Position numbers and translations under genes: made by a program
Shown here: positions 1-64,000 of the stretch, in pieces
Position numbering within the stretch: the stretch's first letter is position 1
Layout: each line of letters starts with the position of its first letter
The notes under the pieces: model-generated
What the model was told of the DNA's origin: nothing
Seen by the model: the letters and a program-made list of their open reading frames with translations, nothing else
Databases searched by the model: none
Assembly: GCA_965228895.1 (NCBI GenBank)
Contig: OZ245842.1
Span: forward strand, 2,839,964 to 2,903,963
Length of the DNA stretch: 64,000 nt
Direction of reading: 5' to 3'
Source: Alphaproteobacteria bacterium
GTDB taxonomy: Bacteria > Pseudomonadota > Alphaproteobacteria > SP197

Positions 1-243
1 GTCCGGTGCAAAGTCTCTGACCGCGCGGCCATAAGCCAAACGCGACGCCAGGTCGAACGGTCCGCCGAAACGCAGGCCGACGGTTTCGACACCGGCGAGG
101 TTGAGGGCTTCCTGCCGCACATCGTGGCGGCGGATGATCGCCCGCTGCTCGACGCCGGCGTCCGCCAGGGCAGGCACCAACCGCATGAAGAAGGCTTCGG
201 CGCCGCCGACCTCCGCGCCCGCCATGGCTTGGACGAGACGCAT
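1..243 (-). CDS. Glycosyltransferase, 5' part only; continues past the left edge of the window
   Basis: The minus-strand ATG at 243..241 opens 'MRLVQAMAGAEVGGAEAFFMRLVPALADAGVEQ', a typical family-4 (GT4) N-terminus. The reading frame stays open to position 1. Its ATG overlaps the TGA of the upstream family-2 glycosyltransferase gene in a TGATG arrangement. Confidence 0.5.
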   Translation of the reverse strand, partial: MRLVQAMAGAEVGGAEAFFMRLVPALADAGVEQRAIIRRHDVRQEALNLAGVETVGLRFGGPFDLASRLAYGRAVRDFAPD

Positions 244-998
244 CAGTCGCGCTCCAGCCGCGCCTTCAAATGCGAGATCAGCGGATAGAGACCGGCAAAC
301 AAGGCGTTCAGGAACCCGTATCCGCCTTCCCGGTAACCCCGGCGCATGACGTAGCACTTGAAGAAGCGGGAGTAGAAACGGCGGATGTTGCCGGCGAGCG
401 TGCCGATATCGCCGCTTTCTCTGAGGTCCCGTGCGCGCGCCTCCGTGTAACGGTCCAGGCGCTGGATCATGTCGGAGATGTTACGGTCGACATAGTGATC
501 AATGCGCTCTTTGAGCCAGCGCTTCTCGCCCTCTAGAGCAAGCGAGGGATGGACACGGTCATCGCCCCAGCGTTTGGCGCCCGGCGAAAACAGACGCACC
601 GCCGCGCTGACGCCCCATGATCCGCCCCAACCGTAACGCACACGGTGTTCGCCGATGTAGTTGTCGAACGGCACGAGGTAGTGGGCAGGCGCGGTGGCGG
701 TTTGGATGACCGACGTGATCTCCTGGGCGAGCGCCGGCGTCACGCGCTCATCGGCGTCGACTTCCACGATCCAATCGCCGGTCGCGGCATCCAGGCCGGT
801 ATTGCGGCGCGGGCCTTCGATCTCCCACGCGCCTTCGATCACCTGGTCGGTATGGCGCCGCGCAATCTCTGCCGAACCGTCGGTGCTGCGGTCGAGCACG
901 ACGACGATCTCGTCGCAGAAGCCGAGACAGGCAAGGCACGCGTCGAGCTGGGCCTCCTCGTTGCGTGCCACGACAACGGCGCTCAGGCGAACGCTCAC
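243..998 (-). CDS. Family-2 glycosyltransferase (LPS core or polysaccharide biosynthesis)
   Basis: This is the ORF 243..1064. 'AVVVARNEEAQLDACL...DGSAEIA...DWIVEVDADE' matches the family-2 signature, including a DxD-type motif. I placed the start at the GTG near 998 ('VSVRLSAVVV'), which removes the overlap with the upstream gene. The start remains uncertain. Confidence 0.65.
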   Translation of the reverse strand: MSVRLSAVVVARNEEAQLDACLACLGFCDEIVVVLDRSTDGSAEIARRHTDQVIEGAWEIEGPRRNTGLDAATGDWIVEVDADERVTPALAQEITSVIQTATAPAHYLVPFDNYIGEHRVRYGWGGSWGVSAAVRLFSPGAKRWGDDRVHPSLALEGEKRWLKERIDHYVDRNISDMIQRLDRYTEARARDLRESGDIGTLAGNIRRFYSRFFKCYVMRRGYREGGYGFLNALFAGLYPLISHLKARLERD

Positions 999-1029
999 CG
1001 GCTGTCCGCTGGTGTCGCTGGCCGGCGCA

Positions 1030-2055
1030 TCACGCCGCCATCGCCTCGATCTCGGCGGCGGCATCGTCCCACGTGCGGCCGCGCTGCATCTGGAATGCGT
1101 CCTTGCTGCGCCCGCGGTAGACGATGTCTTCCTTCAGACACAGCACCGCGCAGTTGACGAAGGCCTCGTCGTCGGGTGTCAGGAAACCGCTGCGCCCGTC
1201 GGTGATACGTTCCTGGGCAGCACCCAACCGGCGTGCGACGGCCGGCAGGCCGGTCGCCTGGGATTCGGCAAGCGTCGAGGCATAGACCTCGCGTTCGGTG
1301 CCCGGGTAGAGATGCACGCGGGCGCGGCGGTAGACCTCGGCCATGTCGTGGTCGGCGAGCGGACGCTTCACCTTGACTCCCTGCCCTGCCGCCGCGAGCG
1401 CCTGATCCAGAAGCGGGCGCAGCTCCGCGTCCATCGTCCGCTCCTGGCTGCCGGCGTAAAGCGAGCCGGAATAGATGTGCAGCTCCGATCCCTTGATCAG
1501 CGGTTCGATCTTCTCGGTCCATCGATCGATCAGCCAGTCGAGGTCCATGCGTGGGTGGGTCGTGACAATCGCGCGCGACGGCCAATAGCCGGCCGGCGCT
1601 TCGGATTTGAGATAGGCCGGCGCGACGCCCGGCAGAACCACCTTGGCGCGCTCGTCCGGCCCATCCCAGGTGGCGCGATGGTTCGCTCCCATGAAGATCA
1701 GCGGCGTCGCCGGGTGACGCTCCATAGCAGCCGCCGCGTCGGCGCGTTTCAGGATGCTGGCGGGCGTCACCAGCCACAGCATGCGATGGCGCGCGGCGAC
1801 CGCGTCCAGGAGTTCGGCATGACGCAGCGCGATCAGCAGATCGGCGGTTTCGGGCAGACCGTCATCGATCGGCCGCCAGGCGACATCGGCGCAGGTCACC
1901 GCCTGCTCACACCGGTTATAGACGGTGACCGCGTGGCCGCGGCGCGCCAGCGCTTCGGCCAGATAGACCAGACCTTTTTCGGGTCCGCCCAACGGGTCGT
2001 TGCGCGGGGTATAGCCGTCAAAGGCGAAGGAATCGTCAACGAGAACCACATCCAT
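1030..2055 (-). CDS. Family-1/4 glycosyltransferase
   Basis: This ORF is trimmed to the internal Met at 'MDVVLVDDSFAFDGY...'. The C-terminal half has the family-4 'E(x7)E'-like region 'YPGTEREVYASTLAESQATGLPAVA'. Confidence 0.7.
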   Translation of the reverse strand: MDVVLVDDSFAFDGYTPRNDPLGGPEKGLVYLAEALARRGHAVTVYNRCEQAVTCADVAWRPIDDGLPETADLLIALRHAELLDAVAARHRMLWLVTPASILKRADAAAAMERHPATPLIFMGANHRATWDGPDERAKVVLPGVAPAYLKSEAPAGYWPSRAIVTTHPRMDLDWLIDRWTEKIEPLIKGSELHIYSGSLYAGSQERTMDAELRPLLDQALAAAGQGVKVKRPLADHDMAEVYRRARVHLYPGTEREVYASTLAESQATGLPAVARRLGAAQERITDGRSGFLTPDDEAFVNCAVLCLKEDIVYRGRSKDAFQMQRGRTWDDAAAEIEAMAA

Positions 2056-2165
2056 GGCGCGGTTTATAGGGTTTGCGGGCGCGCAAGTCCAAGGCCGACA
2101 AATCCTGGACTTGCCACGGGCGCCCGCTCCGCCCACCTTAGGGGACAGTAAGGAAAAGGACGGCG

Positions 2166-3055
2166 ATGACCGCTATCAAGACAATCGCGCTGCCGGGACG
2201 CGGCGTCCTGGGCGTCACAGGCCCCGAAGCCACGGCCTTTCTGCAGGGTCTGATCACCAACGATATCGAGCTGGTCAACCCGGCGCGCGCCATCTATGCG
2301 GCGCTGTTGACGCCCCAGGGCAAGTTCCTGTTCGACTTCCTGATCGCCGATGACGGCGACGGCGGCTACCTGCTGGAGACCGACCGCGAACGCCTCGCCG
2401 ATCTTGCCAAGCGGCTGACGTTTTACAAGCTGCGCAGCCAGGTCGACATTACCGACAGGTGCGACGACCTCACCGTCTCAGCCCTGATTGGCGACGGCGC
2501 GGCCGCCCGCGCCAAGCTGAACGCCGCCGCCGGCAATGCCTGGCGCTGCGGCACCACGATGATCTATGTCGACCCGCGCCTGGCGATGCTGGGCGTGCGC
2601 ATGATTCACCCGGCGAACGAGGAGCCCGCCATTGCCGGCGACGCCGCCGGCACCGTCGAGGACTACGAGGCGCTCCGCTTGGAGCTTGGTGTGCCGGAAG
2701 CCGGGCGCGATGTGCTGGTCGACAAGTCGTTCATTCTGGAAAGCAACTTCGAGGAATTGAACGCGGTCGATTTCGACAAAGGTTGTTACGTCGGCCAGGA
2801 GTTGACCGCGCGCACGAAACACCGGGGCAAGATCCGCAAGCGACTGTTCCGCATCGACGTCGATGGCGACCTGCCGCCCGCCGGCACGCCGATCATGGCC
2901 GGCGAAGCGGAGATCGGCGAGGTACGGTCGGGCAATGGCCGCACCGGCATCGCGCTCATCCGCACCGACCGTCTGGACGAAGCACGCGACAAGGGCAACG
3001 CCCTGGTCGCCGCCGGCGTCCCGCTCAAACCGGTCAAACCAGATTGGGTAAGTTT

Positions 3056-3059
<4 letters not shown>
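2166..3059 (+). CDS. ygfZ: YgfZ-type folate-binding protein (GcvT-like; Fe-S cluster repair and tRNA modification)
   Basis: Contains 'LPGRGVLGVTGPEATAFLQGLITNDI' and 'YAALLTPQGKFLFDFLI' together with the conserved C-terminal 'KGCYVGQE' motif. Confidence 0.7.
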
Positions 3060-5707
<2,648 letters not shown>

Positions 5708-5711
5708 GCCG

Positions 5712-7808
5712 TTAACCTTCGATCCTGGAGAAGTCGGCCACACGGTCGAGCGCATGGCGAATACCTGATAGCAGACGCAGGCGGTTTTGACGCAAGCCAG
5801 CGTCGTCGCAATTGACAGTCACCTCATCAAAAAACGCATCGACCGGTGCGCGAAGACCGGAAAGCGCCGCCATGGCATCGGCGAAACGTTCTTCGTTCAG
5901 GGCCTCATCAGCCTGACTTGCGGCCTCCGCGAGCCCGGCGACAACGGCCTTTTCTTCGTCCTCTTCAAGCGCGCTCGTGTCGACGTTGCCATCATAGACG
6001 ACGCCGTCCTTCTTTTCCTCGATCTTCACGATGTTGCCGGCACGCCGATAGGCGGTCAGCAGGTTGGCGCCGTCCTCGCTCGCCAGGAACGCGCCCAACG
6101 CTTCGACCTTGGCGAGCAGGCGCACCAGATCGTCTTCACCGCTTTGTGCAAACACCGCATCAATGAGGTCGTGACGCACGCCCTCGCCGCGCAGATGCAC
6201 CTTCAACCGGTCGGCGATGAAGGCGAGTAGCTCGACGTTCTGCGTTATGACACCTTTGTCACGTCCCGGCCAACTGACCATCCCGCGCCCGTCGGGTTTG
6301 TACAGTTCGACCGCCAATTCAAAAGCGTCCATCAATCCAACTCGTAGTCCGTTTTCCACGACAAGTCGGATTAGACCAAGCGCAGCGCGCCGCAGGGCGA
6401 AGGGATCTTTCGAACCAGTTGGTTTCTCTTGGATCAAGAAAAACCCTACCAGCGTATCGATCTTATCCGCCAATGCGACGGCCACGCTTTCCGGTGCGCT
6501 GGGGCAAACATCGCCCGGCCCTTGAGGCGCATAGTGTTCGGCGATGGCCAAGGCGACGGCGTCATCCTCGCCGTCATGGCGGGCGTAGTAGGACCCCATC
6601 AGGCCTTGAAGATCGGGGAACTCGCCGACCATCTCGGTGGTCAGGTCGGCTTTGGCGAGGTTTGCGGCGCGGGCGGCCTTCTCGGCATCGCAATCCGGAA
6701 TCGCCTCGGCCAGCCGTCGCGCGAGCTTGATGAGGCGCGTTGTCTTGTTCGCGACCGTACCAAGCTTGGCGTGAAACACCACGGCACCCAGATCGTCGAC
6801 GCGATCTGCAAGCTCCCGCTTGCGGTCCTGATCCCAGAAATGACGGGCGTCTGCGAGGCGCGCGTTCAGCACCCGCTCGTTGCCGCCGGTGACCGTCTTG
6901 CCGTCGTCGAGGCCCGGCGCGTTGGCGGCAAAGATGAAACGCGGCGCGAGCTTTCCCTGCCTGTCGCGCACCGGCAGATAGCGTTGGTGGGAGGTCATGG
7001 AGCTGACCAGGACTTCCGGCGGCACTTCCATGAAGGCATCGTCGAAGGAGCCCATCAGCACGACCGGCCACTCGACCAGGCCGGCGATCTCGTCGAATAG
7101 GCCCTTCGGCGCGTCGACGGCAAGGCCGGCCTCTGTCGCCAGACGCGCCGCGCCCTCTTCGACCAACGCGCGCCGCTCGCCGCCTTCGAGCACGACCTTG
7201 GCCTCGCGCAGTTTCGTCTCATAGTCGGCGAACCCCGATACCGAAAACGCGCCGGGCGCCAGGAACCGATGCCCCTCGGTCTCGTCGCCCGATGTCACGG
7301 GACCGAAGGCGAACGGCACGACGGCGCCGTCGAACAGGGCGGTGATGCGGTGCATGGGCCGGACCCAGCGTTCGTCATGATCGCCCCAGCGCATGGATTT
7401 CGGCCACGGCAGCGCGGCCATGGTGGCGGGCAGGATCTCGGCCAGCACCTCGCCGGTCGCCCGGCCCTGACGTTCGACCACGGCGAACCAGCAGGGACCC
7501 TTGTCAGTATCGCGTTCGACGAGGTCGCCGGCGGCAATCCCGGCGGAGCGCGCAAACCCTTCGACCGCCTTGTCCGGTGCGCCGACCTTCGGGCCCTTAC
7601 GCTCTTCCTTCAGGTCTGGCTGGCTCGCTGCCAGACCGTCGATCACGAGGGTCAGCCGGCGTGGCGTGGCGAAATGGCGCGCGGGCTCGTGCTCAAGCCG
7701 CGCCTCGCCAAGCGCCTTGGTAACAAGGTCCGCAAGATCGCCCGCGGCGCGTTCCTGCATGCGCGCGGGGATCTCCTCGGAGAAGATTTCAAACAGAAGC
7801 TCAGCCAT
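5712..7808 (-). CDS. glyS: Glycine--tRNA ligase beta subunit
   Basis: 698 aa beginning '[18 protein letters not shown]'. The product has the canonical GlyS length and N-terminus. It overlaps glyQ by 8 nt and lies 4 nt upstream of ppdK. Confidence 0.9.
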
Positions 7809-8694
7809 CGGCGGCCTCGTCGAGATGGCCGCGGCTGGTCAACCACTCGGTGGCGCAGGCGCGGCTCAGCGCCCGCACCCGGCCGATATAGGCAGCGCGC
7901 TCGGTGACCGAGATGACGCCGCGCGCATCCAACAGATTGAAGGTGTGGCTGGCCTTGATGCACTGGTCATAAGCAGGCAGCGGCAGATGCGCTTCGACCA
8001 GCGCGTGACACGCCTTTTCCGCGTCCTCGAAATGGCGCGTCAGCGTCTCGGTATCCGCGTATTCAAAGTTGAAGGCGGAGTATTCCTTTTCAGCCTGCAG
8101 GTAGACGTCGCCATAGCTGACGCCGGCGCCGTTCCAGTCGAGATCGTAGACGTTGTCGACGCCCTGCAGATACATGGCGAGCCGCTCGAGGCCATAGGTC
8201 GCTTCACCCGGCACCGGTCGGCAGTCATAGCCGCCGACCTGCTGGAAATAGGTGAACTGGGTGACCTCCATGCCGTCGCACCAGACTTCCCAGCCGAGCC
8301 CCCACGCGCCCAGCGTCGGACTTTCCCAGTCGTCCTCGACAAAGCGGATATCGTGCGCCAGGGGATCGATGCCGATGGCCTTCAGGCTCTCCAGGTAGAT
8401 GTCCTGGAAGTTGTCGGGCGACGGCTTCATCAGCACCTGGAACTGGTAATAGTGCTGGAGGCGGTTGGGGTTCTCGCCATAGCGACCGTCGGTCGGCCGT
8501 CTGGACGGCTGGACATAGGCGACGTTCCAGGGCTCCGGCCCCAGGCTGCGCAAGGTCGTCGCCCAGTGGAAGGTGCCGGCGCCAACCTCCATGTCATAGG
8601 GCTGCAGGATGACGCAGCCCTGCCCGGCCCAGAACTCCTGAAGCCTTAGAATGAGCTGTTGAAACGGGAGGGCGGACCCGTTGGGCGCGGTCAT
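7801..8694 (-). CDS. glyQ: Glycine--tRNA ligase alpha subunit
   Basis: 297 aa containing '[26 protein letters not shown]', which is highly conserved in GlyQ. Confidence 0.9.
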
Positions 8695-8791
8695 CTCGAA
8701 CCGTCTCCGTGAATGTCGTGGGGCATGGCCGCGTGCGGTTCGCCCAACCGGCTGAAATCGCGGCGCAACTTAGGAGTCAGGCCGGGCCGGG

Positions 8792-9088
8792 TCAAGCGGC
8801 GGGCGGCTTCTGACACGTGTGTTTGGTGTCGCCGACCGGCACGTAGGCGCCGCAATGCGGGCACGCCGCCAACTCAACCTCGCTGGCCGCCGAACGGCTG
8901 GCCCCCGGCGCGTCGACCCTGTCACGACGGCCAAATCGGCTGAACCAGGACGAGCGCACCCGTCCGGCCTGCCGCTCCTCAGCCTTGCGTTTCTTGTCCA
9001 TGTTGCTGACCAGCCGGAAACCGAGCCAAAGCGCGGCGATGATGATCGCGAAGACAATCAGCTTCTGGATTGAGAACATGGCAGGCAC
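8792..9088 (-). CDS. Small membrane protein with a putative zinc ribbon (hypothetical)
   Basis: Begins with an N-terminal hydrophobic helix 'KLIVFAIIIAALWLGF'. The C-terminus carries 'CPHCGAYVPVGDTKHTCQK', which could form a Cys4-type knuckle. Confidence 0.4.
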   Translation of the reverse strand: MPAMFSIQKLIVFAIIIAALWLGFRLVSNMDKKRKAEERQAGRVRSSWFSRFGRRDRVDAPGASRSAASEVELAACPHCGAYVPVGDTKHTCQKPPAA

Positions 9089-9210
9089 TTAAGGCGCAGA
9101 CCCGCGGCGGTCAAGGAATTGCTCGGGCTGCAGAGCGATGGCACCGGCAACCCTGACGTGCCGATCGAAGCACCCTGTGTTACGCCAACGCCTGCTCTCG
9201 GGAGGCAATC

Positions 9211-9678
9211 ATGGCACCAGCGCACAATATTGTTGAGGTGACGGACGACCGCGAAGCCGTCTGCCGGCGCATCCTCGCCGACCTGCCCGATTGGTTTGGC
9301 ATTCCCGAGGCGACAGAAAACTACATCAAGGCCGCCGGCCGCATGCCCATGCTGGGCTGGCGCGATGGCGACGAAATCGCCGGTTTTGTCTCGCTGGATA
9401 GAACCAGCGATGCGACGGTCGACATGCATGTCATCGGCGTCCTTGCCAGCCATCACCGCAAGGGTGTGGGCTGCGCCCTGGTCGATGCCGCAGCCAACTG
9501 GGCGCGTGCCCAAGGCGCGTCGCTGCTCGCCGTCAAGACGCTCGGCGCGAGCTATCCCGACCCGTTCTATGAGCGCACCCGGCTGTTCTATGAGGCCATG
9601 GGTTTTCTGCCGGTCGAGGAGTTCAAGAACCTCTGGGGTCCCGACAACCCCTGCCTGCTGATGATCAAACCACTCTGA
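9211..9678 (+). CDS. GNAT-family N-acetyltransferase
   Basis: 155 aa with the acetyl-CoA binding motif 'HRKGVGCALVDAAANWARAQGA'. Confidence 0.7.
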   Translation: MAPAHNIVEVTDDREAVCRRILADLPDWFGIPEATENYIKAAGRMPMLGWRDGDEIAGFVSLDRTSDATVDMHVIGVLASHHRKGVGCALVDAAANWARAQGASLLAVKTLGASYPDPFYERTRLFYEAMGFLPVEEFKNLWGPDNPCLLMIKPL

Positions 9679-9694
9679 GGCCGCCGAACCGAGG

Positions 9695-10459
9695 CTAGGT
9701 CCGGGTGATCGAGACGCCACCATCGACCGGGATCGACGCGCCGGTGATGAAGCTCGACGCGTCGGAGGCCAGATGCAGCACGGTCTGCGCGATCTCCTCC
9801 GGCGCCGCCGTGCGTTTGAGCGCGTGCAAGTTTTCGACGAAGGCCAGGCTCTCCGGCGTGTTGGCGACCGAGCGGCCCATCGGCGTATCGGTGCCGCCGG
9901 GCAGGACCGCGTTGACCCGGATACCGTCGCCGCCGTGCTCGACGGCCAGCACCTTGGTGAGGCCGTTGAGGCCCGCCTTGCTGGCCGCATAGGCCGCCAT
10001 CCCCGGCATGCCGACCGTGTATCCGACGAAGGTCGAATTGAAGATCAGCGAGCCGCCGCCGCGCTTGATCATCGCGGGGATCTGATACTTCGCGCCAAGA
10101 AAGGCGCTGGTCAGGTTGGTATCCATGGTGTCGTGCCAACCGGCCAGCGATAGGTCGGCCACATCGCCCATCTCGCCCAAAATGCCCGCGTTGTTGAAGG
10201 CGATATCCAGGCCGCCGAACCGATCCACCGCCGTCGCGACCAGCGTCTCGGCAAGGGCCTCGTCCTTGATGTCGCCGGCGATCGCCACCGCATCTCCGCC
10301 ATCGGCCTCGATCTCGCCGACCAGATCGTCCAGCGCACCCTGCCGCCGACCGGTTACCACGACCTCCGCGCCCTCGTCCGCGAAAAGCCGGGCGGTCGCC
10401 CAACCGATGCCCGAACTGGCGCCCGTTACGATCGCCACCTTGCCTTTCAACATACCCAT
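9695..10459 (-). CDS. Short-chain dehydrogenase/reductase (SDR)
   Basis: The start is placed at 'MGMLKGKVAIVTGASSGIGWA' (TGxxxGxG motif), preceded by an AGGAGG ribosome-binding site. The protein has NNAG and YxxxK ('YAASKAG') active-site motifs. Confidence 0.8.
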   Translation of the reverse strand: MGMLKGKVAIVTGASSGIGWATARLFADEGAEVVVTGRRQGALDDLVGEIEADGGDAVAIAGDIKDEALAETLVATAVDRFGGLDIAFNNAGILGEMGDVADLSLAGWHDTMDTNLTSAFLGAKYQIPAMIKRGGGSLIFNSTFVGYTVGMPGMAAYAASKAGLNGLTKVLAVEHGGDGIRVNAVLPGGTDTPMGRSVANTPESLAFVENLHALKRTAAPEEIAQTVLHLASDASSFITGASIPVDGGVSITRT

Positions 10460-10670
10460 GCCTGCCTCCTGCTCTGTCATGCGTTGTCTCTCTGCCGACA
10501 ACAGATGCAGAGGCGGCAGGCGATCCTCCACCCGGATCTTGCTACGCCCTGGAAGAAACAACATAAAGATAAGATATAAAATTGTTATATAATAATGGTT
10601 TATAGTTATATTTTAAACTAATTTCTAACCACCTATTCCATCCAGTTTCCAACGGCTCGGACGCAACGGC

Positions 10671-11756
10671 CTAGAGCCATCGCTCCAGAAAACGCCGGAC
10701 ATCGGGACCCCAGACGTGGGGGCCGTTGCGCTCGAAGACGTGGCCCTCGTCCTCGGTCAGGCCCCAGGCGGGAAAGACCTTCTGCTCGGTCGTGATGCCG
10801 GCAGCCCGGGCGGCAGCGGCCAGCTCAACCGTCGGCCGGGTCGAATAGTCGGTCTGGGCCTGGATGAAAAAGATTGGACACGAGAGCTTGCCGGTGGCCT
10901 CCAGCATGGTGCGACGCAGACCGGGCGTGTGCTCCCAGTTGATCGCCGCACCGGCGAACTCGACAGCGCAACGAAAACGGTTGGTCTTGGCGGCCGCGAG
11001 CAGCGTCGTCGTGCCGCCGAAACTGCTCCCCATCACGCCAATATGATCGCTTCGTGCGGTGTCGAGGCTGCAGACATGATCCAGCGCAGCCAGCACATCG
11101 TCGCTCTCGCGATCGAGCCGTGGCGCCAGTTGTTCGTCATAGGCGGGGGTTCCAAATTCGGCCGTGACCTCATCCAGCCAGCCCGCGCCCGGCGAATTGC
11201 CGTAACCCGCGCGGTGCGGCAGGAACGACGCGATGCCCCATTGCATCAGCAGCGCCGCGGTACCCGGCCGACAGATGTCGTCGGTTCCCTGATGGATCTG
11301 GCTGCCGTGGTTGGTGATCATGCAGGGGAAAGGGCCCGGGCCCGGCGGGCGATAGAAGTAACCCTTCAGCAGTTCACCTCGACTGGGAAAGCTGTGTTCT
11401 TCCGGCACGATAGGCCAGTCACCCAACACCGTCGCGTGCATCGCCGACGGTGTCACCGGCTCGTCATCATGGCGCTCGAAGAGGCGTTCGAACCGGTCGA
11501 CCAGTGCCGCCATGCGTTGGCGCGCGGCCGTGAACTCAGGGCTGGCGTCACGCCGGTCGAGGTCATCCTGGTGCGCGGTCTCGTCGGCGAAGGCGCAACA
11601 CCAGGCGACGTCCGGGCCGTCGCCGCCATCGTTGATGTGGATGTCACCCGGCGCCAAGCCCATCGCGACCCGCGCCCGGCTGGCCTCGCGGCGAACCGCC
11701 AAGACGTCGCCCGCCTTGCCCGGTTTGGCGTAGTAGTGCGTTCTCTCGACAATCAT
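10671..11756 (-). CDS. Alpha/beta hydrolase (dienelactone hydrolase-like) with an extra N-terminal domain
   Basis: The C-terminal half contains the nucleophile elbow 'GVMGSSFGG' and the sequence 'FIQAQTDYS'. The first ~100 residues form a separate small domain. Confidence 0.55.
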   Translation of the reverse strand: MIVERTHYYAKPGKAGDVLAVRREASRARVAMGLAPGDIHINDGGDGPDVAWCCAFADETAHQDDLDRRDASPEFTAARQRMAALVDRFERLFERHDDEPVTPSAMHATVLGDWPIVPEEHSFPSRGELLKGYFYRPPGPGPFPCMITNHGSQIHQGTDDICRPGTAALLMQWGIASFLPHRAGYGNSPGAGWLDEVTAEFGTPAYDEQLAPRLDRESDDVLAALDHVCSLDTARSDHIGVMGSSFGGTTTLLAAAKTNRFRCAVEFAGAAINWEHTPGLRRTMLEATGKLSCPIFFIQAQTDYSTRPTVELAAAARAAGITTEQKVFPAWGLTEDEGHVFERNGPHVWGPDVRRFLERWL

Positions 11757-11854
11757 AAGGTGAGTCGACCTCTACATCGTACAGGGCTACCATCCCGTCC
11801 TGCGACCGGAGTTACAACAACGACCCCCAATAGTCAGCAAAGGAGAGCCATCCG

Positions 11855-13012
11855 ATGGGTCACGTCAACGACATGCTCGAAAAGCGCCGCGAGTTTCTCG
11901 CGGGCAAGATAAACCGGCGCCAATTCAACCAGGCGCTGGCGGCGGTCGGACTGACGACCACCGCATTCCCGATGCACGCGGCGATGGCGCAAAGCGGCGA
12001 ACACCCGACGGTCTTCACATGGTCGGGATACGAGGAAGAAGCCTTCATCGCGAGCTATGTGAACCTGCACGGCACCGCGCCCGACTTCTCGTTCTTCGCC
12101 GACGAGGAAGAAGCCTATGCCAAGTTGCGGTCGGGCTTCCCGGCGGATGTCTTGATGCCGTGCACCTATAAGGTTCCGCCGTGGTACCGGGCCGGCCTCT
12201 TGGCGCCGATCGATACGTCGAGACTCACCCACTGGAACGATATCGTACCGAGCCTGAAGGAAATTCCGGGTACGGTGTTCGACGGTGAGCACTATTTCGT
12301 GCCGCAGGATTTCGGTTTTACCGCCATCACGTTCCGTCACGACCTGGCACCTGAGTATCTGGAGCCTGAGAACGCAAGCTGGGGTTTCCTTTGGGACACC
12401 AACTATGCCGGTCGCTTGGCAATGATCGACAGTCTGATCGACGGTGTCGCCGTCGCGTCAATCTATGGCGGCTACAACCCGTTCGACATGAACGAGCTTG
12501 AGATCGAAGGGACGAAGAAACTCCTGCAGGAACAGCTGCCTCTGCTGCGCTACTACGCAGGCGGTATGTCAGACGTCGAGCAGTCCTTGGCCGCGGGTGA
12601 ACTGGTCGCCTCGGCAACGTGGAACGGCTCGCGCATCCGTCTGACCGAACAGGGCGTTCCCGTCACCTTCATGAAACCGGACCAACCGGCCCTGAACGGT
12701 GAGCCCCAGGGTCCGATGACCTGGGTCTGCGGCATCTGCCTGTCGGCGACCATGGATCCGTCACTCGAACAACAGGCTTATGACGTGATGGACGCCTATA
12801 TGTCGCCGGAAGCCGGTGTCTATGAAGTCACCGAGTGGGCCGCCGGCCACGCCAACAACAGGGTCTATGAAATGATCGATGAGCAGCAGCTGCTCGATTA
12901 TGGCTTGGCGAAAAACCCCGACGAGGTCCTGGCGAAGGGCATCTTCCAGGAAGAAATGAAACAGGAAGCCCGGCTGCAGGAAATGTTCGAAGAAGTCAAA
13001 GCCGGCATGTAA
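11855..13012 (+). CDS. Periplasmic solute-binding protein (PotD/PotF-like), Tat-exported; orphan paralog 1
   Basis: The Tat motif 'KRREFLAG' is followed by an h-region ending 'AMAQ'. Motifs 'FTWSGYEE' and 'DSLIDGVAVASIYGG' are shared with the ORFs at 13198 and 37005. Confidence 0.7.
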   Translation: MGHVNDMLEKRREFLAGKINRRQFNQALAAVGLTTTAFPMHAAMAQSGEHPTVFTWSGYEEEAFIASYVNLHGTAPDFSFFADEEEAYAKLRSGFPADVLMPCTYKVPPWYRAGLLAPIDTSRLTHWNDIVPSLKEIPGTVFDGEHYFVPQDFGFTAITFRHDLAPEYLEPENASWGFLWDTNYAGRLAMIDSLIDGVAVASIYGGYNPFDMNELEIEGTKKLLQEQLPLLRYYAGGMSDVEQSLAAGELVASATWNGSRIRLTEQGVPVTFMKPDQPALNGEPQGPMTWVCGICLSATMDPSLEQQAYDVMDAYMSPEAGVYEVTEWAAGHANNRVYEMIDEQQLLDYGLAKNPDEVLAKGIFQEEMKQEARLQEMFEEVKAGM

Positions 13013-13036
13013 CCGACTTTCTTATCGACGATTTGC

Positions 13037-13071
13037 GGCGCCGGGGCCTTGTGCCCCGGCGCCATTTTTTT
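13037..13071 (+). terminator. Rho-independent terminator after SBP paralog 1
   Basis: GGCGCCGGGGC-cttgt-GCCCCGGCGCC followed by ATTTTTTT. Confidence 0.65.
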
Positions 13072-13197
13072 GCCACCGTGAGAAGTCTTCTTTATGGCTA
13101 CTTGTTGACCTTGATCCTGCCAGGCGCAATGATCCGGGCTGAGGGGATCGGTTTGCACTAACACATAAGCGTACAAAACGCTTAGGGAGACGATTGA

Positions 13198-14367
13198 ATG
13201 AAAAATCTTGATGTTAACCGCATCTGTGACGGTATCCGCGAAGGCAAGATGTCGCGTCGCGAAATCCACACAGTGCTTGGTGCCGTTGGTTTCGGCCTGG
13301 CTGTCGTGCCGCTGACCAAAGGTGCACAAGCCCAAGAGATTGCCGCCGCAAGTTGTGGTGATGGTCATCCGATGACATTTACTTGGTCGGGCTACGACGA
13401 AGTTAACTTCCACAAACAGTACATCGCCGAGTACGGCTGCGCTTCGAACTTCACCTTCTGGGGTGACGAAGAAGAGGCCTTCGCCAAGATGCGGGCGGGC
13501 TTTGAGCCCGACGTCATGGCGCCGTGCACCTACGAGCTGAACCGCTGGTTCAATGCCGGCCTTTTGGCACCGATCGACACGTCGATGCTGTCGAACTGGG
13601 ATCAGATCATCCCGGCACTGAAGGAAGTGGATGGTTCGATTCAGGGCGGCAACCGCGTGTTCGTGCCAATGGATTGGGGCCAAACCTCCGTCACGTTCCG
13701 CACCGATCTGGCGCCGGAGTATGTCGACGTCGAGAACCACACCTGGGGCATCCTGTGGGATCCCAAGTATGCCGGTCGCCTGTCGATGATCGACAGCTTG
13801 ATCGACGGTGTCGCCGTTGCATCGATCTATGCCGGCCTTGAGGACCCTTACGACCTTTCCGACCCCGCCGATATGGAAACGACGGCCAATTTGCTGCGCG
13901 AACAGCTTCCGTTGCTGCGTTACTATTCCAACACCATGTCGGACGTCGAGCAGTCGCTGGCCTCCGGTGAGCTGGTTGCCGCGGCAACGTGGAACAGCTC
14001 GATCGTCGCGCTGCGCGGCCAGGGCCTACCGGTCATGTTCATGCAGCCAAAGGAAGGCGCGATGACATGGGTGTGCGGTCTGGTCCGTCATCCCTCCAAC
14101 GACGGCAGGGGCGAAGAGCAGATCGAGAAGGCGCATCAGATCCTCGACTCCTATCTCAGTGCCGAAGCCGGTGCGTGGGAGATCATCAACTACGGTTACG
14201 GTCACGCCAACCTCGGCGCCTACGAAATGGTGAGCGAAGAAGAGCTCGCCGAGCGTGGTCTGTCGAAGAACCCGGACGACCTGCTGGAAACCGGTATCTT
14301 CCAGGTGGAGATGACACCGCAGCAAGATATCCAAACCATGTTCGAGGAAGTCAAAGCCGGCATGTAA
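13198..14367 (+). CDS. Periplasmic solute-binding protein (PotD/PotF-like); orphan paralog 2
   Basis: Carries an 'SRREIHTVLGAVGFGLAVVPL' signal sequence. It shares 'FTWSGYDE' and 'DSLIDGVAVASIYAG' with paralog 1 and is roughly 55-60% identical to it by eye. Confidence 0.7.
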   Translation: MKNLDVNRICDGIREGKMSRREIHTVLGAVGFGLAVVPLTKGAQAQEIAAASCGDGHPMTFTWSGYDEVNFHKQYIAEYGCASNFTFWGDEEEAFAKMRAGFEPDVMAPCTYELNRWFNAGLLAPIDTSMLSNWDQIIPALKEVDGSIQGGNRVFVPMDWGQTSVTFRTDLAPEYVDVENHTWGILWDPKYAGRLSMIDSLIDGVAVASIYAGLEDPYDLSDPADMETTANLLREQLPLLRYYSNTMSDVEQSLASGELVAAATWNSSIVALRGQGLPVMFMQPKEGAMTWVCGLVRHPSNDGRGEEQIEKAHQILDSYLSAEAGAWEIINYGYGHANLGAYEMVSEEELAERGLSKNPDDLLETGIFQVEMTPQQDIQTMFEEVKAGM

Positions 14368-14396
14368 GCCGACCTAACTTCTTGATGGTGATCAAG

Positions 14397-14429
14397 GGCC
14401 GGGGTGGCGACGCCCCGGCCCTTTTCTTT
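14397..14429 (+). terminator. Rho-independent terminator after SBP paralog 2
   Basis: GGGCCGGGG-tggcgacg-CCCCGGCCC followed by TTTTCTTT. Confidence 0.55.
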
Positions 14430-14517
14430 GCACCACATCGTCACAACAACGCTTGCCCTGCATGCTATAAGGCCGCGCATCAACCTTGCCTTCGTGCCGT
14501 GGTGAAAGGGGACCGCG

Positions 14518-15726
14518 ATGGCCGATGCCGAAACCCTGCACGTCGACGACTTCGTCGCGTTGACCATCGGGATCGTCGTCTACTTTGTCGGCGTACTGCT
14601 GACTCGCCGCTTTGAGTTGCTGCGCAGCTTCAACATTCCCGAACCGGTAACCGGCGGCCTGATCGCTGCGGGCGCGACCTATGCGGTGTTCGTCATCTTT
14701 GATTTGTCCATCACGTTCGACCTTTCGACGCGGGATGAACTGCTGGTCTACTTCTTTACCGCCATCGGCTTGAACGCGCGGTTTTCCGACCTGTTGCGCG
14801 GCGGGCGAGCGCTCGCCATCCTTCTGGTTCTGACGCTGGGCTACATCGTCATCCAGAATCTTGTCGGCCTGGCCGGCGTATCGATCTTCGACCTGCCTGA
14901 ACCGGTCGCCGTGCTGGCGGGTTCGGCGTCCCTGATTGGCGGACACGGCACGGCGATTGCCTGGGCGCCGGATATTGCCGAGCGTTTCGGCATCGAGAAT
15001 GCCATGGAGATCGGCATCGCCTGCGCCACGTTCGGGTTGATCCTGGCCAGCCTGATCGGCGGACCTCTCGCCAAAATCCTGATCGACCGCAACAACCTGA
15101 AGGCAGACCCTGACGCCGCCAACATTGTCGGCATCGCCTATGACACCGATGGCGGGCGCACGGTCAACCACATCAGCATCATGGCGGCGCTGCTGGCGCT
15201 GAACGTCGCCATCATCATCGGCTACCTGATCAACGTCGAACTGGAAGAGCGCGGTTTTAAACTGCCGCTTTTCGTGACCTGTCTGTTGGTCGCGATTTTG
15301 ATGTCGAACGCCGTGACGTATCTGCTGCCCCGGGTTCCCTGGCCGGCGCGGACCCGCGCGCTGGCCCTGATCTCGGACTATGCCCTCAACATCTTTCTGG
15401 CGATGTCGCTGATGAGCATGCAGCTATGGACGCTTGCCGGTTTGGCCGGCCCGTTGTTCGGCATCCTGATCCTGCAAACGATCGCGGTCATGCTCTTCGT
15501 GCTGTTCCTGTTGTTCCGATTCATGGGCAGTAACTATGAAGCAGCCGTGTTGGGCGCGGGCTTCGGCGGCTTTGCGCTGGGCGCGACGCCGACCGCGGTG
15601 GCCAACATGACGGCAGTGACCAAGGAACACGGTCCCGCCCCTAACGCCTTCATCATCCTGCCGCTGGTCGCAGCCTTCTTCGTCGACCTGGCCAACGCCA
15701 TCGTTATTCGGACATTTGTCGGCTAG
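14518..15726 (+). CDS. gltS: Sodium/glutamate symporter
   Basis: A 402-aa polytopic membrane protein with the GltS-family N-terminus 'LTIGIVVYFVGVLLTRR...FNIPEPVTGGLIAA'. Confidence 0.75.
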   Translation: MADAETLHVDDFVALTIGIVVYFVGVLLTRRFELLRSFNIPEPVTGGLIAAGATYAVFVIFDLSITFDLSTRDELLVYFFTAIGLNARFSDLLRGGRALAILLVLTLGYIVIQNLVGLAGVSIFDLPEPVAVLAGSASLIGGHGTAIAWAPDIAERFGIENAMEIGIACATFGLILASLIGGPLAKILIDRNNLKADPDAANIVGIAYDTDGGRTVNHISIMAALLALNVAIIIGYLINVELEERGFKLPLFVTCLLVAILMSNAVTYLLPRVPWPARTRALALISDYALNIFLAMSLMSMQLWTLAGLAGPLFGILILQTIAVMLFVLFLLFRFMGSNYEAAVLGAGFGGFALGATPTAVANMTAVTKEHGPAPNAFIILPLVAAFFVDLANAIVIRTFVG

Positions 15727-16847
15727 GCGAATTCGCTCGCCTGATAGCTGGCCTTGTCCAGCCAGTCGGGGTTGATCGTCACACCCCACCCGGGACCGTC
15801 CGGGATCCGCACCTTGCCGTCCTCGGGCATCAGGGCCGGTTGGTAGAGATCGGTTTGCCAGGGATAGTAGTCGTCATCCGGCTCGATGGAGAACTCGACA
15901 TAAGGCCCGGCGTTGGCGATGGCACCCATCATATGCAGCGAGAAAACCGTGATCATGGAGAGGTTGGCGGAATGGGGCGTGCAGGGCAGCCCGGCTACCT
16001 CCGCCATACGCGCCACCTGTAGCGCGCGGGTCAGGCCGCCGATGTAGCAGATATCGGGTTGGACCACGTCGACCGCGCCGCTGCCGATGATGGTGCGCCA
16101 GACCGGCAGGTAGATGTCCTGTTCGCCGCCGGTGACATCGAGGTCGAGCGCCTGTTTCACCTCCCGCGTCCAGTCGATCTCCCAATACGGACACGGCTCC
16201 TCGAAGTGGACGACGCCGTTGTCCTGCAACATGTGACCGACCTCGATCGCCTTTCTGGGCGAATAGCAGCTGTTGCCATCGACCAGCAGGCGCATGTCAT
16301 CGCCCAGCGCCTTGCGCACCGCCGGCACTACCGCCTCGGTGCGGCCCGGCCATTCGTCGAGGTCATGGCCGCACTCGCGACCGACGCGGAACTTCACCGC
16401 CGTGTAGCCATGGGTTTCGCACAAGCGTTTGAGTCGATCCGCTTCATCATCAGGCGTGATGTCGCGCCGCATGCTGGAACCGTAAACGCGAAACGGCCTT
16501 GGCGTGCCACCCAGCAATTCGCATACGCTCTTGCCCTGGCGCTTGCCGCGCAAGTCCCACAGCGCCGTGTCCAAGCCGCCTAACGCACGGCAGATGTAGG
16601 CGCCCGGAAACTTGTGCTCACGTTCGAGAACCAGTTCGCTCAGACCATCCAGATCCTCGGCATCATGACCCAGCGCATGCGGCGCGACCTGCCGATGCAT
16701 GACAAGGGACGCAATGTCCGAGTGATAGGTGGAGATCTGGCCCCAGCCTTCAGCGCCGTCATCGGCGGTGACGCGCACGAATGCGACGAACTCGTTCGAG
16801 AACGTCTCGACCTTGGCGATGGTTGGTGCGTCAGAAGATGATGACAT
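15723..16847 (-). CDS. Enolase-superfamily enzyme (mandelate racemase / muconate lactonizing family)
   Basis: The start is trimmed to 'MSSSSDAPTIAKVETF'. It contains 'AVKFRVGRE' and metal-ligand regions 'LLVDGN' and 'FEEPCPYWEIDW', and 'VQPDICYIGG'. Confidence 0.7.
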   Translation of the reverse strand: MSSSSDAPTIAKVETFSNEFVAFVRVTADDGAEGWGQISTYHSDIASLVMHRQVAPHALGHDAEDLDGLSELVLEREHKFPGAYICRALGGLDTALWDLRGKRQGKSVCELLGGTPRPFRVYGSSMRRDITPDDEADRLKRLCETHGYTAVKFRVGRECGHDLDEWPGRTEAVVPAVRKALGDDMRLLVDGNSCYSPRKAIEVGHMLQDNGVVHFEEPCPYWEIDWTREVKQALDLDVTGGEQDIYLPVWRTIIGSGAVDVVQPDICYIGGLTRALQVARMAEVAGLPCTPHSANLSMITVFSLHMMGAIANAGPYVEFSIEPDDDYYPWQTDLYQPALMPEDGKVRIPDGPGWGVTINPDWLDKASYQASEFA

Positions 16848-17910
16848 TGCGCAACGCCTCACCGCGCCTGACTGAGGCAATGGCCTCATTGATCTGGTCG
16901 AGGGGATAGCGCCCCGAAATCAACTCATCGAGCTTGAGCTGGCCATCTTGGTAGAGCGCCACGAGCTTGGGAATGTCGACGGCCAGACGGGTCGAGCCCA
17001 TCTTGCTGCCCAGGATGGTCTGGGCGTTGTTGGCGACATCGCCGATTTCGATTTCCGCCATCTCGCCATTGGCCGGCATGCCGACCATCACCATGGTACC
17101 GCCCTTGCGCATCAGACCGACAGCCTGCTCGGCCGCCTTGGTCGAACCGACGGTGACAAAGACGTAGTCGGCGCCGCGGCCGTCCGTCAGTTGCTTGACG
17201 TCAGCGACGACGTCGTTGCTTTTGGGATTGATGCCATGTGTCGCGCCGAACGTCTTCGCAGCCTCGATCTTGGCATCATCGAGATCCATGGCGATCACGG
17301 GATAGGCGCCGGAAATAGCAGCGCCCTGCACACTGTTCAGGCCGACGCCGCCGGTCCCGATGACCACGACACTGGCACCCTGCGGAACCTTGGCCGTGTT
17401 GACGACGGCGCCGAGCCCGGTGATAACGCCGCACGACAAAAGCGAGGCGCTATCAAGCGGGACGTCGTCGGGGATCGCAGCGACCTGCGATCGGTCGACA
17501 ACGACTTCTTCGGCGAAAGCGCCGGTGCGCAGCCCCTGCACCAACGGCTTGCTGTCGCTGTCCTGCAAAGGGCCGTGGCGGTCGAGGGGAAACTCGGCAT
17601 CGCAGATATGCCGGTCGCCTTGTGCACAATGGTAGCAATGCCCGCATGAGCGGATCAACGTGACGAGCACACGGTCACCAGGCTTAATGTCGTCGACACC
17701 AGGCCCGACTTTCTCGACAAGCCCTGACGCCTCATGGCCATAGACAGCAGGCAGCGTCCCGCCCCAGCCGCCATCCATATAGATGATGTCGCTGTGGCAG
17801 ATCGCGCAGGCGGCGAGCTTGACATGCACCTCGCCTGGACCAGGCGGTTCAAGCGTCACCTCCTCGATGACAAGGGGTGCACCAAACTCACGACAGACTG
17901 CGGCCTTCAT
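16831..17910 (-). CDS. Zinc-dependent alcohol dehydrogenase (class III / formaldehyde dehydrogenase-like)
   Basis: Begins 'MKAAVCREFGAPLVIEEV'. It has the catalytic zinc ligands 'CAICHSD' and the structural zinc site 'GHCYHCAQG...C'. The NAD-binding fold reads 'VVVIGTGGVG'. Confidence 0.8.
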   Translation of the reverse strand: MKAAVCREFGAPLVIEEVTLEPPGPGEVHVKLAACAICHSDIIYMDGGWGGTLPAVYGHEASGLVEKVGPGVDDIKPGDRVLVTLIRSCGHCYHCAQGDRHICDAEFPLDRHGPLQDSDSKPLVQGLRTGAFAEEVVVDRSQVAAIPDDVPLDSASLLSCGVITGLGAVVNTAKVPQGASVVVIGTGGVGLNSVQGAAISGAYPVIAMDLDDAKIEAAKTFGATHGINPKSNDVVADVKQLTDGRGADYVFVTVGSTKAAEQAVGLMRKGGTMVMVGMPANGEMAEIEIGDVANNAQTILGSKMGSTRLAVDIPKLVALYQDGQLKLDELISGRYPLDQINEAIASVRRGEALRNVIIF

Positions 17911-18001
17911 GGCAAAACTCCGGGCAGAAAACGGCGGCACAATCTAGCGGTTTCGCCGTTCAGCGCATCAGCAAAGTGCAGGCCCGACAGCAAAAAAACG
18001 A

Positions 18002-19867
18002 TCACGTCTCCAGGCGGTAGACCTCAATCGACGCCGACCGGCCCTTCACCTCGTGGTGGCCGACCGCATGGACCACCGTCGAACCGTCGAGGGCCCGCCA
18101 TGTGGTATCGCTGATCAGCACGATGACATCACCGCTGGCCTGATCATCGAATGACTTGCCGAGCTGCTCCAGCCGCTGGCAGGTGTTCACGGTGTCGCCG
18201 ACGATGGTGTAGTTGACCCGGTCGGGCGCACCAATGTTGCCGACGATCACCGGGCCTGTGTGCAATCCGATGCGCACGCGCACGGCCTCTTCGCCACGTG
18301 CCCGCCGCTCGGCGTTGAGCGTCGCCATAGCCTCGGCAATGGCCTTGGCCGCACGGCAAGCGCGCATGGCGTGGTCGGGTTGATGTTCTGGCGCGCCCCA
18401 GAAGGCCATGACGGCATCGCCAATGTACTTGTCGACCGTGCCGCCCTCGGCCTCGACGCAGCTCGTGATAAGGGCGAAGTGTTCGTTCAGAAAGCGCGCC
18501 GTCTCAGCAGCCGGCAGGCGTTCGGCAAACGGCGTGAAACCGATGATATCGGTGAACATCACGGTGACCTCGCGCTCTTCGGACACGAAGTCGCGGTCCT
18601 CGATCATCAGGCGATGCACCAGCTTGCGCGGCACATAGTTCTCGAACCAGCGCAAGCCCGTCAGCATCAGATTGAAGGCGCCGTTGGCTTCGTCCAACTC
18701 GCGCATACGGCTTCGCGCGAGCGGGTCAACCTTGTCGAACTCGAGCGCGCCGATGCGCTGCGCCGAAATTGCGAGGTTGTGCACGGGTCCCGCGATGCGA
18801 TGGCCGATGAAGAACGCCGCCGCGACGCCCAACGCCAGCACAATCAGGCCCGCGATGATTGCCATGTTCAACCGCTCGAACTCGTCTTCGAAATCACTGC
18901 CGCGGTAGTAGCTGCCTAACAACCACGATACGTTCCCGAACGTGTCGATACGGTGATAGACGTAAAACCACTCCTCGCCGTCTATCTCAGTCATATGCGA
19001 TAAGACGCCGGAGCCCGAGATGTCCTCCGCCGGAAAAGTAGGCTCTTCCCATATTGCCGCAAGGATAGGGTCATCGACTTCGTCGATCAGCGGCACCGGT
19101 TTTTCCGGTGACAGGCCGCGTTCAATCGCGCCGACATCATCGGCCAGCGATGGATGGGCGAGGATCATGTCTTCACCCTGAAGAATGAAGACGCGGCTTC
19201 CGAAATCCTCTTCCAGTTCCGCAGCAAGACGGGAGAGCTTCTGGATTGAAACGCCGGCGCCTAAAACGCCGATGACGTCGCCATTGACGGACACAGGCCG
19301 ACGGATGGTCTGAACCGCGATCTCCAGGCCCGGCGACCAGACGACATCCCCCCAGCCGCCGCCCCGCATGTTGTCCATATCGTCGGTCAATGCATCGATG
19401 TCAGGTCCGCCAGCGTAGTCGTCGCTGATCCAATAGGCACCGCCGCCAACACGGCCGACGCCGCGAAGGCGTCCGTTCGTGTCGACGAAGATGATACCGT
19501 CAACCTGCGGCGTCGCCGCCAGCGCACCGGTCAGGACATCCTCCATCTGTTGATCATCATTGGGATCAAGCCGGCCGGCCGTGATCAGGTCATTGATAAA
19601 GTCGAGCTGGTCCTCCGCCGGTACCAGATGTTCTTCCAGCCGTGCCTCGACCGTGTCGATCGCGAAGACAGCTTGGTCCTGCAGCAGATCAATGGTCGAT
19701 TGGATGCCGCTCCAGATACTGATGACCAACACGCTCGCGGCCGCCAACAACACCAGCGCGCCCAGGCTCAGGCCCAGCAACATCGCAATGGGAATGCGCC
19801 AGGGCTTGCGCGCGTGCTGTGCCGCTGGCCCAGCATCAAGCCGTTCTGAAGATGTCCTTACCGCCAT
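18002..19867 (-). CDS. Class III adenylate/guanylate cyclase with N-terminal TM-anchored periplasmic sensor (Cache-like) and HAMP
   Basis: Two transmembrane helices flank a ~280-aa extracytoplasmic domain. The C-terminus has the cyclase core 'VTVMFTDIIGFT...KYIGDAVMAFWGAP...RIGLHTGPVIVGNIG'. Confidence 0.8.
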   Translation of the reverse strand: MAVRTSSERLDAGPAAQHARKPWRIPIAMLLGLSLGALVLLAAASVLVISIWSGIQSTIDLLQDQAVFAIDTVEARLEEHLVPAEDQLDFINDLITAGRLDPNDDQQMEDVLTGALAATPQVDGIIFVDTNGRLRGVGRVGGGAYWISDDYAGGPDIDALTDDMDNMRGGGWGDVVWSPGLEIAVQTIRRPVSVNGDVIGVLGAGVSIQKLSRLAAELEEDFGSRVFILQGEDMILAHPSLADDVGAIERGLSPEKPVPLIDEVDDPILAAIWEEPTFPAEDISGSGVLSHMTEIDGEEWFYVYHRIDTFGNVSWLLGSYYRGSDFEDEFERLNMAIIAGLIVLALGVAAAFFIGHRIAGPVHNLAISAQRIGALEFDKVDPLARSRMRELDEANGAFNLMLTGLRWFENYVPRKLVHRLMIEDRDFVSEEREVTVMFTDIIGFTPFAERLPAAETARFLNEHFALITSCVEAEGGTVDKYIGDAVMAFWGAPEHQPDHAMRACRAAKAIAEAMATLNAERRARGEEAVRVRIGLHTGPVIVGNIGAPDRVNYTIVGDTVNTCQRLEQLGKSFDDQASGDVIVLISDTTWRALDGSTVVHAVGHHEVKGRSASIEVYRLET

Positions 19868-19958
19868 GGGTCCTTCGTTTGCGCTGCTCTGGCGTGAACG
19901 TCAAGTCTGGGACGGCGTGAACGGCCGACCCACCGCGCCTACGCGGCCGATCACCCAA

Positions 19959-20549
19959 TCAACGTTCTTCGACCCCTTTGATCGCGATATCGATGAGTTC
20001 AAGCCTCCGTGCTGGCGGGAATCGGCGCGGCCGAGCGATGACGCACGAATAGATTCCGTCGGCCGCCGCGATCAGGCTGTCCGTGGCGTCCCGCAAACTC
20101 AGGCTCAGCGCCAATGAGCCGTCCGCCACCGCGCTTTCGATCCGGGATTGCACGATCTGGTCAAAGTGCTTGTACATGCGCCGAGAACGCTCGCCCATGG
20201 CGCCACTTTTCGGTGCAGCAGCCAGCCGGAGGAAGAAGACGCTGCCCGACACCGCGTCGGCGAAAAGACACAGGCGCTGAAGCGTGCGGCGAAGGGCGTC
20301 GCGTCCGTCGACAGCGCCCTTGGCGACCGCCGACAGATCGTCGAACAACCGGCGATCTTGAAGATCGAGCGCATGAGCGATCAATGCCTCTCGGTCGCCG
20401 AAGTAATGGGTCAGCAGTCCGGTCGTCGAACCCAGCTCCGCCGCGATCTTACGCATCGTGACCTGCTCCAGCCCATCACGCGCCATAACCGTCAGAACGG
20501 CCTCGGCAATCTGCGCCCTCTGGGCTCCGTGATCGACGTGTCTGGGCAT
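19959..20549 (-). CDS. TetR-family transcriptional regulator
   Basis: The helix-turn-helix is 'VTMRKIAAELGSTTGLLTHYFGDREAL'. The start is trimmed to 'MPRHVD'. Confidence 0.8.
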   Translation of the reverse strand: MPRHVDHGAQRAQIAEAVLTVMARDGLEQVTMRKIAAELGSTTGLLTHYFGDREALIAHALDLQDRRLFDDLSAVAKGAVDGRDALRRTLQRLCLFADAVSGSVFFLRLAAAPKSGAMGERSRRMYKHFDQIVQSRIESAVADGSLALSLSLRDATDSLIAAADGIYSCVIARPRRFPPARRLELIDIAIKGVEER

Positions 20550-20558
20550 GTTATTTCG

Positions 20559-20594
20559 TAACAAAACAATTGTTGCGCAACAACTGTTTTGTTA
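20559..20594. promoter_or_regulatory. 36-bp near-perfect palindrome (probable TetR operator) in the divergent promoter
   Basis: TAACAAAACAATTGTTG-CG-CAACAACTGTTTTGTTA has 17-bp arms with one mismatch. It lies 10 bp upstream of the TetR start and 77 bp upstream of the ureohydrolase start. Confidence 0.55.
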
Positions 20595-20670
20595 TGAGTC
20601 ACTGCCATCATGGCCAGAGCACCGGCGGCATCATTCACGCCGACGCGCGTCATCGAAGAGGAACCGAAGC

Positions 20671-21672
20671 ATGACCGAGTTCGATATCGAGAAAGCCAAG
20701 AAAGAGATGGAGGCCTGGTATTGGTGGGGCATTCAGACGTTCTTCAAGTGCCCGTGGAACGAGGACCCCAACGACTGCGATATCGCGCTGATCGGCGTGC
20801 CCCACAGTTCCGGCAACGGTTCAACCGAGCGCGACCAACATCTGGGCCCACGCGCCGTGCGTAACGTCTCCGGCTGGCACCGGCGCGGCCATCAGGCGTT
20901 CGGCATGGTGCCGTGGGACGTCTGCCGCATCCACGACCTCGGTGACGTGCCGCTGCCCCAGGCCATGGTCAACGACATCAGCGTCGAGCATATCGAAGCC
21001 TATTACAAAACGGTCGACGAAGCCGGCGCGCGCCCGGTCTCAATCGGTGGCGACCATGCGATCACCGGACCTATTTTGAAGGCGATCGCCGGCGCCAACG
21101 CCAAGACCACGGGGGGCGAGAAAGCCGCCCTGCTCCACTTCGACGCGCACCGCGACGACTACATGCACATCCCCCACTGGCTCGGCAACATACGTTCGGC
21201 GGCCCACTGGGCGGCCTATACGGTGGTCGAGGAACATGTCGACCCGTCGAAAAGCATTCAGGTCGGCATGCGGGGCAACCCGATCAAGCCGCGACCGGAC
21301 ATCTACGAGAGCAAGCTGGGCTATCAACTGTTGCCGGCTGAGGATTTTCACAAGATCGGCGTCGAGGAAACCATCAAGATCATTCGCGAACGGGTCGGCG
21401 ACGCGCCGCTTTACATCACCTTCGATCTCGACGTGCTGGATGCCACCGAAGCGCCGGGCGTCGCGAACCTGGAGCCGGTCCATCGCGGCATGCGCGGTTG
21501 GCAGATCGTCGAGATCTTCCATGGCCTGCGCGGCATGAACATCATCGGCGCCGACATCGTCTGCCTGATCCCGTCAAAGGACACCGCCGCCAAGATCACC
21601 TCGATGACGGCGATGGTCCTGATGTTCGAGATGGTCGCCCTGATCGCCGACAGCATCCAGACGACACGGTAG
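20671..21672 (+). CDS. Ureohydrolase (arginase/agmatinase/guanidino-acid hydrolase family)
   Basis: The start is trimmed to 'MTEFDIEK', with an AAGAGGAA ribosome-binding site. The Mn-binding motifs are 'SIGGDHAIT', 'HFDAHRD' and 'ITFDLDVLD'. Confidence 0.8.
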   Translation: MTEFDIEKAKKEMEAWYWWGIQTFFKCPWNEDPNDCDIALIGVPHSSGNGSTERDQHLGPRAVRNVSGWHRRGHQAFGMVPWDVCRIHDLGDVPLPQAMVNDISVEHIEAYYKTVDEAGARPVSIGGDHAITGPILKAIAGANAKTTGGEKAALLHFDAHRDDYMHIPHWLGNIRSAAHWAAYTVVEEHVDPSKSIQVGMRGNPIKPRPDIYESKLGYQLLPAEDFHKIGVEETIKIIRERVGDAPLYITFDLDVLDATEAPGVANLEPVHRGMRGWQIVEIFHGLRGMNIIGADIVCLIPSKDTAAKITSMTAMVLMFEMVALIADSIQTTR

Positions 21673-21694
21673 GCGAAGCAGTATAGCGACCAGG

Positions 21695-22588
21695 TCAGGC
21701 CGCCTTTTCCGCCAGCACCTTCGCCATGGTTGAGCCAAGCTCGGCCGGGCTTGGCGCCACGGCAATGCCGGCTTCCTTCAGGATCTCGACCTTTTCAGCG
21801 GCGCTTTCGCCGAATGCCGAGATGATCGCGCCAGCATGGCCCATCTTGCGGCCCTTCGGCGCGGTCAGGCCGGCGACATAAGCCACCACCGGCTTCGACA
21901 TGTTCTCCTTGGCGAACTGGGCGGCCTCGGCTTCCTGGGGACCGCCGATCTCGCCGATCATCATGACCGCGTGGGTTTCCGGATCCTGCTCGAACAGCTC
22001 CAGGATGTCGCGGAACGAGCTGCCGTTGATCGGATCGCCGCCGATGCCGACGCTGGTCGAAATACCGATGCCGAGATCCTGCATCTGCGACGCCGCTTCA
22101 TAACCCAGCGTGCCCGAGCGGCCGACAATACCGATATTGCCCTGGGCATAGATGTGGCCGGGCATGATGCCCATCATCGCCTTGCCCGGGCTAATGACGC
22201 CGGCGCAGTTGGGTCCGATCAGACGCATGCGCTTCTCGTAGCGGTAGCGACGCATATAGCGCTTCACATGCATCATGTCCTGGGCCGGGATGCCGTCGGT
22301 GATGGAGACGCAGAAGCTGATGCCGGCGTCCGCGGCCTCCATGATCGAGTCCGCGGCAAACGGCGGCGGCACCAGCACCAGACTGGCTTGCGCGCCGGTC
22401 TCACGCACCGCGTCCTTGACCGTGTTGAAGACCGGCTTGCCCAGATGGGTGGTGCCGCCTTTGCCCGGCGTCACCCCGCCGACCACGTTGGTGCCGTAGT
22501 CGATGGCTTCCTGGGCATGGAAGGTGCCGGTCTTGCCGGTGAAACCCTGCACGATGACCGGTGTCGTTTCGTTGAGAAGAATGCTCAT
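21695..22588 (-). CDS. mtkB: Malate--CoA ligase (malate thiokinase) alpha subunit; SucD paralog
   Basis: The core 'MSILLNE...GGVTPGKGGTTHLG' resembles SucD. The insertion 'QDMMHVKRYMRRYRYEKRMRLIGPNC' is absent from E. coli SucD but present in MtkB as I recall it. The gene is adjacent to sgaA. Confidence 0.65.
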   Translation of the reverse strand: MSILLNETTPVIVQGFTGKTGTFHAQEAIDYGTNVVGGVTPGKGGTTHLGKPVFNTVKDAVRETGAQASLVLVPPPFAADSIMEAADAGISFCVSITDGIPAQDMMHVKRYMRRYRYEKRMRLIGPNCAGVISPGKAMMGIMPGHIYAQGNIGIVGRSGTLGYEAASQMQDLGIGISTSVGIGGDPINGSSFRDILELFEQDPETHAVMMIGEIGGPQEAEAAQFAKENMSKPVVAYVAGLTAPKGRKMGHAGAIISAFGESAAEKVEILKEAGIAVAPSPAELGSTMAKVLAEKAA

Positions 22589-22592
22589 CGCC

Positions 22593-23771
22593 TCACCCCT
22601 TCCCCGTCGCTTGTTTCCACGCGGCGACCGCCTTGTCGGCGGCATCGGCCAGCGTGTCGGCGGTGATGATATCCAGGCCGCTGTCGTCGAGAATCTTGCG
22701 GCCCTGCTCCACGTTGGTGCCGGCCAGACGCACGACCAGCGGCACGTCGATCTTGGTCGTCGTCACCGCCTGCACAACACCCTCGGCGACCCAGTCGCAC
22801 CGGTTGATGCCGGCGAAGATATTCACAAGGATCGCCTCGACGCCGTCGTCAGACAGCACAAGGTTGAACGCCTTGGTGACGCGCTCGGGCGAGGCGCCGC
22901 CGCCGATATCCAGGAAGTTCGCGGGCTCGCCCCCGGCATGCTTGATCATGTCCATGGTCGCCATGGCAAGACCGGCGCCGTTGATGATGCAGCCGATATT
23001 GCCGTCCAAGCCGACATAGCTGAGACCGCGGTCGGCGGCATCGCGCTCGCGGATATCCTCCTGCGACTTGTCGCGCAGCTCCGAGACGTTGGGACGGCGG
23101 AACAGCGCGTTGTCGTCGAAGGTCATCTTGGCGTCGAGTGCCAAGAGGTGTCCGTCGACAGTCACGACCAACGGATTGATCTCGACCATCGTCGCGTCGA
23201 GATCGGTGAAGGCGCGGTAGCAACCCTGCAGGATCTGCGTCATCTGCGCCACCTGCGCGGTGTCGAGCCCAAGCCCAAAGGCCATCTCGCGCGCCTGGAA
23301 CGCCTCCATACCGATGGCCGGATCGACGCTTGCGCGGATAATCGAGTCGGGTTTCTCTTCCGCGATTTCTTCGATCTCCATGCCGCCGGCGGCCGAGGCC
23401 ACGACCATGATGCGTTCGGATTTGCGGTCGAGCACGAGACCCAGATAGATCTCGCGGTCGAACGGCGTCGCTTCCTCGACATAGAGCCGGTGGATCAATT
23501 TGCCGCGCGGTCCCGTCTGGATCGTCTCCAGGCGTTTGCCGAGCAACGCGTCGGCGGCGTCCCAGACTTCGTGCTGGTCGCCGCACATCAAGACGCCACC
23601 GGCTTTGCCGCGCGCGCCGCTGTGGATCTGTGCCTTGACGACCCAGCGTTCGCCGCCCAGTTCCTGCGAACGATAGGCAGCCTGTTCAGGGCTGTAGGCA
23701 AGCCCGCCTCGCGGCACGGGCACACCGAAGTCGGCCAAGAGTTCCTTGGCCTGATACTCGTGAATGTCCAT
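22593..23771 (-). CDS. mtkA: Malate--CoA ligase beta subunit; SucC paralog
   Basis: Begins '[20 protein letters not shown]' with an ATP-grasp fold. It lies 4 nt upstream of the alpha-subunit gene. The assignment to Mtk rather than Suc rests on the partner-gene signature and the sgaA linkage. Confidence 0.6.
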
Positions 23772-23823
23772 CTGTCCCCTCCCCGGACCCGCCATAAAGG
23801 CGGGCGATGTTTAACCGGGCTTT

Positions 23824-25029
23824 TTACTCGGCAGCTTGCGCTAGCACCTCGCTGCCTTCCCGGTACCACGATTGGGCGGCGGCGACACCCGATCCCAATT
23901 CTACGGCAATGCCCGCATCGCGCATCGCCATTTCAGCACCGGCGATAGCACTGATCAGCATCAACTCGGTGACACTGCCCAAGTGGCCGATGCGAAATAC
24001 CTTACCTGAAAGCTGCGCCAGGCCGGTGCCCAGCGACAGACCGTAACGGTGGTAGGCGCCGGTGATGACCGCGGTCGCATCCCCGCCTTCGGGGACACGG
24101 ATGGCGCTGACCGTGTCAGACCGCCACTGCGGTCCGGCCGAAACCAGCTCCATATCCCAGGCCTGGACGGCACGACGCACGCCTTCGGCCATGCGGTAGT
24201 GGCGGGCGAAGACGTTGTCGAGCCCTTCTTCCAGCAACAGGTCGAGCGAGGCGCGCAGACCGCGCATCAGGCCGACGGCGGGCGTATAGGGGAAGAAGCC
24301 GCTGCGATTGAGCGTCAGCATGGCGTCGAAATCGAAATAGCACCGCGGCAGTTGCGCCGACTTTGCGGCTTCCAGACCACGCTGGCTGACGGCGATCAGC
24401 GCCAGGCCTGGCGGCAGCATGAAACCTTTCTGCGAACCGCTGACCGCGCAATCGACACCCCACTCGTCCATGCGGAAATCGATACTGGCGATCGAGCTGA
24501 CGCCGTCGACGAACAGCAGGGCCGGATGACCGGCGTCGTCGAGTACGCGGCGCACGCCGGGAATGTCGCTGGTGACACCGGTCGCCGTCTCGTTGTGACA
24601 GGCGAGCACCGCCTTGATCTCGTGGCCTTTGTCGGCGCCAAGGATGTCGGCGAACTGATCGAGCGGCACGCCTTCGCCCCACGGCACGTCAGCGGTGACG
24701 ACCTCAAGCCCCAGGCGCTCACACATCTCCGCCCATAGCATGGAGAACTGGCCGAAGCGGCTGGTCAGCACCTTGTCGCCCGGCGACAGCATGTTGGTCA
24801 GCGCGGCTTCCCAGCCGCCGGTGCCGGATGCCGGAAAGATCAGGGCTTCGCCGGTCTCGGTCTTGAAGACGCGTTTCAGGTCTGCAAACAGCGGCAGCGT
24901 GAAATCGGGGAAGTCGGGCGCCCGCTGGTCCTCCATGGGAACATCCAGCGCGCGGCGCACCGCTTCGGGAAGGTTGGTCGGGCCCGGAATAAAAATCGGG
25001 TTCTGGGTCGGCATGGCCAGCACTCCCAT
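23824..25029 (-). CDS. sgaA: Serine--glyoxylate (class V) aminotransferase
   Basis: Contains 'IFIPGPTNLPE', 'LLFVDGVSSIASI' and 'VFRIGHLG' together with 'GSQKGFMLPPGL'. This is an AGXT-family PLP enzyme. Confidence 0.7.
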   Translation of the reverse strand: MGVLAMPTQNPIFIPGPTNLPEAVRRALDVPMEDQRAPDFPDFTLPLFADLKRVFKTETGEALIFPASGTGGWEAALTNMLSPGDKVLTSRFGQFSMLWAEMCERLGLEVVTADVPWGEGVPLDQFADILGADKGHEIKAVLACHNETATGVTSDIPGVRRVLDDAGHPALLFVDGVSSIASIDFRMDEWGVDCAVSGSQKGFMLPPGLALIAVSQRGLEAAKSAQLPRCYFDFDAMLTLNRSGFFPYTPAVGLMRGLRASLDLLLEEGLDNVFARHYRMAEGVRRAVQAWDMELVSAGPQWRSDTVSAIRVPEGGDATAVITGAYHRYGLSLGTGLAQLSGKVFRIGHLGSVTELMLISAIAGAEMAMRDAGIAVELGSGVAAAQSWYREGSEVLAQAAE

Positions 25030-25080
25030 CGCGAGTCGTCAAGGGAATCGCCCTATAACGACTCGCGTGACTTCCTACTA

Positions 25081-25260
25081 GGCAAACCAATTTACAAGTA
25101 GGAAACAGGCAGATTCGGGCGCGTTTTGGATTGAAACAGACCAATTTCGTGGTGATCTGGGCCGAAAACCGCACTTCTCGGATCGCGCCAGACACCAACT
25201 AGACCAAACATGCGAATCGGATTCGTTTGCCGACCAATTTAGACCGAGCCCTAAGGTGGC
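25081..25260. promoter_or_regulatory. Upstream region of sgaA with three GACCAATTT-type direct repeats
   Basis: AAACCAATTTACAAG, AGACCAATTTCGTGG and CGACCAATTTAGACC are spaced roughly 70 to 80 bp apart. A fourth, weaker copy reads ACACCAACTAGACC. The region is noncoding. Confidence 0.4.
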
Positions 25261-25288
25261 CATTGGCTGGCAGGCCGGTTGGCGGGTT

Positions 25289-25428
25289 CTAGAGCAGATC
25301 CCGTTTTGATGGAATCGCTTCGCGATGCCGTCAAGACGGGTGAATCCGCTCTATTCATCGATAGAGAGCGGATTCACGCCGTTAGGGGGAACCGTCAAAC
25401 GGTTCCCCCTAACGACGATCCGCTCTAG
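25289..25428 (+). repeat. ~140-bp structured intergenic repeat element, copy A
   Basis: This copy is about 85% identical to the element at 38598..38737. It has terminal inverted repeats (CTAGAGCAGATC...GATCCGCTCTAG) and internal hairpins, including TTAGGGGGAACCG-tcaa-ACGGTTCCCCCTAA. Confidence 0.7.
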
Positions 25429-25646
25429 CCCTTGGAATCGCTGGAGAACATGCGTTCGATCCGAACGGCAACGGCATCCAAGACGGAGAGCACCAGGAAG
25501 AAGACAAGAATGATGGGCAGGTATTTGAAATCGCTGACAAAGGTGCCCTTGATCTCGTCCTCCATCAACGGCCAGGCCTCGTACCCGCCATAGGCGAGAC
25601 CCGCGGTAACAATCGCGGCGAGGACGACGCGCAGCATCCAGGTCAT
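25425..25646 (-). CDS. Small membrane protein (74 aa), last gene of the five-gene operon
   Basis: Reads 'MTWMLRVVLAAIVTAGLAYGG...YLPIILVFFLVLSVL' with two predicted helices. Its start lies 2 nt after the TGA of the upstream gene. Confidence 0.45.
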   Translation of the reverse strand: MTWMLRVVLAAIVTAGLAYGGYEAWPLMEDEIKGTFVSDFKYLPIILVFFLVLSVLDAVAVRIERMFSSDSKG

Positions 25647-25648
25647 CG

Positions 25649-26434
25649 TCAAAAGACCTCGGCCGACGACAGGTCGACCTTGAAGACGAGAATATCGTCG
25701 CGGCGCTCGACCTCGCCTTCCAAGCTCACGCGAAGCGCAACGAGGTCGTAGTAGGCGTCCGGCAACGGTCCGCCGTCGGCATTGGCGAGCCACATGAAGT
25801 TCATGCCCTCGATCTCGCCGGTCGTGACGAACACGGGCGGCACGCCTCCCAAGAGACAGAGATCCGCGCAGGCCAGATGCGCCAGACCGTTGCCTGGGCG
25901 CATCGCGCCGGCGTAGCACTTGCCGTCGCAGATCTCGCCTTCCAGGCGCCAGTAGCCGAGCGATTCAGCGGCGGCCGGCGTGAAGTTCTGCTGGTCGGCG
26001 GTGAGCGTCGCCGCCGTCGGCGTCAGCTTCATGTTGTTGACGCCGCCGCGCACCACCAGCATGTCGAGTTCGCCGCGCCTGAGGAAGAAACCTTCGATAT
26101 CGACGATCTGGCCATCGAGCGGTTCGGCCGCGTTCATGACGCCCCACTTGCCCTGTCCGGTCAGCGGAATGGCGCGGGCTTCCTGATCACCGTCCGGCAT
26201 GACACGCAGGATCGGATAGGGCTGCAGTTCCACAATGCCGGTCAATGTCTTCAAGTTCGCCGCGCCGCCGATGAAACGGCCGTTGCCCGGGTCTGCGGTA
26301 CCGGCGCCAAGCGCAAATGCGACCACGGCGGCGATAACCAGAAGCGAGCCGGCGACAGCCGCCAGAAAAGCCATCAGGCGCGGCGGCACCTTGCGGGAAT
26401 ATCCGATGAAAAAGTCGTCATGCGAACTGGCCAT
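25649..26434 (-). CDS. Membrane-anchored periplasmic protein (hypothetical)
   Basis: 261 aa with an N-terminal anchor 'LMAFLAAVAGSLLVIAAVVAFAL'. It is co-directional and tightly spaced with the di-heme-b/Rieske gene. Confidence 0.5.
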   Translation of the reverse strand: MASSHDDFFIGYSRKVPPRLMAFLAAVAGSLLVIAAVVAFALGAGTADPGNGRFIGGAANLKTLTGIVELQPYPILRVMPDGDQEARAIPLTGQGKWGVMNAAEPLDGQIVDIEGFFLRRGELDMLVVRGGVNNMKLTPTAATLTADQQNFTPAAAESLGYWRLEGEICDGKCYAGAMRPGNGLAHLACADLCLLGGVPPVFVTTGEIEGMNFMWLANADGGPLPDAYYDLVALRVSLEGEVERRDDILVFKVDLSSAEVF

Positions 26435-26436
26435 GG

Positions 26437-27495
26437 TTAGGCCTCTCCAATCGTCACCGGCTCGATAAAGGTGCCGGGCGCCAATGGGTTGGGATCAAGC
26501 AGGATGCGCGACCCGTCCAGTTTCAAACGATAGGTCGGGATCTTCTCGGTGAACGGTGCGGGCGCGCAGCCATCGGCCGGGTTGTATTGGAAACCGTGCC
26601 AGGGACACGTGACGCAGCCGCCGATGATGCGGCCCTCGCCCAGCGGCCCGTTCTGATGCGCGCAAACATTGCCGACCGCCGAGAGTTTGCCGTCATAGCG
26701 GAACACGGCGACACGCTCGCCGTCTGTCAACGGCACGACGATCGCCTGGTTGTTGGGGATGTCGTCGACCTGGCCGGCTACCAGCCATGAACCGTCGCCC
26801 GCGCTTGTCGCAGCCCGGCGGTCGCGCCGTCTCTCCGCCAACGCGGCAGCCAGATGAAGTCCGACGACAGCGGTCACGCCGACGGCGACGATCAGCGGCA
26901 GCACCGGCCCGGTCTCCGCCTGCAACGCGCCGAACGCGATGTGCAGCACGATCGCGAGATAGGCCGCATAGACCAGCATGTGGATCGCCTTCCACACCGG
27001 CGGCGTCAGGAAACTCAGCCAGAAGTCATGACTGGTCACCGCCATGATGACGAGGATCAACAGAGCGAAGATGCCGAACGCCTCGAACGGGAATCCGAGA
27101 AGCTGATCATAGTTGGTGTTGGTGCCCAGCACCGCGACGTACTTGTCGAAGAACGGGCTGAACGAAAAGTAAATGCCGATGACGAAGCTGGCATGGATCA
27201 GCGCGACGATGCAGGTGATGACGCCGAAGTGGCGTCGATTGTAGACGAGCGGCAGGAAACGCCGATCGAGGCGCGCCAATGGACCGAGACACAAGATCAG
27301 ACTGAGCATCAGGAAGGCGCACGACCCGAACGCGCGCGCCTTGTAGATATTCCCGCTGACCGGCCGCGTCGTCGATTGATAGGCCGGCGCGATTTCCAGG
27401 AACATCCAGATGTAAACGAAGACACCAACCAACAAGACGGCGTCATAGATGATCTTGTTGCTGTTCCAGAGAACCGGCTGATAGCGCGCGCTCAT
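26437..27495 (-). CDS. Ferric-reductase/YedZ-like di-heme-b transmembrane domain fused to a C-terminal Rieske [2Fe-2S] domain
   Basis: The start is trimmed to 'MSARYQPVL', with a GGAGG ribosome-binding site. Four transmembrane histidines (ALIHASF, VTSHDFW, KAIHMLV, IVLHIAF) are present. The Rieske ligands are 'CAHQNGPL...(15)...CPWHGF'. Confidence 0.65.
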   Translation of the reverse strand: MSARYQPVLWNSNKIIYDAVLLVGVFVYIWMFLEIAPAYQSTTRPVSGNIYKARAFGSCAFLMLSLILCLGPLARLDRRFLPLVYNRRHFGVITCIVALIHASFVIGIYFSFSPFFDKYVAVLGTNTNYDQLLGFPFEAFGIFALLILVIMAVTSHDFWLSFLTPPVWKAIHMLVYAAYLAIVLHIAFGALQAETGPVLPLIVAVGVTAVVGLHLAAALAERRRDRRAATSAGDGSWLVAGQVDDIPNNQAIVVPLTDGERVAVFRYDGKLSAVGNVCAHQNGPLGEGRIIGGCVTCPWHGFQYNPADGCAPAPFTEKIPTYRLKLDGSRILLDPNPLAPGTFIEPVTIGEA

Positions 27496-27653
27496 GGTGT
27501 GGATGCCTCCGCAGACGGCGCTTCGATTCGTTCGGCGCGGGTCTCCAGCGGCCCTTGCTGGCGGACCACCATGGCAACAAAAATGACAAGCGGCAGCAGA
27601 ACCGCAAGCGTCATCCAGATACGGGCATGGGTTCTTCGATGACCACGCTTCAT
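27492..27653 (-). CDS. Small ORF (~52 aa, single TM), translationally coupled
   Basis: Reads 'MKRGHRRTHARIWMTLAVLLPLVIFVAMVV...'. Its ATG overlaps the TGA of the upstream gene (ATGA), and its own TGA overlaps the ATG of the Rieske gene. It is not in the ORF track because it is shorter than 60 aa. Confidence 0.3.
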   Translation of the reverse strand: MKRGHRRTHARIWMTLAVLLPLVIFVAMVVRQQGPLETRAERIEAPSAEASTP

Positions 27654-27865
27654 GACGGCCTCGCGCGTTCAAGCGCCATCCAGCGCAACAAAACGAGCGG
27701 CCACAAGACGATGCAGCCGGGTATCAACAGCGCGCGAAACACATACGAGCCGCGCGCACCCGGTTCGACACGATCAACGCCAATAATCAGAAATAGGGCC
27801 GCAACCCCAAGACCGACCCAGAAATAGATCTGGACGATCTGGATGATAAGGCTCGCCGTTTCCAC
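27650..27865 (-). CDS. Small membrane protein (71 aa), first gene of the operon
   Basis: Reads 'METASLIIQIVQIYFWVGLGVAALFLIIGV...LIPGCIVLWPLVLL', two predicted helices. Confidence 0.4.
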   Translation of the reverse strand: METASLIIQIVQIYFWVGLGVAALFLIIGVDRVEPGARGSYVFRALLIPGCIVLWPLVLLRWMALERARPS

Positions 27866-27961
27866 GACTACCCCCTTCGCTGCGATCCCAGGCCCTTATA
27901 TCGCGAGAGCGCGCGAGAACCAACCGGCTGGGCGATCAACCTTTGTTACGCGTGGCGTTCG

Positions 27962-28807
27962 CTAGAGGCCGTAGCGGTTCCAGGTCAGGCGGTGTTCGGT
28001 CTCGTCGGCGAGCGCTTCGGCGAAACCTTCGCCCACTTTGCTCGATCCCAGCCCCAGACGGGCGAGCAGCGGTTTGGAAACGTGCACCGCCTTGAACTTC
28101 ACTTTGTCGCCGAACTTCTCACGCATGATGGTGCGCACATCGCCCATGCCGTCGACGAGACCAAGATCCAGGCTGCGTTGGCCGCTCCAGAATGCGCCGC
28201 TGAAGCGTTCCTCCTCGTCGCCCTTCAAGCGGCCGCCACGCCGGTTGCGCACGTGCTGCTTAAAGACCTCGTGCAATTCATCCTGCAGTTCTTTCAGGCG
28301 CACGACGTCGTCGGGGTCTTCCGGGCGAAACGGATCGAGCATGCTCTTGCGCGTGCCCGCCGTGTGCATTCGGCGCTCGACACCGAGCTTGGCCATGGCA
28401 TCGACAAAACCGAAACCGGCCGAGATGACGCCGATCGAGCCGATGATCGAACTGGGTTGCGCGTAGATCTCATCACCCGCGCAGGCGAGCCAATAGCCGC
28501 CGGACGCCGCGACGTCCTCGCAGAAGACATAGACCGGCAGTTTCTTTTCGTCCGCCAACGCGCGGATACGGTCGTGCACCAGCGCCGATTGCGTCGGCGA
28601 GCCGCCTGGCGAATTGATCACCACCGCGACAGCCTTGGCCCGCGACACGCCGAACGCCTGCTCGATCGCGCTGGCATGGCTTTCGATGGAAATGCCCTTG
28701 CCCATACGCCCGCGCGGCGCGATGACGCCGTCCAATCGCAGCACGGCGATCTGAGGACGCCGGCGCAGGAACTTGGGCAGCGGGATAAGGGAAAAGAGTT
28801 TTTTCAT
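27962..28807 (-). CDS. sppA: Signal peptide peptidase SppA (S49 family, 36K type)
   Basis: Contains 'VVINSPGGSPTQS' and 'VAASGGYWLACAGDEI' together with the Ser/Lys dyad region. 281 aa. Confidence 0.8.
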   Translation of the reverse strand: MKKLFSLIPLPKFLRRRPQIAVLRLDGVIAPRGRMGKGISIESHASAIEQAFGVSRAKAVAVVINSPGGSPTQSALVHDRIRALADEKKLPVYVFCEDVAASGGYWLACAGDEIYAQPSSIIGSIGVISAGFGFVDAMAKLGVERRMHTAGTRKSMLDPFRPEDPDDVVRLKELQDELHEVFKQHVRNRRGGRLKGDEEERFSGAFWSGQRSLDLGLVDGMGDVRTIMREKFGDKVKFKAVHVSKPLLARLGLGSSKVGEGFAEALADETEHRLTWNRYGL

Positions 28808-28879
28808 GCGAAAACCAGTCTGTGAATTTCGATCCTAAGACATGGGCTCGCCCGCTCCTGACTCAAGGTCATCAGCACC

Positions 28880-29622
28880 TCAAGACCACAACAAAGGTTT
28901 GCCGTCGCGCAGAATGGCCTCGGCCGCCTCAGAAAAACCACCACCTGGGCCATGCATCACGAGACCCGGCAGCAGGCGAAGCGGCGCCTTGACGCCCTTG
29001 CGCGCGCGCACCAGGACCCGGCGCGCCGGTTTGTCGCGGTCATCGTTCGACCACAGCGGATAGATCGCGATGTCCCCGGCCGGCCCCGACAGCACGTCCA
29101 GCAGATCATCCAGTCGATCGGCGCGATGCACGACGGTGAGCGACCCACGCGGCCGCAGCTTTTCGAGCGCGAAGCCGAGCCAGGTCGCGAGATCGACGCT
29201 TTCGACGGTCGCCCTATCACGCGCCGTATCGTCGCTGCGCCGTGTGCGCCCGACCGGCAGATAGGGCGGGTTGGTCATGACGTGATCGAACGGCCCGTCG
29301 AGCGCCGTCGATGTCGTCTCCGGCAGCGTATCCGTCACGATATCGACACGCACCTCGACCTCGTTCAGCGCGGCGTTGGTGGCGGCCAGCGCGGCCAGGG
29401 ACTTATCGTGCTCCAGACCGGTTACCCGGCAGCCGCCGACGCGCGCGGTCAAACAGAACGTCGCCGCACCTGTACCGCAGCCCATGTCGAGCACGTGATC
29501 GACCGGCCCGGCGCGAACGGCGGCGGCCAGCAGCACAGCATCGGTGGTCGCACGCAGGCCCGAAGCGGGCTGGCGCAGCACCACCCGGCCATCCAGGAGG
29601 CTATCGCGCGTCGGCTCAGCCA
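28880..29622 (-). CDS. SAM-dependent methyltransferase, tRNA (adenine-N6)-methyltransferase (YfiC/TrmN6)-like
   Basis: Has the SAM-binding region 'VLDMGCGTGAATFCL' and the N6-adenine motif 'NPPY'. I chose the GTG start near 'VAEPTRDSLLDG'; the ORF extends to 29764. Confidence 0.6.
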
Positions 29623-29843
29623 CCGGGCTTGTCGGGAACGTCGAGGCCGGCGTCGCGCAGGATCGCGCGCGCCTCGTCGAGATCCTCGTCAAGCACGACC
29701 ACACGCCGCTGAATGGCCAATACGCTGCCTTCCAGGCTGCTGGTATGGCCATCAAACACATCAAATGCGATAGCCGCCTCCTTCAAGAGCGCGCTGGCAA
29801 AGGAGATCTGAACGGGGTCGTTGGTGCGTAACAGTTCTTTCAA
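29616..29843 (-). CDS. DUF2007-like small protein
   Basis: From a TTG start the product reads 'LKELLRTNDPVQISFASALLKEAAIAFDVFDGHTS...VVVLDEDLDEARAILRDAGL'. Its stop overlaps the methyltransferase start. Confidence 0.4.
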   Translation of the reverse strand: MKELLRTNDPVQISFASALLKEAAIAFDVFDGHTSSLEGSVLAIQRRVVVLDEDLDEARAILRDAGLDVPDKPGG

Positions 29844-30001
29844 GGGTGTTGTTCTCTCAAACCAGTAAAACGGTTCTGCTTTTGCCGGACTTCGTGGGAG
29901 TGCTAAAGTGGTAGACGAGACAGCGGCCTCGCGATGCTGTCGATTGGGGGCCGTCGGGTCAAGCCGGCGGTCCAACGCGTGATTCAACGGGAGACCACGG
30001 T

Positions 30002-31024
30002 TTGAGCCTTGCCCTCAACGTCGCCGGGCAGAATGCCAGCGCCGCTCGCCAGTCCTATGAGCTGCTGCGTGATCTTGTCGCCGACGACTTGAACCAGGTC
30101 AATCAGGTGATTGTCGAGCACATGCAAAGCTCGGTCACCTTGATCCCGCAGCTTGCCGGTCACCTCGTCGCGTCGGGCGGCAAGCGGCTGCGCCCGATCC
30201 TGACGCTGACCACAGCGCGCATGTGCGGTTATGCCGGGCGCCGTCATGTCGACTTGGCGGCCTGTGTCGAATTCATCCATACGGCGACCTTGTTGCACGA
30301 CGATGTCGTTGATGACAGCGACTTGCGGCGCGGCAGCGCGACGGCCAACGCGGTCTGGGGCAACAAGCCAAGCGTGCTGGTCGGCGATTTTCTGTTCAGC
30401 CGCGCCTTCCAATTGATGGTCGCCGACGGCTCGCTGCAGGTTTTGAAGATCCTCTCCGATGCGTCCGCCGTGATCGCCGAGGGCGAGGTCGATCAGTTGA
30501 TGATCTCCAACGACATCGCGACCGATGAAGCCGCCTATATGCAGGTGATCGGCGCCAAGACCGCCGCCCTGTTTGCCGCGGCGAGCGAGATCGGCGCCGT
30601 CGTCGCCGACGAGACCGATGCCAACCAGGCGGCACTCAGGACCTACGGCATGTCACTCGGCATCGCCTTCCAGCTTGTCGACGACGTGCTCGACTATTCC
30701 GCGCGCGAGGCCGACCTCGGCAAATCGGTCGGCGACGATTTCCGCGACGGCAAGATCACGCTGCCGGTGGTCTACGCCATCGCGCGCGGCAACGACGCCG
30801 AACGCTCGTTCTGGAAACGCACCCTGGAAGACGAGGATCAGCAGGACGGCGACCTCGACCAGGCGATGATGCTGATGCAGCGCCACAACGCGCTGGCCGA
30901 CGCCATGGCGCGCGCCAGGGAACACGGCGCCCGCGCTAGCGAGGCGCTCGCCGGCTTCCCCCCGAACCCCTACCGCGACGCGCTGCTGGAGCTGGTCGCC
31001 TTCTGCGTCGACCGCGAGTTCTAG
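30002..31024 (+). CDS. ispB: Polyprenyl (octaprenyl/decaprenyl) diphosphate synthase
   Basis: Contains the first aspartate-rich motif 'LLHDDVVDDSDLRRG' and the second 'FQLVDDVLDY'. It uses a TTG start. Confidence 0.8.
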   Translation: MSLALNVAGQNASAARQSYELLRDLVADDLNQVNQVIVEHMQSSVTLIPQLAGHLVASGGKRLRPILTLTTARMCGYAGRRHVDLAACVEFIHTATLLHDDVVDDSDLRRGSATANAVWGNKPSVLVGDFLFSRAFQLMVADGSLQVLKILSDASAVIAEGEVDQLMISNDIATDEAAYMQVIGAKTAALFAAASEIGAVVADETDANQAALRTYGMSLGIAFQLVDDVLDYSAREADLGKSVGDDFRDGKITLPVVYAIARGNDAERSFWKRTLEDEDQQDGDLDQAMMLMQRHNALADAMARAREHGARASEALAGFPPNPYRDALLELVAFCVDREF

Positions 31025-31116
31025 ACCGCTTTAGCCCGACCAACACGCCGCCTAAACCGACCCCGTCACACCTGTTGCGGGCCAAGGACCTTGGCGCTAT
31101 AAGCCCGGCTCTGGTT

Positions 31117-31193
31117 CGGAGTGTAGCTCAGCCTGGTAGAGCACCGTCTTCGGGAGGCGGGGGCCGGAGGTTCGAATCCTCCCACTCCGACCA
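31117..31193 (+). tRNA. tRNA-Pro (anticodon CGG)
   Basis: 77 nt. The acceptor stem CGGAGTG pairs with CACTCCG. The D-arm is GCTC/GAGC. The anticodon stem CCGTC/GGCGG encloses the loop TTCGGGA. The T-arm GGAGG-TTCGAAT-CCTCC has the GTTCGAATC signature. A discriminator A and a genomically encoded CCA follow. Confidence 0.85.
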
Positions 31194-31374
31194 TGATCTC
31201 AGCACACAACAAGCGTTTGTGGGCCTTGGACAGCCGACGGGTTTGCCGTCCGGCTCGACGATCGGTTGCTGTGCAGCGCATCCCGGACAGGAACACCAGA
31301 CTTGCCACGCACCTTGCGGTAGTGGTTAGGTCGTCGGCACGTCTCGGGTAGGTTGCCATCCAAGGCACCATTTT

Positions 31375-32274
31375 ATGCGTCAGTTTGGGTTCCTGGTTCT
31401 GATTGTGATCATGGGGGTTGCTTGGGGCGCCGAGTTCTCGATGCTGAAGCTCGCGCTACAGGGCGGCTATGACGAGATCACCGTCCTCACGGTTTCCCTG
31501 GGCCTGATCGCGATCGCCTACTTCGTCGTGCTGGTCGTGCGCGGCAAGGTGTTCTGGGTGACCTGGGACACCGTGGTGTTCCTGATCATCACGGCGCTCA
31601 TGGGTTATCTGATACCGCTGTTGGCGGTGCTCTATGCGGCACCCCATTTACCGGTCGGCATCATGACGTTGATCGCGTCGCTCTCGCCGGTGGTCACGGT
31701 CAGTACCGCGTTGCTGCTGCGCACCGAACTGGTCTCAGCACGCCGCGTCGCCGCCATCGCGTTGGGCACACTGGCGGCACTCCTGGTCCTGGCGCCCGAA
31801 GCCAGCCTGCCCGGCTTCGGCACCCTGCCCTGGATGTTGCTGGTCTGCCTGGTGCCGCTCAGCTACGGCGTCGAATCCATCTATGTCGCCGCGCGTTGGC
31901 CGCGCCGTCTCGACGCGTGGCAGGTCAGCTTCGGCGAAGCGCTCATGGCCTTTCTCCTGATCCTGCCGGTTTGCGTGATCTTTGGCGACACGGCGTATGA
32001 CGGCTTCACGTGGTCGATCGCGGAGACCGGCATCGTCTTGTTCGTCGTCGCCGGGTTGATCAACATCGTGCTCTATTTCTACATTATCCAGCACACCGGC
32101 GGCGTGCTCGTCTCGTTCGGCAGCTTCGTTTCGCTCTTCGCCGGCATTGCGTGGGGCATGGTGCTGTTCTCCGAAAGCCACGGGATCATGGTTTGGATCG
32201 CGGTCGCGGTTTTGATTCTGGCGTTGGTGGTCGTGGCGATGGACAGCGCCGACAAACAACGCAAAAAAGATTGA
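31375..32274 (+). CDS. DMT-superfamily (EamA-like) transporter
   Basis: 299 aa with about ten predicted helices, arranged as two EamA-like halves. Confidence 0.6.
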   Translation: MRQFGFLVLIVIMGVAWGAEFSMLKLALQGGYDEITVLTVSLGLIAIAYFVVLVVRGKVFWVTWDTVVFLIITALMGYLIPLLAVLYAAPHLPVGIMTLIASLSPVVTVSTALLLRTELVSARRVAAIALGTLAALLVLAPEASLPGFGTLPWMLLVCLVPLSYGVESIYVAARWPRRLDAWQVSFGEALMAFLLILPVCVIFGDTAYDGFTWSIAETGIVLFVVAGLINIVLYFYIIQHTGGVLVSFGSFVSLFAGIAWGMVLFSESHGIMVWIAVAVLILALVVVAMDSADKQRKKD

Positions 32275-32322
32275 GAGCCTAGACCGGACTGGCAAGAGGA
32301 CGCGGCTCGGCGCGGCGAGATC

Positions 32323-33630
32323 CTAACGCGGCGCCGCAGCCTCACCTGTTATCGGCGCGCGATAGGCCAGCGCCGGCACCAGGCGACCAATCCAGCGGAA
32401 GAGGCCATGACGTTCGATCCACTCGGCATAGGCGACATAGGTCAGGTCCTCGGAGAGGTGGCGTTCCTCGGTGCGCGCGCGCGCGACATAGATCGCGTTG
32501 ACGACGAGCAACAGGAGACAGTTGCGCAGCGCGTCCTCCCAGCTTGTCAGCGAGATGAAGGGCACGCTTAAGAGCCACCAGTAGATGTTCTTGGCGATGT
32601 AGGACGGGTGTTTGGTCCAGCGGTAGGGCCCGTTGGTCAATATGCCGCGGTGTGTCAGGTTGGAGAAGCGCAGGCCGAACGTCATGTTGGCCCAGACCCA
32701 CAGAATGTTGGCGAGCACCATGAGGCCGGCCCATGCATAGAGCAGGACGCTGTCGTCCTTCAGCCAATCCCACCAGCCGAAACCGTCGTTGTAGCTGAGG
32801 TACTGATTGGCGATGACCGACCAAAACGGTTGATAGCAAATCAGGGCGACCAGCCAGCCGATAACCAGCGGATTGACCGAGCGGATGTGGTTATCGAGCA
32901 GGCGCAGGGTCACCACATAGCCGATCGAGACAAACGCAAGATCGGCGAAGACTGCGACCTTGAAGAACCAGGCGACGGTCCCGAACGCGTTGTCGAACCC
33001 GCCGCCGACAGGATTGGTCATGACCCAGCCGATGACGTCATAGAACCCCGAGACCATCAGCGGCAGAAAGAAGGCACGAATGACCCAGCCGAGCAGAAAG
33101 GTCTTGAGCGTCTGGCCGTCACGGCCGCGCCAACGACCGAGACAAAGCCGGCCCCAGTGCCAGGCGCCGTCCTTTGGCGCCGTCATGCGCCGGTCGATCC
33201 ACACGACGTAAGGCACGGTGAGGACGACGACAAGCGGCAGGCTCCAGGTGGCGAGCGTGATGAAGGGCGCATAGAAGTCGCGGCCATAGATCGGCATCGC
33301 CCAATAGAACAGCGCGAGAAGCGCGATCATCACGCCGAGCCCAAGCAGCTTCGTCGCGACACGTGCGGTGTCTATCGGGTCTAGCGGATCGCCTGGGCTT
33401 TTGAGCCCGGCCGTTGGACGCCGGTGGACCTTGAGCACGATGAGATCGCCAAGCGCCATGGGCAGCGCGACAAGCACGAGCGCGATGGCCGTCGCCCACA
33501 GCGTCGCGACCTCCAGCCACGCCATCATCACCAGACCGGCGCTGACGGCGCCGAGCCCCGCAAGGCAGATCCAACCGTTGGTGACCGAGGCCGGCGGCGC
33601 CGCCCTACCCGTGCTGTGCTCACTGGCCAT
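32323..33630 (-). CDS. Polytopic membrane protein with C-terminal ICMT/PEMT-like methyltransferase domain
   Basis: The C-terminus carries 'NGPYRWTKHPSYIAKNIYWW...RTEERHLSEDLTYVAYAEW', matching the isoprenylcysteine / phospholipid methyltransferase signature. About 300 residues of additional helices precede it. Confidence 0.55.
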   Translation of the reverse strand: MASEHSTGRAAPPASVTNGWICLAGLGAVSAGLVMMAWLEVATLWATAIALVLVALPMALGDLIVLKVHRRPTAGLKSPGDPLDPIDTARVATKLLGLGVMIALLALFYWAMPIYGRDFYAPFITLATWSLPLVVVLTVPYVVWIDRRMTAPKDGAWHWGRLCLGRWRGRDGQTLKTFLLGWVIRAFFLPLMVSGFYDVIGWVMTNPVGGGFDNAFGTVAWFFKVAVFADLAFVSIGYVVTLRLLDNHIRSVNPLVIGWLVALICYQPFWSVIANQYLSYNDGFGWWDWLKDDSVLLYAWAGLMVLANILWVWANMTFGLRFSNLTHRGILTNGPYRWTKHPSYIAKNIYWWLLSVPFISLTSWEDALRNCLLLLVVNAIYVARARTEERHLSEDLTYVAYAEWIERHGLFRWIGRLVPALAYRAPITGEAAAPR

Positions 33631-34490
33631 GGGAGGCGCACTATCGGCAAATCGCGCAAGGCCGGAAACGCAGCGCGACGCGTGATTGGGGCGTGCAGCA
33701 CCAAGACTGGTTGTTTACTTCCGCTTTTGGCGATCATTCGGTGCAGCGCCGGAAGGTCACTCGCGCGGCGGCTTGATGTTGCTTCCGCGCCGAATCTACC
33801 CGGTCAAACGCGACAGACGCAGCCGTCGGCTTGCCGCGTCATCCCTAGCGCTCTCATCTCAACGCAAGAACGTCTTGGTGGCCTATACTTTCGAGATAAT
33901 AAACGGTGTTTACCCTCAATAGTGGTAGATTGCTTCAAAGGGTGGGCCCCATGGCCGATCGCTCCATGTCGAGGGCTGTCAGCGTTGTATGTCAACGCCT
34001 TGGAGCCATCGGCCAGTGCTCAATTGAGCGCCGAGGCTGCGCTCACGGTGAGAGCGATGGCATCGCAAATCGATAGCCTGCGAGCACGGCAGAAACGATT
34101 TGGTGGCAGAACGACCGCCGAATGCGGCCAGACTCGCGCACGACGACGTCATGACGGCATGTGATGCAATCGTGAACGTGGTTCACGACATAACGTGACG
34201 GCAATCACCATCAAAAGTGGTAGTCAATAAGTGCATAATATGTAATGAATTCGGAGAGGAAGTTACCAAAACGTCGAGCGCATGACGGTAGAAGGTAGTA
34301 CCTCATTCGTGGAAGCAATTTACAAAGTTCTTAACGCATCATTCCCTAAACGATTGCCGCTGTTTGCCAAGCCCGGCGCCTGTCGACGGGCAGGCGGAAC
34401 ACCGCTGATGGGTCTACACGAGTCGGCGGCCGCCATGTCGAAGGCGGAGGTGGCGTCATGTTGACCGACGATGCCGCCACGCGGCCTCAG

Positions 34491-35378
34491 ATGCGCGCAG
34501 CACTCGACATCACCATCCTGCGCACGCTGGTCATGATCGTCGACAGCGGCGGATTCACGCGCGCGGCCGAACGCCTGGGCATTACCCAGTCGGCGGTCAG
34601 CCTGCAGATCAAACGGCTGGAAGAAGCCACCGGCCAAAGCATGTTCGTACGCGAGGGACGCCAGGTTCACCTGACGTCGGACGGCGAGATGCTGCTGGAT
34701 TACGCGCGCGAGATCGTCCGGCTGGAGGAAGAAGCGCGGCTGCGTCTGGTTGAACCGGGCGAGCGCCGCAGCGTCAGCCTGTGGGCGACCGAGGACATCG
34801 CGACCGCGTATCTCAACAACCTGCAGGCCGCGAGCCAGCGGATCGCGCTCAACGTGCGCTCCGACAACCCGGCCAGCGTCGTCAACCAGATGGCCCAAGG
34901 CGCTTTTGACCTGGCGCTCATCAGGCGCGAGCCCGGCGCGACCCGTGGCGGCGCGTGGCGCCATGACCTCGCCTGGATCGAGCCGCTGGCCTGGATCGGT
35001 CCGGTCGGCACCAAAACCGAGGAGTTCTCCGGCCGGGTGCCGCTGATCCTGCCGTCGCCGCCCAGCATCGCGCGCCAGCGCATGCTGGACCTTGTCGAAC
35101 GCGAGCGTCCGGCCTGGCGCATCGTGTTGTCGACAACCAGCCTGTCGATGCGCCTGGAAGCGGTTCGCCGCGGCCTCGGTGTCAGCATCGCGCCGCGCCA
35201 CACGGTGCCCGCCGACCTTTCCGTGCTGGAGGATATGCCGCCGATCACGGTGCCGGCGCTGCTCGCCATGGCACGTTCGCGCAATTCGATCAGCAACGAA
35301 GCGCGGCGCATCGAGGAGATGATCGTTGCCCTGCTCGATCAGCGGCTGATGCGCGACCGCCGGCTAAAAGAAAGCTGA
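34491..35378 (+). CDS. LysR-family transcriptional regulator
   Basis: The helix-turn-helix is 'LRTLVMIVDSGGFTRAAERLGITQSAVSLQIKRLEE'. The ORF opens at 34458; the internal Met was chosen as the start. Confidence 0.8.
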   Translation: MRAALDITILRTLVMIVDSGGFTRAAERLGITQSAVSLQIKRLEEATGQSMFVREGRQVHLTSDGEMLLDYAREIVRLEEEARLRLVEPGERRSVSLWATEDIATAYLNNLQAASQRIALNVRSDNPASVVNQMAQGAFDLALIRREPGATRGGAWRHDLAWIEPLAWIGPVGTKTEEFSGRVPLILPSPPSIARQRMLDLVERERPAWRIVLSTTSLSMRLEAVRRGLGVSIAPRHTVPADLSVLEDMPPITVPALLAMARSRNSISNEARRIEEMIVALLDQRLMRDRRLKES

Positions 35379-35391
35379 GCGCACCAATCCA

Positions 35392-36840
35392 CTAGTCGCC
35401 CATGGGGATGGCCGGCGGTGCGATATCCAACGCGCCGCCGCCGCTCCAATGGCGCTCACCGACGCCGGCATCGCTACGGATCTGCGCGGCTTCAAGGCCG
35501 GTGAGCGCGCCTTCGTAGTCCAGACCCAGCACCCTTCCCTCCTCGACCACCTTTTGGCCGTCGACATAGACCGCCGAGATCGGGCGTTCGAGCGCATGGA
35601 ACAACAGGCAGCGCAGCGGATCGCGCGCCGGTCGCATCGACGGATGGTCGAGGTTCACCGTCACCAAGTCAGCGCGGGCGCCGGGTGCCAGCCGGCCAAT
35701 ATCATCGCGGCCAAGCGCACGGGCGCCACCGATCGTCGCGGCCTCGAACACATCCGCGGTCACGGTGGCGTCCAGATTGGCGTCGGCTGCCTTGGCCAGA
35801 ACACAGGCCCAGCGCATCTCATCCAGCATGTTGTGGGGCGTCGTATCGGTACCGATTACCATGTTTACCCCGGCGCGCCGGTAGGCCCCGAAGCTTTCCA
35901 GGATGGCGCCGTAGCGCGCGAACGGCGTCGGACAATGGGCGACGGTGACGCCGGCATCTGCCATCAGGTCCAGGTCCTCGCGGGTGTGCCAGCGCACCCA
36001 GCTATGGGTGTCGATGTAGATCGCGTGCGCCAGGATGGTGCGCGGACCCAACAGCTCGAGATCGGCCAGGAATCGCACCGGCGACACGCCATGGCGGCGC
36101 CGGATCTCCTGCACTTCCTGAACGCTCTCCGAGATATGCATATGAAAGCGCCAGTCGCGCGCCTGACATAGGTCCATGGTTTCGCGCAGCAAGTCGGGCG
36201 AACAGGTGTCGCTGGTCGCCGGTGACGGCATGCCGCCCAACCGGCCGCACGGATGCGCCTCGGCCGCTTCGATCACCGCGATCGCGGCCGCCATATCGGC
36301 GGCGCCATCGTCGGTCCTCCAGTCATAGATGACCTCGCGGCCATTCTCCGAATGCCAACCGGCCGAGCCATACATCGGCGCGGCATAGGCACGCGCGCCG
36401 CTTGCGGCCATCAAATCGACCCAGCCGTCAAACGGGTGGCTCAGGTCGACAAAGGTGGTAACGCCCGACAGCAGCATCTCGGTATAGGCGACGGCGGCGG
36501 AATGCGGTTCGCCTTCCGCGTCCGTGGTGAACACGGCCTTGGCGTCATAGAGACCGCTCCACCAGAGCTCGGGGTTGCCGAGCTCCTCGACGATGCCTTT
36601 GTAGAGCGGCTGGGACGTCGGGTGACTATGCAGGTCGACCAGTCCGGGCATGACAAAAAGGTTACGGCCATCGACCTGGTGCGCGACATCGCCCTCGTAG
36701 CGGCCGCCGACCTGGATGAGTTCGCCACCGCGGAACGCGACATCGCCGCCGCGCAGATAGGTGTGCCGCCGATGATCGACGTCCCACGCGGCGATCCAGG
36801 CCGCATTCTTGATGACCGTGACCTCGTCGAGCTCATTCAT
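35392..36840 (-). CDS. Amidohydrolase, TRZ/ATZ (chlorohydrolase / MTA-SAH deaminase-like) family
   Basis: The start is trimmed to 'MNELDEV'. Metal ligands include 'LVDLHSHP', 'HMHISES' and 'VNMVIGTDTTP' (an HxH pair, then His and Asp). Confidence 0.75.
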   Translation of the reverse strand: MNELDEVTVIKNAAWIAAWDVDHRRHTYLRGGDVAFRGGELIQVGGRYEGDVAHQVDGRNLFVMPGLVDLHSHPTSQPLYKGIVEELGNPELWWSGLYDAKAVFTTDAEGEPHSAAVAYTEMLLSGVTTFVDLSHPFDGWVDLMAASGARAYAAPMYGSAGWHSENGREVIYDWRTDDGAADMAAAIAVIEAAEAHPCGRLGGMPSPATSDTCSPDLLRETMDLCQARDWRFHMHISESVQEVQEIRRRHGVSPVRFLADLELLGPRTILAHAIYIDTHSWVRWHTREDLDLMADAGVTVAHCPTPFARYGAILESFGAYRRAGVNMVIGTDTTPHNMLDEMRWACVLAKAADANLDATVTADVFEAATIGGARALGRDDIGRLAPGARADLVTVNLDHPSMRPARDPLRCLLFHALERPISAVYVDGQKVVEEGRVLGLDYEGALTGLEAAQIRSDAGVGERHWSGGGALDIAPPAIPMGD

Positions 36841-37004
36841 GACGGCGGCACTCCCGCAGTTCGGCGTTTTCAACAGGCTAGGATCTTTTTGACAGTCTTG
36901 GAAACGCCAGCGCCGCTGCCCACAGGGAAATGCGTTGGTGCGGCGCACTTGGCGGCCTAGGATCAAGTGACTGAAGACCGATAGACCGCCAGGATCCGGC
37001 AGGC

Positions 37005-38141
37005 ATGGCAACAGTGAGACACTTCTCCCGCATCATCGACCGCATGGCAGGCGGTCGCGCCGTCGACCGCCGCGACCTCATGCAGGCGATGACCGCACTC
37101 GGGCTTGGCGTTGCCGCCATGCCGCTGGTTCCAAGACGCGCCGATGCCCAGAACGTCGTGGCTTACTTCACCTGGTCCGGTTACGAGGTACGCGAGCTTC
37201 ACCCAGGCTTCATCGAGACCTATGGCGAGGGCAGTGTCGCCGCGACGTTTTTCGGCAGCGAGGAAGAAGCACTCTCCAAACTGCGGCGCGACTACCGGGC
37301 CGACATCGCTCACCCGTGCAGTTACTCCATGCCGCATTGGATCGACGCCGGTGTTGCCGGCCCGGTCGACGTGACCCGTCTCAGCAATTGGCCGGACTTG
37401 TTCGCGCACCTGCGCGAGTTACCCGATACCATGCGCGACGGCGAACATTACCTGGTGCCGTTCGACTGGGGCACCTCGTCGGTGCTCTACCGGTCCGACC
37501 TGGTCGACCCGAAATATGTCGACGATCCGACCTGGGGCATTCTGTTCGACGAGACCTATGCCGGGCGCCTGGCGATGTACGACACGTCGGTCATGGTTGA
37601 TGTCGCGATGCTGGTGAACGGCCACCATGACATCGCCTCGTTCACCGATGCGCAACTGGAAGAGGCCCGGCCCTTACTCGAAAAAGGCGACAGCCTGTTT
37701 CGCTTCTATTGGACCGACCCGACGGAGGTCACGCGCGATCTGGCCTCAGGCGACCTGGTCGCCGCCTATGCCTGGAACGGCATGACCAAACCGCTCGTCG
37801 AACAAGGCGTGCCGGTCACCTACATGAACCCGAAAGAAGGTCAGTTCACGTGGGTCTGCGGTTTGACCATCGACCCACGCAGCCAGGCCGACCCGGCGAT
37901 GGTCTATGCGTTCATCGACGCCATGATCTCGCCGGAAGCCGGGGTCTACGAAATCGAGGTCTATGATTACGGCCACGCCAACATGAAGGCGTTCGAGCTG
38001 GCCTCGCCTGACGCCTTGACGCGCCTCGGCTTCACCGATCCCAAGGCGGTCATCGACCAGGGCAACTTCATCCCTGCCCTGCCCGCCGATCTCGAAGCGA
38101 AGATCAACACGCTGGCCGACGAGATCAAAGCCGGCCTTTAA
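37005..38141 (+). CDS. Periplasmic solute-binding protein (PotD/PotF-like), Tat-exported; orphan paralog 3
   Basis: Carries 'RRDLMQAMTALGLGVAAMPLV' and shares 'FTWSGYEV' and 'DTSVMVDVAMLVNG' with paralogs 1 and 2. The start may instead be at 37044. Confidence 0.65.
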   Translation: MATVRHFSRIIDRMAGGRAVDRRDLMQAMTALGLGVAAMPLVPRRADAQNVVAYFTWSGYEVRELHPGFIETYGEGSVAATFFGSEEEALSKLRRDYRADIAHPCSYSMPHWIDAGVAGPVDVTRLSNWPDLFAHLRELPDTMRDGEHYLVPFDWGTSSVLYRSDLVDPKYVDDPTWGILFDETYAGRLAMYDTSVMVDVAMLVNGHHDIASFTDAQLEEARPLLEKGDSLFRFYWTDPTEVTRDLASGDLVAAYAWNGMTKPLVEQGVPVTYMNPKEGQFTWVCGLTIDPRSQADPAMVYAFIDAMISPEAGVYEIEVYDYGHANMKAFELASPDALTRLGFTDPKAVIDQGNFIPALPADLEAKINTLADEIKAGL

Positions 38142-38158
38142 CGTTCTGAGAGGGTTTC

Positions 38159-38554
38159 ATGATGTTGAAGGGGACTTGCCTTTGCGGCGCGGTGCGCCTT
38201 GAGGTCAGCGGACAGCTGGAACGCCTGCCCGAAGCGTGCCACTGCTCCCAATGCCGCAAGCAGTCAGGTCACTTTCTTGCAGCCGTCAACGTGCGGCGCA
38301 CGGAACTGTCGATTCTCGGCGGCGACAAGGTCACCTGGTATCGGTCGTCCGACAAGGTGCAACGTGGATTCTGCTCCGTCTGCGGATCGTCCCTGTTCTG
38401 GAACCCCACGATTGAGGGCTACGAATACACGGCTGTGGCAATGGGATTGTTCGATTCGCCAACCGGCAGCCGTATCGCCAAGCACACTTTTGTCGCTGAC
38501 AAAGGCGACTACTACGACCTCGATGACGACATCCCCCAAAGCGAGAGCTACTGA
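38159..38554 (+). CDS. GFA-family protein (glutathione-dependent formaldehyde-activating / CENP-V-like Zn-binding)
   Basis: The Cys ligands are 'CLCGAV', 'CHCSQC' and 'CSVCGSSLF'. Confidence 0.7.
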   Translation: MMLKGTCLCGAVRLEVSGQLERLPEACHCSQCRKQSGHFLAAVNVRRTELSILGGDKVTWYRSSDKVQRGFCSVCGSSLFWNPTIEGYEYTAVAMGLFDSPTGSRIAKHTFVADKGDYYDLDDDIPQSESY

Positions 38555-38597
38555 GTCGATCATCATTGGACATTCGCCCCGAGCCCGGCTATCCGGG

Positions 38598-38737
38598 TTA
38601 GAGCAGATCCTGTTTTGATGAAATCGCTTCGCGATGCCAGCAAAGCAGGTGAATCTGCTCTACTCATAGATAGAGAGCGGATTCACATGGTTAGGTGGAA
38701 CCGCCAAACGGTTCCACCTAACCATGATCCGCTCTAG
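38598..38737 (+). repeat. ~140-bp structured intergenic repeat element, copy B
   Basis: Same orientation and architecture as copy A. Compensatory changes preserve each hairpin: CCTGT...ACAGG here versus CCCGT...ACGGG in A, and TTAGGTGGAACCG...CGGTTCCACCTAA here versus GGGGG/CCCCC in A. Confidence 0.7.
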
Positions 38738-38764
38738 GCCGCATTCTTGCAGGAGCACAAACCC

Positions 38765-40078
38765 ATGGCTGCGTTAGCGATCGACCTGTTGCCCAAGGTT
38801 GCCTGGGGCAAGGGCATGTACATCTACGACACCGACGGCAAGCGTTACCTCGACGGATCCGGCGGGCCGGCGACTTTCTGTCTGGGCCATGGCAACGAAG
38901 AGGTCAACGCAGCGATCAAGGAACAGCTTGACCGCATCGCGTTTGGCTACCGCCATCACTTCCGCAGCGATGCCGCCGAGGAACTGCAAGACATCATTAC
39001 CGAACGCGGCGGCGGCAACCTGAAGCACTGCATCTTCACCACCGGCGGCTCGGAATCGACGGAGTCGTGTCTGAAACTGGCGCTGCAGTATCACGCGGCG
39101 CGCGGCGACATGTCACGCCGCCGCTTCATTTCGCGGCAGCGAAGCTGGCACGGCAACACGCTGGGCGCGCTCTCGGTCTCCGGCTTCCTTGCGCGTCAGG
39201 AACCTTACTTCGGCTCGTTGCTGGAAGTGAGCCACCTGTCGCCGGTCAACACCTATCGCCCGCCCGAGGGTGTCGCGCCGGAAGACGTAGCCGAATACTG
39301 TGCCAATGAGTTGGAAGATGAGATCCTGCGGCTCGGCGCCGACAAGGTTGCGGCCTTCATCTTCGAGCCGGTGGTCGGTGCCGCCGGCGGTGCTGTGCCG
39401 GCGCCTGACGGTTATGCCAAGCGTATCCGCGAGATCTGCGATCGCCATGGCGTCTTAATGATCTCCGATGAAGTGATGTGCGGCGTCGGACGCTGCGGCA
39501 CGTGGCGCGCCTTGGAGCATGACGGGGTCGAGCCGGACATCATGGCGATTGCCAAGGGCCTGGGCGGCGGTTATCTGCCCCTGGGTGCAGCGGTCTATAC
39601 CGACAAGGTCGCCGAGCCGATCAACCGGGTGCACGGCATGCCGATCACCGGCCATACCTTCACCGCCCACACGACGGCGTGCGCGGCCGGCGTCGCGGTG
39701 CAGAAGATCATGATTCGCGACGGTCTGGTCGACCGTGTCGCCGAAGAAGGTCAATACCTGCGAGACCAACTGGAGTCGGCGCTCGGGCAGAACCCCCATG
39801 TCGGCAACATTCGCGGCCGTGGATTTTTCCAGGGCGTTGAATTGGTCGAAGACCGCGAAACCAAAGAGCCGTTCGCGCCGGAGCATAAGATGTTCTTCCG
39901 CGTCATGCAGGAATCGGTCGAAGGCGGTTTGATCTGTTATCCGACCGGTGGCAACGTGGACGGTGTCAAAGGCGACCAGATCATCATCGCGCCGGCTTAT
40001 AACGCCACCCGTGACGAACTGGACGAGATCGTGAGCCTGCTGGTTCCGGCCATCGACCGGGCCGTCGCCTCGATTTAG
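38765..40078 (+). CDS. Class III (omega) aminotransferase
   Basis: The start is placed at 'MAALAIDLL' with an AGGAG ribosome-binding site 10 nt upstream; the ORF opens at 38747. The PLP-binding region is 'ISDEVMCGVGRCGT' with Lys in 'AIAKGLGGGYLPLGA'. Confidence 0.8.
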   Translation: MAALAIDLLPKVAWGKGMYIYDTDGKRYLDGSGGPATFCLGHGNEEVNAAIKEQLDRIAFGYRHHFRSDAAEELQDIITERGGGNLKHCIFTTGGSESTESCLKLALQYHAARGDMSRRRFISRQRSWHGNTLGALSVSGFLARQEPYFGSLLEVSHLSPVNTYRPPEGVAPEDVAEYCANELEDEILRLGADKVAAFIFEPVVGAAGGAVPAPDGYAKRIREICDRHGVLMISDEVMCGVGRCGTWRALEHDGVEPDIMAIAKGLGGGYLPLGAAVYTDKVAEPINRVHGMPITGHTFTAHTTACAAGVAVQKIMIRDGLVDRVAEEGQYLRDQLESALGQNPHVGNIRGRGFFQGVELVEDRETKEPFAPEHKMFFRVMQESVEGGLICYPTGGNVDGVKGDQIIIAPAYNATRDELDEIVSLLVPAIDRAVASI

Positions 40079-40186
40079 GCGGTATGGCGTATCGTCGACA
40101 TCACCGGTAACGCGTAAACAAATCAAACACACGCTCTCACGAAGCCTTGACTGGACGGTGTTCGGCTAAGTTTTCACCCTATTGCC

Positions 40187-41179
40187 ATGCGGGATTGGTG
40201 GCCACGTCGACGACTTGAACTAGCCGCGCTGTGTTTGGCCGGCCTGCTTCTGACCGGCACGGTCCAGGCGCAGCCGTCCGACTGGCTGTGGGAGTGGACG
40301 GAGACGGACTTCGACACCACGTCGATCTCGTTCGACGAGATCCTCTCCGGTGGCCCGCCCAAGGACGGCATTCCATCGATCGACGACCCGGTGTTTGAAC
40401 CGGTCGCCGACGCTGACCTGCCCGACAACGAACCCATGCTGACGGTCGAGGTCGACGGTCAAGCACGCGCCTATCCGCTGCGCATCTTGATGTGGCATGA
40501 AATCGTCAACGACGAGATCGCTGGCACGCCGCTGACCATCACGTTCTGTCCGCTGTGCAACACCGGCATCGTGTTTCACCGCGATGTCGATGGTCAGATG
40601 CTGGACTTCGGCACCACGGGCAAGCTGCGCAATTCCGACCTCGTCATGTACGACCGCCAGACCGAGAGCTGGTGGCAACAGTTCACCGGCGAGGCAATCG
40701 TGGGGGCCATGACGGGAACGCGCCTGGTGCCCTACCCGTCGCGCCTGGAATCACTCGCGCTGTTCAAAGAACGTTTTCCGTCCGGCGAGATTCTGGTGCC
40801 GTCGAACGACGGGTCACGCCGCTATGGCCAGAACCCCTATGTCGGTTATGACAGTCGATCGGAACCTTACGGTTTCTTTGACGGCGATTTGCCGGAAGGC
40901 ATCGCGCCACTGGCGCGCGTGATCCGGGTTGGCGACAAGGCATGGTCACTCGATTTGCTACGCCAGGAAAAGCGCCTGGAGGATGGCGACATCGTGATCA
41001 CCTGGGAACCCGGCCAGGCGTCCGCGCTCGATAGCGCAACAATCGCGTCGGGTTTCGATGTCGGCAACGTGGTGGTGCAGCGCCAGACGGAGAATGGCTG
41101 GGTCGACGAGGTCTACACGGTCGACTTCGCCTTTGCCTTTCACGCCTTCTATCCGGACTCCGTCATCACGACGCAGTAG
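40187..41179 (+). CDS. DUF3179-family secreted protein
   Basis: A signal peptide is followed by 'KDGIPSIDDPVF' and 'YPLRILMWHEIVND', which are characteristic of DUF3179. Confidence 0.55.
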   Translation: MRDWWPRRRLELAALCLAGLLLTGTVQAQPSDWLWEWTETDFDTTSISFDEILSGGPPKDGIPSIDDPVFEPVADADLPDNEPMLTVEVDGQARAYPLRILMWHEIVNDEIAGTPLTITFCPLCNTGIVFHRDVDGQMLDFGTTGKLRNSDLVMYDRQTESWWQQFTGEAIVGAMTGTRLVPYPSRLESLALFKERFPSGEILVPSNDGSRRYGQNPYVGYDSRSEPYGFFDGDLPEGIAPLARVIRVGDKAWSLDLLRQEKRLEDGDIVITWEPGQASALDSATIASGFDVGNVVVQRQTENGWVDEVYTVDFAFAFHAFYPDSVITTQ

Positions 41180-41271
41180 TCGGCGTGCCTCCCTGTCAAA
41201 CAACACTCGATTGCCGGTGGCTGGCGATCTAGTCTTTGGTGGTTCGACTGCCGCCAAGAACCGAGACTGCC

Positions 41272-42141
41272 ATGTCCGTCAACCGAGAACACCAGACCAT
41301 CGCGCATCGTCTGATTGAGCTGCCGGCCTTTGAGCTGGAAGACGGCTTGCCTGGCGAGGCTGCTATTCAGGCCTACGAACGCGATGGTGTCGTATGTCTG
41401 CGCAAGGCCTTCGACGCCGATTGGATCGCCACGCTGGCGGAGGGTATGGAGATTGCCATCGCGGAAGGCCACCGCGAGAGCAAGTTCCACATCGCCGAGC
41501 CCGGCGAACCCGGTTTCTTTTTCTATGACACCTTCATGTGGAAACGCATCGAACAGTTCCAGCGTTTCGCGATGGAGTCACCGGCCGCCGATCTGGCGCG
41601 CCAAATCATGCGCTCTCAGTCGCTCATCTATTACTTCGACTTCATGCTGGTGAAAGAGCCGGGGACCAGCCGCAAGACGCCGTGGCACTACGACGAGGCT
41701 TATTGGCCAATCAGCGGCAGCCAGATCTGCAATCTCTGGACCGCGCTTGACCGCATTCCGGTCGAGACCAGCCTGCGCTTCGTCAGGGGCTCGCACCGCT
41801 GGACCAAGAACTATCGCGCCGTCCACTTCGACCCGAACGACGCGTATGCGGACCTGCCTGACGATCCGGAGCCGCCGGACTGGGACCTCGAGCCGGGCGA
41901 TTACGAGATCGTCTTTGCCGCGCTTGAACCGGGCGACTGTCTGATCTTTCACAACCGCTGCCATCACAGCGCGCCCGGCAACTCGTTGGAGTCAACGCGG
42001 CGCCGAGCGCTCGCGACCCACTGGATCGGTGATGACATCACCTATTACGACAAACCACAGGAAACCGACCCGCCCTATCGCGGCGAAGGTCTGGTCCATG
42101 GCGGCTCCATGGAATGCGAGAGCTTCCCAAGGGTACGTTAG
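41272..42141 (+). CDS. Phytanoyl-CoA dioxygenase (PhyH) family Fe(II)/2OG oxygenase
   Basis: The start is trimmed to 'MSVNREHQ'. The 2-His-1-carboxylate ligands fall in 'WHYDEAYW...' and 'IFHNRCHHSA'. Confidence 0.65.
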   Translation: MSVNREHQTIAHRLIELPAFELEDGLPGEAAIQAYERDGVVCLRKAFDADWIATLAEGMEIAIAEGHRESKFHIAEPGEPGFFFYDTFMWKRIEQFQRFAMESPAADLARQIMRSQSLIYYFDFMLVKEPGTSRKTPWHYDEAYWPISGSQICNLWTALDRIPVETSLRFVRGSHRWTKNYRAVHFDPNDAYADLPDDPEPPDWDLEPGDYEIVFAALEPGDCLIFHNRCHHSAPGNSLESTRRRALATHWIGDDITYYDKPQETDPPYRGEGLVHGGSMECESFPRVR

Positions 42142-42148
42142 AGCCGAT

Positions 42149-42913
42149 TCAGATCCCGAGCAGGCTCGGCAGATCGGCAATCGATGTAACGCGGTAAGAC
42201 GGTTGCACCGGGGCCTTGGAATCGTCCTTGGTGAACTTGCCGGTCATGACCTGGACGGTCATCAGGCCGGCCTCGGCGCCGCCGCCGATGTCGCTGTCGA
42301 TATCGTCGCCGACCATCATCGTCGTCTCCGGCTGCGCGCCCATGTCACGCAGGGCCATGTCGAAGAATGCCGGTGACGGTTTGCCGACGACGATGGCTTT
42401 TGTTCGTGTCGCATACTCCAGCGCGGCGACGAAAGGGCCGAGATCTAGACCCAGGTCGTCGCCCCGGCGACAGTAACGGTTCTTGTGGAGTGCAATCAGC
42501 AGGGCGCCGGCGCGCATCATGGCGAAGAGATCGTTCAGCCGCTGCCAGGTGAAGTCCTGCTCGAGATCGCCGAGCACGATCGCTTCGACATCGCGTTCAC
42601 ACAGGGTGAAGCCGTCGAGGTCGTCGGCCAGCGTCGAATCGGCGGCCAGATGCACCCGGGTCAAGCCGTGATCATGCAGCACGCCGCGCGCAGCCATGAC
42701 GGGTGTAAAGAGCTGGGTGTCGTCCACGACGAACCCCATGTCGCGCATCCGCGCGGCGATAGCGTGGGCCGGGCGGGTCGTCGTGTTGGTCAGGAAGCGA
42801 AGGGACAGGCCGGCGGCGACCATCTGTTGCACCACCTCGCGCGCGGCGGGATACGGCGCGCCGGCTTCATAGAGAACGCCCTGCAGGTCGAGAAGCACCG
42901 CCCGGACATTCAT
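42149..42913 (-). CDS. HAD-superfamily hydrolase, subfamily IIA (NagD-like)
   Basis: Motif I is 'VLLDLQGVL', motif II 'FLTNTTT', and motifs III/IV 'VVGKPSP...VGDDIDSDIGG'. Confidence 0.7.
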   Translation of the reverse strand: MNVRAVLLDLQGVLYEAGAPYPAAREVVQQMVAAGLSLRFLTNTTTRPAHAIAARMRDMGFVVDDTQLFTPVMAARGVLHDHGLTRVHLAADSTLADDLDGFTLCERDVEAIVLGDLEQDFTWQRLNDLFAMMRAGALLIALHKNRYCRRGDDLGLDLGPFVAALEYATRTKAIVVGKPSPAFFDMALRDMGAQPETTMMVGDDIDSDIGGGAEAGLMTVQVMTGKFTKDDSKAPVQPSYRVTSIADLPSLLGI

Positions 42914-42922
42914 CGCGAAACG

Positions 42923-44062
42923 CTACCCGTCGGTTGTCTCGAACAGGGTGAGCACGCCGGTATAGGCATAGAGGCGGTCGAACGAGATCTCGCCGTTGCC
43001 GAAGAAACCAACCATCGGCACGTCGCCCAACACCTCGCGCACGATCGCCATCTCGCTCTGGGCGCCATCAAACATGTTGGGGCCGCGCGCCAGGCAGCTG
43101 AAGTAGAGACCTCCGGCCACGTTACCGGCGCGCTTGCGAACGTCGCCGACCATTCGCTTCAGATCGGCTTCCGCGGCCGCGCGGTCGCGGCGGCAGAACA
43201 TCAGGGCATCGCCCATGCCGACACGCTCGCCGATCACCACCGCGCCACTGTTGGGTTCGATGCCGACCAGATTGCGCACCAGATAATCACCGGTATCGGA
43301 TCCGGACACCGGCAGACCAACGTGAAGGGATCCCGACAATTGGCGCGGGTCCGAAATACCCTCAGTCGCCAGTTCCTCGACGAACACATCCATCGCCGGG
43401 CGGTCATTCAAACAATGAACGACGTTCTCATCGACCTTGGTCACCTGATGAATACCGCCCAGCGGCACGCAGCCCTGCGTTAAACCGGTGCTGACGCGCA
43501 CAGAGCTGTCGAAAAGAACACCAGAGATCTCTCGCTCGACCGGGCGCCCCGCCATCTGCATGGTTGCGCCGCGCGACGAACTTAAGCCACCGACCAGATA
43601 GCCGTCGGTATCGCGCGCCAGACCGGCGATCGCCTCGACCAGATTGGGCATACGCGGATCACCATGGACGACGGCGAAACTACCCTGCCCCATCGCGCCG
43701 CCGCGCCGGTCGTCGTAACTGCGGACCGCCTCCTCCGCGCTGGTGAAAAGGCTCAAGGCGTCTTCGGGAAACCTGCCGGTCATCGCCGCAACCGCCGGCC
43801 GGTCAAAGTACTCGCTGCCGGCTGCGCAGATTCCGATGCCGACCGTGCCGCACCAGCTCGTCACACCGGTCGCGGCGGCCAGGAACCCCGCGATTTCACC
43901 GAGGGCGTCGGCGAAATGATCGGTGACATAGACAAAGCCCAGCGTGTCGTCGTCGCGGTCGCCCAAAACCTCGGCAACCGATCGGGCGGCCTGCTGCCAT
44001 GTTTCCGCGCTGGCATGGGCAACGTGAAACTGGCCGGTCACAACGTCAGATGTTTCGTTCAT
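42923..44062 (-). CDS. FIST-domain sensor protein
   Basis: 379 aa with N- and C-terminal FIST-type regions ('FVYVTDHFADAL...', 'MVGFFGNGEI'). Confidence 0.6.
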   Translation of the reverse strand: MNETSDVVTGQFHVAHASAETWQQAARSVAEVLGDRDDDTLGFVYVTDHFADALGEIAGFLAAATGVTSWCGTVGIGICAAGSEYFDRPAVAAMTGRFPEDALSLFTSAEEAVRSYDDRRGGAMGQGSFAVVHGDPRMPNLVEAIAGLARDTDGYLVGGLSSSRGATMQMAGRPVEREISGVLFDSSVRVSTGLTQGCVPLGGIHQVTKVDENVVHCLNDRPAMDVFVEELATEGISDPRQLSGSLHVGLPVSGSDTGDYLVRNLVGIEPNSGAVVIGERVGMGDALMFCRRDRAAAEADLKRMVGDVRKRAGNVAGGLYFSCLARGPNMFDGAQSEMAIVREVLGDVPMVGFFGNGEISFDRLYAYTGVLTLFETTDG

Positions 44063-44182
44063 ATAACCAGAATAGGCTCGCCAACTGACGGGTCAACAGG
44101 ATCACGTCCTTCGCCTATAATGTGACCATGAGAGACCACATCACTTGCCGGCCGTGACCGCGCGATCAACGGCGGCATCACC

Positions 44183-44800
44183 GTGACAGCGAGATGCGGT
44201 TGGTTTCTGGGGTTCGCGTTGTCATGCCTGGTCATCGCACCGGCCACCGCCGAATCGATCACGGTCAAAGGACTGACCTTCACCGATGAGCTCGGCGGGT
44301 TTCGCCTGTTGGCGGCATGGGGCAGCGGTTCGCTCGAAGACCCGATCACGGTGGTCGAAGAAATCACCAGCACCAGGGGCGCCGTCTTGATGATCCGAGG
44401 CGTTGGCCCGCATACCGGCAACGCCATTCCGACCAACCATCCCGCCGGCTTCGCACTGCGCAAGATCGTCACCAACGCGACCAACCAGACCTGGACGTTC
44501 TTTGATATCGAGTTGCAGAAGTTGCTGGGTACACCAAGCGACATCTACGACGGGCTGTCGTTCGGCCAGGATGCGCAGGCCGGGCGGCCGTTTACCTCCA
44601 ATCGATTCGGCCAAAGCGTGTCGCAGGACGAGCCGCGCGATCACGTCACGTTTTTTGATGGCGTGGTCGAACCGGGCGAAACCGTCAGCATGGACTTCGT
44701 CATCACCGCAACCGGTTACGTCACAGAACTGATGCTGCTGCAAAAACCGAACCGCCCGGTCGCATCGATCGACGGCGGCGCCACGGACCACGGCGGATGA
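44183..44800 (+). CDS. Secreted hypothetical protein, translationally coupled to the downstream cyclase
   Basis: The signal peptide is 'FLGFALSCLVIAPATAES'. The stop overlaps the next gene's ATG (ATGA at 44797-44800). Confidence 0.5.
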   Translation: MTARCGWFLGFALSCLVIAPATAESITVKGLTFTDELGGFRLLAAWGSGSLEDPITVVEEITSTRGAVLMIRGVGPHTGNAIPTNHPAGFALRKIVTNATNQTWTFFDIELQKLLGTPSDIYDGLSFGQDAQAGRPFTSNRFGQSVSQDEPRDHVTFFDGVVEPGETVSMDFVITATGYVTELMLLQKPNRPVASIDGGATDHGG

Positions 44801-46464
44801 TCGCGCGCATCAGACTGGGCTCCGGGCTGGTGCTTATGGTCTTTCTTGCCAGCCACCTGATCAACCACGCGCTGGGCATCCATTCTCTGGCCTGGATGGA
44901 GGCTGGCCGGCGTGTCTTCGATGGGGTTTGGCGCAGTACGCCGGGCACGGTCGTGCTGTGCGCGGCACTGGTCCTCCATCTGGGCCTGGTCTTCTGGGCG
45001 CTCTACCGGCGCAACAGCCTGGCCATGCCGCCACGCGAGTGGGCCCAGCTCTTGCTGGGGCTCACCATACCGCTGCTGGTCGCAGAACACGTGGCCGGCA
45101 CAAGGGGCGCCAACGAACTGTTCGGCGTCAACGACACTTATCCCTACGTTATCTATGCGCTATGGGTGGACGCGCCGTGGAAAGGCGTTCTGCAGTCGGT
45201 CCTGATCATCACCGCCTGGCTGCACGGCTGCTTGGGGATACACTTCTGGCTGCGCCTGAAACCCTGGTATCGGCGCTGGCAATGGTGCGCCTTCAGCTTG
45301 GCAATCCTGGTCCCCATCCTTGCCCTTGGCGGTTTTGTCGGCGCCGGCATTGACGTCGCGCGCTTGGCCAGTGACCCCGACTGGCTGCCCGAGTTTCTCG
45401 CCTCGACCGGCGTCGGGCGCGTCTTCGAACAGCTCTCAGCCTTCATGGCCCAAGCGCAACTCTGGACGATCGCCGTGGTCGTGGCCTTGGTCGCCACCGT
45501 TCTGCTTCTCAGATGGCTTCGCATGGCATTTGCCGCCCGGCGAAAAGCCCCTCGCCTGACCTACCCCAACGGTCAGGTGGTCGAGATCGCGCCGGGCTCG
45601 ACCGTGCTGGAGACCAGCCGCGCCGCCGACATTCCCCACGCCTCGGTTTGCGGCGGGCGCGGCCGTTGCTCGACCTGCCGCGTCCGGCTGGGCCACGGTC
45701 GAGATGATCTGGAACCGCCCGACGCCGATGAGCGCAAGGTCTTGGAGCGCATCGGCGATCCACCCCATGTCCGCTTGGCGTGTCAGCTTCGCCCGACCGC
45801 GGACCTTGCAGTCACCCCCTTGCTGCCCGCGCACGCCGGCCCCGCCGACGCGGTCATGCGCCAACGACCCGCCGGCGCCGGACGGGAACAGGAGATCGCC
45901 GTATTGTTTGCCGACCTCCGGGGCTTCACCACGCTGTCGGAAGCCAACCTTCCCTATGACACCGTCTTTGTCCTGAACCGCTATTTCGAAGCCATGGGCC
46001 ATGCCATCGAGGGCGCCGGCGGGCAGATCGACAAGTTTATCGGTGACGGCGTCATGGCGCTGTTTGGCGTCGACGGCACGATCGATAATGGATGCCGCCA
46101 GGCACTCGACGCGACGGAGGCCATGAGCCACGCGCTTGCCGCGCTCAACCGTTCGCTCGCCAAGGAGATTGAACAGCCGCTTCGACTCGGCATCGGCCTG
46201 CATGTCGGGCCGGCGGTGATCGGCGAAATGGGGTACGGCGAAACCATGCACATGACGGCAATCGGCGACGTCGTGAACACGGCGAGCCGGCTGGAGGGTG
46301 CGACGAAAGATCTGCGCTGCGATCTCGTTGTCTCAGAGCGTGTCGTGGAGCTGGCCGGCGTGCCCGAGATGCCCGGGTTGCCTCACGATCTGACGGTTCG
46401 CGGCAAGCGGGAAACCCTTCGGGTACGCGCCATCAGCAACCTCGCCGGCACACCAAAGTTATAA
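44797..46464 (+). CDS. Class III adenylate cyclase with N-terminal 6TM domain and 2Fe-2S ferredoxin domain
   Basis: About 220 aa of transmembrane helices are followed by the Fer2-like region 'IPHASVCGGRGRCSTCRVRL...VRLACQ'. The cyclase core follows: 'IAVLFADLRGFT...KFIGDGVMALFG...GLHVGPAVIGEMG'. Confidence 0.75.
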   Translation: MIARIRLGSGLVLMVFLASHLINHALGIHSLAWMEAGRRVFDGVWRSTPGTVVLCAALVLHLGLVFWALYRRNSLAMPPREWAQLLLGLTIPLLVAEHVAGTRGANELFGVNDTYPYVIYALWVDAPWKGVLQSVLIITAWLHGCLGIHFWLRLKPWYRRWQWCAFSLAILVPILALGGFVGAGIDVARLASDPDWLPEFLASTGVGRVFEQLSAFMAQAQLWTIAVVVALVATVLLLRWLRMAFAARRKAPRLTYPNGQVVEIAPGSTVLETSRAADIPHASVCGGRGRCSTCRVRLGHGRDDLEPPDADERKVLERIGDPPHVRLACQLRPTADLAVTPLLPAHAGPADAVMRQRPAGAGREQEIAVLFADLRGFTTLSEANLPYDTVFVLNRYFEAMGHAIEGAGGQIDKFIGDGVMALFGVDGTIDNGCRQALDATEAMSHALAALNRSLAKEIEQPLRLGIGLHVGPAVIGEMGYGETMHMTAIGDVVNTASRLEGATKDLRCDLVVSERVVELAGVPEMPGLPHDLTVRGKRETLRVRAISNLAGTPKL

Positions 46465-46533
46465 ACACCCTACCGAAGTCTCGTTGGCCAAGGACCATCC
46501 CTGGGGTAGTTTAAAGCCTGGGGTGACACACAG

Positions 46534-47733
46534 GTGGGTTTAAGATCGGTGCAGAAACGATCCGGTATTTTGGTGTCCGTGGTCTTGGCCAGTGCGCTTG
46601 TGCTGTCGCCGGCCTATGCCGACTTCGAAGCCGGCATGCAGGCCTATGACGCCGGTGACTACGCGGCCGCCATCTCGGAATGGCAGCCGCTGGCCGAACA
46701 AGGCAATCTGGAAGCCCAATTCGGCATGGGCATCATCTATGAGAACGGCCGCGGCATTGGCCGTGATTATACCGAAGCAGCCAAGTGGTATGCCGCCGCA
46801 GCCGAGGGCGGCCATCCCGGCGCCCAGTTCAATCTTGGAAACATCTACCAACAGGGCCTGGGTGTACCCAAGGACCCCTCGCGGGCGGTCTACTGGTGGA
46901 CGTTGTCGGCGGCTCAGGGCTTGTCGGATGCCCAACTGAACCTGGGAATCGCCTATCACCGCGGCGACGGCGTCGCGCGTGACCAGGACTTGGCGTTCTC
47001 GTGGTTCGAGCGGGCGGCCGAAGCGGGCAACCCTATGGGCCAGTTCTCCGCCGGTTACGCCTATGAAACCGGCCTGGGGACCGAGGTCAATTTGAATGAA
47101 GCACGCCGCCTCTACGCGGCGGCTGCCGAAGCCGGTATCCAGCAGGCTGCAAATCGGCTGGCCGTTCTGGGTCCGCCCGATGACGTGGCCGCCACCGAAC
47201 TCGTCCCCGAACCGGTCATGGAGACCGAGCCCGTCGAGTCGATTGAGTCGGCCGAGGTGATTCTGGAAGACGCGCCAAGCGAGGACATCACGGAGACCGA
47301 GCCCGTCGAGACAGACGAGGTCGCGGAAACCGTGCCGGAGCCGACCGTTGGCGACAGCGGTACGGAGCCGACAACCGATAGTTCGGCGATCGACTACAGC
47401 GCGGTCGAAGCGACCGAGACGGTCGAAACTGTCGAAACAGCCGCTGTCGAGACCGAGACGACCGTTGCCCCCGCGCAAGGCGGCGGCCCCTATATCCAGA
47501 TCGCCGCATACCTGAGCGAAGACCGTGCCGAGGCCGCGTGGCAGGACATTACCGGGCGGTTTCCCGATCTGCTGGGCGGCCTGCCCCACCGTGTCTTGAT
47601 GGTCGATCTTGGTGGTGAATTGGGCACGGTCTATCGCCTGCAGGCCGGACCGATGCCGGCCCAGGCTGAAGCGCAGGCTATCTGTAACGAGCTAAAGGCC
47701 AAGAACGCCGATTGTTTCCTGGTTGGACCTTAG
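46534..47733 (+). CDS. Sel1-repeat protein with C-terminal SPOR (peptidoglycan-binding) domain
   Basis: A signal peptide is followed by about five Sel1 repeats ('AQFNLGNIYQQGLGVPKD' and similar) and an acidic linker rich in E, T, P and V. The SPOR-like C-terminus reads 'YIQIAAYLSEDRAEAAWQDI...YRLQAGPM'. Confidence 0.65.
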   Translation: MGLRSVQKRSGILVSVVLASALVLSPAYADFEAGMQAYDAGDYAAAISEWQPLAEQGNLEAQFGMGIIYENGRGIGRDYTEAAKWYAAAAEGGHPGAQFNLGNIYQQGLGVPKDPSRAVYWWTLSAAQGLSDAQLNLGIAYHRGDGVARDQDLAFSWFERAAEAGNPMGQFSAGYAYETGLGTEVNLNEARRLYAAAAEAGIQQAANRLAVLGPPDDVAATELVPEPVMETEPVESIESAEVILEDAPSEDITETEPVETDEVAETVPEPTVGDSGTEPTTDSSAIDYSAVEATETVETVETAAVETETTVAPAQGGGPYIQIAAYLSEDRAEAAWQDITGRFPDLLGGLPHRVLMVDLGGELGTVYRLQAGPMPAQAEAQAICNELKAKNADCFLVGP

Positions 47734-47736
47734 ATC

Positions 47737-48129
47737 CTACTGAGCGTCCGGGCTGTTGGCTTTCAGATAGGCAATGACGTTGGCGATGTCGTCCTCCTTG
47801 GTCAGGCGGAACGTCATTTTGACGCCAGAGATGTATTTGGTCGGCCCGGCCAACCATTCGGTCAGTGTTGCTTCGTCCCAAACGATGCCGGATTCGGGCA
47901 GCTTGCCGGAATCGAGCGATCCCGCTTCGTTTGAACCCGCCGCGCTGCCGTAGACCCCAAACAAATTTGGACCTTGCTTCGGTGCGCCGCCTTGTTCGAT
48001 CGTGTGGCAGACCTTGCAGCGGTTGAACACCTTCTCACCTTGGGCAACATCGCCTTCGGCCCAAGCCGATTGCGCGGTGAGCCCAAGAGCGAGCGTGAGC
48101 AAAGATCCGAAAGCGGCAACACGTTTCAT
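47737..48129 (-). CDS. Class I c-type cytochrome (c2/c550-like)
   Basis: The signal peptide is followed by the heme motif 'CKVCHT'. Met appears as sixth ligand in 'GVKMTF', and 'NVIAYLK' is typical of cytochrome c2. Confidence 0.8.
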   Translation of the reverse strand: MKRVAAFGSLLTLALGLTAQSAWAEGDVAQGEKVFNRCKVCHTIEQGGAPKQGPNLFGVYGSAAGSNEAGSLDSGKLPESGIVWDEATLTEWLAGPTKYISGVKMTFRLTKEDDIANVIAYLKANSPDAQ

Positions 48130-48227
48130 CGAAACACTCCGTTAAGAAAGAACTGAAAAACCGTGCAGGTCAATACGATCGTCAGGCGGGATGTTACAAA
48201 TCAAATAACACTGTTCTTACGATCCTC

Positions 48228-48716
48228 TTACGATCCCGTGCACTCACCGCAGTTTTCGACCGGCAGATCCCTGGCCAACCATCCCGGACCGTCGCCGCTG
48301 CCGACCATGCCCTCGCCAATATCGTAGATCTGTTCAAACCCCTCGCCCTCCAGAAGGACATGCGCGATCGCGGAACGAACGCCGGCGGCGCAAATCAACG
48401 CGATCGGGCGTGACCTGTCGCCACCGGCAAGAGCCGTGACCTCTTCGACAAAATCCAGGTTCGGCAGACCATAGGCCAGAAACAGACTTGCCCTGCCAGC
48501 GCCCTCAGGAATACCGGTTTCGCGCCACTCCGATTCCGTCCGGATGTCGACAATCAGAAGCTCGCCCTGGCCAGACTGCTGCCATGCGTCCGGTGCCGAG
48601 AGCAGACCGTCGCCCTCCGCATAAGCCGGCGCAATAACAAAGAACACGAGCGCAAAAGCAAGGGATGGGCCGCGAACGGCCCATCCCCAGATCATCAAGC
48701 AGACGTTGGTTGTCAT
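48228..48716 (-). CDS. Periplasmic rhodanese-domain protein (sulfurtransferase)
   Basis: The start is trimmed to 'MTTNVCLMIWGW' with a signal peptide 'AFALVFFVIAPAYA'. The rhodanese active-site loop is 'ICAAGVRS'. Confidence 0.65.
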   Translation of the reverse strand: MTTNVCLMIWGWAVRGPSLAFALVFFVIAPAYAEGDGLLSAPDAWQQSGQGELLIVDIRTESEWRETGIPEGAGRASLFLAYGLPNLDFVEEVTALAGGDRSRPIALICAAGVRSAIAHVLLEGEGFEQIYDIGEGMVGSGDGPGWLARDLPVENCGECTGS

Positions 48717-48729
48717 CGGTTGATGATGA

Positions 48730-51282
48730 TCAGTTTCGATACTCCTCGGGGATGAAGAGCAGCGAATCCACCTCGGCGCCAATATGACAGTCGATGCAGA
48801 ACGCCACCTTTTCTGTACCCTCCCCGTTTGTGGTGCCGACAGTCTTGCCGTTGGGCATGATCAGGGTGTAGCGCCAGTCATCGGAGTCGGCGTTAAATCC
48901 CGAAGCCATCTTCTCCATGACAAACAACGGTCCGGGCACCACCGTGCCCTTTGCCGTCACCGCGAAGCTGTCCTTGGCCAGCACGGCACCAGCAGGCATG
49001 GTGCCGCCGTTTTCGTACTCGCCATATGACTGCGCCGCTGCGGCGTCAGCGTAATTGTTCACGAAGCGTCCGCCGTGGGTGTACGACTTGTAGGGCACGG
49101 AGTTGTACTTTTCCCATCCGCTGTAGGCGGACGAGATGTCAAGACCGGTGCTGGACATCAAATTGGCCTTGGCATAGCCGACTTCCATCTGCGCCTTGAT
49201 GCAGTCGTAAGCCGCCACAGCCTCGTCATTGGTCAGTTCGATGTCGACGCCGGCACCGCAGCCGCCGCACGCACCACAGCCGCCACACGCACCGCAACCG
49301 CCGCACGCACCACAGGCTCCACAAGCACCACAAGCACCACAGCCGCCACACGCACCGCAGCCACCGCAAGCGCCACAGGCTCCGCAAGCGCCGCAGGCCG
49401 AGCAGGCATCGCAGGCACTGCAGCCCGCCGCCATGCCGGCCGCAGGAACCGCCTCCGGATTCTCCTGCAAGCTCGCGCCGCAACCGCCGCACGCGCCACA
49501 GGCACCGCACGCGCCGCAGCCGCCACAGGCTCCGCAATCGGCCCAAGCGATGCTCGGCACCACGCAACCGGTGTCGGCTTCTGCCGCACAACCGCCGCAT
49601 GCACCACAACCACCGCACGCGCCACACGCTCCGCAAGCACCACACGCGCCGCAGCCACCACAGGCTCCGCATGCACCGCATGCACCGCATGCACCGCATG
49701 CACCGCATGCGTCACAAGCAGAACATGCGCCGCAAGCAGAACATGCGCCGCAGCCTGCCGCCATGCCGCTTGGCAACGCTTCCGGGTTCTCATGGCTGGC
49801 GCCATCTTCGTCGTCGGACCCGTCGGATTTCTCACCGCGCGGTTCCCACCAGTCCTCGCCGTCGCGTTTGGCACGCACTGCAAACTTCATGGCGCCATTC
49901 GAGTCTTCCAGGCTGGCGCCGCAACATCCACCACACGCACCGCAGGCATCACAGGCCGCGCAACACGCCGAGCACGCATCACACGCGCCGCAAGCCGAGC
50001 ACGCATCGCAGGCACCGCAGCCCGCCGCCATGCCAGTCGGCAGGGCGTCCGGATTGTCGAGGCTGGCGCCGCAGCATCCACCACACGCACCGCAGGCATC
50101 ACAAGCCGCACAACATGCCGAACACGCATCACACGCGCCGCAAGCCGAGCACGCATCGCACGCACCGCAGCCCGCCGCCATGCCGGTCGGCAGGGCGTCC
50201 GGATTGTCGAGGCTGGCGCCGCAGCATCCACCGCACGCACCGCAGGCATCACAGGCCGCACAACATGCCGAACACGCATCGCACGCGCCGCAAGCCGAGC
50301 ACGCATCGCACGCACCGCAGCCCGCCGCCATGCCGGTCGGCAGGGCGTCCGGATTGTCGAGGCTTGCGCCGCAACATCCACCGCACGCTCCGCAGGCATC
50401 ACAAGCCGCGCAACACGCCGAGCACGCATCACACGCGCCGCAAGCCGAGCACGCATCGCAGGCACCGCAGCCCGCCGCCATGCCAGTCGGCAGGGCGTCC
50501 GGATTGTCGAGGCTGGCGCCGCAACATCCACCGCAAGCTCCGCAGGCATCACAGGCCGCGCAACACGCCGAGCACGCATCACACGCGCCGCAAGCCGAGC
50601 ACGCATCGCACGCACCGCAGCCAGCCGCCATGCCGGTCGGCAGGGCGTCCGGATTGTCGAGGCTGGCGCCGCAACATCCACCGCAAGCTCCGCAGGCATC
50701 ACAAGCCGCGCAACATGCCGAACACGCATCACACGCGCCGCAAGCCGAGCACGCATCGCACGCACCGCAGCCCGCCGCCATGCCAGTCGGCAGGGCGTCC
50801 GGATTGTCGAGGCTTGCGCCGCAACATCCACCACACGCACCGCAGGCATCACAAGCCGCGCAACATGCCGAACACGCATCACACGCGCCGCAAGCCGAGC
50901 ACGCATCGCACGCACCGCAGCCCGCCGCCATGCCAGTCGGCAGGGCGTCCGGATTGTCGAGGCTTGCGCCGCAACATCCACCACACGCACCGCAGGCATC
51001 ACAGGCCGCGCAACACGCCGAACACGCATCGCACGCGCCGCAAGCCGAGCACGCATCGCACGCACCGCAGCCCGCCGCCATGCCGGTCAAAGCACGATCG
51101 GCGATGGACAAGGAGGCGGGCATGGGAACGGCGGCCGGATTTTCGACCGCGCGTGGATTGACAAGGCGACAGCTGGCGCGACCACAAGGCGCTGCCGCAA
51201 CGCTGACGGCAAGCGCAACGCCGGCGCCCATAAAGGCCGGCAGCATCGTGCTCGACAGCAGATTACGTTTGAGTTCACTCAT
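48730..51282 (-). CDS. Secreted giant Cys-periodic repeat protein fused to a cytochrome P460-like heme domain
   Basis: A GGGAGG ribosome-binding site sits 11 nt upstream. The signal peptide is 'MSELKRNLLSSTMLPAFMGAGVALAVSVAAAP'. Eight 43-aa units 'MAAGCGACDACSACGACDACSACCAACDACGACGGCCGASLDNPDALPTG' follow, then further (CxA/CxG)n blocks. The ~165-aa C-terminus 'DDWRYTLIMPNGK...VAFCIDCHIGAEVDSLLF' has a CXXCH motif and the P460/c'-beta family pattern. The heme domain has no signal peptide of its own, so it must be exported using the N-terminal one. Confidence 0.6.
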   Translation of the reverse strand: MSELKRNLLSSTMLPAFMGAGVALAVSVAAAPCGRASCRLVNPRAVENPAAVPMPASLSIADRALTGMAAGCGACDACSACGACDACSACCAACDACGACGGCCGASLDNPDALPTGMAAGCGACDACSACGACDACSACCAACDACGACGGCCGASLDNPDALPTGMAAGCGACDACSACGACDACSACCAACDACGACGGCCGASLDNPDALPTGMAAGCGACDACSACGACDACSACCAACDACGACGGCCGASLDNPDALPTGMAAGCGACDACSACGACDACSACCAACDACGACGGCCGASLDNPDALPTGMAAGCGACDACSACGACDACSACCAACDACGACGGCCGASLDNPDALPTGMAAGCGACDACSACGACDACSACCAACDACGACGGCCGASLDNPDALPTGMAAGCGACDACSACGACDACSACCAACDACGACGGCCGASLEDSNGAMKFAVRAKRDGEDWWEPRGEKSDGSDDEDGASHENPEALPSGMAAGCGACSACGACSACDACGACGACGACGACGACGGCGACGACGACGACGGCGACGGCAAEADTGCVVPSIAWADCGACGGCGACGACGACGGCGASLQENPEAVPAAGMAAGCSACDACSACGACGACGACGGCGACGGCGACGACGACGACGGCGACGGCGACGGCGAGVDIELTNDEAVAAYDCIKAQMEVGYAKANLMSSTGLDISSAYSGWEKYNSVPYKSYTHGGRFVNNYADAAAAQSYGEYENGGTMPAGAVLAKDSFAVTAKGTVVPGPLFVMEKMASGFNADSDDWRYTLIMPNGKTVGTTNGEGTEKVAFCIDCHIGAEVDSLLFIPEEYRN
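49990..51081. repeat. Eight near-identical tandem 129-bp in-frame DNA repeats
   Basis: The period is 129 bp and the units are nearly identical, differing by about 1-5 nt each. A less regular 9-bp (CxA)n periodicity continues to about 49230. Confidence 0.85.
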
Positions 51283-51457
51283 AACCGAAGAAACCTCCCA
51301 AATATCCCAGTTGCCCTGCCCTCACGACAACGTGTCGACCGCTGCCTTTGAAAGTCGGCGAAACTATCGCCCCATAGCTCGAGGGTGCAGGGCGATGATA
51401 TCGACTGACTTCGACATGGAACCAGTGATTTCCCTTTCACGTTAGCGTGAGAATGTA

Positions 51458-52336
51458 GTGGTGAAAAAGCCAGGGCTAGTGCGGCTTTCCGGCCTAACAC
51501 TTGTAATCTTTGCAGGCATAGTGATGACGCCGGCATGGGCCCAGGACCCACCCCTGCCCGGCATGGACGTCATCGAGATTCCGGCCGGATCGTTTCTTGC
51601 CGGATCAACATCGGAAGAACGCGAGCGCGCCTATCAGCTCGACGAAGCTGCTTACGGCCACAGCCGCACCCGCGAACGCGGCTGGTACGAAGACGATGAC
51701 GACCTGCACGAGGTCTATCTCGACACCTATTGGATCACCAAGAATCTGATCACCAACGCCCAGTATCAGGTCTTTGTCGAGGCTACGGGCCATCGAGTCC
51801 CGGACATCGACAAGGAGACCTGGGACGGCTTCGGCCTGATCCACCCTTACGAAAGAACGCGTCAATTCGCCTGGACAGATGGTGTGCCGCCGACCGGCCG
51901 CGAGGATCATCCGGTGGTCATGGTCAACCATGCCGATGCAACAGCGTTCGCCGTATGGCTATCTGAGGAAACCGGTCAGACCTGGCGGTTGCCGAGCGAA
52001 ATGGAGTGGCAAAAGGCGGCGCGCGGCACGGACGGGCGGATGTTCCCGTGGGGCGACGAATGGGATCCCAACCTGGCGAACACGCACGATGCCGGCCCGT
52101 TTCGAACCGTGCCGGTGGGCTCTTTTCCCGAAGCCGCAAGTCCTTATGGCATGTTGGATGCCGCGGGCCAGGTGTTTGAATGGACGACGACCTTGAAACG
52201 CCCCGGCCGTTACTGGGTCAAGGGCGGGTCCTGGGATGACCGCGGGTGCGGCGTGTGCCGGCCAGCCGACCGGCACAGCCGCCCCGAGGACATTCAGCAC
52301 ATACTTGTCGGATTCAGGCTCGTGCTGGAACCCTGA
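51458..52336 (+). CDS. Secreted FGE-sulfatase (SUMF1/EgtB/PvdO) family protein
   Basis: The signal peptide is 'LTLVIFAGIVMTPAWAQ'. Family motifs are 'HPVVMVNHADATAFAVWLS', 'RLPSEMEWQKAARG' and 'GNVFEWT'-like 'GQVFEWTT'. Confidence 0.75.
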   Translation: MVKKPGLVRLSGLTLVIFAGIVMTPAWAQDPPLPGMDVIEIPAGSFLAGSTSEERERAYQLDEAAYGHSRTRERGWYEDDDDLHEVYLDTYWITKNLITNAQYQVFVEATGHRVPDIDKETWDGFGLIHPYERTRQFAWTDGVPPTGREDHPVVMVNHADATAFAVWLSEETGQTWRLPSEMEWQKAARGTDGRMFPWGDEWDPNLANTHDAGPFRTVPVGSFPEAASPYGMLDAAGQVFEWTTTLKRPGRYWVKGGSWDDRGCGVCRPADRHSRPEDIQHILVGFRLVLEP

Positions 52337-52647
52337 GCCAGGCGCATGGGACCGGCCGGCGGCGCCTCAAGCGCCAGAAGGTTCCGCTCCTCGGCCGCCT
52401 CATAGGACGTTGTCCCTCGATCGGCGTGACCCGGCAGACCGGCCAGATGCGCTTCCGGCTGCCAACCACCGCGCGGCACTTCAACGCCGTGCAAGGCGAT
52501 GTCCGCTTTGTGTGAGTTCTGATCAACACAGGCTATGGCCTGACTGGCCACCGACGTCGAGTCGCGCCATCCCCAAACAGCGATGATGGCGAAGGCCAGC
52601 GCGGCTACGACGAGCCAAGCGCCTAAGACTTCACGTATCGACTGCAT
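52294..52647 (-). CDS. Small membrane-anchored hypothetical protein
   Basis: Reads 'MQSIREVLGAWLVVAALAFAIIAVWGW...'. It is convergent with the FGE-like gene and overlaps its 3' end, which weakens the call. Confidence 0.3.
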   Translation of the reverse strand: MQSIREVLGAWLVVAALAFAIIAVWGWRDSTSVASQAIACVDQNSHKADIALHGVEVPRGGWQPEAHLAGLPGHADRGTTSYEAAEERNLLALEAPPAGPMRLAQGSSTSLNPTSMC

Positions 52648-52800
52648 ACCCTTGATCTCCAATGTAAAAGCGGCCTTACCTGGCCGCGTGGGCCTCACCT
52701 GGCCTCGTGCGTTGCCACCATATGGTCATGAGGAATACGCAAGAAAAGGCACAAACGATCATCGCCCAGTCACATATGCTTCACGTAATCGATCACAATC

Positions 52801-53592
52801 TTGAAAGGTGGTGGCGCTGACGCCATCCTCACGCCCATGGCAATGACAGAAACCGCGACACCGGGCCTGGACGTCGATCTACCGCGACGGGTCCAGCTCG
52901 ATGATTTGGACCGCAGCGACCTCGAAGAGATGCTCGAGGCCGGGCGTGATGTGCTCGAATGCTACCGGGTGCTGCGCAAAAACAACGACAACGTGGTCGG
53001 CGAACTGCTGCGCGACGTCGAAACCTTCTACCAGTGGCAGCACTATCCAAAGGGTGACATCTTCGACCGGGAGACCGGCAGCCAGTTCTATTATCACGCC
53101 CACCCTAAGGCCAGCCGGCCGGGTGAGCATGGCCATTTCCACACCTTCATGCGCGCCAAAGGGATGCCCAAGGGCACCGAACCCGTCCCTTACGACGGCG
53201 ACAAGGTGTGGCCCTTGGGTCCCGATGCGCTGAGCCATCTGATCGCGATATCGATGGATCCAAAGGGGTATCCCATCGGCTTGTTCACGGTGAACCGGTG
53301 GGTCACCGGGGACACGTGGTATGCCGCCGAGGATGTGGTGAAGATGGTCGACCTGTTCGACATCGATCACGCCCGCCCCTCCTGGCCGGTCAACCGCTGG
53401 GTCACGGCGATGATGCGCCTGTTCCGTCCGCTGGTGCATGACCTCGTAAGGGAACGCGATCTGGTCATGGCGGCATGGCGCGACAGTCATCCGGGAACCG
53501 ATGTCTATGCCGACCACGGTCTTGAGATCACGTCGGCCAGCACGATTTCCGTCGAGAAGCAGATCACGCGCATCCGCAGTCTTCTCGCCTAG
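52801..53592 (+). CDS. Conserved hypothetical protein
   Basis: 263 aa containing 'YYHAHPKASRPGEHGHFHTF'. I do not recognise a characterised family. The start may be the internal 'MAMTETA'. Confidence 0.45.
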   Translation: MKGGGADAILTPMAMTETATPGLDVDLPRRVQLDDLDRSDLEEMLEAGRDVLECYRVLRKNNDNVVGELLRDVETFYQWQHYPKGDIFDRETGSQFYYHAHPKASRPGEHGHFHTFMRAKGMPKGTEPVPYDGDKVWPLGPDALSHLIAISMDPKGYPIGLFTVNRWVTGDTWYAAEDVVKMVDLFDIDHARPSWPVNRWVTAMMRLFRPLVHDLVRERDLVMAAWRDSHPGTDVYADHGLEITSASTISVEKQITRIRSLLA

Positions 53593-53643
53593 AACAGATC
53601 CCGTATTGCCGATCTGCCCGCTCCTGCGGTGCCTCAAACAAGT

Positions 53644-53680
53644 GGCGCCGTCTCCGGGAGGGGGGATCGGAGACGGCGCC
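53644..53680 (+). terminator. Perfect 13-bp stem hairpin downstream of the 52801 gene
   Basis: GGCGCCGTCTCCG-ggaggggggat-CGGAGACGGCGCC. The trailing T-tract is weak (TATTACAAAG), so this may be a Rho-dependent or structural element. Confidence 0.4.
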
Positions 53681-54053
53681 TATTACAAAGACCGAAATGA
53701 ACTGGCGAAAACCCTATTGGGGGACGGGGTGGGTTTCACCAAACCGGAGAGAATCCAGGGGAGTACATTCCCCCCGGCCTACGACGCTGCGAGTCGTCTT
53801 CCGGCCTTCCTTGCCCCAGATATGTCGATCCGAAGCCCCTTGTACAAGACCATGAATGACGCCTCGCACCGATGTGATGGAACATTGAGCGAGTTTTTGC
53901 ACAGATCACAAATTTGCCCGCTAAATCATCAGCTTCGGGCGTCTGTTCGCGTTGTTAACTGCCACGTTTTTGCCGGATTTAATGGGGCTAGAAAACCGCC
54001 GGGACTACAACCGCTTGCACAGCGCGCCATTGCGCCGGGGGAATCGGAAACGA

Positions 54054-54572
54054 TCATTCGGCAAAGCCTATCCATGGCGAATCGGGCTTACGGCTGAATG
54101 CCGCCGAGCCATCCGCGACCTGCGCCTGAACGGTCTTCCAGTTATCGGCGCCGCGCGTGATGCGCGAACGCATGTCGGAGGTCCATTGGCCTTTAACCTG
54201 TTCATCCCAATTCAGATAGAGCTTGTCGTCGACAACGCTCCACGCCGTCGCGGGATCGACTTCGGCGGCATACGCGCCAACCGACAGCGCATAGGCACAC
54301 CAACCGCCGAACTGCGGCGCGTAGGCTTCGGGATCGCCGGCAAAGAGGTCACGGTTTTCGGCGCTGGCGAAATGCCACGTCGCGCCGTTCCAAGCATGGC
54401 TCAGTGTGGGATCGCCTTGCACGGCTTCACCTTGGGTGAAGTAAGCGACCGTGTCATAGCCACCAATCGCGACGCCATCGGGCGTCACATTCACTGAGCT
54501 GTCGGCATGCGCCCAATGGGTGAAGAGCGCCGACGCCAGCATCACACACAGCACGAAAGCGATTCGTCGCAT
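54054..54572 (-). CDS. Secreted YHS-domain protein
   Basis: The start is trimmed to 'MRRIAFVLCVMLASALFTHWAHA'. 'AIGGYDTVAYF' and 'GGWCAYAL' are YHS-like. Confidence 0.55.
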   Translation of the reverse strand: MRRIAFVLCVMLASALFTHWAHADSSVNVTPDGVAIGGYDTVAYFTQGEAVQGDPTLSHAWNGATWHFASAENRDLFAGDPEAYAPQFGGWCAYALSVGAYAAEVDPATAWSVVDDKLYLNWDEQVKGQWTSDMRSRITRGADNWKTVQAQVADGSAAFSRKPDSPWIGFAE

Positions 54573-54668
54573 AGCCCGATCCTCTCCGGTCGTTTCGCGC
54601 AACATCATCGGCCAAAGTGACCTCGACGCGCCAATCGCCGTTGGCCACCATGTCGATAGCCTGGTGCT

Positions 54669-54681
54669 ATGGTCCGACCAT
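54669..54681. promoter_or_regulatory. 13-bp perfect palindrome in the divergent YHS/ZIP promoter
   Basis: ATGGTC-C-GACCAT lies about 40 bp upstream of the ZIP transporter start. It is a candidate operator for a metalloregulator. Confidence 0.35.
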
Positions 54682-54719
54682 CGCATCACCGGCGCCAACC
54701 CGCTGCAGGAATCCTGCCG

Positions 54720-55403
54720 ATGACGAATACTCTCTTAGGGGTTCTCGCCTTCACGCTGATCCCCTGTATCGGCATTCTTGCCGGCAGCGCAGCCGCCCTG
54801 GCACGTGCGCCAGGGCCGAGACTGATCAGCGCGTTTCAGCACTTTGCCGCCGGTGTGGTGTTTGCCGCGGTGGCGGTGGAACTACTGCCGCAACTCCACA
54901 CTCTGGATTCACCAGTCGCCATGATCGTCGGCTTTGTGCTGGGGATCGGGGCGATGCTGATGTTCAAGGCCCTGTTCGAAGATGCCGGTATCGTTGTTCC
55001 CATGACCGTGGACCTTTTCGTCGACGGCTTACTGATCGCCGTCGGTTTTGCTGCCGGCGTGATGGGCGGGACGGTTCTGTTGATTGGCCTGACGCTGGAA
55101 ACGCTGTCGCTGGGACTGTCGACGGCCCCCGCGCTGGTAAAGCGCGGCATGACACGGTCGCGGGCTGTTGTGATGTTGGTCGCGATCAGCCTGGCCATCC
55201 TTGTCGGCGCGGCGGCCGGTCATCTCATTGCCGGCATGTCGGGCGCCTTTCTGGCCGGTATTCTTGGTTTCGGTGTCGCGGCGCTGCTCTATCTGGTGAC
55301 CGAAGAATTGTTGAGCGAAGCGCACGAGGTGCCGGATACGCCGATCGTCACCGCGACCTTCTTCGCCGGTTTCCTGGTGCCTATCGTGATAGCGGCCGCC
55401 TGA
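54720..55403 (+). CDS. zupT: ZIP-family metal (zinc) transporter
   Basis: The start is trimmed to 'MTNTLLGVLAF'. Eight helices are predicted, with a metal-binding TM4-5 region 'HLIAGMSG' and the ZIP signature 'LVTEELLSEAHE'. Confidence 0.7.
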   Translation: MTNTLLGVLAFTLIPCIGILAGSAAALARAPGPRLISAFQHFAAGVVFAAVAVELLPQLHTLDSPVAMIVGFVLGIGAMLMFKALFEDAGIVVPMTVDLFVDGLLIAVGFAAGVMGGTVLLIGLTLETLSLGLSTAPALVKRGMTRSRAVVMLVAISLAILVGAAAGHLIAGMSGAFLAGILGFGVAALLYLVTEELLSEAHEVPDTPIVTATFFAGFLVPIVIAAA

Positions 55404-55532
55404 GACACTCTCCGATCAATCTTCACCACCGGCCCACTCCCCCGCCCGGCCACGCCGAGGATGCTGCAATGGCTGGCCGGGCGCGGGAGTGGGCCGGCTA
55501 CGATGCGAAGGCAAATGCTCAAACACCGCTCG

Positions 55533-56786
55533 CTAGCGATCGACCACCACCTGACCCTGACGCACGGCTCGGTAGAGTGGGTTACGTCCGACCCAATAGG
55601 CGAGATCGCCCGGGCGCTCGATGTTCCAGATCGCCAGATCGGCCGCCTTGCCCACCTCCAGTGTGCCATGCGTCGCGCCCATGCCGAGCGCAAGGGCGGC
55701 ATTGCGCGTCACGCCAGCCAGTGCCTCCTGGGGCGTCAACCGGAACAAGGTGGCCGCCATGCTGAGCATCAACAACAGCGACAACACCGGTGAGCTGCCC
55801 GGGTTGGCATCGGTCGCGACGGCAATCGGCACGCCCCGTTCGCGCAACAGGTCGACGGGCGGGAGCTTGGTTTCGCGCAGGACATAGAACGCACCGGGCA
55901 GCAGCACCGCCACCGTACCGGCCTTTGCCATCGCCTCGACACCGTCGGCTGAGAGATACTCCAGATGATCGGCCGAGAGCGCACCGTAGTCCGCGGCAAG
56001 CGCGGCGCCTCCCATGTCGGAAAGCTGTTCGGCGTGGATCTTGGTCGGCAGTCCAAGGTCGCGCGCCTTCATAAGGACACGTTCGGTGTTGGCCAGGTCA
56101 AAGCCGATGGTTTCACAGAAGACGTCGACGGCATCGGCCAATCCCGCGCGTGCCGCCGCCGGCATCATCTCGTCGACGACAAGGTCGATATAGGCATCTT
56201 CGCGGTCCTTAAAGTCTTCCGGCAAAGCATGCGCACCAAGGAAAGTTGTCTTGATCGTCACCGGCCGCATCTCCGCAAGCCGACGTGCCACCGATAACAT
56301 CTTCAGTTCGCTCTCGGTCTCCAGACCGTAACCAGATTTGATCTCAATCGTCGTCACGCCTTCCGCGCGCAACACATCGAGACGCGGTAACGCCAGGTCG
56401 ACAAGTTGATCGTCACTGGCGCTGCGTGTCGCACGCACGGTCGAGAGGATGCCGCCGCCTGCTTGTTGCAGCTCGGCATAGCTGGCGCCGTTGAGCCGCA
56501 TCTCGAACTCCTGCGAACGGTCACCGCCGAATACGAGATGGGTATGACAGTCGATCAACCCGGGCGTCACCCAGCGTCCGTCGCCATACCATACGTCGTG
56601 CGCCAACGACGACGGCTGGCCAGGCAAGTCCGAAGCCGGACCGGCAAAGACGATCTCGCCGTCGGCAATAGCCAAGGCGCCGTGGTCGATGGCGCCATAC
56701 CCGTCCTCCCCTGGCAGCATGGTCGCCAGGCGCACGTCCAGCCACAGCGTATCCCACATGGTTGCCACGCTTTCCTTTTCGATCAT
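55533..56786 (-). CDS. hutI: Imidazolonepropionase
   Basis: Contains '[13 protein letters not shown]' and 'KIHAEQLS', plus '[11 protein letters not shown]', which is the HutI metal site. Confidence 0.85.
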
Positions 56787-56892
56787 GAAGTGGCACGCTT
56801 ATGCGGCTTTGCGCCGCTGTGCAAGGTGTCGACTGACAAGATGGTGGTGGTTCTGCGCTGCGTGGCGAGTGTCGGCGCGAGATTGGGGAGCC

Positions 56893-58266
56893 ATGGATTT
56901 TTTTGCCAAGTCCGCCCTTTTATCCAGGGGTTGGGCGCAGGACGTGTTGTTGCGAACCGACGACGACGGTCTGCTGAGCGAGGTTCGCAGCAACGCTCGA
57001 CCGACACGCTCGTCCCTGCGTTTGGCCGGCCCGGTTATGCCCGGCATGCCAAACCTCCACAGTCACGCGTTTCAGCGCGCCATGGCCGGCCTTGCCGAAA
57101 GCGCCGGTAAGGAGCCCGACAGTTTCTGGACATGGCGTGAGGTCATGTACCGGTTCGTGAGTCGGCTTGACCCCGAGCAACTGGGTGCCATCGCCGCGCA
57201 GCTCTATCTGGAAATGCTGAAGGCCGGCTATACGTCGGTCGCTGAGTTTCATTACTTGCACCACCAGCCGGGTGGTCGCCCGTATGACGACTTGGCGGAG
57301 ATGGCGAACCGCATTGTGCGTGCCGCCCAGCAGACCGGCATCGGTCTGACCTTGCTGCCGGTGCTCTACGCCTATGGCGGGTTCGGCGGCAAACAGCCGG
57401 CGCGCGGCCAGGCGCGGTTTATCAACGGCGCCGACCGGTTCTTGAGACTGGTGCAGGAGTTGAAGGCGCGTCACGACAACAAACTCAACATGCGGATCGG
57501 CATCGCGCCGCATTCGCTGCGCGCCGTCACCAAGGGACTTCTTTCGGAAACACTGACCGGCCTGAACCGGATGGACGACACCGCGCCGGTGCACATTCAT
57601 ATCGCCGAACAAACGCGCGAAGTCGAAGACTGCCAAGAGTGGTCGGGCATGCGACCTGTGACGTGGCTCTATAACCACTTCAACGTCGGGCCGCGCTGGT
57701 GCCTGGTGCATGCCACCCATATCAACCGGATGGAAGCCTGGATGGTCGCAAACAGCCAGGCGGTCGTCGGTTTGTGCCCGACAACGGAAGCCAACCTGGG
57801 CGACGGCATCTTTCCGCTTGGCCTATATCTGCGCGGCGAAGGTTCGTTCGGCATCGGGTCGGACAGTCACATCTCCGTCAGTCCGATCGAGGAACTGCGC
57901 TGGCTTGAATACGTGCAGCGGCTGCGTCGCGAGATTCGCAATGTCGCGGTCACCGACCGCCAGCGCCATGTCGGCATGCGGCTGTGGCACGATACCGTCG
58001 CCGGCGGCGCCCAAGCGCTTGGCCAGCCGGTTGGCGGGCTGAAGATCGGCAACCGCGCAGATTTTATTGTCGTCGATCCCAACCATCCGCTGCTGATTGG
58101 TCGCGAAGGTGCGACGTTGGTCGACTCGCTGGTTTTCTCCGGCAACCAGAATCCGATAACCGATGTTTTCGTCGGCGGCGAACAGGTGATCACCGACGGT
58201 TTCCACGAACGCGAAGAGTCGATCAACCGGCGGTTCCGCCGCGCCATCAACCAACTTCACGCCTAG
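56893..58266 (+). CDS. hutF: Formimidoylglutamate deiminase
   Basis: The start is trimmed to 'MDFFAKS'. 'PGMPNLHSHAFQR' and 'HIHIAEQ' show an amidohydrolase with HutF-type length and motifs. Confidence 0.75.
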   Translation: MDFFAKSALLSRGWAQDVLLRTDDDGLLSEVRSNARPTRSSLRLAGPVMPGMPNLHSHAFQRAMAGLAESAGKEPDSFWTWREVMYRFVSRLDPEQLGAIAAQLYLEMLKAGYTSVAEFHYLHHQPGGRPYDDLAEMANRIVRAAQQTGIGLTLLPVLYAYGGFGGKQPARGQARFINGADRFLRLVQELKARHDNKLNMRIGIAPHSLRAVTKGLLSETLTGLNRMDDTAPVHIHIAEQTREVEDCQEWSGMRPVTWLYNHFNVGPRWCLVHATHINRMEAWMVANSQAVVGLCPTTEANLGDGIFPLGLYLRGEGSFGIGSDSHISVSPIEELRWLEYVQRLRREIRNVAVTDRQRHVGMRLWHDTVAGGAQALGQPVGGLKIGNRADFIVVDPNHPLLIGREGATLVDSLVFSGNQNPITDVFVGGEQVITDGFHEREESINRRFRRAINQLHA

Positions 58267-58512
58267 AACGGACCAAACATTGTAGTCGGTCAGCGTTTGC
58301 CGGCACTTCGGGCAAAACCCAGCAACATTCAACATGTAAGCAATATTCGCAAACTATGACAGCCGTCACACCGTTCTTTCTCGCGTAGGTTGCGACTCAT
58401 TAGTATTGTCAATCCCGCCAACTGCTCTATCGCGGGTTGTGGTCGGCTGTTTCCCCGGCATACGCCCCGGCTGAGCGACTTGATTAAGACAAAATCTGGA
58501 GGGACTTGGATT

Positions 58513-58992
58513 ATGTCTTTTGGACGCCGAGACGTTTACGACCGACGGAGCGAGCCACGCACCGATATCCTGCAACGGGTCAGCCTAGTCTTCGGAGAAA
58601 AAGATGCGACGGCGACTGGGTTAATCCGCAACATCTCGATGAGCGGCCTAAGGTTTGTCGCCGACACGCCGCTCAACCTGCCGCGCCACGTAACCTTGGT
58701 CTTCGGCAACGGCGAGCGCTTCGACTGCGATGTCGTGCGCGAGGAAAACGGTACGGAGTTCGGTTTGAAGTTCGCCGACCTCGGCGCCTTCGGCCGCTCC
58801 GAGGCTAAGGAGAGCATCGACGCAGTCTATCAAATCACCAAAAGCCGCTCGCCCATGGACATCTACAACATGATGGAGCGGGTCGAATTTTTTGGTGACG
58901 AGGAACTCGAGTCGGCAACGCGCGACTATGCCGCCGCCTATGATCACATGATCGGCCTTTACCGAAAGCGGGTCTTTGCGCAGCAAACGTAG
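58513..58992 (+). CDS. PilZ-domain protein (c-di-GMP binding)
   Basis: Contains 'RRSEPR' followed by 'DxSxSG' in 'LIRNISMSGLRF'. The ORF opens at 58390. Confidence 0.55.
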   Translation: MSFGRRDVYDRRSEPRTDILQRVSLVFGEKDATATGLIRNISMSGLRFVADTPLNLPRHVTLVFGNGERFDCDVVREENGTEFGLKFADLGAFGRSEAKESIDAVYQITKSRSPMDIYNMMERVEFFGDEELESATRDYAAAYDHMIGLYRKRVFAQQT

Positions 58993-59081
58993 TGCACACC
59001 GGGCTCATTGCCCGCCGGACCGCAACCAACCCGGGCACGAGCGCCACAGCGGCGAAAGCGGGTTCTCTCGATGTCATGCGG

Positions 59082-60644
59082 TCAGACGTTCATCGCAAAC
59101 AGATCCGCGGGCATAAATCGACGGAACCCGCCATCGCGCACCAACGTGGCGATGGTTTCGATGTCGGGCGCGAAAAATCGGTCTTCGTCATAAAAGGGCA
59201 CGCGTTCGCGTACCAGGTTCATCGCGCCGGCAAGCTTTGCCGAGGTGTGAAGCGGCTTTCTGAAATCGATACCTTGGGCGGCGGCCAACAGCTCGATCGC
59301 GGTAATCGCGGCTGCGCTATCGGCCATGGCGAGCAGCCGGAATGCGCCGTGGGTCGCCATCGAGACGTGGTCTTCCTGGTTGGCTGATGTCGGCAGGCTG
59401 TCGATGCTGGCCGGTGCTGCCTTCTGTTTGTTCTCGGCGGCAAGCGCGGCAGCCGTCACCTGGGCGATCATGAAACCGGAGTTGACGCCGCTGTCGTCGA
59501 CCAGGAACGGCGGCAGGTTACTCATCCGGGCATCGGTCAGAAGCGCGATGCGGCGCTCACTGAGCGAACCGATCTCGGCCAGCGCGAGCGCCAGGTTGTC
59601 GGCGGCAAGCGCAATCGGCTCGGCGTGAAAGTTTCCGCCAGAGAGCACATCACCGTCGGCGGCAAACACAAGTGGATTGTCGGTAACACCGTTCGCTTCG
59701 CGCGTGATGATATCACCGGCAAAGCGCAGATGGTCGAGGCACGCGCCCATCACCTGGGGCTGGCAGCGCAGCGAATACGGATCCTGCACACGATCGCAAT
59801 CGACATGGGACTTGCGGATCTCGCTGCCGTCGAGCAGATCGCGGTAGAGTGCCGCGATGTCCTGCTGACCTCGTTGCCGGCGTACGGCGTTGATGCGCTC
59901 GTCAAACGGGGCGTCGCTACCGAGCGAGGCGTCGATACTCATGGTGCCGGCGATGACGGCGGCGGCGAAGACGTCGTGGATGGCCAGCAGGCCACCCGCC
60001 GCAAGCGCGGTCGACACCTGGGTGCCGTTCAGCAGCGCCAGACCTTCTTTGGCATCGAGTTGAAGCGGCGCCATGCCGAGCGCTTCAAGGCCCTCCTCCG
60101 CCGGCATCGATTTGCCGGCGACCTTGATCGACCCGACGCCGATCAACGCGGCCGAGAGATGGGCCAGCGGCGCCAGATCACCGGACGCGCCGACCGACCC
60201 TTGCTGCGGCATCCGCGGCAGGGCGTCCGCATTGTAAAATGCCAGAAGCGCTTCGATGACCTCGCGCCGACACCCGGAGAAACCCTGGCTGAGCGCGTTG
60301 ATTTTGAGAGCCAGCGTCCGGCGCACGACGGCATCGGGCAGCTCGGCACCGACACCCGCCGCGTGGCTCAAGACGATACGGCGCTGCAGGTCGCGCAGAC
60401 GGTCATGCGGGATCGAGGTGTTGGCCAGGCTGCCGAAACCCGTGTTGATGCCATAAACCCGCTCGGTCCCGTTGGCGACCGCCTGGACCAGATCGGATGC
60501 CCGTTCGATCGCAGGCCACGCGTCGTCGTCTATCGTCAGGCGGTTTCCCGCGTCACCAAGCACGGCAATATTGCTGAGCGTGAGCTGGCCGGGCACCAGC
60601 CGAAAGTCATTGGTCATCGTTTCGATCTGCACCACCAGGGGCAT
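59082..60644 (-). CDS. hutH: Histidine ammonia-lyase
   Basis: The MIO-forming 'ASG' sits in 'GSVGASGDLAPLAHL'. The 520-aa product is PAL/HAL-family size. Confidence 0.85.
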   Translation of the reverse strand: MPLVVQIETMTNDFRLVPGQLTLSNIAVLGDAGNRLTIDDDAWPAIERASDLVQAVANGTERVYGINTGFGSLANTSIPHDRLRDLQRRIVLSHAAGVGAELPDAVVRRTLALKINALSQGFSGCRREVIEALLAFYNADALPRMPQQGSVGASGDLAPLAHLSAALIGVGSIKVAGKSMPAEEGLEALGMAPLQLDAKEGLALLNGTQVSTALAAGGLLAIHDVFAAAVIAGTMSIDASLGSDAPFDERINAVRRQRGQQDIAALYRDLLDGSEIRKSHVDCDRVQDPYSLRCQPQVMGACLDHLRFAGDIITREANGVTDNPLVFAADGDVLSGGNFHAEPIALAADNLALALAEIGSLSERRIALLTDARMSNLPPFLVDDSGVNSGFMIAQVTAAALAAENKQKAAPASIDSLPTSANQEDHVSMATHGAFRLLAMADSAAAITAIELLAAAQGIDFRKPLHTSAKLAGAMNLVRERVPFYDEDRFFAPDIETIATLVRDGGFRRFMPADLFAMNV

Positions 60645-60770
60645 CGCACGATCTGCGACGCCGGAACTCCTCGATTAAACCCGTGATTGCGCCAGCGCAA
60701 GCTTGTTTACATGGCTCGATTGCGGCCTTAGCGTCATCGTCTAAAGGGTTCTGCTCAAAGGATAACATCC

Positions 60771-62297
60771 ATGACAAGGGAGCGGGCGCGCCGGCGCGAG
60801 AGGCGCAGCAAGGGGCAACGCTTTCATCAACTGCCGTGGCGGCGGGTGACCAACCCGTTCCCGCCGCTTGAGGCCGTTTCCGCCGACGAACTGCAGATGA
60901 TCCAGGATCGTTCGCTGGAGGTCCTGGAAGATATCGGCATCGAGTTCCTGGACGACCGCGCGCTCGACATTCTTCAAAAGGCCGGCGCCGATGTCGATCG
61001 CGGCAACCGGCGCGTTCGCTTTGACCGCAATCTCGTCGCCGAGGCCGTCGCCAAGGCGCCGGCCCGTTTCACACTTCATGCCCGTAACCCCGAACGCAAT
61101 CTGGAGATTGGCGGCAACGCGATCGCATTTTCGCCAGTCGCCAGTCCGCCGTTTGCTTCCGACCTGGACAACGGCCGGCGCGAGGGCAACTTCGCCGATT
61201 ACCAGAATTTCTTGAGGCTCGCGCAAAGCCTCAACATCCTGCATCTGGTGTGCGGTTATCCGGTCGAACCGACGGACCTACCGGCACCGACCCGACATCT
61301 CGATTGTTACGCGGCCTTCGCACGGCTGACCGATCGCGCTTGGCACGCCTATTCGCTGGGCCGCGACCGTGTCGAAGACGCGCTCGACATTATCTGTATG
61401 GTGCGCGGCATCGATCGCGAGCAATTGATGCACGAGCCAAGCGTCGTTACGGTCGTCAATGCCAACTCGCCGCTTCGCTATGACGGCCCGATGCTGGATG
61501 GGCTTCTGCGTATGGCCGATCATCACCAGCCGGTCATCGTGACGCCGTTCACGTTGTGCGGTGCCATGGCGCCGGCGACGGTGGTCGGCGCGTTGACGCA
61601 GCAGAACGCGGAAGCGCTGGCCGGCATGACGTTGATCCAACTCGCCAATCCCGGCGCGCCGGTGATGTATGGCGGCTTTACCAGCAATGTCGACATGAAG
61701 TCCGGCGCGCCGGCCTTCGGCACGCCGGAATACACCCGCGCCGCCTTGATCGGCGGTCAGCTTGCCCGGTTGAACGGCGTGCCCTATCGCTCCAGCAACA
61801 CCAACGCGTCGAACGCGCCCGATGCCCAAGCGGCGTACGAATCCCAGATGTCGATCTGGGGCGCCGTAATGGGCCACGTGAACCTGATGATGCACGGCGC
61901 CGGTTGGCTGGAGGGCGGCCTGGTGGCGAGTTTTGAAAAGATGATCATCGACGTCGAGATGCTGCAGATGATTGCCGAAGTCCTGGAGCCGATCACGGTC
62001 ACGGACGCGGAGATCGGCATCGAAGCCATGGCCGATGTCGGCCCTGGCGGTCACTTCTTCGGGACCCAGCACACACTGGATCGCTACGAGCACGCCTTCT
62101 ACGAACCCGTCGTCTCGGACTGGCGCAACTTCGAAAGCTGGGTCGAGGCCGGCAGTCCCGATGCCGCCCAGCGCGCCAACGTCATCTGGAAACAATTGCT
62201 GGATGACTACACGCCACCACCAATGGACCCGGCGATCGAAGAAGAACTTGAGGCGTTCGTGAGCCGGCGCAAGGCTGAGACCAAAGACGCCGCCTGA
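60771..62297 (+). CDS. MttB-superfamily (trimethylamine/quaternary-amine) methyltransferase, non-pyrrolysine type
   Basis: 508 aa containing 'PFTLCGAMAPAT' and 'GAGWLEGGL' and 'DWRNFE'. There is no in-frame TAG. Confidence 0.8.
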   Translation: MTRERARRRERRSKGQRFHQLPWRRVTNPFPPLEAVSADELQMIQDRSLEVLEDIGIEFLDDRALDILQKAGADVDRGNRRVRFDRNLVAEAVAKAPARFTLHARNPERNLEIGGNAIAFSPVASPPFASDLDNGRREGNFADYQNFLRLAQSLNILHLVCGYPVEPTDLPAPTRHLDCYAAFARLTDRAWHAYSLGRDRVEDALDIICMVRGIDREQLMHEPSVVTVVNANSPLRYDGPMLDGLLRMADHHQPVIVTPFTLCGAMAPATVVGALTQQNAEALAGMTLIQLANPGAPVMYGGFTSNVDMKSGAPAFGTPEYTRAALIGGQLARLNGVPYRSSNTNASNAPDAQAAYESQMSIWGAVMGHVNLMMHGAGWLEGGLVASFEKMIIDVEMLQMIAEVLEPITVTDAEIGIEAMADVGPGGHFFGTQHTLDRYEHAFYEPVVSDWRNFESWVEAGSPDAAQRANVIWKQLLDDYTPPPMDPAIEEELEAFVSRRKAETKDAA

Positions 62298-62423
62298 TCG
62301 TCACCGCAGTCTCGGCTTTGGCGTTTTCGTGACCAAAGGTGACGCCCTGGTGCTTTCCAGCGGCATGAGGCGCTCCCTAGCCTTTCGCCGACCCTCATAG
62401 AGAACAGTTCAGGCGGATTCCTC

Positions 62424-63953
62424 ATGGCCCGACGCACATCTAGACGCCAAGCCGGCGGCCGGGCCAAAGGCGCCCTTCATCAGTTGCCCTGGCGGCAGGT
62501 CAGAAACCGGTTCCCGCCGGTCGATATCCTGAGCGCCGATCAGATCGAGCACATCCACAACAGCTCGCTTCAGGTGCTCGAAGAATTGGGCATGGAAGTC
62601 ATGGGCGAGAGTGCGCGGCGTCTTCTGAAAGACGCCGGCGCCGATGTCGACGACGCGACCATGCGCGTGCGCTTCGACCGCACCATGGTGATGGAACAGA
62701 TTGAGAAGGCGCCGGCGGAGTTCACCATCCACAGCCGCAACCCCGACCGCGACGTTGTCTTTGGCGGCAACCACGTGGTCGTCACGCCGGTCAGCAGCAC
62801 ACCGAACTGTTCGGATCTCGACCGCGGCCGCCGCCCCGGCAGCTACGACGACTTCTGCGATCTCCTGCGTCTCTCCCAAAGCCTCAATGTCGTCCACTAC
62901 TACGGCGGCTATCCGGTCGAACCGCAGGACCTGCCGGTGCCGACCCGTCACCTGGATTGTTACATCGCGTTCATCACCTTGACCGACCGCGCGTGGCGCA
63001 CCTATTCGCTGGGCGGCGACCGGTGCCGTGACGGCATCGCGATGAACAAGATCGCGCGCCAGATCGGCGACGATGAGATGCGCGCCAAACCCGGCCTGAT
63101 GACCATGATCAACACCAACTCGCCGCTGCGCCTGGACGGGCCGATGAGCGAGGGTTTGATGGAGATGGCGCGCGCCGGTCAGGGCGTTGCCATCACGCCC
63201 TTCACCCTGTGCGGGGCGATGGCGCCGGCGACGCTTGCCGGCGCCCTGGTGCAGCAGAATGCCGAGGCGTTGGCAGCGCTCGCCCTGGTGCAGTTGGCCA
63301 ACCCCGGCAATCCCGTGATGTATGGCGGCTTTACCAGCAATGTCGACATGAAGTCGGGCGCGCCGGCCTTCGGCACGCCGGAATACGTCAAAGCGACGCT
63401 GGCCGGCGGTCAGTTGGCGCGCCATTACGGCATTCCCTTCCGCACCAGCAACGTCAACGCCTCGAACGCGCCGGACGCGCAAGGCGCGTACGAGTCCGGC
63501 ATGTCGTTATGGGCCGCGTTCCTGGCGCACGGCAACATGATCCACCATGGCGCAGGCTGGCTGGAAGGCGGCCTGGTCTCCAGCTTCGAAAAGATGATCA
63601 TCGATGCGGAGATGCTGCAGATGATGTTCGAGACGCTGGAGCCGCTCGAGGTCACCGATGACGCCATCGGCCTCGACGCCATGCGCGAGGTCGGGCCGGG
63701 CGGCCACTTCTTCGGTGCTCAGCACACGCTCGAACGTTATGAGACCGCATTCTATGCGCCCATGCTGAGCGACTGGCGCAACTTCGAGACCTGGGCCGAA
63801 GCCGGCAGCCCGGACGCGGCGCAACGCGCCAACCGGATCTGGAAGCAGCTTCTGGAGAGTTACGAGGAACCGGCGCTTGATCCGGCAATTCGCGAAGAAC
63901 TCGACGCCTATGTCGCGCGGCGCAAGGAAGAAGGCGGCGCCGAAGACAGCTAG
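62424..63953 (+). CDS. MttB-superfamily methyltransferase, tandem paralog
   Basis: 509 aa, about 65% identical to the upstream paralog and with the same motifs. Confidence 0.8.
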   Translation: MARRTSRRQAGGRAKGALHQLPWRQVRNRFPPVDILSADQIEHIHNSSLQVLEELGMEVMGESARRLLKDAGADVDDATMRVRFDRTMVMEQIEKAPAEFTIHSRNPDRDVVFGGNHVVVTPVSSTPNCSDLDRGRRPGSYDDFCDLLRLSQSLNVVHYYGGYPVEPQDLPVPTRHLDCYIAFITLTDRAWRTYSLGGDRCRDGIAMNKIARQIGDDEMRAKPGLMTMINTNSPLRLDGPMSEGLMEMARAGQGVAITPFTLCGAMAPATLAGALVQQNAEALAALALVQLANPGNPVMYGGFTSNVDMKSGAPAFGTPEYVKATLAGGQLARHYGIPFRTSNVNASNAPDAQGAYESGMSLWAAFLAHGNMIHHGAGWLEGGLVSSFEKMIIDAEMLQMMFETLEPLEVTDDAIGLDAMREVGPGGHFFGAQHTLERYETAFYAPMLSDWRNFETWAEAGSPDAAQRANRIWKQLLESYEEPALDPAIREELDAYVARRKEEGGAEDS

Positions 63954-64000
63954 GGCGCGCCGCCGCCTTTCGTGTCAAGGCCGCTTTCATCCGGTTTAAG

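What the first reader, a model, noticed from the sequence alone, without database searches (positions are those of the whole stretch)
47737..52336. Candidate new periplasmic system: ~170-Cys periodic (C-x-x)n array fused to a cytochrome P460-like heme domain, with rhodanese, cytochrome c2 and an FGE-family enzyme
The 850-aa minus-strand ORF has a classical signal peptide and a ribosome-binding site. It then runs about 600 residues in which essentially every third residue is cysteine (CGACDACSACGACDACSACCAACDACGACGGCC, repeated). It ends in a ~165-aa domain whose C-terminus, 'DDWRYTLIMPNGK...FCIDCHIGAEVDSLLF', matches the cytochrome P460 / c'-beta pattern, including the CXXCH heme-c site. Heme-c attachment requires export, and the only signal peptide is the N-terminal one. 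The whole Cys array must therefore be translated and secreted along with the heme domain. I know of no described protein that combines a metallothionein-like or polysulfide-carrier-like CxxC polymer with a P460 fold. The neighbours point to a functional module: a periplasmic rhodanese and a cytochrome c2 lie co-directionally downstream, and a secreted FGE/SUMF1-family enzyme is encoded divergently. The rhodanese is a sulfane-sulfur transferase that acts on Cys thiols, and the cytochrome is a plausible electron acceptor. Plausible functions are periplasmic metal or sulfane-sulfur storage and buffering wired to a redox-active heme, or a self-protecting electron sink. Which one applies is inference.
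Basis: partly seen in the sequence, partly recalled or inferred. Interest (0 to 1): 0.92.

Follow-up and report, generated by a model that had tools for sequence, protein, structure and literature searches.

The report
Exported poly-cysteine array fused to P460 heme
The 850-residue gene is real: it encodes an exported protein with 155 cysteines in a C-x-x pattern tied to a cytochrome P460-type heme domain. It is an oversized member of a large, undescribed and routinely mis-annotated family of marine bacterial proteins that come with their own partner enzymes and probably carry or buffer sulfur, redox equivalents or metals outside the cytoplasm.

Summary
ORF 48730-51282(-) encodes a signal peptide, ten Cys-array modules (155 Cys) and a C-terminal heme-c domain.

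- **Frame:** Every DNA difference among the eight 150-bp repeats is synonymous in the Cys frame. So are all 54 substitutions against a second strain.
- **C-terminal domain:** It passes the Pfam P460 threshold. Its model matches only cytochrome c'-beta/P460 structures. It keeps CXXCH and an invariant Lys at the P460 cross-link position (tentative alignment).
- **Not unique:** At least 552 loci in species-representative genomes, mostly marine Alphaproteobacteria, share the architecture. The median array is 155 aa and the window's, at 595 aa, is the largest. Gene callers truncate it to 152 aa.
- **The array is a mobile module:** It also occurs alone and fused to SoxA/TsdA-type cytochrome c, DM13 and LysM.
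- **Partners:** Cytochrome c recurs less often. Rhodanese is confined to a clade and alternates with a YeeE/YedE sulfur transporter.

Best reading: a heme-wired poly-thiol sulfur/redox carrier. A metal-thiolate sponge and a RiPP-like modified polymer remain open. No description was found in the searched literature. Function is inferred, not shown.

The parts
48730..51282 (-). Full gene: signal peptide, ten Cys-array modules and a P460-type heme-c domain (850 aa, 155 Cys)
   Evidence: ORF listing and Cys statistics. Substitutions against a second strain are 54 synonymous to 0 non-synonymous. Homologs share both ends of the protein.
51190..51282 (-). Signal peptide, aa 1-31 (MSELKRNLLSSTMLPAFMGAGVALAVSVAAA)
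   Evidence: The sequence has a basic n-region and a hydrophobic h-region. It is homologous to the family N-terminus 'K..LLSTT.IP..vG.Gv'. The cleavage site was not determined. Some relatives carry a canonical lipobox instead.
51085..51189 (-). Pre-array leader, aa 32-66, carrying the first NPAAVP motif
   Evidence: The related motif 'NPxAVx[KR]P...LAAC' precedes the arrays mainly in FGE/DUF6969-linked relatives (judged by eye) and in stand-alone array peptides.
49885..51084 (-). Eight tandem 50-aa modules (GMAAGCGACDACSACGACDACSACCAACDACGACGGCCGASLDNPDALPT), 13 Cys each
   Evidence: Tandem Repeats Finder reports period 150, 7.9 copies, 96% matches. The protein units are identical, and the DNA differs only at synonymous sites.
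49789..49884 (-). Cys-free acidic spacer, aa 467-498
   Evidence: Read directly from the sequence.
49462..49788 (-). Module 9, aa 499-607 ((C-G/S/D-A/G)n), containing the family's central linker motif
   Evidence: A 27-nt in-frame length difference from the second strain falls in this module.
49549..49566 (-). CVVPSI, aa 573-578. This is the window's version of the family's single conserved 'C[VIA][VI]PR[LI]' linker motif.
   Evidence: The motif occurs exactly once in 52 of 57 complete family members. Sequences are shown.
49243..49461 (-). Module 10, aa 608-680
48733..49242 (-). Cytochrome P460/c'-beta-fold heme-c domain, aa 681-850
   Evidence: Pfam PF16694 scores 29.3 bits against a cutoff of 27. 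The AlphaFold2 model has pLDDT 91. All eight Foldseek PDB hits with E<=1e-3 are c'-beta or P460 structures, best 9hqt at E=3e-6. A family profile hits 7s5o at E=0.0025.
48973..48975 (-). Lys770, invariant in the family and aligned to the heme cross-link position of cytochromes P460
   Evidence: K95 is an invariant column of alignment A1. It aligns with Met79 of N. europaea c'-beta, which Table 2 of PMC11928373 gives as the equivalent of the cross-linking Lys. The alignment is low-scoring, so this is tentative.
48784..48798 (-). CIDCH heme-c attachment motif, aa 829-833
   Evidence: C, C and H are invariant in 48 relatives.
48228..48716 (-). Periplasmic single-domain rhodanese, probable ATG start at 48716, active-site loop CAAGVRS
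   Evidence: Pfam Rhodanese scores 33.1 bits. It is called as 162 aa in public assemblies. It is syntenic only in the window's clade, 19 of 171 loci.
47737..48129 (-). Secreted class I cytochrome c (c2/c550-like)
   Evidence: Pfam Cytochrom_C scores 40 bits. NCBIfam CycA scores 71 bits, below its cutoff. It is found in 35 of 171 loci.
51458..52336 (+). Secreted FGE-fold enzyme, divergently transcribed, with the invariant CxxC motif CGVC at 52247-52258
   Evidence: Pfam FGE-sulfatase scores 143.6 bits. 'KGGSWDDxGCG[VIF]CR' is conserved in all 31 aligned orthologs. It lies next to arrays or P460 genes in 19 of 26 well-flanked metagenome loci.
52801..53592 (+). DUF6969: a cytoplasmic protein with a cluster of conserved His residues and an unknown fold. 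It is the most consistent partner gene.

Best explanation
**What it is (about 0.9 confidence).** This is a genuine exported protein. It is the largest known member of a widespread, uncurated family in which a length-variable array of C-x-[P/A/G]-C triplets is tethered to a mono-heme cytochrome P460-type domain. The family forms a gene system with a secreted FGE-fold enzyme that carries an invariant CxxC and with the cytoplasmic protein DUF6969, which has a cluster of conserved His residues.

**How it most likely works (about 0.4 confidence, inferred).**
- The array is the working part. It is a high-capacity periplasmic poly-thiol that cycles between dithiol, disulfide and persulfide or other S-adduct states. 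In effect it is a carrier and buffer for sulfane sulfur and thiol redox equivalents.
- The ligand-binding P460-type heme is the site where array thiols or their sulfur adducts are oxidised or reduced. Solved relatives of this heme type have low reduction potentials.
- Electrons pass to or from the co-encoded soluble cytochrome c.
- The periplasmic rhodanese loads or unloads sulfur. In other lineages a YeeE/YedE sulfur transporter takes its place.
- The FGE-like CxxC enzyme and DUF6969 are dedicated maturation or turnover factors that act on the array cysteines.
- Capacity scales with array length. That would explain the copy-number variation and the recent eight-fold tandem expansion in this genome.
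For: **Shown**
- The frame is under purifying selection.
- The signal peptide and the heme domain are conserved around arrays of 24-595 aa.
- The domain has the P460/c'-beta fold, CXXCH and an invariant Lys.
- Position x2 of C-x1-x2-C is restricted to P, A or G in 1,648 motifs.
- The arrays are a mobile module. They are fused to catalytic-type hemes, namely P460-like and SoxA/TsdA-like domains, and SoxA/TsdA enzymes make S-S bonds. They are also fused to the electron-transfer domain DM13.
- FGE-like and DUF6969 genes are tightly linked to the arrays in both search directions and across clusters of different architecture.
- One FGE-like ortholog carries its own CXXCH domain.

**Pointing specifically to sulfur**
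- Two unrelated sulfur-trafficking families recur in the clusters and never occur together. Rhodanese is in 19 loci and YeeE/YedE 'Sulphur transport' is in 17, so 36 of 171 loci have one or the other.
- A TusA gene lies near one cluster.
- No metal-homeostasis family appears among the recurrent neighbours that were annotated.

**From established knowledge**
- P460 and c'-beta hemes have potentials of -200 to -424 mV (PMC11928373). These are compatible with dithiol/disulfide couples.
- All known FGE-fold enzymes act on cysteine thiols or sulfur.
Against: - No Sox, Dsr or Sqr genes lie in the window, and none was recognised among the recurrent neighbours.
- Rhodanese and YeeE are each present in only a minority of loci, and the window lacks YeeE.
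- The array composition (Cys, Lys, Ala, Gly, Ser, Asn and Pro, with no aromatics) is metallothionein-like.
- Canonical FGE is a copper enzyme. Bufferin-cytochrome c-FGE fusions have been read in the literature as copper-related.
- The His cluster of DUF6969 suggests metal binding.
- A YHS-family gene and a weak (below-cutoff) ZIP-like gene lie next to the module in the window.
- Nothing here measures heme, sulfur or metal content.
- The alignment behind the Lys cross-link assignment is weak (E=0.0025).
Confidence: 0.42

Rival explanations
1. Periplasmic metallothionein-like sponge. The arrays bind soft metal ions, most plausibly Cu(I), otherwise Zn, Cd or Hg, as thiolate clusters. The heme domain and cytochrome c supply electrons to reduce the metal or to keep the thiols reduced. 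The FGE-like CxxC protein and DUF6969 handle metal.
For: - The arrays are about 25% Cys, contain no aromatic residues, and in most relatives are rich in Lys, Ala, Gly, Ser and Asn.
- Array length and copy number vary, and this genome has a recent tandem amplification.
- Stand-alone secreted array peptides exist.
- The invariant CxxC of the FGE-like enzyme sits in the loop where FGE binds Cu(I).
- DUF6969 has six invariant His residues.
- A YHS-family gene and a weak, below-cutoff ZIP-like gene lie next to the module.
- There is a literature precedent for exported Cys-repeat copper-binding peptides and for Buf1|Cytochrom_C|FGE-sulfatase fusions.
Against: - No cop, cus, czc or mer genes and no metal-sensing regulators appear among the recurrent neighbours of 171 loci that were annotated.
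- The YHS and ZIP-like neighbours are not conserved. YHS was found only in the window's own locus.
- Known periplasmic copper proteins use Met and His rather than Cys (established knowledge).
- The hypothesis does not explain fusion to catalytic-type hemes, or the alternation of rhodanese and YeeE.
- No metallothionein Pfam family hits the protein.
Confidence: 0.25
2. RiPP-like modified polymer. The arrays, both the fused ones and the short stand-alone peptides, are precursors whose cysteines are chemically converted. DUF6969 would act before export and the FGE-like oxidase after export, for example turning Cys into formylglycine or thioaldehyde-derived groups or into cross-links. The product would be a new periplasmic metallophore or material. 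This reading can coexist with either functional reading above.
For: - Short peptides of 85-115 aa, made of a signal peptide, the motif 'NPxAxxxP..LAAC' and a repetitive core, sit beside FGE-like and DUF6969 genes.
- The leader-like motif is repeated once per module in the window, ten times in all.
- C-x-[P/A] matches the first three positions of the sulfatase C-x-[P/A]-x-R motif (plus established knowledge).
- DUF6969 is cytoplasmic yet linked to exported substrates. This parallels MNIO enzymes and the Sec-exported bufferins (PMC11626156, PMC12452194).
- FGE-like and DUF6969 genes are translationally coupled in L098.
Against: - No chemistry has been shown.
- The arrays lack the Arg of the FGE motif.
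- The FGE-like Cys pair is spaced CxxC, not CxxxxC.
- Seven of 26 well-flanked FGE-like loci, all seven with DUF6969, have no array nearby.
- About half of the array-P460 loci lack both enzymes within 6 kb.
- No protease or dedicated exporter typical of RiPP clusters recurs.
Confidence: 0.18
3. Nitrogen-oxide chemistry. The P460-type heme binds NO or NH2OH, as characterised P460 and c'-beta proteins do. The neighbouring thiols act as nucleophiles and reductants through S-nitrosation followed by disulfide formation, giving a high-capacity NO sink.
For: The domain has the P460/c'-beta fold and an invariant Lys at the cross-link position. P460 {FeNO}6 intermediates are attacked by nucleophiles (PMC11928373).
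Against: - The position of the catalytic distal carboxylate aligns with Gly. This resembles the variants that are inactive toward NH2OH.
- No nitrification or denitrification genes lie in the window or among the recurrent neighbours.
- The arrays also occur without P460 domains.
Confidence: 0.08
4. Annotation or assembly artefact. Only the 152-aa P460 protein called by public pipelines is made, and the Cys frame upstream is a chance open frame over a DNA repeat.
For: Public gene calls give a 152-aa product plus a 725-aa antisense ORF. The antisense frame is also open. A related genome has a frameshift inside its array.
Against: - The synonymous to non-synonymous counts are 54:0 in the Cys frame and 46:8 in the antisense frame.
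- All differences between repeats are synonymous.
- The 152-aa call lacks any signal peptide, although heme-c attachment requires export.
- The signal peptide, array and domain architecture is conserved in dozens of intact ORFs.
- Two independent assemblies agree on eight repeats.
Confidence: 0.02

Closest known systems
Cytochrome P460 / cytochrome c'-beta superfamily (Pfam PF16694; for example N. europaea P460, M. capsulatus McCP-beta)
   Same: The C-terminal 170 aa share the beta-rich fold, the single C-terminal CXXCH, the periplasmic location and the Pfam membership. A Lys lies at the cross-link position.
   Different: Characterised members are small stand-alone proteins of nitrifiers and methanotrophs. 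None is described with an N-terminal Cys array (review PMC11928373). The distal carboxylate needed for NH2OH oxidation appears to be absent. Sequence identity to solved members is only 17-25%.
Bufferins and oxazolins (MNIO-modified, Sec-exported Cys-containing RiPP metallophores; PMC11626156, PMC12452194)
   Same: Both are signal-peptide-bearing, Cys-rich and often repetitive periplasmic peptides or proteins. Oxazolins have up to 58 Cys. Both include stand-alone and fused forms, are occasionally fused to cytochrome c and FGE-sulfatase domains, and have a cytoplasmic metallo-enzyme partner.
   Different: This system has no MNIO (DUF692) or DUF2063 genes nearby. The repeat is C-x-[P/A/G]-C rather than EGKCG or Buf1/Buf2. 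The partner enzymes are FGE-like and DUF6969. The fusion is to a P460-type heme, and no modification has been shown.
Metallothioneins
   Same: Both are 25-30% Cys in C-x-x-C or C-C patterns, have small or Lys-rich spacers and no aromatic residues, and expand by tandem amplification.
   Different: Metallothioneins are small cytosolic proteins. This protein is exported, up to 850 aa long, heme-linked and strictly periodic. No metallothionein family model matches it.
SoxYZ/SoxAX carrier-based periplasmic sulfur oxidation (also TsdA)
   Same: In both, a periplasmic carrier cysteine would be acted on by a low-potential catalytic c-type heme, with a small cytochrome c as redox partner. The arrays are fused to SoxA/TsdA-type domains in other lineages. 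Gly-flanked Cys (GGCG) resembles the GGCGG arm of SoxY.
   Different: There is no SoxY/Z fold and there are no sox genes. The protein has hundreds of internal cysteines rather than one C-terminal carrier Cys. The heme domain here is P460-type.
Formylglycine-generating enzyme (FGE/SUMF1) and FGE-fold relatives (PvdO, EgtB, ToxD, CalU17)
   Same: The neighbour gene has the FGE-sulfatase fold and a conserved Cys pair in the loop after GGS[WY].
   Different: It is secreted. Its Cys pair is spaced CxxC rather than CxxxxC. There is no sulfatase substrate nearby. It scores far below every NCBIfam equivalog cutoff. Its closest solved relatives, ToxD and CalU17, lack the Cys pair.

Membership tests
Cytochrome P460 / c'-beta superfamily (PF16694) | Match to the family model at or above the curated threshold | tested here: met
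   The score is 29.3 bits against a gathering cutoff of 27, over aa 735-839. This is marginal. A family profile also hits PDB 7s5o at E=0.0025.
Cytochrome P460 / c'-beta superfamily (PF16694) | Beta-sheet-rich fold shared with solved P460 and c'-beta structures | tested here: met
   The AlphaFold2 model has pLDDT 91.3. All eight Foldseek PDB hits with E<=1e-3 are c'-beta or P460 structures: 9hqt at 3e-6, 7s5o at 1.4e-5 and 8gar at 3.6e-4. TM-scores normalised to the target are 0.49-0.66.
Cytochrome P460 / c'-beta superfamily (PF16694) | Single CXXCH heme-c motif near the C-terminus, plus export to the periplasm | tested here: met
   CIDCH lies at aa 829-833. C, C and H are invariant in 48 relatives. 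An N-terminal signal peptide is present and conserved. Heme attachment itself cannot be tested here.
Cytochrome P460 proper (as opposed to c'-beta) | Lys that cross-links to the heme meso carbon | tested here: inconclusive
   The invariant Lys of 'LAKDSF' (aa 770) aligns with Met79 of NeCP-beta, which is the equivalent of the cross-link Lys. The alignment is low-scoring. Foldseek ranks the c'-beta structures slightly above P460. Spectroscopy is needed.
Cytochrome P460 proper (NH2OH-oxidising) | Distal proton-accepting carboxylate (Glu96 or Asp102) | tested here: inconclusive
   The equivalent position (NeCP-beta Ala109) aligns with the Gly of '(A/S)GF(N/K)', which is conserved in at least 90% of 48 relatives. 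This suggests the carboxylate is absent, but it rests on the same weak alignment.
Formylglycine-generating enzyme (neighbour 51458-52336) | FGE-sulfatase fold domain | tested here: met
   PF03781 scores 143.6 bits. PDB relatives include FGE 2q17 at E=1.9e-14, while ToxD and CalU17 are closer.
Formylglycine-generating enzyme (neighbour 51458-52336) | Two Cu(I)-binding catalytic Cys spaced C-x4-C after GGS[YF] | tested here: not met
   An invariant Cys pair is present, but it is spaced CxxC (GGSWDDxGCG[VIF]C) in 31 of 31 orthologs. Whether it is equivalent to the FGE pair is unknown.
Formylglycine-generating enzyme (neighbour 51458-52336) | Sulfatase substrate carrying C-x-P-x-R | tested here: not met
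   No sulfatase gene lies in the window module and none was recognised among the recurrent neighbours. The arrays offer C-x-[P/A/G]-C without Arg. The linker motif is C-x-x-P-R.
Metallothionein | Small cytosolic Cys-rich protein that matches a metallothionein family model | tested here: not met
   The protein is exported and 850 aa long. No metallothionein Pfam or NCBIfam hit was found. Only the composition resembles metallothionein. Metal binding cannot be tested here.
Bufferin / oxazolin RiPPs | Adjacent MNIO (DUF692) enzyme with a DUF2063-type partner, and a Buf1, Buf2 or EGKCG core | tested here: not met
   Pfam assignments for the neighbouring genes from 42.1 to 64 kb show no DUF692 or DUF2063. 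None was recognised among the recurrent neighbour clusters of 171 loci that were annotated. The core motif is different.
SoxY-type sulfur carrier | SoxY fold with a C-terminal GGCGG arm and a SoxZ partner | tested here: not met
   No Sox family hit was found for the protein or its neighbours. The cysteines are internal and repetitive.

The most novel reading that the evidence does not exclude
The Cys arrays, both fused and stand-alone, are substrates of a previously unrecognised post-translational modification pathway. DUF6969 is a new-fold enzyme with a cluster of conserved His residues. It would act on Sec-targeted precursors before export. A secreted, heme-fed FGE-like CxxC oxidase would act after export. 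Together they would convert periodic cysteines into a new periplasmic redox, sulfur- or metal-binding polymer wired to a P460 heme. That would be a new class of ribosomally made, enzymatically tailored material, present in hundreds of marine bacterial species.
Probability: 0.2. Interest if true: 0.93.

Novelty: new variant of a known kind. Interest (0 to 1): 0.8.

Why it matters
- **Annotation gap.** Standard gene callers systematically destroy this family. They truncate the gene to 152 aa and call an antisense ORF over the array. The window's own array type has essentially no counterpart in the protein databases searched.
- **New context for the P460/c'-beta fold.** So far the fold is tied to nitrifier and methanotroph N-oxide chemistry. 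Here it occurs in marine heterotrophic Alphaproteobacteria, joined to an array of 20 to about 150 thiols.
- **A testable gene system.** The system comprises the Cys array, a catalytic-type heme, an FGE-like CxxC enzyme and DUF6969, with either rhodanese or YeeE. It gives the 5,434 DUF6969 clusters found here a first functional context, and it points to a non-sulfatase role for secreted FGE-fold enzymes.
- **Possible biology.** If the arrays store sulfane sulfur, redox equivalents or metals outside the cytoplasm, this is a new mode of periplasmic buffering. It would be relevant to marine sulfur and metal cycling. The arrays would also be naturally length-tunable poly-thiol scaffolds.
- **Experiments are feasible.** Cultured strains carry the system, namely Aestuariispira insulae CECT 8488 and Pelagibius sp. 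Alg239-R121.

Tried and rejected
1. **Direct phmmer of the C-terminal domain against PDB sequences.** No meaningful hit. A profile and a fold search were needed instead.
3. **The 155-aa secreted accessory protein.** It gives only a non-significant cupredoxin hint (E=0.29), and it is absent from the window.
4. **Exhaustive phmmer with the window's array against 1.84 billion representative proteins.** It returned only weak low-complexity matches of 83 bits or less. This shows the array is missing from the databases, not that it has relatives.
5. **Literature searches.** Searches for the repeat motifs, DUF6969, 'periplasmic metallothionein', tandem CXXC, P460 with cysteine-rich, and FGE with RiPP found nothing relevant.
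6. **Rfam scan for a riboswitch or leader around the module.** None was found, only a sub-threshold CcsR1-like hit outside the genes. No sigma-70 consensus promoter was found either.
7. **Sulfatase maturation as the role of the FGE-like gene.** Rejected, because no sulfatase is present and the Cys-pair spacing is wrong.
8. **Fe-S cluster or heme binding by the arrays.** Considered and set aside, because the protein is Sec-exported unfolded and the arrays contain no His.
9. **My first regular expression for the 'NPxAV' leader motif.** It was too permissive because it also matched NPCAA. The correlation of that motif with FGE/DUF6969 linkage therefore rests on reading the sequences by eye.

Full report

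Yes. ORF 48730..51282(-) begins with ATG and encodes 850 aa. A GGGAGG lies upstream of the start. The protein has 155 Cys, and 123 of the 154 Cys-to-Cys gaps are exactly three residues.

The layout is:
- a signal peptide (aa 1-31);
- a short leader;
- ten modules, each opening with NPxA[LV]P...GMAAGC and followed by a (C-x-x)n array;
- an acidic Cys-free spacer (aa 467-498);
- a single CVVPSI linker motif (aa 573-578);
- a 170-aa C-terminal domain with CIDCH at aa 829-833.

Eight modules are identical 50-aa units. They are encoded by a 150-bp tandem repeat with 7.9 copies and 96% matches.

**2. Is the Cys frame translated?**

Three independent lines say so.
- Among the eight repeat units, every variable codon is synonymous in the Cys frame, apart from the divergent tail of the last unit.
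- A second assembly of a strain that is 99.0% identical over 11.2 kb (L001) keeps all eight units. It differs inside the ORF by 54 substitutions, all at third codon positions and all synonymous (54:0). The antisense frame that shares wobble positions scores 46:8, and the other frames score 0:54 or 9:45. The only length difference is an in-frame 27-nt indel.
- Homologs conserve both the N-terminal signal peptide ('K..LLSTT.IP..vG.Gv') and the C-terminal domain, while the Cys array between them varies in length and sequence.

Public pipelines nevertheless call only a 152-aa C-terminal fragment, which has no signal peptide, plus a 725-aa antisense ORF. This explains why an exhaustive protein search with the window's array finds nothing better than 83 bits.

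**3. The C-terminal domain**

- Pfam Cytochrome_P460 scores 29.3 bits against a cutoff of 27. Direct phmmer against PDB sequences finds nothing.
- A 48-sequence profile hits N. europaea cytochrome c'-beta 7s5o at E=0.0025.
- An AlphaFold2 model with pLDDT 91 matches eight PDB chains at E<=1e-3, and all are c'-beta or P460 structures. The best is 9hqt at E=3e-6, and P460 8gar scores 3.6e-4.
- CXXCH is invariant in the 48 relatives.
- Table 2 of the 2025 superfamily review (PMC11928373) gives the residue equivalents. Read against the profile alignment, the family-invariant Lys of 'LAKDSF' (aa 770) falls at the heme cross-link position. The catalytic carboxylate position falls on a conserved Gly. 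This suggests a P460-type heme without NH2OH oxidase capacity, but it rests on a weak alignment.
- The review's text has no mention of cysteine-rich extensions or fusions, and its section on occurrence and phylogeny describes none.

**4. It is a family, not a singleton**

- The domain has 318 homolog clusters.
- A scan of one genome per GTDB species found at least 552 loci. Nearly all of the 80 listed are labelled as marine Alphaproteobacteria (Kiloniellales, Rhodospirillales, Sneathiellales, Pelagibius), and they include the cultured Aestuariispira insulae CECT 8488.
- In 57 complete ORFs the architecture is a signal peptide (sometimes with a lipobox), array A, one conserved 'C[VIA][VI]PR[LI]' motif (52 of 57), array B and the P460 domain.
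- The median array length is 155 aa with an interquartile range of 130-185. The window's array, at 595 aa, is the maximum.
- In 1,529 family C-x1-x2-C motifs, x2 is P (88%), A (10%) or G (2%). The window uses only the minority form, with A at 85% and G at 15%.
- Close relatives (L011, L012, L014) are intermediate in both composition and size. One of them carries a frameshift.

**5. The array is a mobile module**

A search with a (CNPCNPCAAK)n query found 920 clusters. They include:
- stand-alone secreted peptides of 85-150 aa;
- N- or C-terminal fusions to SoxA/TsdA-type cytochrome c;
- fusions to DM13 and LysM, and one protein that its source names as YHS.

No Pfam or NCBIfam model covers the array itself. 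Extra stand-alone array peptides lie in many of the P460 loci, but none lies in the window.

**6. The gene system**

- Around the 84 non-redundant P460 loci, DUF6969 (35 loci), the FGE-like gene (32) and cytochrome c (29) recur. Rhodanese occurs in only about 12.
- The FGE-like protein is secreted. It has an invariant 'KGGSWDDxGCG[VIF]CR' in 31 of 31 orthologs, in the loop where FGE carries its catalytic Cys pair, but the spacing is CxxC.
- Stand-alone arrays in other lineages also sit beside these genes:
  - L090: the FGE-like gene is divergent from a P460 gene, which is followed by an array peptide.
  - L092: an array peptide is followed by DUF6969.
  - L093: an array-SoxA/TsdA cytochrome c-array protein is followed by DUF6969, a 155-aa secreted protein and an array peptide.
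  - L098: the order is array peptide, array-cytochrome c-array protein, an FGE-like gene with its own CXXCH domain, DUF6969, then the 160-aa secreted protein.
- The FGE side was checked in metagenomes. Of 26 well-flanked loci, DUF6969 is present in 18, a Cys array in 17, P460 in 13, the 155-aa protein in 11, cytochrome c in 6 and rhodanese in 3.
- Pooling 171 loci gives FGE-like 109, array-P460 101, DUF6969 76, cytochrome c 35, rhodanese 19, YeeE/YedE 'Sulphur transport' 17 and DUF302 12. Rhodanese and YeeE never occur together, and 36 loci have one or the other. No metal-homeostasis family appears among the recurrent neighbours that were annotated.
- DUF6969 has no signal peptide, carries six invariant His residues, belongs to 5,434 homolog clusters and has no detectable structural relative.
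- Outside the module, the window encodes unrelated metabolic genes.

**7. Mechanism**

Shown:
- The protein is exported and heme-motif-bearing, with up to about 150 periodically spaced cysteines under strong selection.
- The array length is evolutionarily plastic.
- The array is physically or genetically coupled to catalytic-type c hemes, a small cytochrome c, an FGE-fold CxxC protein, DUF6969, and alternately rhodanese or YeeE.

Inferred (best guess, about 0.4):
- The arrays are a high-capacity periplasmic poly-thiol that carries sulfane sulfur or cycles between thiol and disulfide.
- The P460-type heme and cytochrome c move the electrons. Solved relatives of this heme type have low reduction potentials.
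- Rhodanese or YeeE traffics the sulfur.
- The FGE-like enzyme and DUF6969 mature or recycle the array.

The main rival, at about 0.25, is a metallothionein-like metal sponge. It is supported by the composition, by the copper enzymology of FGE, by the His-rich DUF6969, and by the published Buf1|Cytochrom_C|FGE-sulfatase fusions. A RiPP-like conversion of the cysteines, at about 0.2, can overlap with either reading. An N-oxide role and an artefact explanation are both unlikely.

**8. Comparison and novelty**

The C-terminal domain is a new, divergent member of the P460/c'-beta superfamily. The neighbour enzyme has the FGE fold but fails two defining FGE features.

The nearest described kinds of system are the MNIO-dependent bufferins and oxazolins, metallothioneins, and SoxY/SoxAX carrier chemistry. 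The present system shares its logic with each but fails the membership tests for all of them.

I found no publication that describes the array, DUF6969 or the combination. I therefore rate it a new variant of a known kind, namely an exported Cys-repeat protein with dedicated enzymes. There is roughly a one-in-five chance that it is categorically new chemistry.

**9. Verdict**

The protein is real and unusual, and the FGE link is genuine. It is, however, an extreme member of a large hidden family. The rhodanese link is limited to one clade, the key partner DUF6969 was missed, and the function remains inference. Interest: 0.8.

Noticed in passing
window 49075-51445 (+); L001 3771-5948: Public assemblies annotate a spurious 725-aa antisense ORF (the 'HAPQ...' frame) across the Cys array and truncate the real gene to 152 aa. 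The same mis-calling recurs in relatives: antisense ORFs were called in L007, L008, L090 and L100.
   Followed up: yes
window 49.2-51.1 kb compared with L001: Two strains that are 99% identical differ about eight-fold more densely inside the array (54 differences in about 1.9 kb) than in the flanks (31 in about 8.7 kb). All the array differences are synonymous. There are no differences in the P460 domain, and one 27-nt in-frame indel. This looks like reshuffling of synonymous variants between repeats, or relaxed codon constraint.
   Followed up: partly
window 53640-53725 (-): An Rfam CcsR1-like hit (the stress-induced CCUCCUCCC-motif sRNA of Rhodobacter) scores 34.6 bits with E=1.5e-5. This is well below the gathering score of 65.3. 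It lies just downstream of DUF6969.
   Followed up: no
window 48661-48688 (-): A strong 12-bp GC-rich hairpin followed by a T-rich run lies 42-70 nt after the stop codon of the array gene, inside the signal-peptide coding region of the rhodanese gene. It could be an attenuator or partial terminator between the two genes.
   Followed up: no
window 54054-54698 (-) and 54669-55403 (+): A YHS-domain '(seleno)protein' family gene (NCBIfam NF041384, 144 bits) converges on a gene with a weak, below-cutoff Pfam ZIP match and overlaps it by about 30 nt, next to the module. tblastn with the window's YHS protein found it only in the window's own locus among the 89 loci then held.
   Followed up: partly
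L019, L036, L052, L070, L074, L084, L090, L093, L098 and metagenome loci (for example L093 4491-4958): A conserved secreted protein of about 155 aa with three conserved Cys (motif ...YVYSCPLNPTPDY...) is a further accessory of the system, present in 24 of 171 loci. It has no family assignment and is absent from the window.
   Followed up: partly
L052, L070, L073, L074, L084, L088, L116, L129, L131, L140, L144, L147, L152: The system has a second flavour: DUF302, a YeeE/YedE sulfur transporter, the 155-aa protein, the FGE-like gene divergent from the array-P460 gene, then DUF6969. Here YeeE/YedE replaces the window's rhodanese. The two never occur in the same locus.
   Followed up: partly
L098 3146-4438 and 5856-8342: In one metagenomic cluster the FGE-like CxxC enzyme carries its own N-terminal CXXCH (CGSCH) domain and is translationally coupled to DUF6969. 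A second FGE-domain protein of 828 aa follows.
   Followed up: no
L002/L011 3504-6459: The closest large relative (75% identical in the domain) would encode about 985 aa with about 200 Cys. Its array is split by a +1 frameshift near position 4200. This could be an assembly error, a pseudogene or phase variation.
   Followed up: no
L095/L096 2419-5264; L097 378-2353: Some stand-alone arrays sit in other contexts. One follows a DedA/VTT protein and a class I pyridine-nucleotide-disulfide oxidoreductase (the family that includes MerA and RclA). In a Mariprofundaceae contig, an array-SoxA/TsdA cytochrome precedes an MtrC/MtrF-like multiheme cytochrome.
   Followed up: no
window 44797-46464 (+) and 46534-47733 (+): Next to the module lie a membrane protein that combines a 2Fe-2S ferredoxin domain with an adenylate/guanylate cyclase domain, and a secreted Sel1-repeat plus SPOR protein. 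Sel1-like genes also follow the P460 gene in the Kiloniellaceae/Pelagibius group of loci.
   Followed up: no

What the first reader, a model, noticed from the sequence alone, without database searches (positions are those of the whole stretch)
49990..51081. Eight near-identical 129-bp tandem repeats inside a coding region: expansion-prone locus and assembly-risk region
The repeat unit is exactly 43 codons. The copies are nearly identical, differing by about 1-5 nt each, which suggests recent expansion by slipped-strand or unequal recombination and likely copy-number variation between strains. All six frames stay open across the repeats, which produces many spurious overlapping ORFs. The array is not a CRISPR: there are no unique spacers and no cas genes, and the repeats are in frame.
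Basis: seen in the sequence. Interest (0 to 1): 0.6.

Follow-up and report, generated by a model that had tools for sequence, protein, structure and literature searches.

The report
Giant cysteine-rich periplasmic haem protein gene
The tandem repeat is real, but it is 8 x 150 bp on the minus strand and encodes eight identical 50-residue cysteine-packed modules at the front of an overlooked 850-residue secreted cytochrome P460-type haem protein. This protein belongs to a widespread family in marine bacteria that I could not find described and that is routinely mis-annotated; it probably acts as a high-capacity thiol sponge for metals or other thiol-reactive compounds.

Summary
The period is 150 bp (50 codons), not 129 bp (43 codons). 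There are 7.9 copies at 49910-51088, and five of six frames are open, not six. The coding strand is minus: ORF 48730-51282 encodes 850 aa. It has a signal-peptide-like N-terminus, eight 50-aa modules (13 Cys each), further (G-A-C)n blocks and a C-terminal cytochrome P460/c'-beta domain. In total it has 155 Cys, mostly spaced every third residue.

Every difference among units (13 sites) and between two 99%-identical strains (54 of 54) is a synonymous third-position change. Synonymous diversity among units is about 0.18 against 0.01 in flanking genes between strains. The units are therefore old, strongly constrained and shuffled by gene conversion, not recently expanded. Copy number is 8 in both strains. 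A relative at about 82% identity has 18.9 units of 126 bp (1219 aa, 253 Cys).

Public gene calls truncate the gene to 152 aa and call an antisense ORF, and short-read contigs often end inside the region. Relatives are common in marine Alphaproteobacteria. About half of the loci with full flanks lie next to a periplasmic FGE-like protein or DUF6969. The function is untested. My best guess is a capacity-scaling periplasmic thiol array that binds soft metals, possibly Cu(I).

The parts
48730..51282 (-). Full gene: 850-aa Cys-rich cytochrome P460-family protein (155 Cys, 18%). ATG at 51282, with GGGAGG 11 nt upstream.
   Evidence: Translation. The N-terminus MSELKRNLLSST... is conserved in homologues. 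54 of 54 between-strain substitutions fall on codon position 3 of this frame. Composition. RBS.
51190..51282 (-). Signal-peptide-like N-terminus (codons 1-31: K/R n-region, hydrophobic MLPAFMGAGVALAVSVAAA). No twin-arginine motif.
   Evidence: Read from the sequence and conserved across the family. No signal-peptide predictor was available, so this is an inference.
51124..51144 (-). ENPAAVP motif that precedes the first Cys block. Units 2-8 each begin with a copy of it (DNPDALP).
   Evidence: Homologues carry [EA]NP[EDA]A[VL]P at the same place.
49915..51114 (-). The tandem array: eight 150-bp units (codons 57-456). Units 2-8 are identical in amino-acid sequence, SLDNPDALPTGMAAGCGACDACSACGACDACSACCAACDACGACGGCCGA (13 Cys per unit). 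Unit 1 differs only in its first 11 residues.
   Evidence: All variable columns are synonymous third positions.
49777..49914 (-). Charged, Cys-free spacer (codons 457-502) between the array and the distal Cys blocks.
49213..49776 (-). Distal Cys-rich blocks (codons 503-690), mainly (G-A-C)n with 9-bp DNA periodicity. They include two more ENPEA[LV]P...GMAAGC module starts.
49684..49710 (-). 27 bp (9 codons, ACGACGACG) present here and absent in the 99%-identical strain L001. It lies in the only tract with perfect 9-bp periodicity (44 bp).
49549..49566 (-). Central CVVPSI motif. The family consensus is C-x-V-P-R-[LI], between Cys-block groups.
48733..49206 (-). C-terminal cytochrome P460/c'-beta domain (codons 693-850). 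Haem motif CIDCH at 48784-48798, LAKDSF Lys at 48964-48981, VMEKM Glu at 48907-48921.
   Evidence: Pfam PF16694, 29.3 bits against a cut-off of 27. AF2 pLDDT 91.6. The top 8 Foldseek PDB hits are all cyt c'-beta or P460. hhalign. Coordinates.
51458..52336 (+). Divergently transcribed FGE-sulfatase-fold protein with its own signal peptide and a conserved GGSWDDxGCGxCR motif. It is a frequent neighbour of family members.
   Evidence: Pfam, 1.1e-41. PDB relatives ToxD, CalU17 and FGE. Conservation. Adjacency 20/46, and 41/80 next to DUF6969.
52801..53592 (+). DUF6969 protein with no signal peptide and many invariant His/Asp/Glu. It is a frequent neighbour. The true start is probably the ATG about 12 codons in.
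   Evidence: Pfam, 1.2e-84. Invariant columns. Adjacency 22/46.
48228..48716 (-). Periplasmic single-domain rhodanese (active-site loop CAAGVRS). It starts 13 bp after the P460 stop codon and is probably co-transcribed.
   Evidence: Conserved next to the gene in the window's own clade (11 loci).
47737..48129 (-). Class I c-type cytochrome (c550-like) with a signal peptide, downstream on the same strand.
   Evidence: A neighbour in 25/81 loci.

Best explanation
Identity (shown, about 0.95). The repeat is the coding sequence, on the minus strand, of eight identical 50-residue cysteine-rich modules. They form the N-terminal two-thirds of an 850-aa Sec-exported protein whose C-terminus is a cytochrome P460/c'-beta haem domain. 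The gene belongs to a large family in marine Alphaproteobacteria that I could not find described and that is systematically mis-annotated. In this family a (C-x-x)n region of very variable length precedes the haem domain.

Array dynamics (shown). The protein sequence is held constant by strong purifying selection. Synonymous variants are shuffled among units by gene conversion or unequal exchange, and module number and length change between species.

Function (inferred, about 0.4). The Cys region is a capacity-type periplasmic thiol array. Each C-x-x-C pair is a soft-ligand site, so adding modules adds binding capacity. The most likely ligand is a soft metal; Cu(I) is my first guess. The array is held next to a redox-active haem domain and works together with the neighbouring periplasmic FGE-like protein, a putative cuproenzyme. 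The P460 domain itself probably retains small-molecule chemistry (NH2OH/NO), with the downstream cytochrome c as its electron partner.
For: Coding frame:
- The 850-codon ORF is continuous from the conserved N-terminus to the P460 domain.
- All 13 within-array variable sites and all 54 between-strain substitutions are third-position and synonymous. Within the array pN = 0 and pS = 0.18.

Architecture across the family:
- The same architecture is seen in 66 of 68 complete homologous genes.
- The Cys-Cys spacing is 3 in 123 of 154 intervals here and in 1775 of 2875 family-wide.

Haem domain:
- Pfam hit above the gathering score, AF2 pLDDT 91.6, and Foldseek top hits are only cyt c'-beta or P460.
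- The Lys and Glu align with the NeP460 cross-link Lys70 and distal Glu96 (criteria from PMC11928373).

Capacity logic:
- 54 of 81 loci carry in-frame tandem repeats of lineage-specific periods, 45-192 bp.
- A relative at about 82% identity has 18.9 units and 253 Cys.
- The Cys module also occurs alone, or flanking a class I cytochrome c, and in one close relative without the P460 domain.

Copper lead:
- The FGE-like neighbour has a signal peptide and a conserved Cys pair.
- FGEs are cuproenzymes. Sec-exported Cys-repeat copper binders (bufferins, oxazolins, up to 58 Cys) and a Buf1|Cytochrom_C|FGE-sulfatase fusion are documented (PMC12452194).
Against: - No metal binding was or could be tested here.
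- No recognised copper or metal homeostasis family is enriched among 150 neighbouring ORFs.
- The periplasm is oxidising, so many of these Cys may be disulfide-bonded rather than free thiolates.
- Net charge of the region is not conserved: it is acidic here and Lys-rich in many homologues.
- AF2 finds no confident fold for the array (pLDDT 43.6).
- About half of the family loci with full flanks have neither FGE-like nor DUF6969 nearby.
- The signal peptide was judged by eye.
Confidence: 0.4

Rival explanations
1. The Cys-rich region is mainly a substrate for post-translational modification by the linked enzymes. These are the periplasmic FGE-like protein (Cys oxidation, for example to formylglycine or another Cys-derived group) and/or the cytoplasmic His-rich DUF6969. 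This would be an MNIO-independent counterpart of bufferin-type maturation, and the modified residues rather than free thiols would be the functional groups.
For: - FGE-like and DUF6969 are the two most frequent neighbours.
- They stay paired with each other even away from P460 (41/80).
- In L123 the order DUF6969, small (CNPC)n protein, FGE-like, (CNPC)n-P460 looks like an operon.
- 69% of C-x-x-C spacers family-wide are N-P, which gives C-x-P, the first half of the FGE recognition motif C-x-P-x-R.
- DUF6969 has many invariant His/Asp/Glu.
- The identical modules each begin with a conserved ENP...GMAAGC stretch, which resembles a multi-core precursor.
Against: - The window protein has no C-x-P in its Cys blocks and no C-x-P-x-R anywhere, yet it keeps the FGE-like neighbour.
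- The FGE-like active-site region reads C-G-x-C, not the FGE C-x4-C.
- Half of the family loci lack both enzymes within 4.5 kb.
- No RiPP recognition element, protease or exporter family is enriched nearby.
- No chemistry was tested.
Confidence: 0.2
2. The thiol array serves the chemistry of the attached haem or of the neighbouring rhodanese. It would act as a periplasmic redox or nucleophile buffer that traps NO+ equivalents or NH2OH-derived species made at the P460 haem (S-nitrosation). Alternatively it would carry sulfane sulfur as persulfides or polysulfides handed over by the rhodanese, with cytochrome c as the electron outlet (Sox-like logic).
For: - The P460 domain keeps the Lys and Glu positions that define NH2OH-oxidising P460s.
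- Rhodanese and cytochrome c lie immediately downstream on the same strand. The rhodanese stays linked even where the P460 domain is absent (L084).
- Sulf_transp and DSBA families appear in a few neighbourhoods.
- Cys modules are fused to two different kinds of haem protein.
Against: - Rhodanese adjacency is limited to the window's own clade (11 of 81 loci).
- Stand-alone Cys-rich proteins exist without any haem domain.
- Nothing explains why up to 250 thiols would be needed.
- No experimental precedent was found in the literature searches.
Confidence: 0.15
3. The region is a structural element: a disulfide-laddered, low-complexity stalk or tether that spaces, anchors or cross-links the haem domain in the cell envelope, with no ligand-binding role.
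For: - It has low-complexity composition with small residues and Pro.
- Its length is highly variable between species.
- AF2 gives no globular fold.
- It sits directly after the signal peptide, as many envelope linkers do.
Against: - A mere linker would not be expected to keep eight 50-residue modules 100% identical at protein level, with pN = 0 against pS = 0.18.
- Nor would it keep a strict Cys period of 3 across a family whose haem domains are only about 50% identical.
- The stand-alone Cys-rich proteins have nothing to tether.
Confidence: 0.1
4. The long ORF is not real. Either the true gene is the 152-aa P460 call and the repeat is non-coding, or it belongs to the antisense ORF chosen by public gene callers, or the array is an assembly artefact.
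For: - A public gene call gives a 152-aa product and an antisense 725-aa ORF.
- In that antisense frame 40 of 48 between-strain changes are also synonymous.
- GC2 exceeds GC3 in the real frame, which is atypical.
Against: - In the sense frame 48 of 48 array changes are synonymous, against 40 of 48 in the antisense frame. The antisense frame shares third codon positions with the sense frame, so its excess is a by-product.
- The ORF runs uninterrupted from the conserved N-terminus to the haem domain in dozens of species.
- Two independent assemblies have the same 8 units.
Confidence: 0.02

Closest known systems
Cytochrome P460 / cytochrome c'-beta superfamily (NeP460, McP460, McCP-beta; Pfam PF16694)
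   Same: The C-terminal 158 residues have the same fold (AF2 plus Foldseek). They also have the C-terminal CxxCH motif and a Lys and a Glu at the positions of the NeP460 cross-link Lys70 and distal Glu96 (PMC11928373). The protein is exported, like the known members.
   Different: Characterised members are proteins of about 15-20 kDa with no N-terminal extension. The 2025 review of the superfamily has no occurrence of 'cysteine-rich', 'extension' or 'fusion'. Here about 640 residues carrying 150 Cys precede the domain. The sequence is too diverged for phmmer or hmmsearch to reach any PDB entry.
Bufferins / oxazolins (MNIO-modified periplasmic copper-binding RiPPs and proteins; PMC12452194)
   Same: Both have a Sec-type signal peptide, repeated Cys-containing motifs and sometimes very long 'precursors' (up to 58 Cys). 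Both act in the periplasm, and the known group shows occasional association with cytochrome c and FGE-sulfatase domains.
   Different: No MNIO (DUF692) or DUF2063 gene lies nearby. There is no DUF2282 or BUF-family HMM hit. The motif is C-x-x-C, not EGKCG or 6/12-Cys. The linked genes are FGE-like and DUF6969. The Cys count is 3-4 times higher.
Metallothioneins and modular Cys-rich metal sponges (general knowledge: bacterial SmtA/BmtA, MymT, expanded fungal Cu-metallothioneins)
   Same: Cys content is very high (18% overall, 24% in the region). C-x-x-C motifs are separated by small residues. Aromatic residues are almost absent from the Cys blocks. Capacity could scale with the number of modules.
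   Different: The protein is exported rather than cytosolic, and about 10 times larger. It has a strict period of 3, is fused to a haem domain, and shows no Pfam metallothionein hit at E<=1. Metal binding is untested.
Csp copper storage proteins (general knowledge: Cys-lined four-helix bundles, Csp1 exported in methanotrophs)
   Same: An extracytoplasmic Cys-rich protein of this kind is a precedent for Cys-based Cu(I) storage outside the cytoplasm. The low-confidence AF2 model of the array is helical hairpins.
   Different: The signal peptide has no twin-arginine motif. There is no Pfam hit. The AF2 confidence is too low to support a bundle (pLDDT 43.6). The Pro-rich C-N-P-C variants that dominate the family are unlikely to be helical.
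Formylglycine-generating enzyme and its sulfatase substrates (C-x-P-x-R)
   Same: The neighbouring enzyme has the FGE-sulfatase fold with a conserved Cys pair. Family-wide, the dominant tripeptide C-N-P matches Cys(0)/Pro(+2) of the FGE motif.
   Different: There is no Arg at +4. The window protein lacks C-x-P in its Cys blocks. The enzyme's Cys pair is C-G-x-C rather than C-x4-C. Its closest solved relatives by sequence are ToxD and CalU17, not FGE.

Membership tests
Cytochrome P460 / c'-beta superfamily | Pfam PF16694 match at or above the gathering score | tested here: met
   29.3 bits against a cut-off of 27, residues 735-839. Most homologues carry a precomputed PF16694 hit.
Cytochrome P460 / c'-beta superfamily | Characteristic mainly-beta fold | tested here: met
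   AF2 pLDDT 91.6, pTM 0.88. Foldseek PDB ranks 1-8 are all cyt c'-beta or P460, probability 1.00, TM 0.41-0.65 normalised to the target.
Cytochrome P460 / c'-beta superfamily | Single CxxCH haem c attachment motif near the C-terminus | tested here: met
   CIDCH at residues 829-833. C, C and H are invariant in 66 sequences.
Cytochrome P460 proper (as opposed to c'-beta) | Lys at the haem cross-link position (NeP460 Lys70) and a distal carboxylate (Glu96) for NH2OH oxidation (PMC11928373, Table 2) | tested here: inconclusive
   hhalign aligns the invariant K of LAKDSF and E of VMEKM with these residues.
Cytochrome P460 proper | About 460 nm ferrous Soret band; NH2OH oxidation | not testable with these tools
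   Needs purified protein.
Bufferin / oxazolin (MNIO-dependent RiPPs) | Adjacent MNIO (DUF692) enzyme and DUF2063-type partner | tested here: not met
   Neither family appears in Pfam scans of the window neighbours or among the 25 commonest of the 80 families matched by 150 neighbour ORFs of homologous loci.
Bufferin / oxazolin (MNIO-dependent RiPPs) | Sec signal peptide plus repeated Cys motifs | tested here: met
   The N-terminus is signal-peptide-like by eye, and there are 155 Cys in repeats. This is a resemblance only.
Bufferin / oxazolin (MNIO-dependent RiPPs) | Match to precursor family models (DUF2282 and related) | tested here: not met
   No Pfam hit at E<=1 or NCBIfam hit at E<=0.01 other than P460.
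Metallothionein | Family HMM match (for example the prokaryotic metallothionein Pfam model) | tested here: not met
   Pfam at E<=1 returns only PF16694.
Metallothionein | Stoichiometric metal-thiolate cluster binding | not testable with these tools
   Needs metal analysis.
Csp copper storage protein | Cys-lined four-helix bundle | tested here: inconclusive
   The AF2 single-sequence model is helical, but mean pLDDT is 43.6 and pTM 0.21.
FGE substrate (sulfatase-type) | C-x-P-x-R motif | tested here: not met
   The motif is absent from the window protein. Homologues have C-N-P-C without Arg.
CRISPR array | Short repeats separated by unique spacers, with cas genes nearby | tested here: not met
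   The 150-bp units are head to tail with no spacers. There are no cas families among the neighbours.
Phase-variable contingency locus (simple-sequence ON/OFF switch) | Repeat unit not a multiple of 3, so that slippage shifts the frame | tested here: not met
   The periods are 150 bp and 9 bp here, and all 54 long-period repeats in relatives are multiples of 3. The observed indel is 27 bp. Length varies but the frame does not.

The most novel reading that the evidence does not exclude
The (C-x-x)n module, the periplasmic FGE-like protein (C-G-x-C) and the cytoplasmic His-rich DUF6969 together form a previously unrecognised maturation and function system, independent of MNIO enzymes. Sec-exported poly-cysteine proteins would be enzymatically processed into a very high-capacity periplasmic binder or redox polymer, for copper or another soft ligand. 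These proteins occur stand-alone or fused to P460 or cytochrome c. The system has stayed invisible because gene callers systematically miss or invert these ORFs.
Probability: 0.2. Interest if true: 0.85.

Novelty: new variant of a known kind. Interest (0 to 1): 0.68.

Why it matters
1. Annotation. A whole family of large exported proteins is being truncated or replaced by antisense ORFs in public annotation. The family has at least 537 relatives among GTDB species representatives, with up to 253 Cys per protein. Short-read MAGs break inside these genes, so protein databases barely contain them: only 5 hits among 1.8 billion cluster representatives.

2. Biochemistry. Proteins that are 18-24% cysteine in the oxidising periplasm, fused to a P460 haem domain, are unexpected. 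They offer a testable link between thiol or metal chemistry and the nitrogen-oxide chemistry of P460 in abundant marine heterotrophs.

3. Evolution. The locus is a clean natural example of a coding tandem array kept identical at protein level while its synonymous sites diverge and are shuffled. The only perfectly periodic tract is also the only one that shows a length change between strains.

4. Gene context. It gives the FGE-like/DUF6969 gene pair a candidate partner.

Tried and rejected
- Full-length protein homology search. The 8000 word-sharing candidates produced nothing at E<=0.001, because low complexity swamps the index and the scoring. I switched to the C-terminal domain.
- Sequence searches of the P460 domain (single sequence and profile) against PDB chains found no relevant hit. 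The fold search was needed instead.
- HMMER search of 1.84 billion cluster representatives with the N-terminal 172 aa gave only 5 hits, all the same kind of protein.
- AF2 of the eight-unit array without an alignment gave pLDDT 43.6, which is uninformative.
- NCBIfam and Pfam scans of the Cys-rich region found nothing.
- For DUF6969, a Pfam scan at E<=10 and a PDB profile search found no remote relatives.
- Literature searches found nothing on the Cys-rich extension, DUF6969, or peptide strings such as CNPCNPC. The searches combined P460 with cysteine-rich or with formylglycine, and covered periplasmic Cys-rich repeats. One search was wasted because CGACGAC matches primer DNA.
- I looked for a small stand-alone Cys-rich ORF between the FGE-like gene and DUF6969 in the window, as in L123. 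There is none.
- I considered Fe-S (ferredoxin-like CxxCxxCxxxC) binding and rejected it. The spacing is not conserved, and the signal peptide has no twin-arginine motif for export of a folded protein.
- I considered a lipoprotein signal and rejected it, because A-A-P-C is not a lipobox.
- I considered a collagen-like Gly-X-Y helix and rejected it, because the periodic residue is Cys, not Gly.
- The sigma-70 promoter scan found nothing.


Full report
OBSERVATION

Tandem Repeats Finder reports one dominant array at 49910-51088: period 150 bp, 7.9 copies, 96% matches, score 2106. The repeat finder gives 8 copies at exact 150-nt spacing. Shorter 9/18/27-bp periodicities fill 49250-49750. Five of the six frames are open across the array, and one minus frame has 14 stops. 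There are no spacers between units, so the array is not a CRISPR.

WHICH STRAND CODES

The minus-strand ORF 48730-51282 (850 codons, ATG, GGGAGG 11 nt upstream) reads through the whole region.

- Among units 2-8, all 13 variable columns are third codon positions of this frame and all are synonymous.
- A sister strain, L001 (ENA ERZ26167852 contig_1), is 99.08% identical over 12.5 kb. It differs in the gene by 54 substitutions, all at codon position 3 of this frame, plus one 27-bp in-frame indel. The two proteins are identical except for 9 residues, ACGACGACG.
- Within the array, 48 of 48 changed codons are synonymous in the sense frame. The counts are 0 of 48 in three other frames and 8 of 48 in a fourth.
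- In one plus-strand frame 40 of 48 are synonymous. That frame shares third codon positions with the real one and is the frame public gene callers picked, so its excess is a by-product.

THE PROTEIN

The layout is as follows.

- Residues 1-31: a signal-peptide-like segment (MSELKRNLLSSTMLPAFMGAGVALAVSVAAA). This was judged by eye. There is no twin-arginine motif and no lipobox.
- Then an ENPAAVP motif.
- Residues 57-456: eight 50-residue units, SLDNPDALPTGMAAGCGACDACSACGACDACSACCAACDACGACGGCCGA. Units 2-8 are identical, and unit 1 differs in its first 11 residues.
- Residues 457-502: a charged, Cys-free spacer.
- Residues 503-690: further (G-A-C)n blocks containing two more ENPEA[LV]P..GMAAGC module starts and a central CVVPSI motif.
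- Residues 693-850: a C-terminal domain with CIDCH.

The protein has 155 Cys, 197 Ala and 143 Gly, and 123 of its 154 Cys-to-Cys intervals are exactly 3 residues.

THE C-TERMINAL DOMAIN

- It matches Pfam Cytochrome_P460 just above the gathering score (29.3 against 27).
- It has 316 homologues at E<=1e-3 in the word-indexed protein search.
- With a 66-sequence alignment it folds confidently (pLDDT 91.6).
- Its eight best Foldseek PDB matches are all cytochrome c'-beta or P460. Sequence-only PDB searches miss them.
- An hhalign against the N. europaea P460 sequence places the family-invariant Lys (LAKDSF) and Glu (VMEKM) on Lys70 and Glu96. These are the residues that a 2025 review lists as defining cross-linked, NH2OH-oxidising P460s (PMC11928373). 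I treat this assignment as a lead, not a test.

DYNAMICS OF THE ARRAY

- Units differ at pS = 0.18 (range 0.08-0.28) with pN = 0.
- Between the two strains, the array compared position by position has pS = 0.166. Seven flanking genes have pS = 0.0105.
- The between-strain differences fall on the same 15 two-allele synonymous columns that vary among units, and the haplotypes are mosaics. For example, window unit 4 equals L001 unit 3.
- The simplest reading is an old array whose pre-existing synonymous variants are reshuffled by gene conversion or unequal exchange, under very strong protein-level constraint. It is not a recent expansion.
- Copy number is 8 in both strains.
- The only between-strain length change sits in the only tract with perfect 9-bp periodicity, which is 44 bp long.
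- Codon choice in the Cys region is more even than in 25 other genes of the window. GAT is 54% against 32%, and Gly GGT+GGA is 49% against 26%. GC2 (0.81) exceeds GC3 (0.65). This lowers DNA-level repetitiveness and misleads gene finders.
- In a related species (L162, flanks about 82% identical) the orthologue is 1219 aa with 253 Cys and 18.9 units of 126 bp.
- In L084 the Cys-rich ORF has three units of a different sequence (CC pairs), ends without a P460 domain and is followed directly by the rhodanese.

ANNOTATION AND ASSEMBLY

- The database protein for this gene is a 152-aa fragment starting at an internal Met (P0001).
- On L001 the caller placed a 725-aa antisense ORF over the Cys region. 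On L162 it placed a 975-aa antisense ORF.
- 13 of 81 related contigs end inside the Cys-rich region, including L002 (97% identical), which stops 51 codons upstream of the haem domain.

THE FAMILY

- A scan of one genome per GTDB species found 537 relatives of the haem domain. The best 80 are marine Alphaproteobacteria: Rhodospirillales, Kiloniellales, Sneathiellales, Pelagibius and Aestuariispira insulae.
- Extending each match upstream in frame shows a Cys-rich extension in 66 of 68 complete genes. The median is about 35 Cys and the maximum 159.
- The layout is shared: conserved N-terminus (..LLSTT.IP..), [EA]NPxAxP, Cys blocks, a central C-x-V-P-R-[LI], more Cys blocks, then P460.
- Family-wide the Cys interval is 3 in 1775 of 2875 cases, and the spacer is N-P in 69% of them.
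- 54 of 81 genes contain their own long-period repeats (45-192 bp, all multiples of 3). This points to repeated, independent module expansion.

GENOMIC CONTEXT

- In the window, the gene is followed on the same strand by a periplasmic rhodanese (13-bp gap) and a class I cytochrome c. It is preceded divergently by an FGE-sulfatase-fold protein with its own signal peptide, then by DUF6969.
- Among 46 homologous loci with at least 4.5 kb on both sides, 20 have the FGE-like gene, 22 have DUF6969 and 23 have at least one of them. Usually FGE-like lies immediately upstream and divergent.
- A Pfam census of 150 neighbouring ORFs ranks DUF6969 (13), FGE-sulfatase (11), Cytochrom_C (8), Sel1 (8) and a second P460 (8) at the top. 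No copper or metal homeostasis family is enriched.
- Searching metagenomes from the DUF6969 side, FGE-like is adjacent in 41 of 80 loci and a P460 domain in only 6.
- (CNPC)n proteins also turn up there in other forms. These include stand-alone proteins of about 105 aa (signal peptide plus Cys repeats) and a class I cytochrome c flanked on both sides by (CNPC)n. L123 has the same-strand series DUF6969, small (CNPC)n, FGE-like, (CNPC)n-P460.
- The Cys module is therefore a portable element, and the haem domain is optional.
- The FGE-like proteins conserve GGSWDDxGCGxCR, a C-G-x-C pair where FGE has C-x4-C. Their nearest solved relatives by sequence are ToxD and CalU17.
- DUF6969 has no signal peptide, many invariant His/Asp/Glu and no detectable remote homologue.

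MECHANISM

Shown:
- The array is translated, and the protein appears to be exported (the signal peptide was judged by eye).
- It is extremely thiol-rich with a period of 3.
- Its protein sequence is strongly constrained.
- Its module number changes in evolution.
- It is attached to a P460-fold haem domain.

Inferred: recurrent independent expansion of otherwise invariant modules argues that the number of C-x-x-C sites is what matters, as in a binding or buffering capacity.

A soft metal is my preferred ligand, with Cu(I) the first guess, for three reasons:
- C-x-x-C is the classical Cu(I), Hg(II) and Zn(II) chelating pair.
- The commonest partner has the fold of a known cuproenzyme.
- There is published precedent for Sec-exported Cys-repeat copper binders (bufferins, oxazolins, up to 58 Cys) and for a Buf1|Cytochrom_C|FGE-sulfatase fusion (PMC12452194).

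Against this:
- No metal-homeostasis genes are enriched nearby.
- The compartment is oxidising.
- Net charge of the region is not conserved.
- AF2 finds no fold.
- Nothing has been measured.

Rivals:
- The region is above all a substrate of FGE-like and DUF6969. The family's C-N-P matches the first half of the FGE motif, but the window protein lacks it.
- It buffers or carries reactive nitrogen or sulfur species for the haem domain and the rhodanese.
- It is a disulfide-laddered tether.

COMPARISON AND NOVELTY

The haem domain is a member of the P460/c'-beta superfamily: the HMM, fold and haem-motif tests are met, and the cross-link Lys test is inconclusive. The Cys region works most like a metallothionein or a bufferin/oxazolin-type periplasmic binder, but it fails their membership tests. 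It matches no family HMM, and it has no MNIO or DUF2063 neighbours.

The P460 review I searched has no occurrence of 'cysteine-rich', 'extension' or 'fusion'. Full-text searches for the peptide strings, for DUF6969 and for P460 combined with cysteine-rich or formylglycine returned nothing. I therefore rate it a new variant of a known kind, with a real chance that the Cys module, FGE-like and DUF6969 trio is a new system.

CAVEATS

- The function is untested.
- The signal peptide was judged by eye.
- ORF starts in homologues were taken as the first start codon after a stop, so some extensions are over-long.
- Adjacency counts use tblastn within 4.5-8 kb only.
- The strain comparison of copy number rests on a single pair.

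Noticed in passing
L001 3771-5948 (-), corresponding to window 49241-51445 (+); L162 1876-4803 (-): Public gene callers call long antisense ORFs (725 and 975 aa) over the Cys-rich region and truncate the real gene to 152 aa. The antisense frame shares third codon positions with the real frame, so 40 of 48 strain differences look synonymous in it.
   Followed up: yes
window 49213-51114 (-): The Cys-rich region has GC2 (0.81) above GC3 (0.65) and more even synonymous codon use than 25 other genes of the window (for example GAT 54% against 32%). This may reflect selection against perfect DNA repeats.
   Followed up: partly
window 48661-48688 (-): A strong terminator-like hairpin (12-bp stem, 9 GC, then TGCTTTTGCG) lies just after the P460 stop codon, inside the signal-peptide coding part of the rhodanese gene. 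It may be a partial terminator or attenuator between the two genes.
   Followed up: no
L162 1761-5459 (+): The orthologue in a species about 82% identical is 1219 aa with 253 Cys and 18.9 units of 126 bp (42 codons). Its units are only 83% alike and differ in amino-acid sequence, unlike the window's.
   Followed up: yes
L084 707-1372 (-): A close relative (DUF6969 91% identical) has a Cys-rich protein with three CC-pair-rich units and no P460 domain, followed directly by the rhodanese. This is either real domain loss or a collapsed short-read assembly.
   Followed up: partly
L085 3578-3904 (+); L087 1847-2188 (+); L089/L090 9392-9733 (+); L123 8868-9191 (+); L149 8856-9080 (-); L083 2610-2915 (-): Stand-alone proteins of about 105 aa, consisting of a signal peptide plus (CNPC)n, lie near DUF6969 or FGE-like genes with no haem domain.
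   Followed up: partly
L089 6783-7631 (+); L090 6642-7631 (+): A class I cytochrome c (CQSCH) is flanked on both its N- and C-terminal sides by (CNPC)n repeats, next to an FGE-like fragment and DUF6969. The two contigs differ in repeat number.
   Followed up: no
L019 6520-7230 (+); L020 6523-7233 (+): A second P460-family gene without a Cys-rich extension lies immediately downstream of the Cys-rich one. Pfam found a second P460 among the neighbours in 8 of the 150 ORFs scanned.
   Followed up: no
window 52801-53592 (+) and alignment A3: DUF6969 has many invariant His/Asp/Glu (H46, D51, D54, H64, H66, E74, H77, H79, H111, D154, H155 in alignment numbering), which suggests a metal site. Its fold is unknown, and no remote homologue was found by sequence.
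   Followed up: partly
P0124, P0125: Two database proteins have the same N-terminus and Cys modules, but a different C-terminal region that ends ...WRYTLS without a CxxCH motif. They may be truncated or diverged P460-like domains.
   Followed up: no
L163 1234-2700 (+): In another relative the reading frame upstream of the distal Cys blocks is broken (out-of-frame translation), and the contig starts inside the region. This is probably long-read indel error or a pseudogene.
   Followed up: no
window 44797-46464 (+) and 42923-44062 (-): A 2Fe-2S ferredoxin domain fused to an adenylate/guanylate cyclase domain, and a FIST-domain protein, lie a few kb away. They are syntenic only in the closest relatives.
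   Followed up: no
window 54054-54698 (-) and 54669-55403 (+): Weak, sub-threshold matches to a YHS domain and to a ZIP zinc transporter lie just beyond DUF6969. They are present only in this genome's lineage, so they give no support for a conserved metal link.
   Followed up: partly
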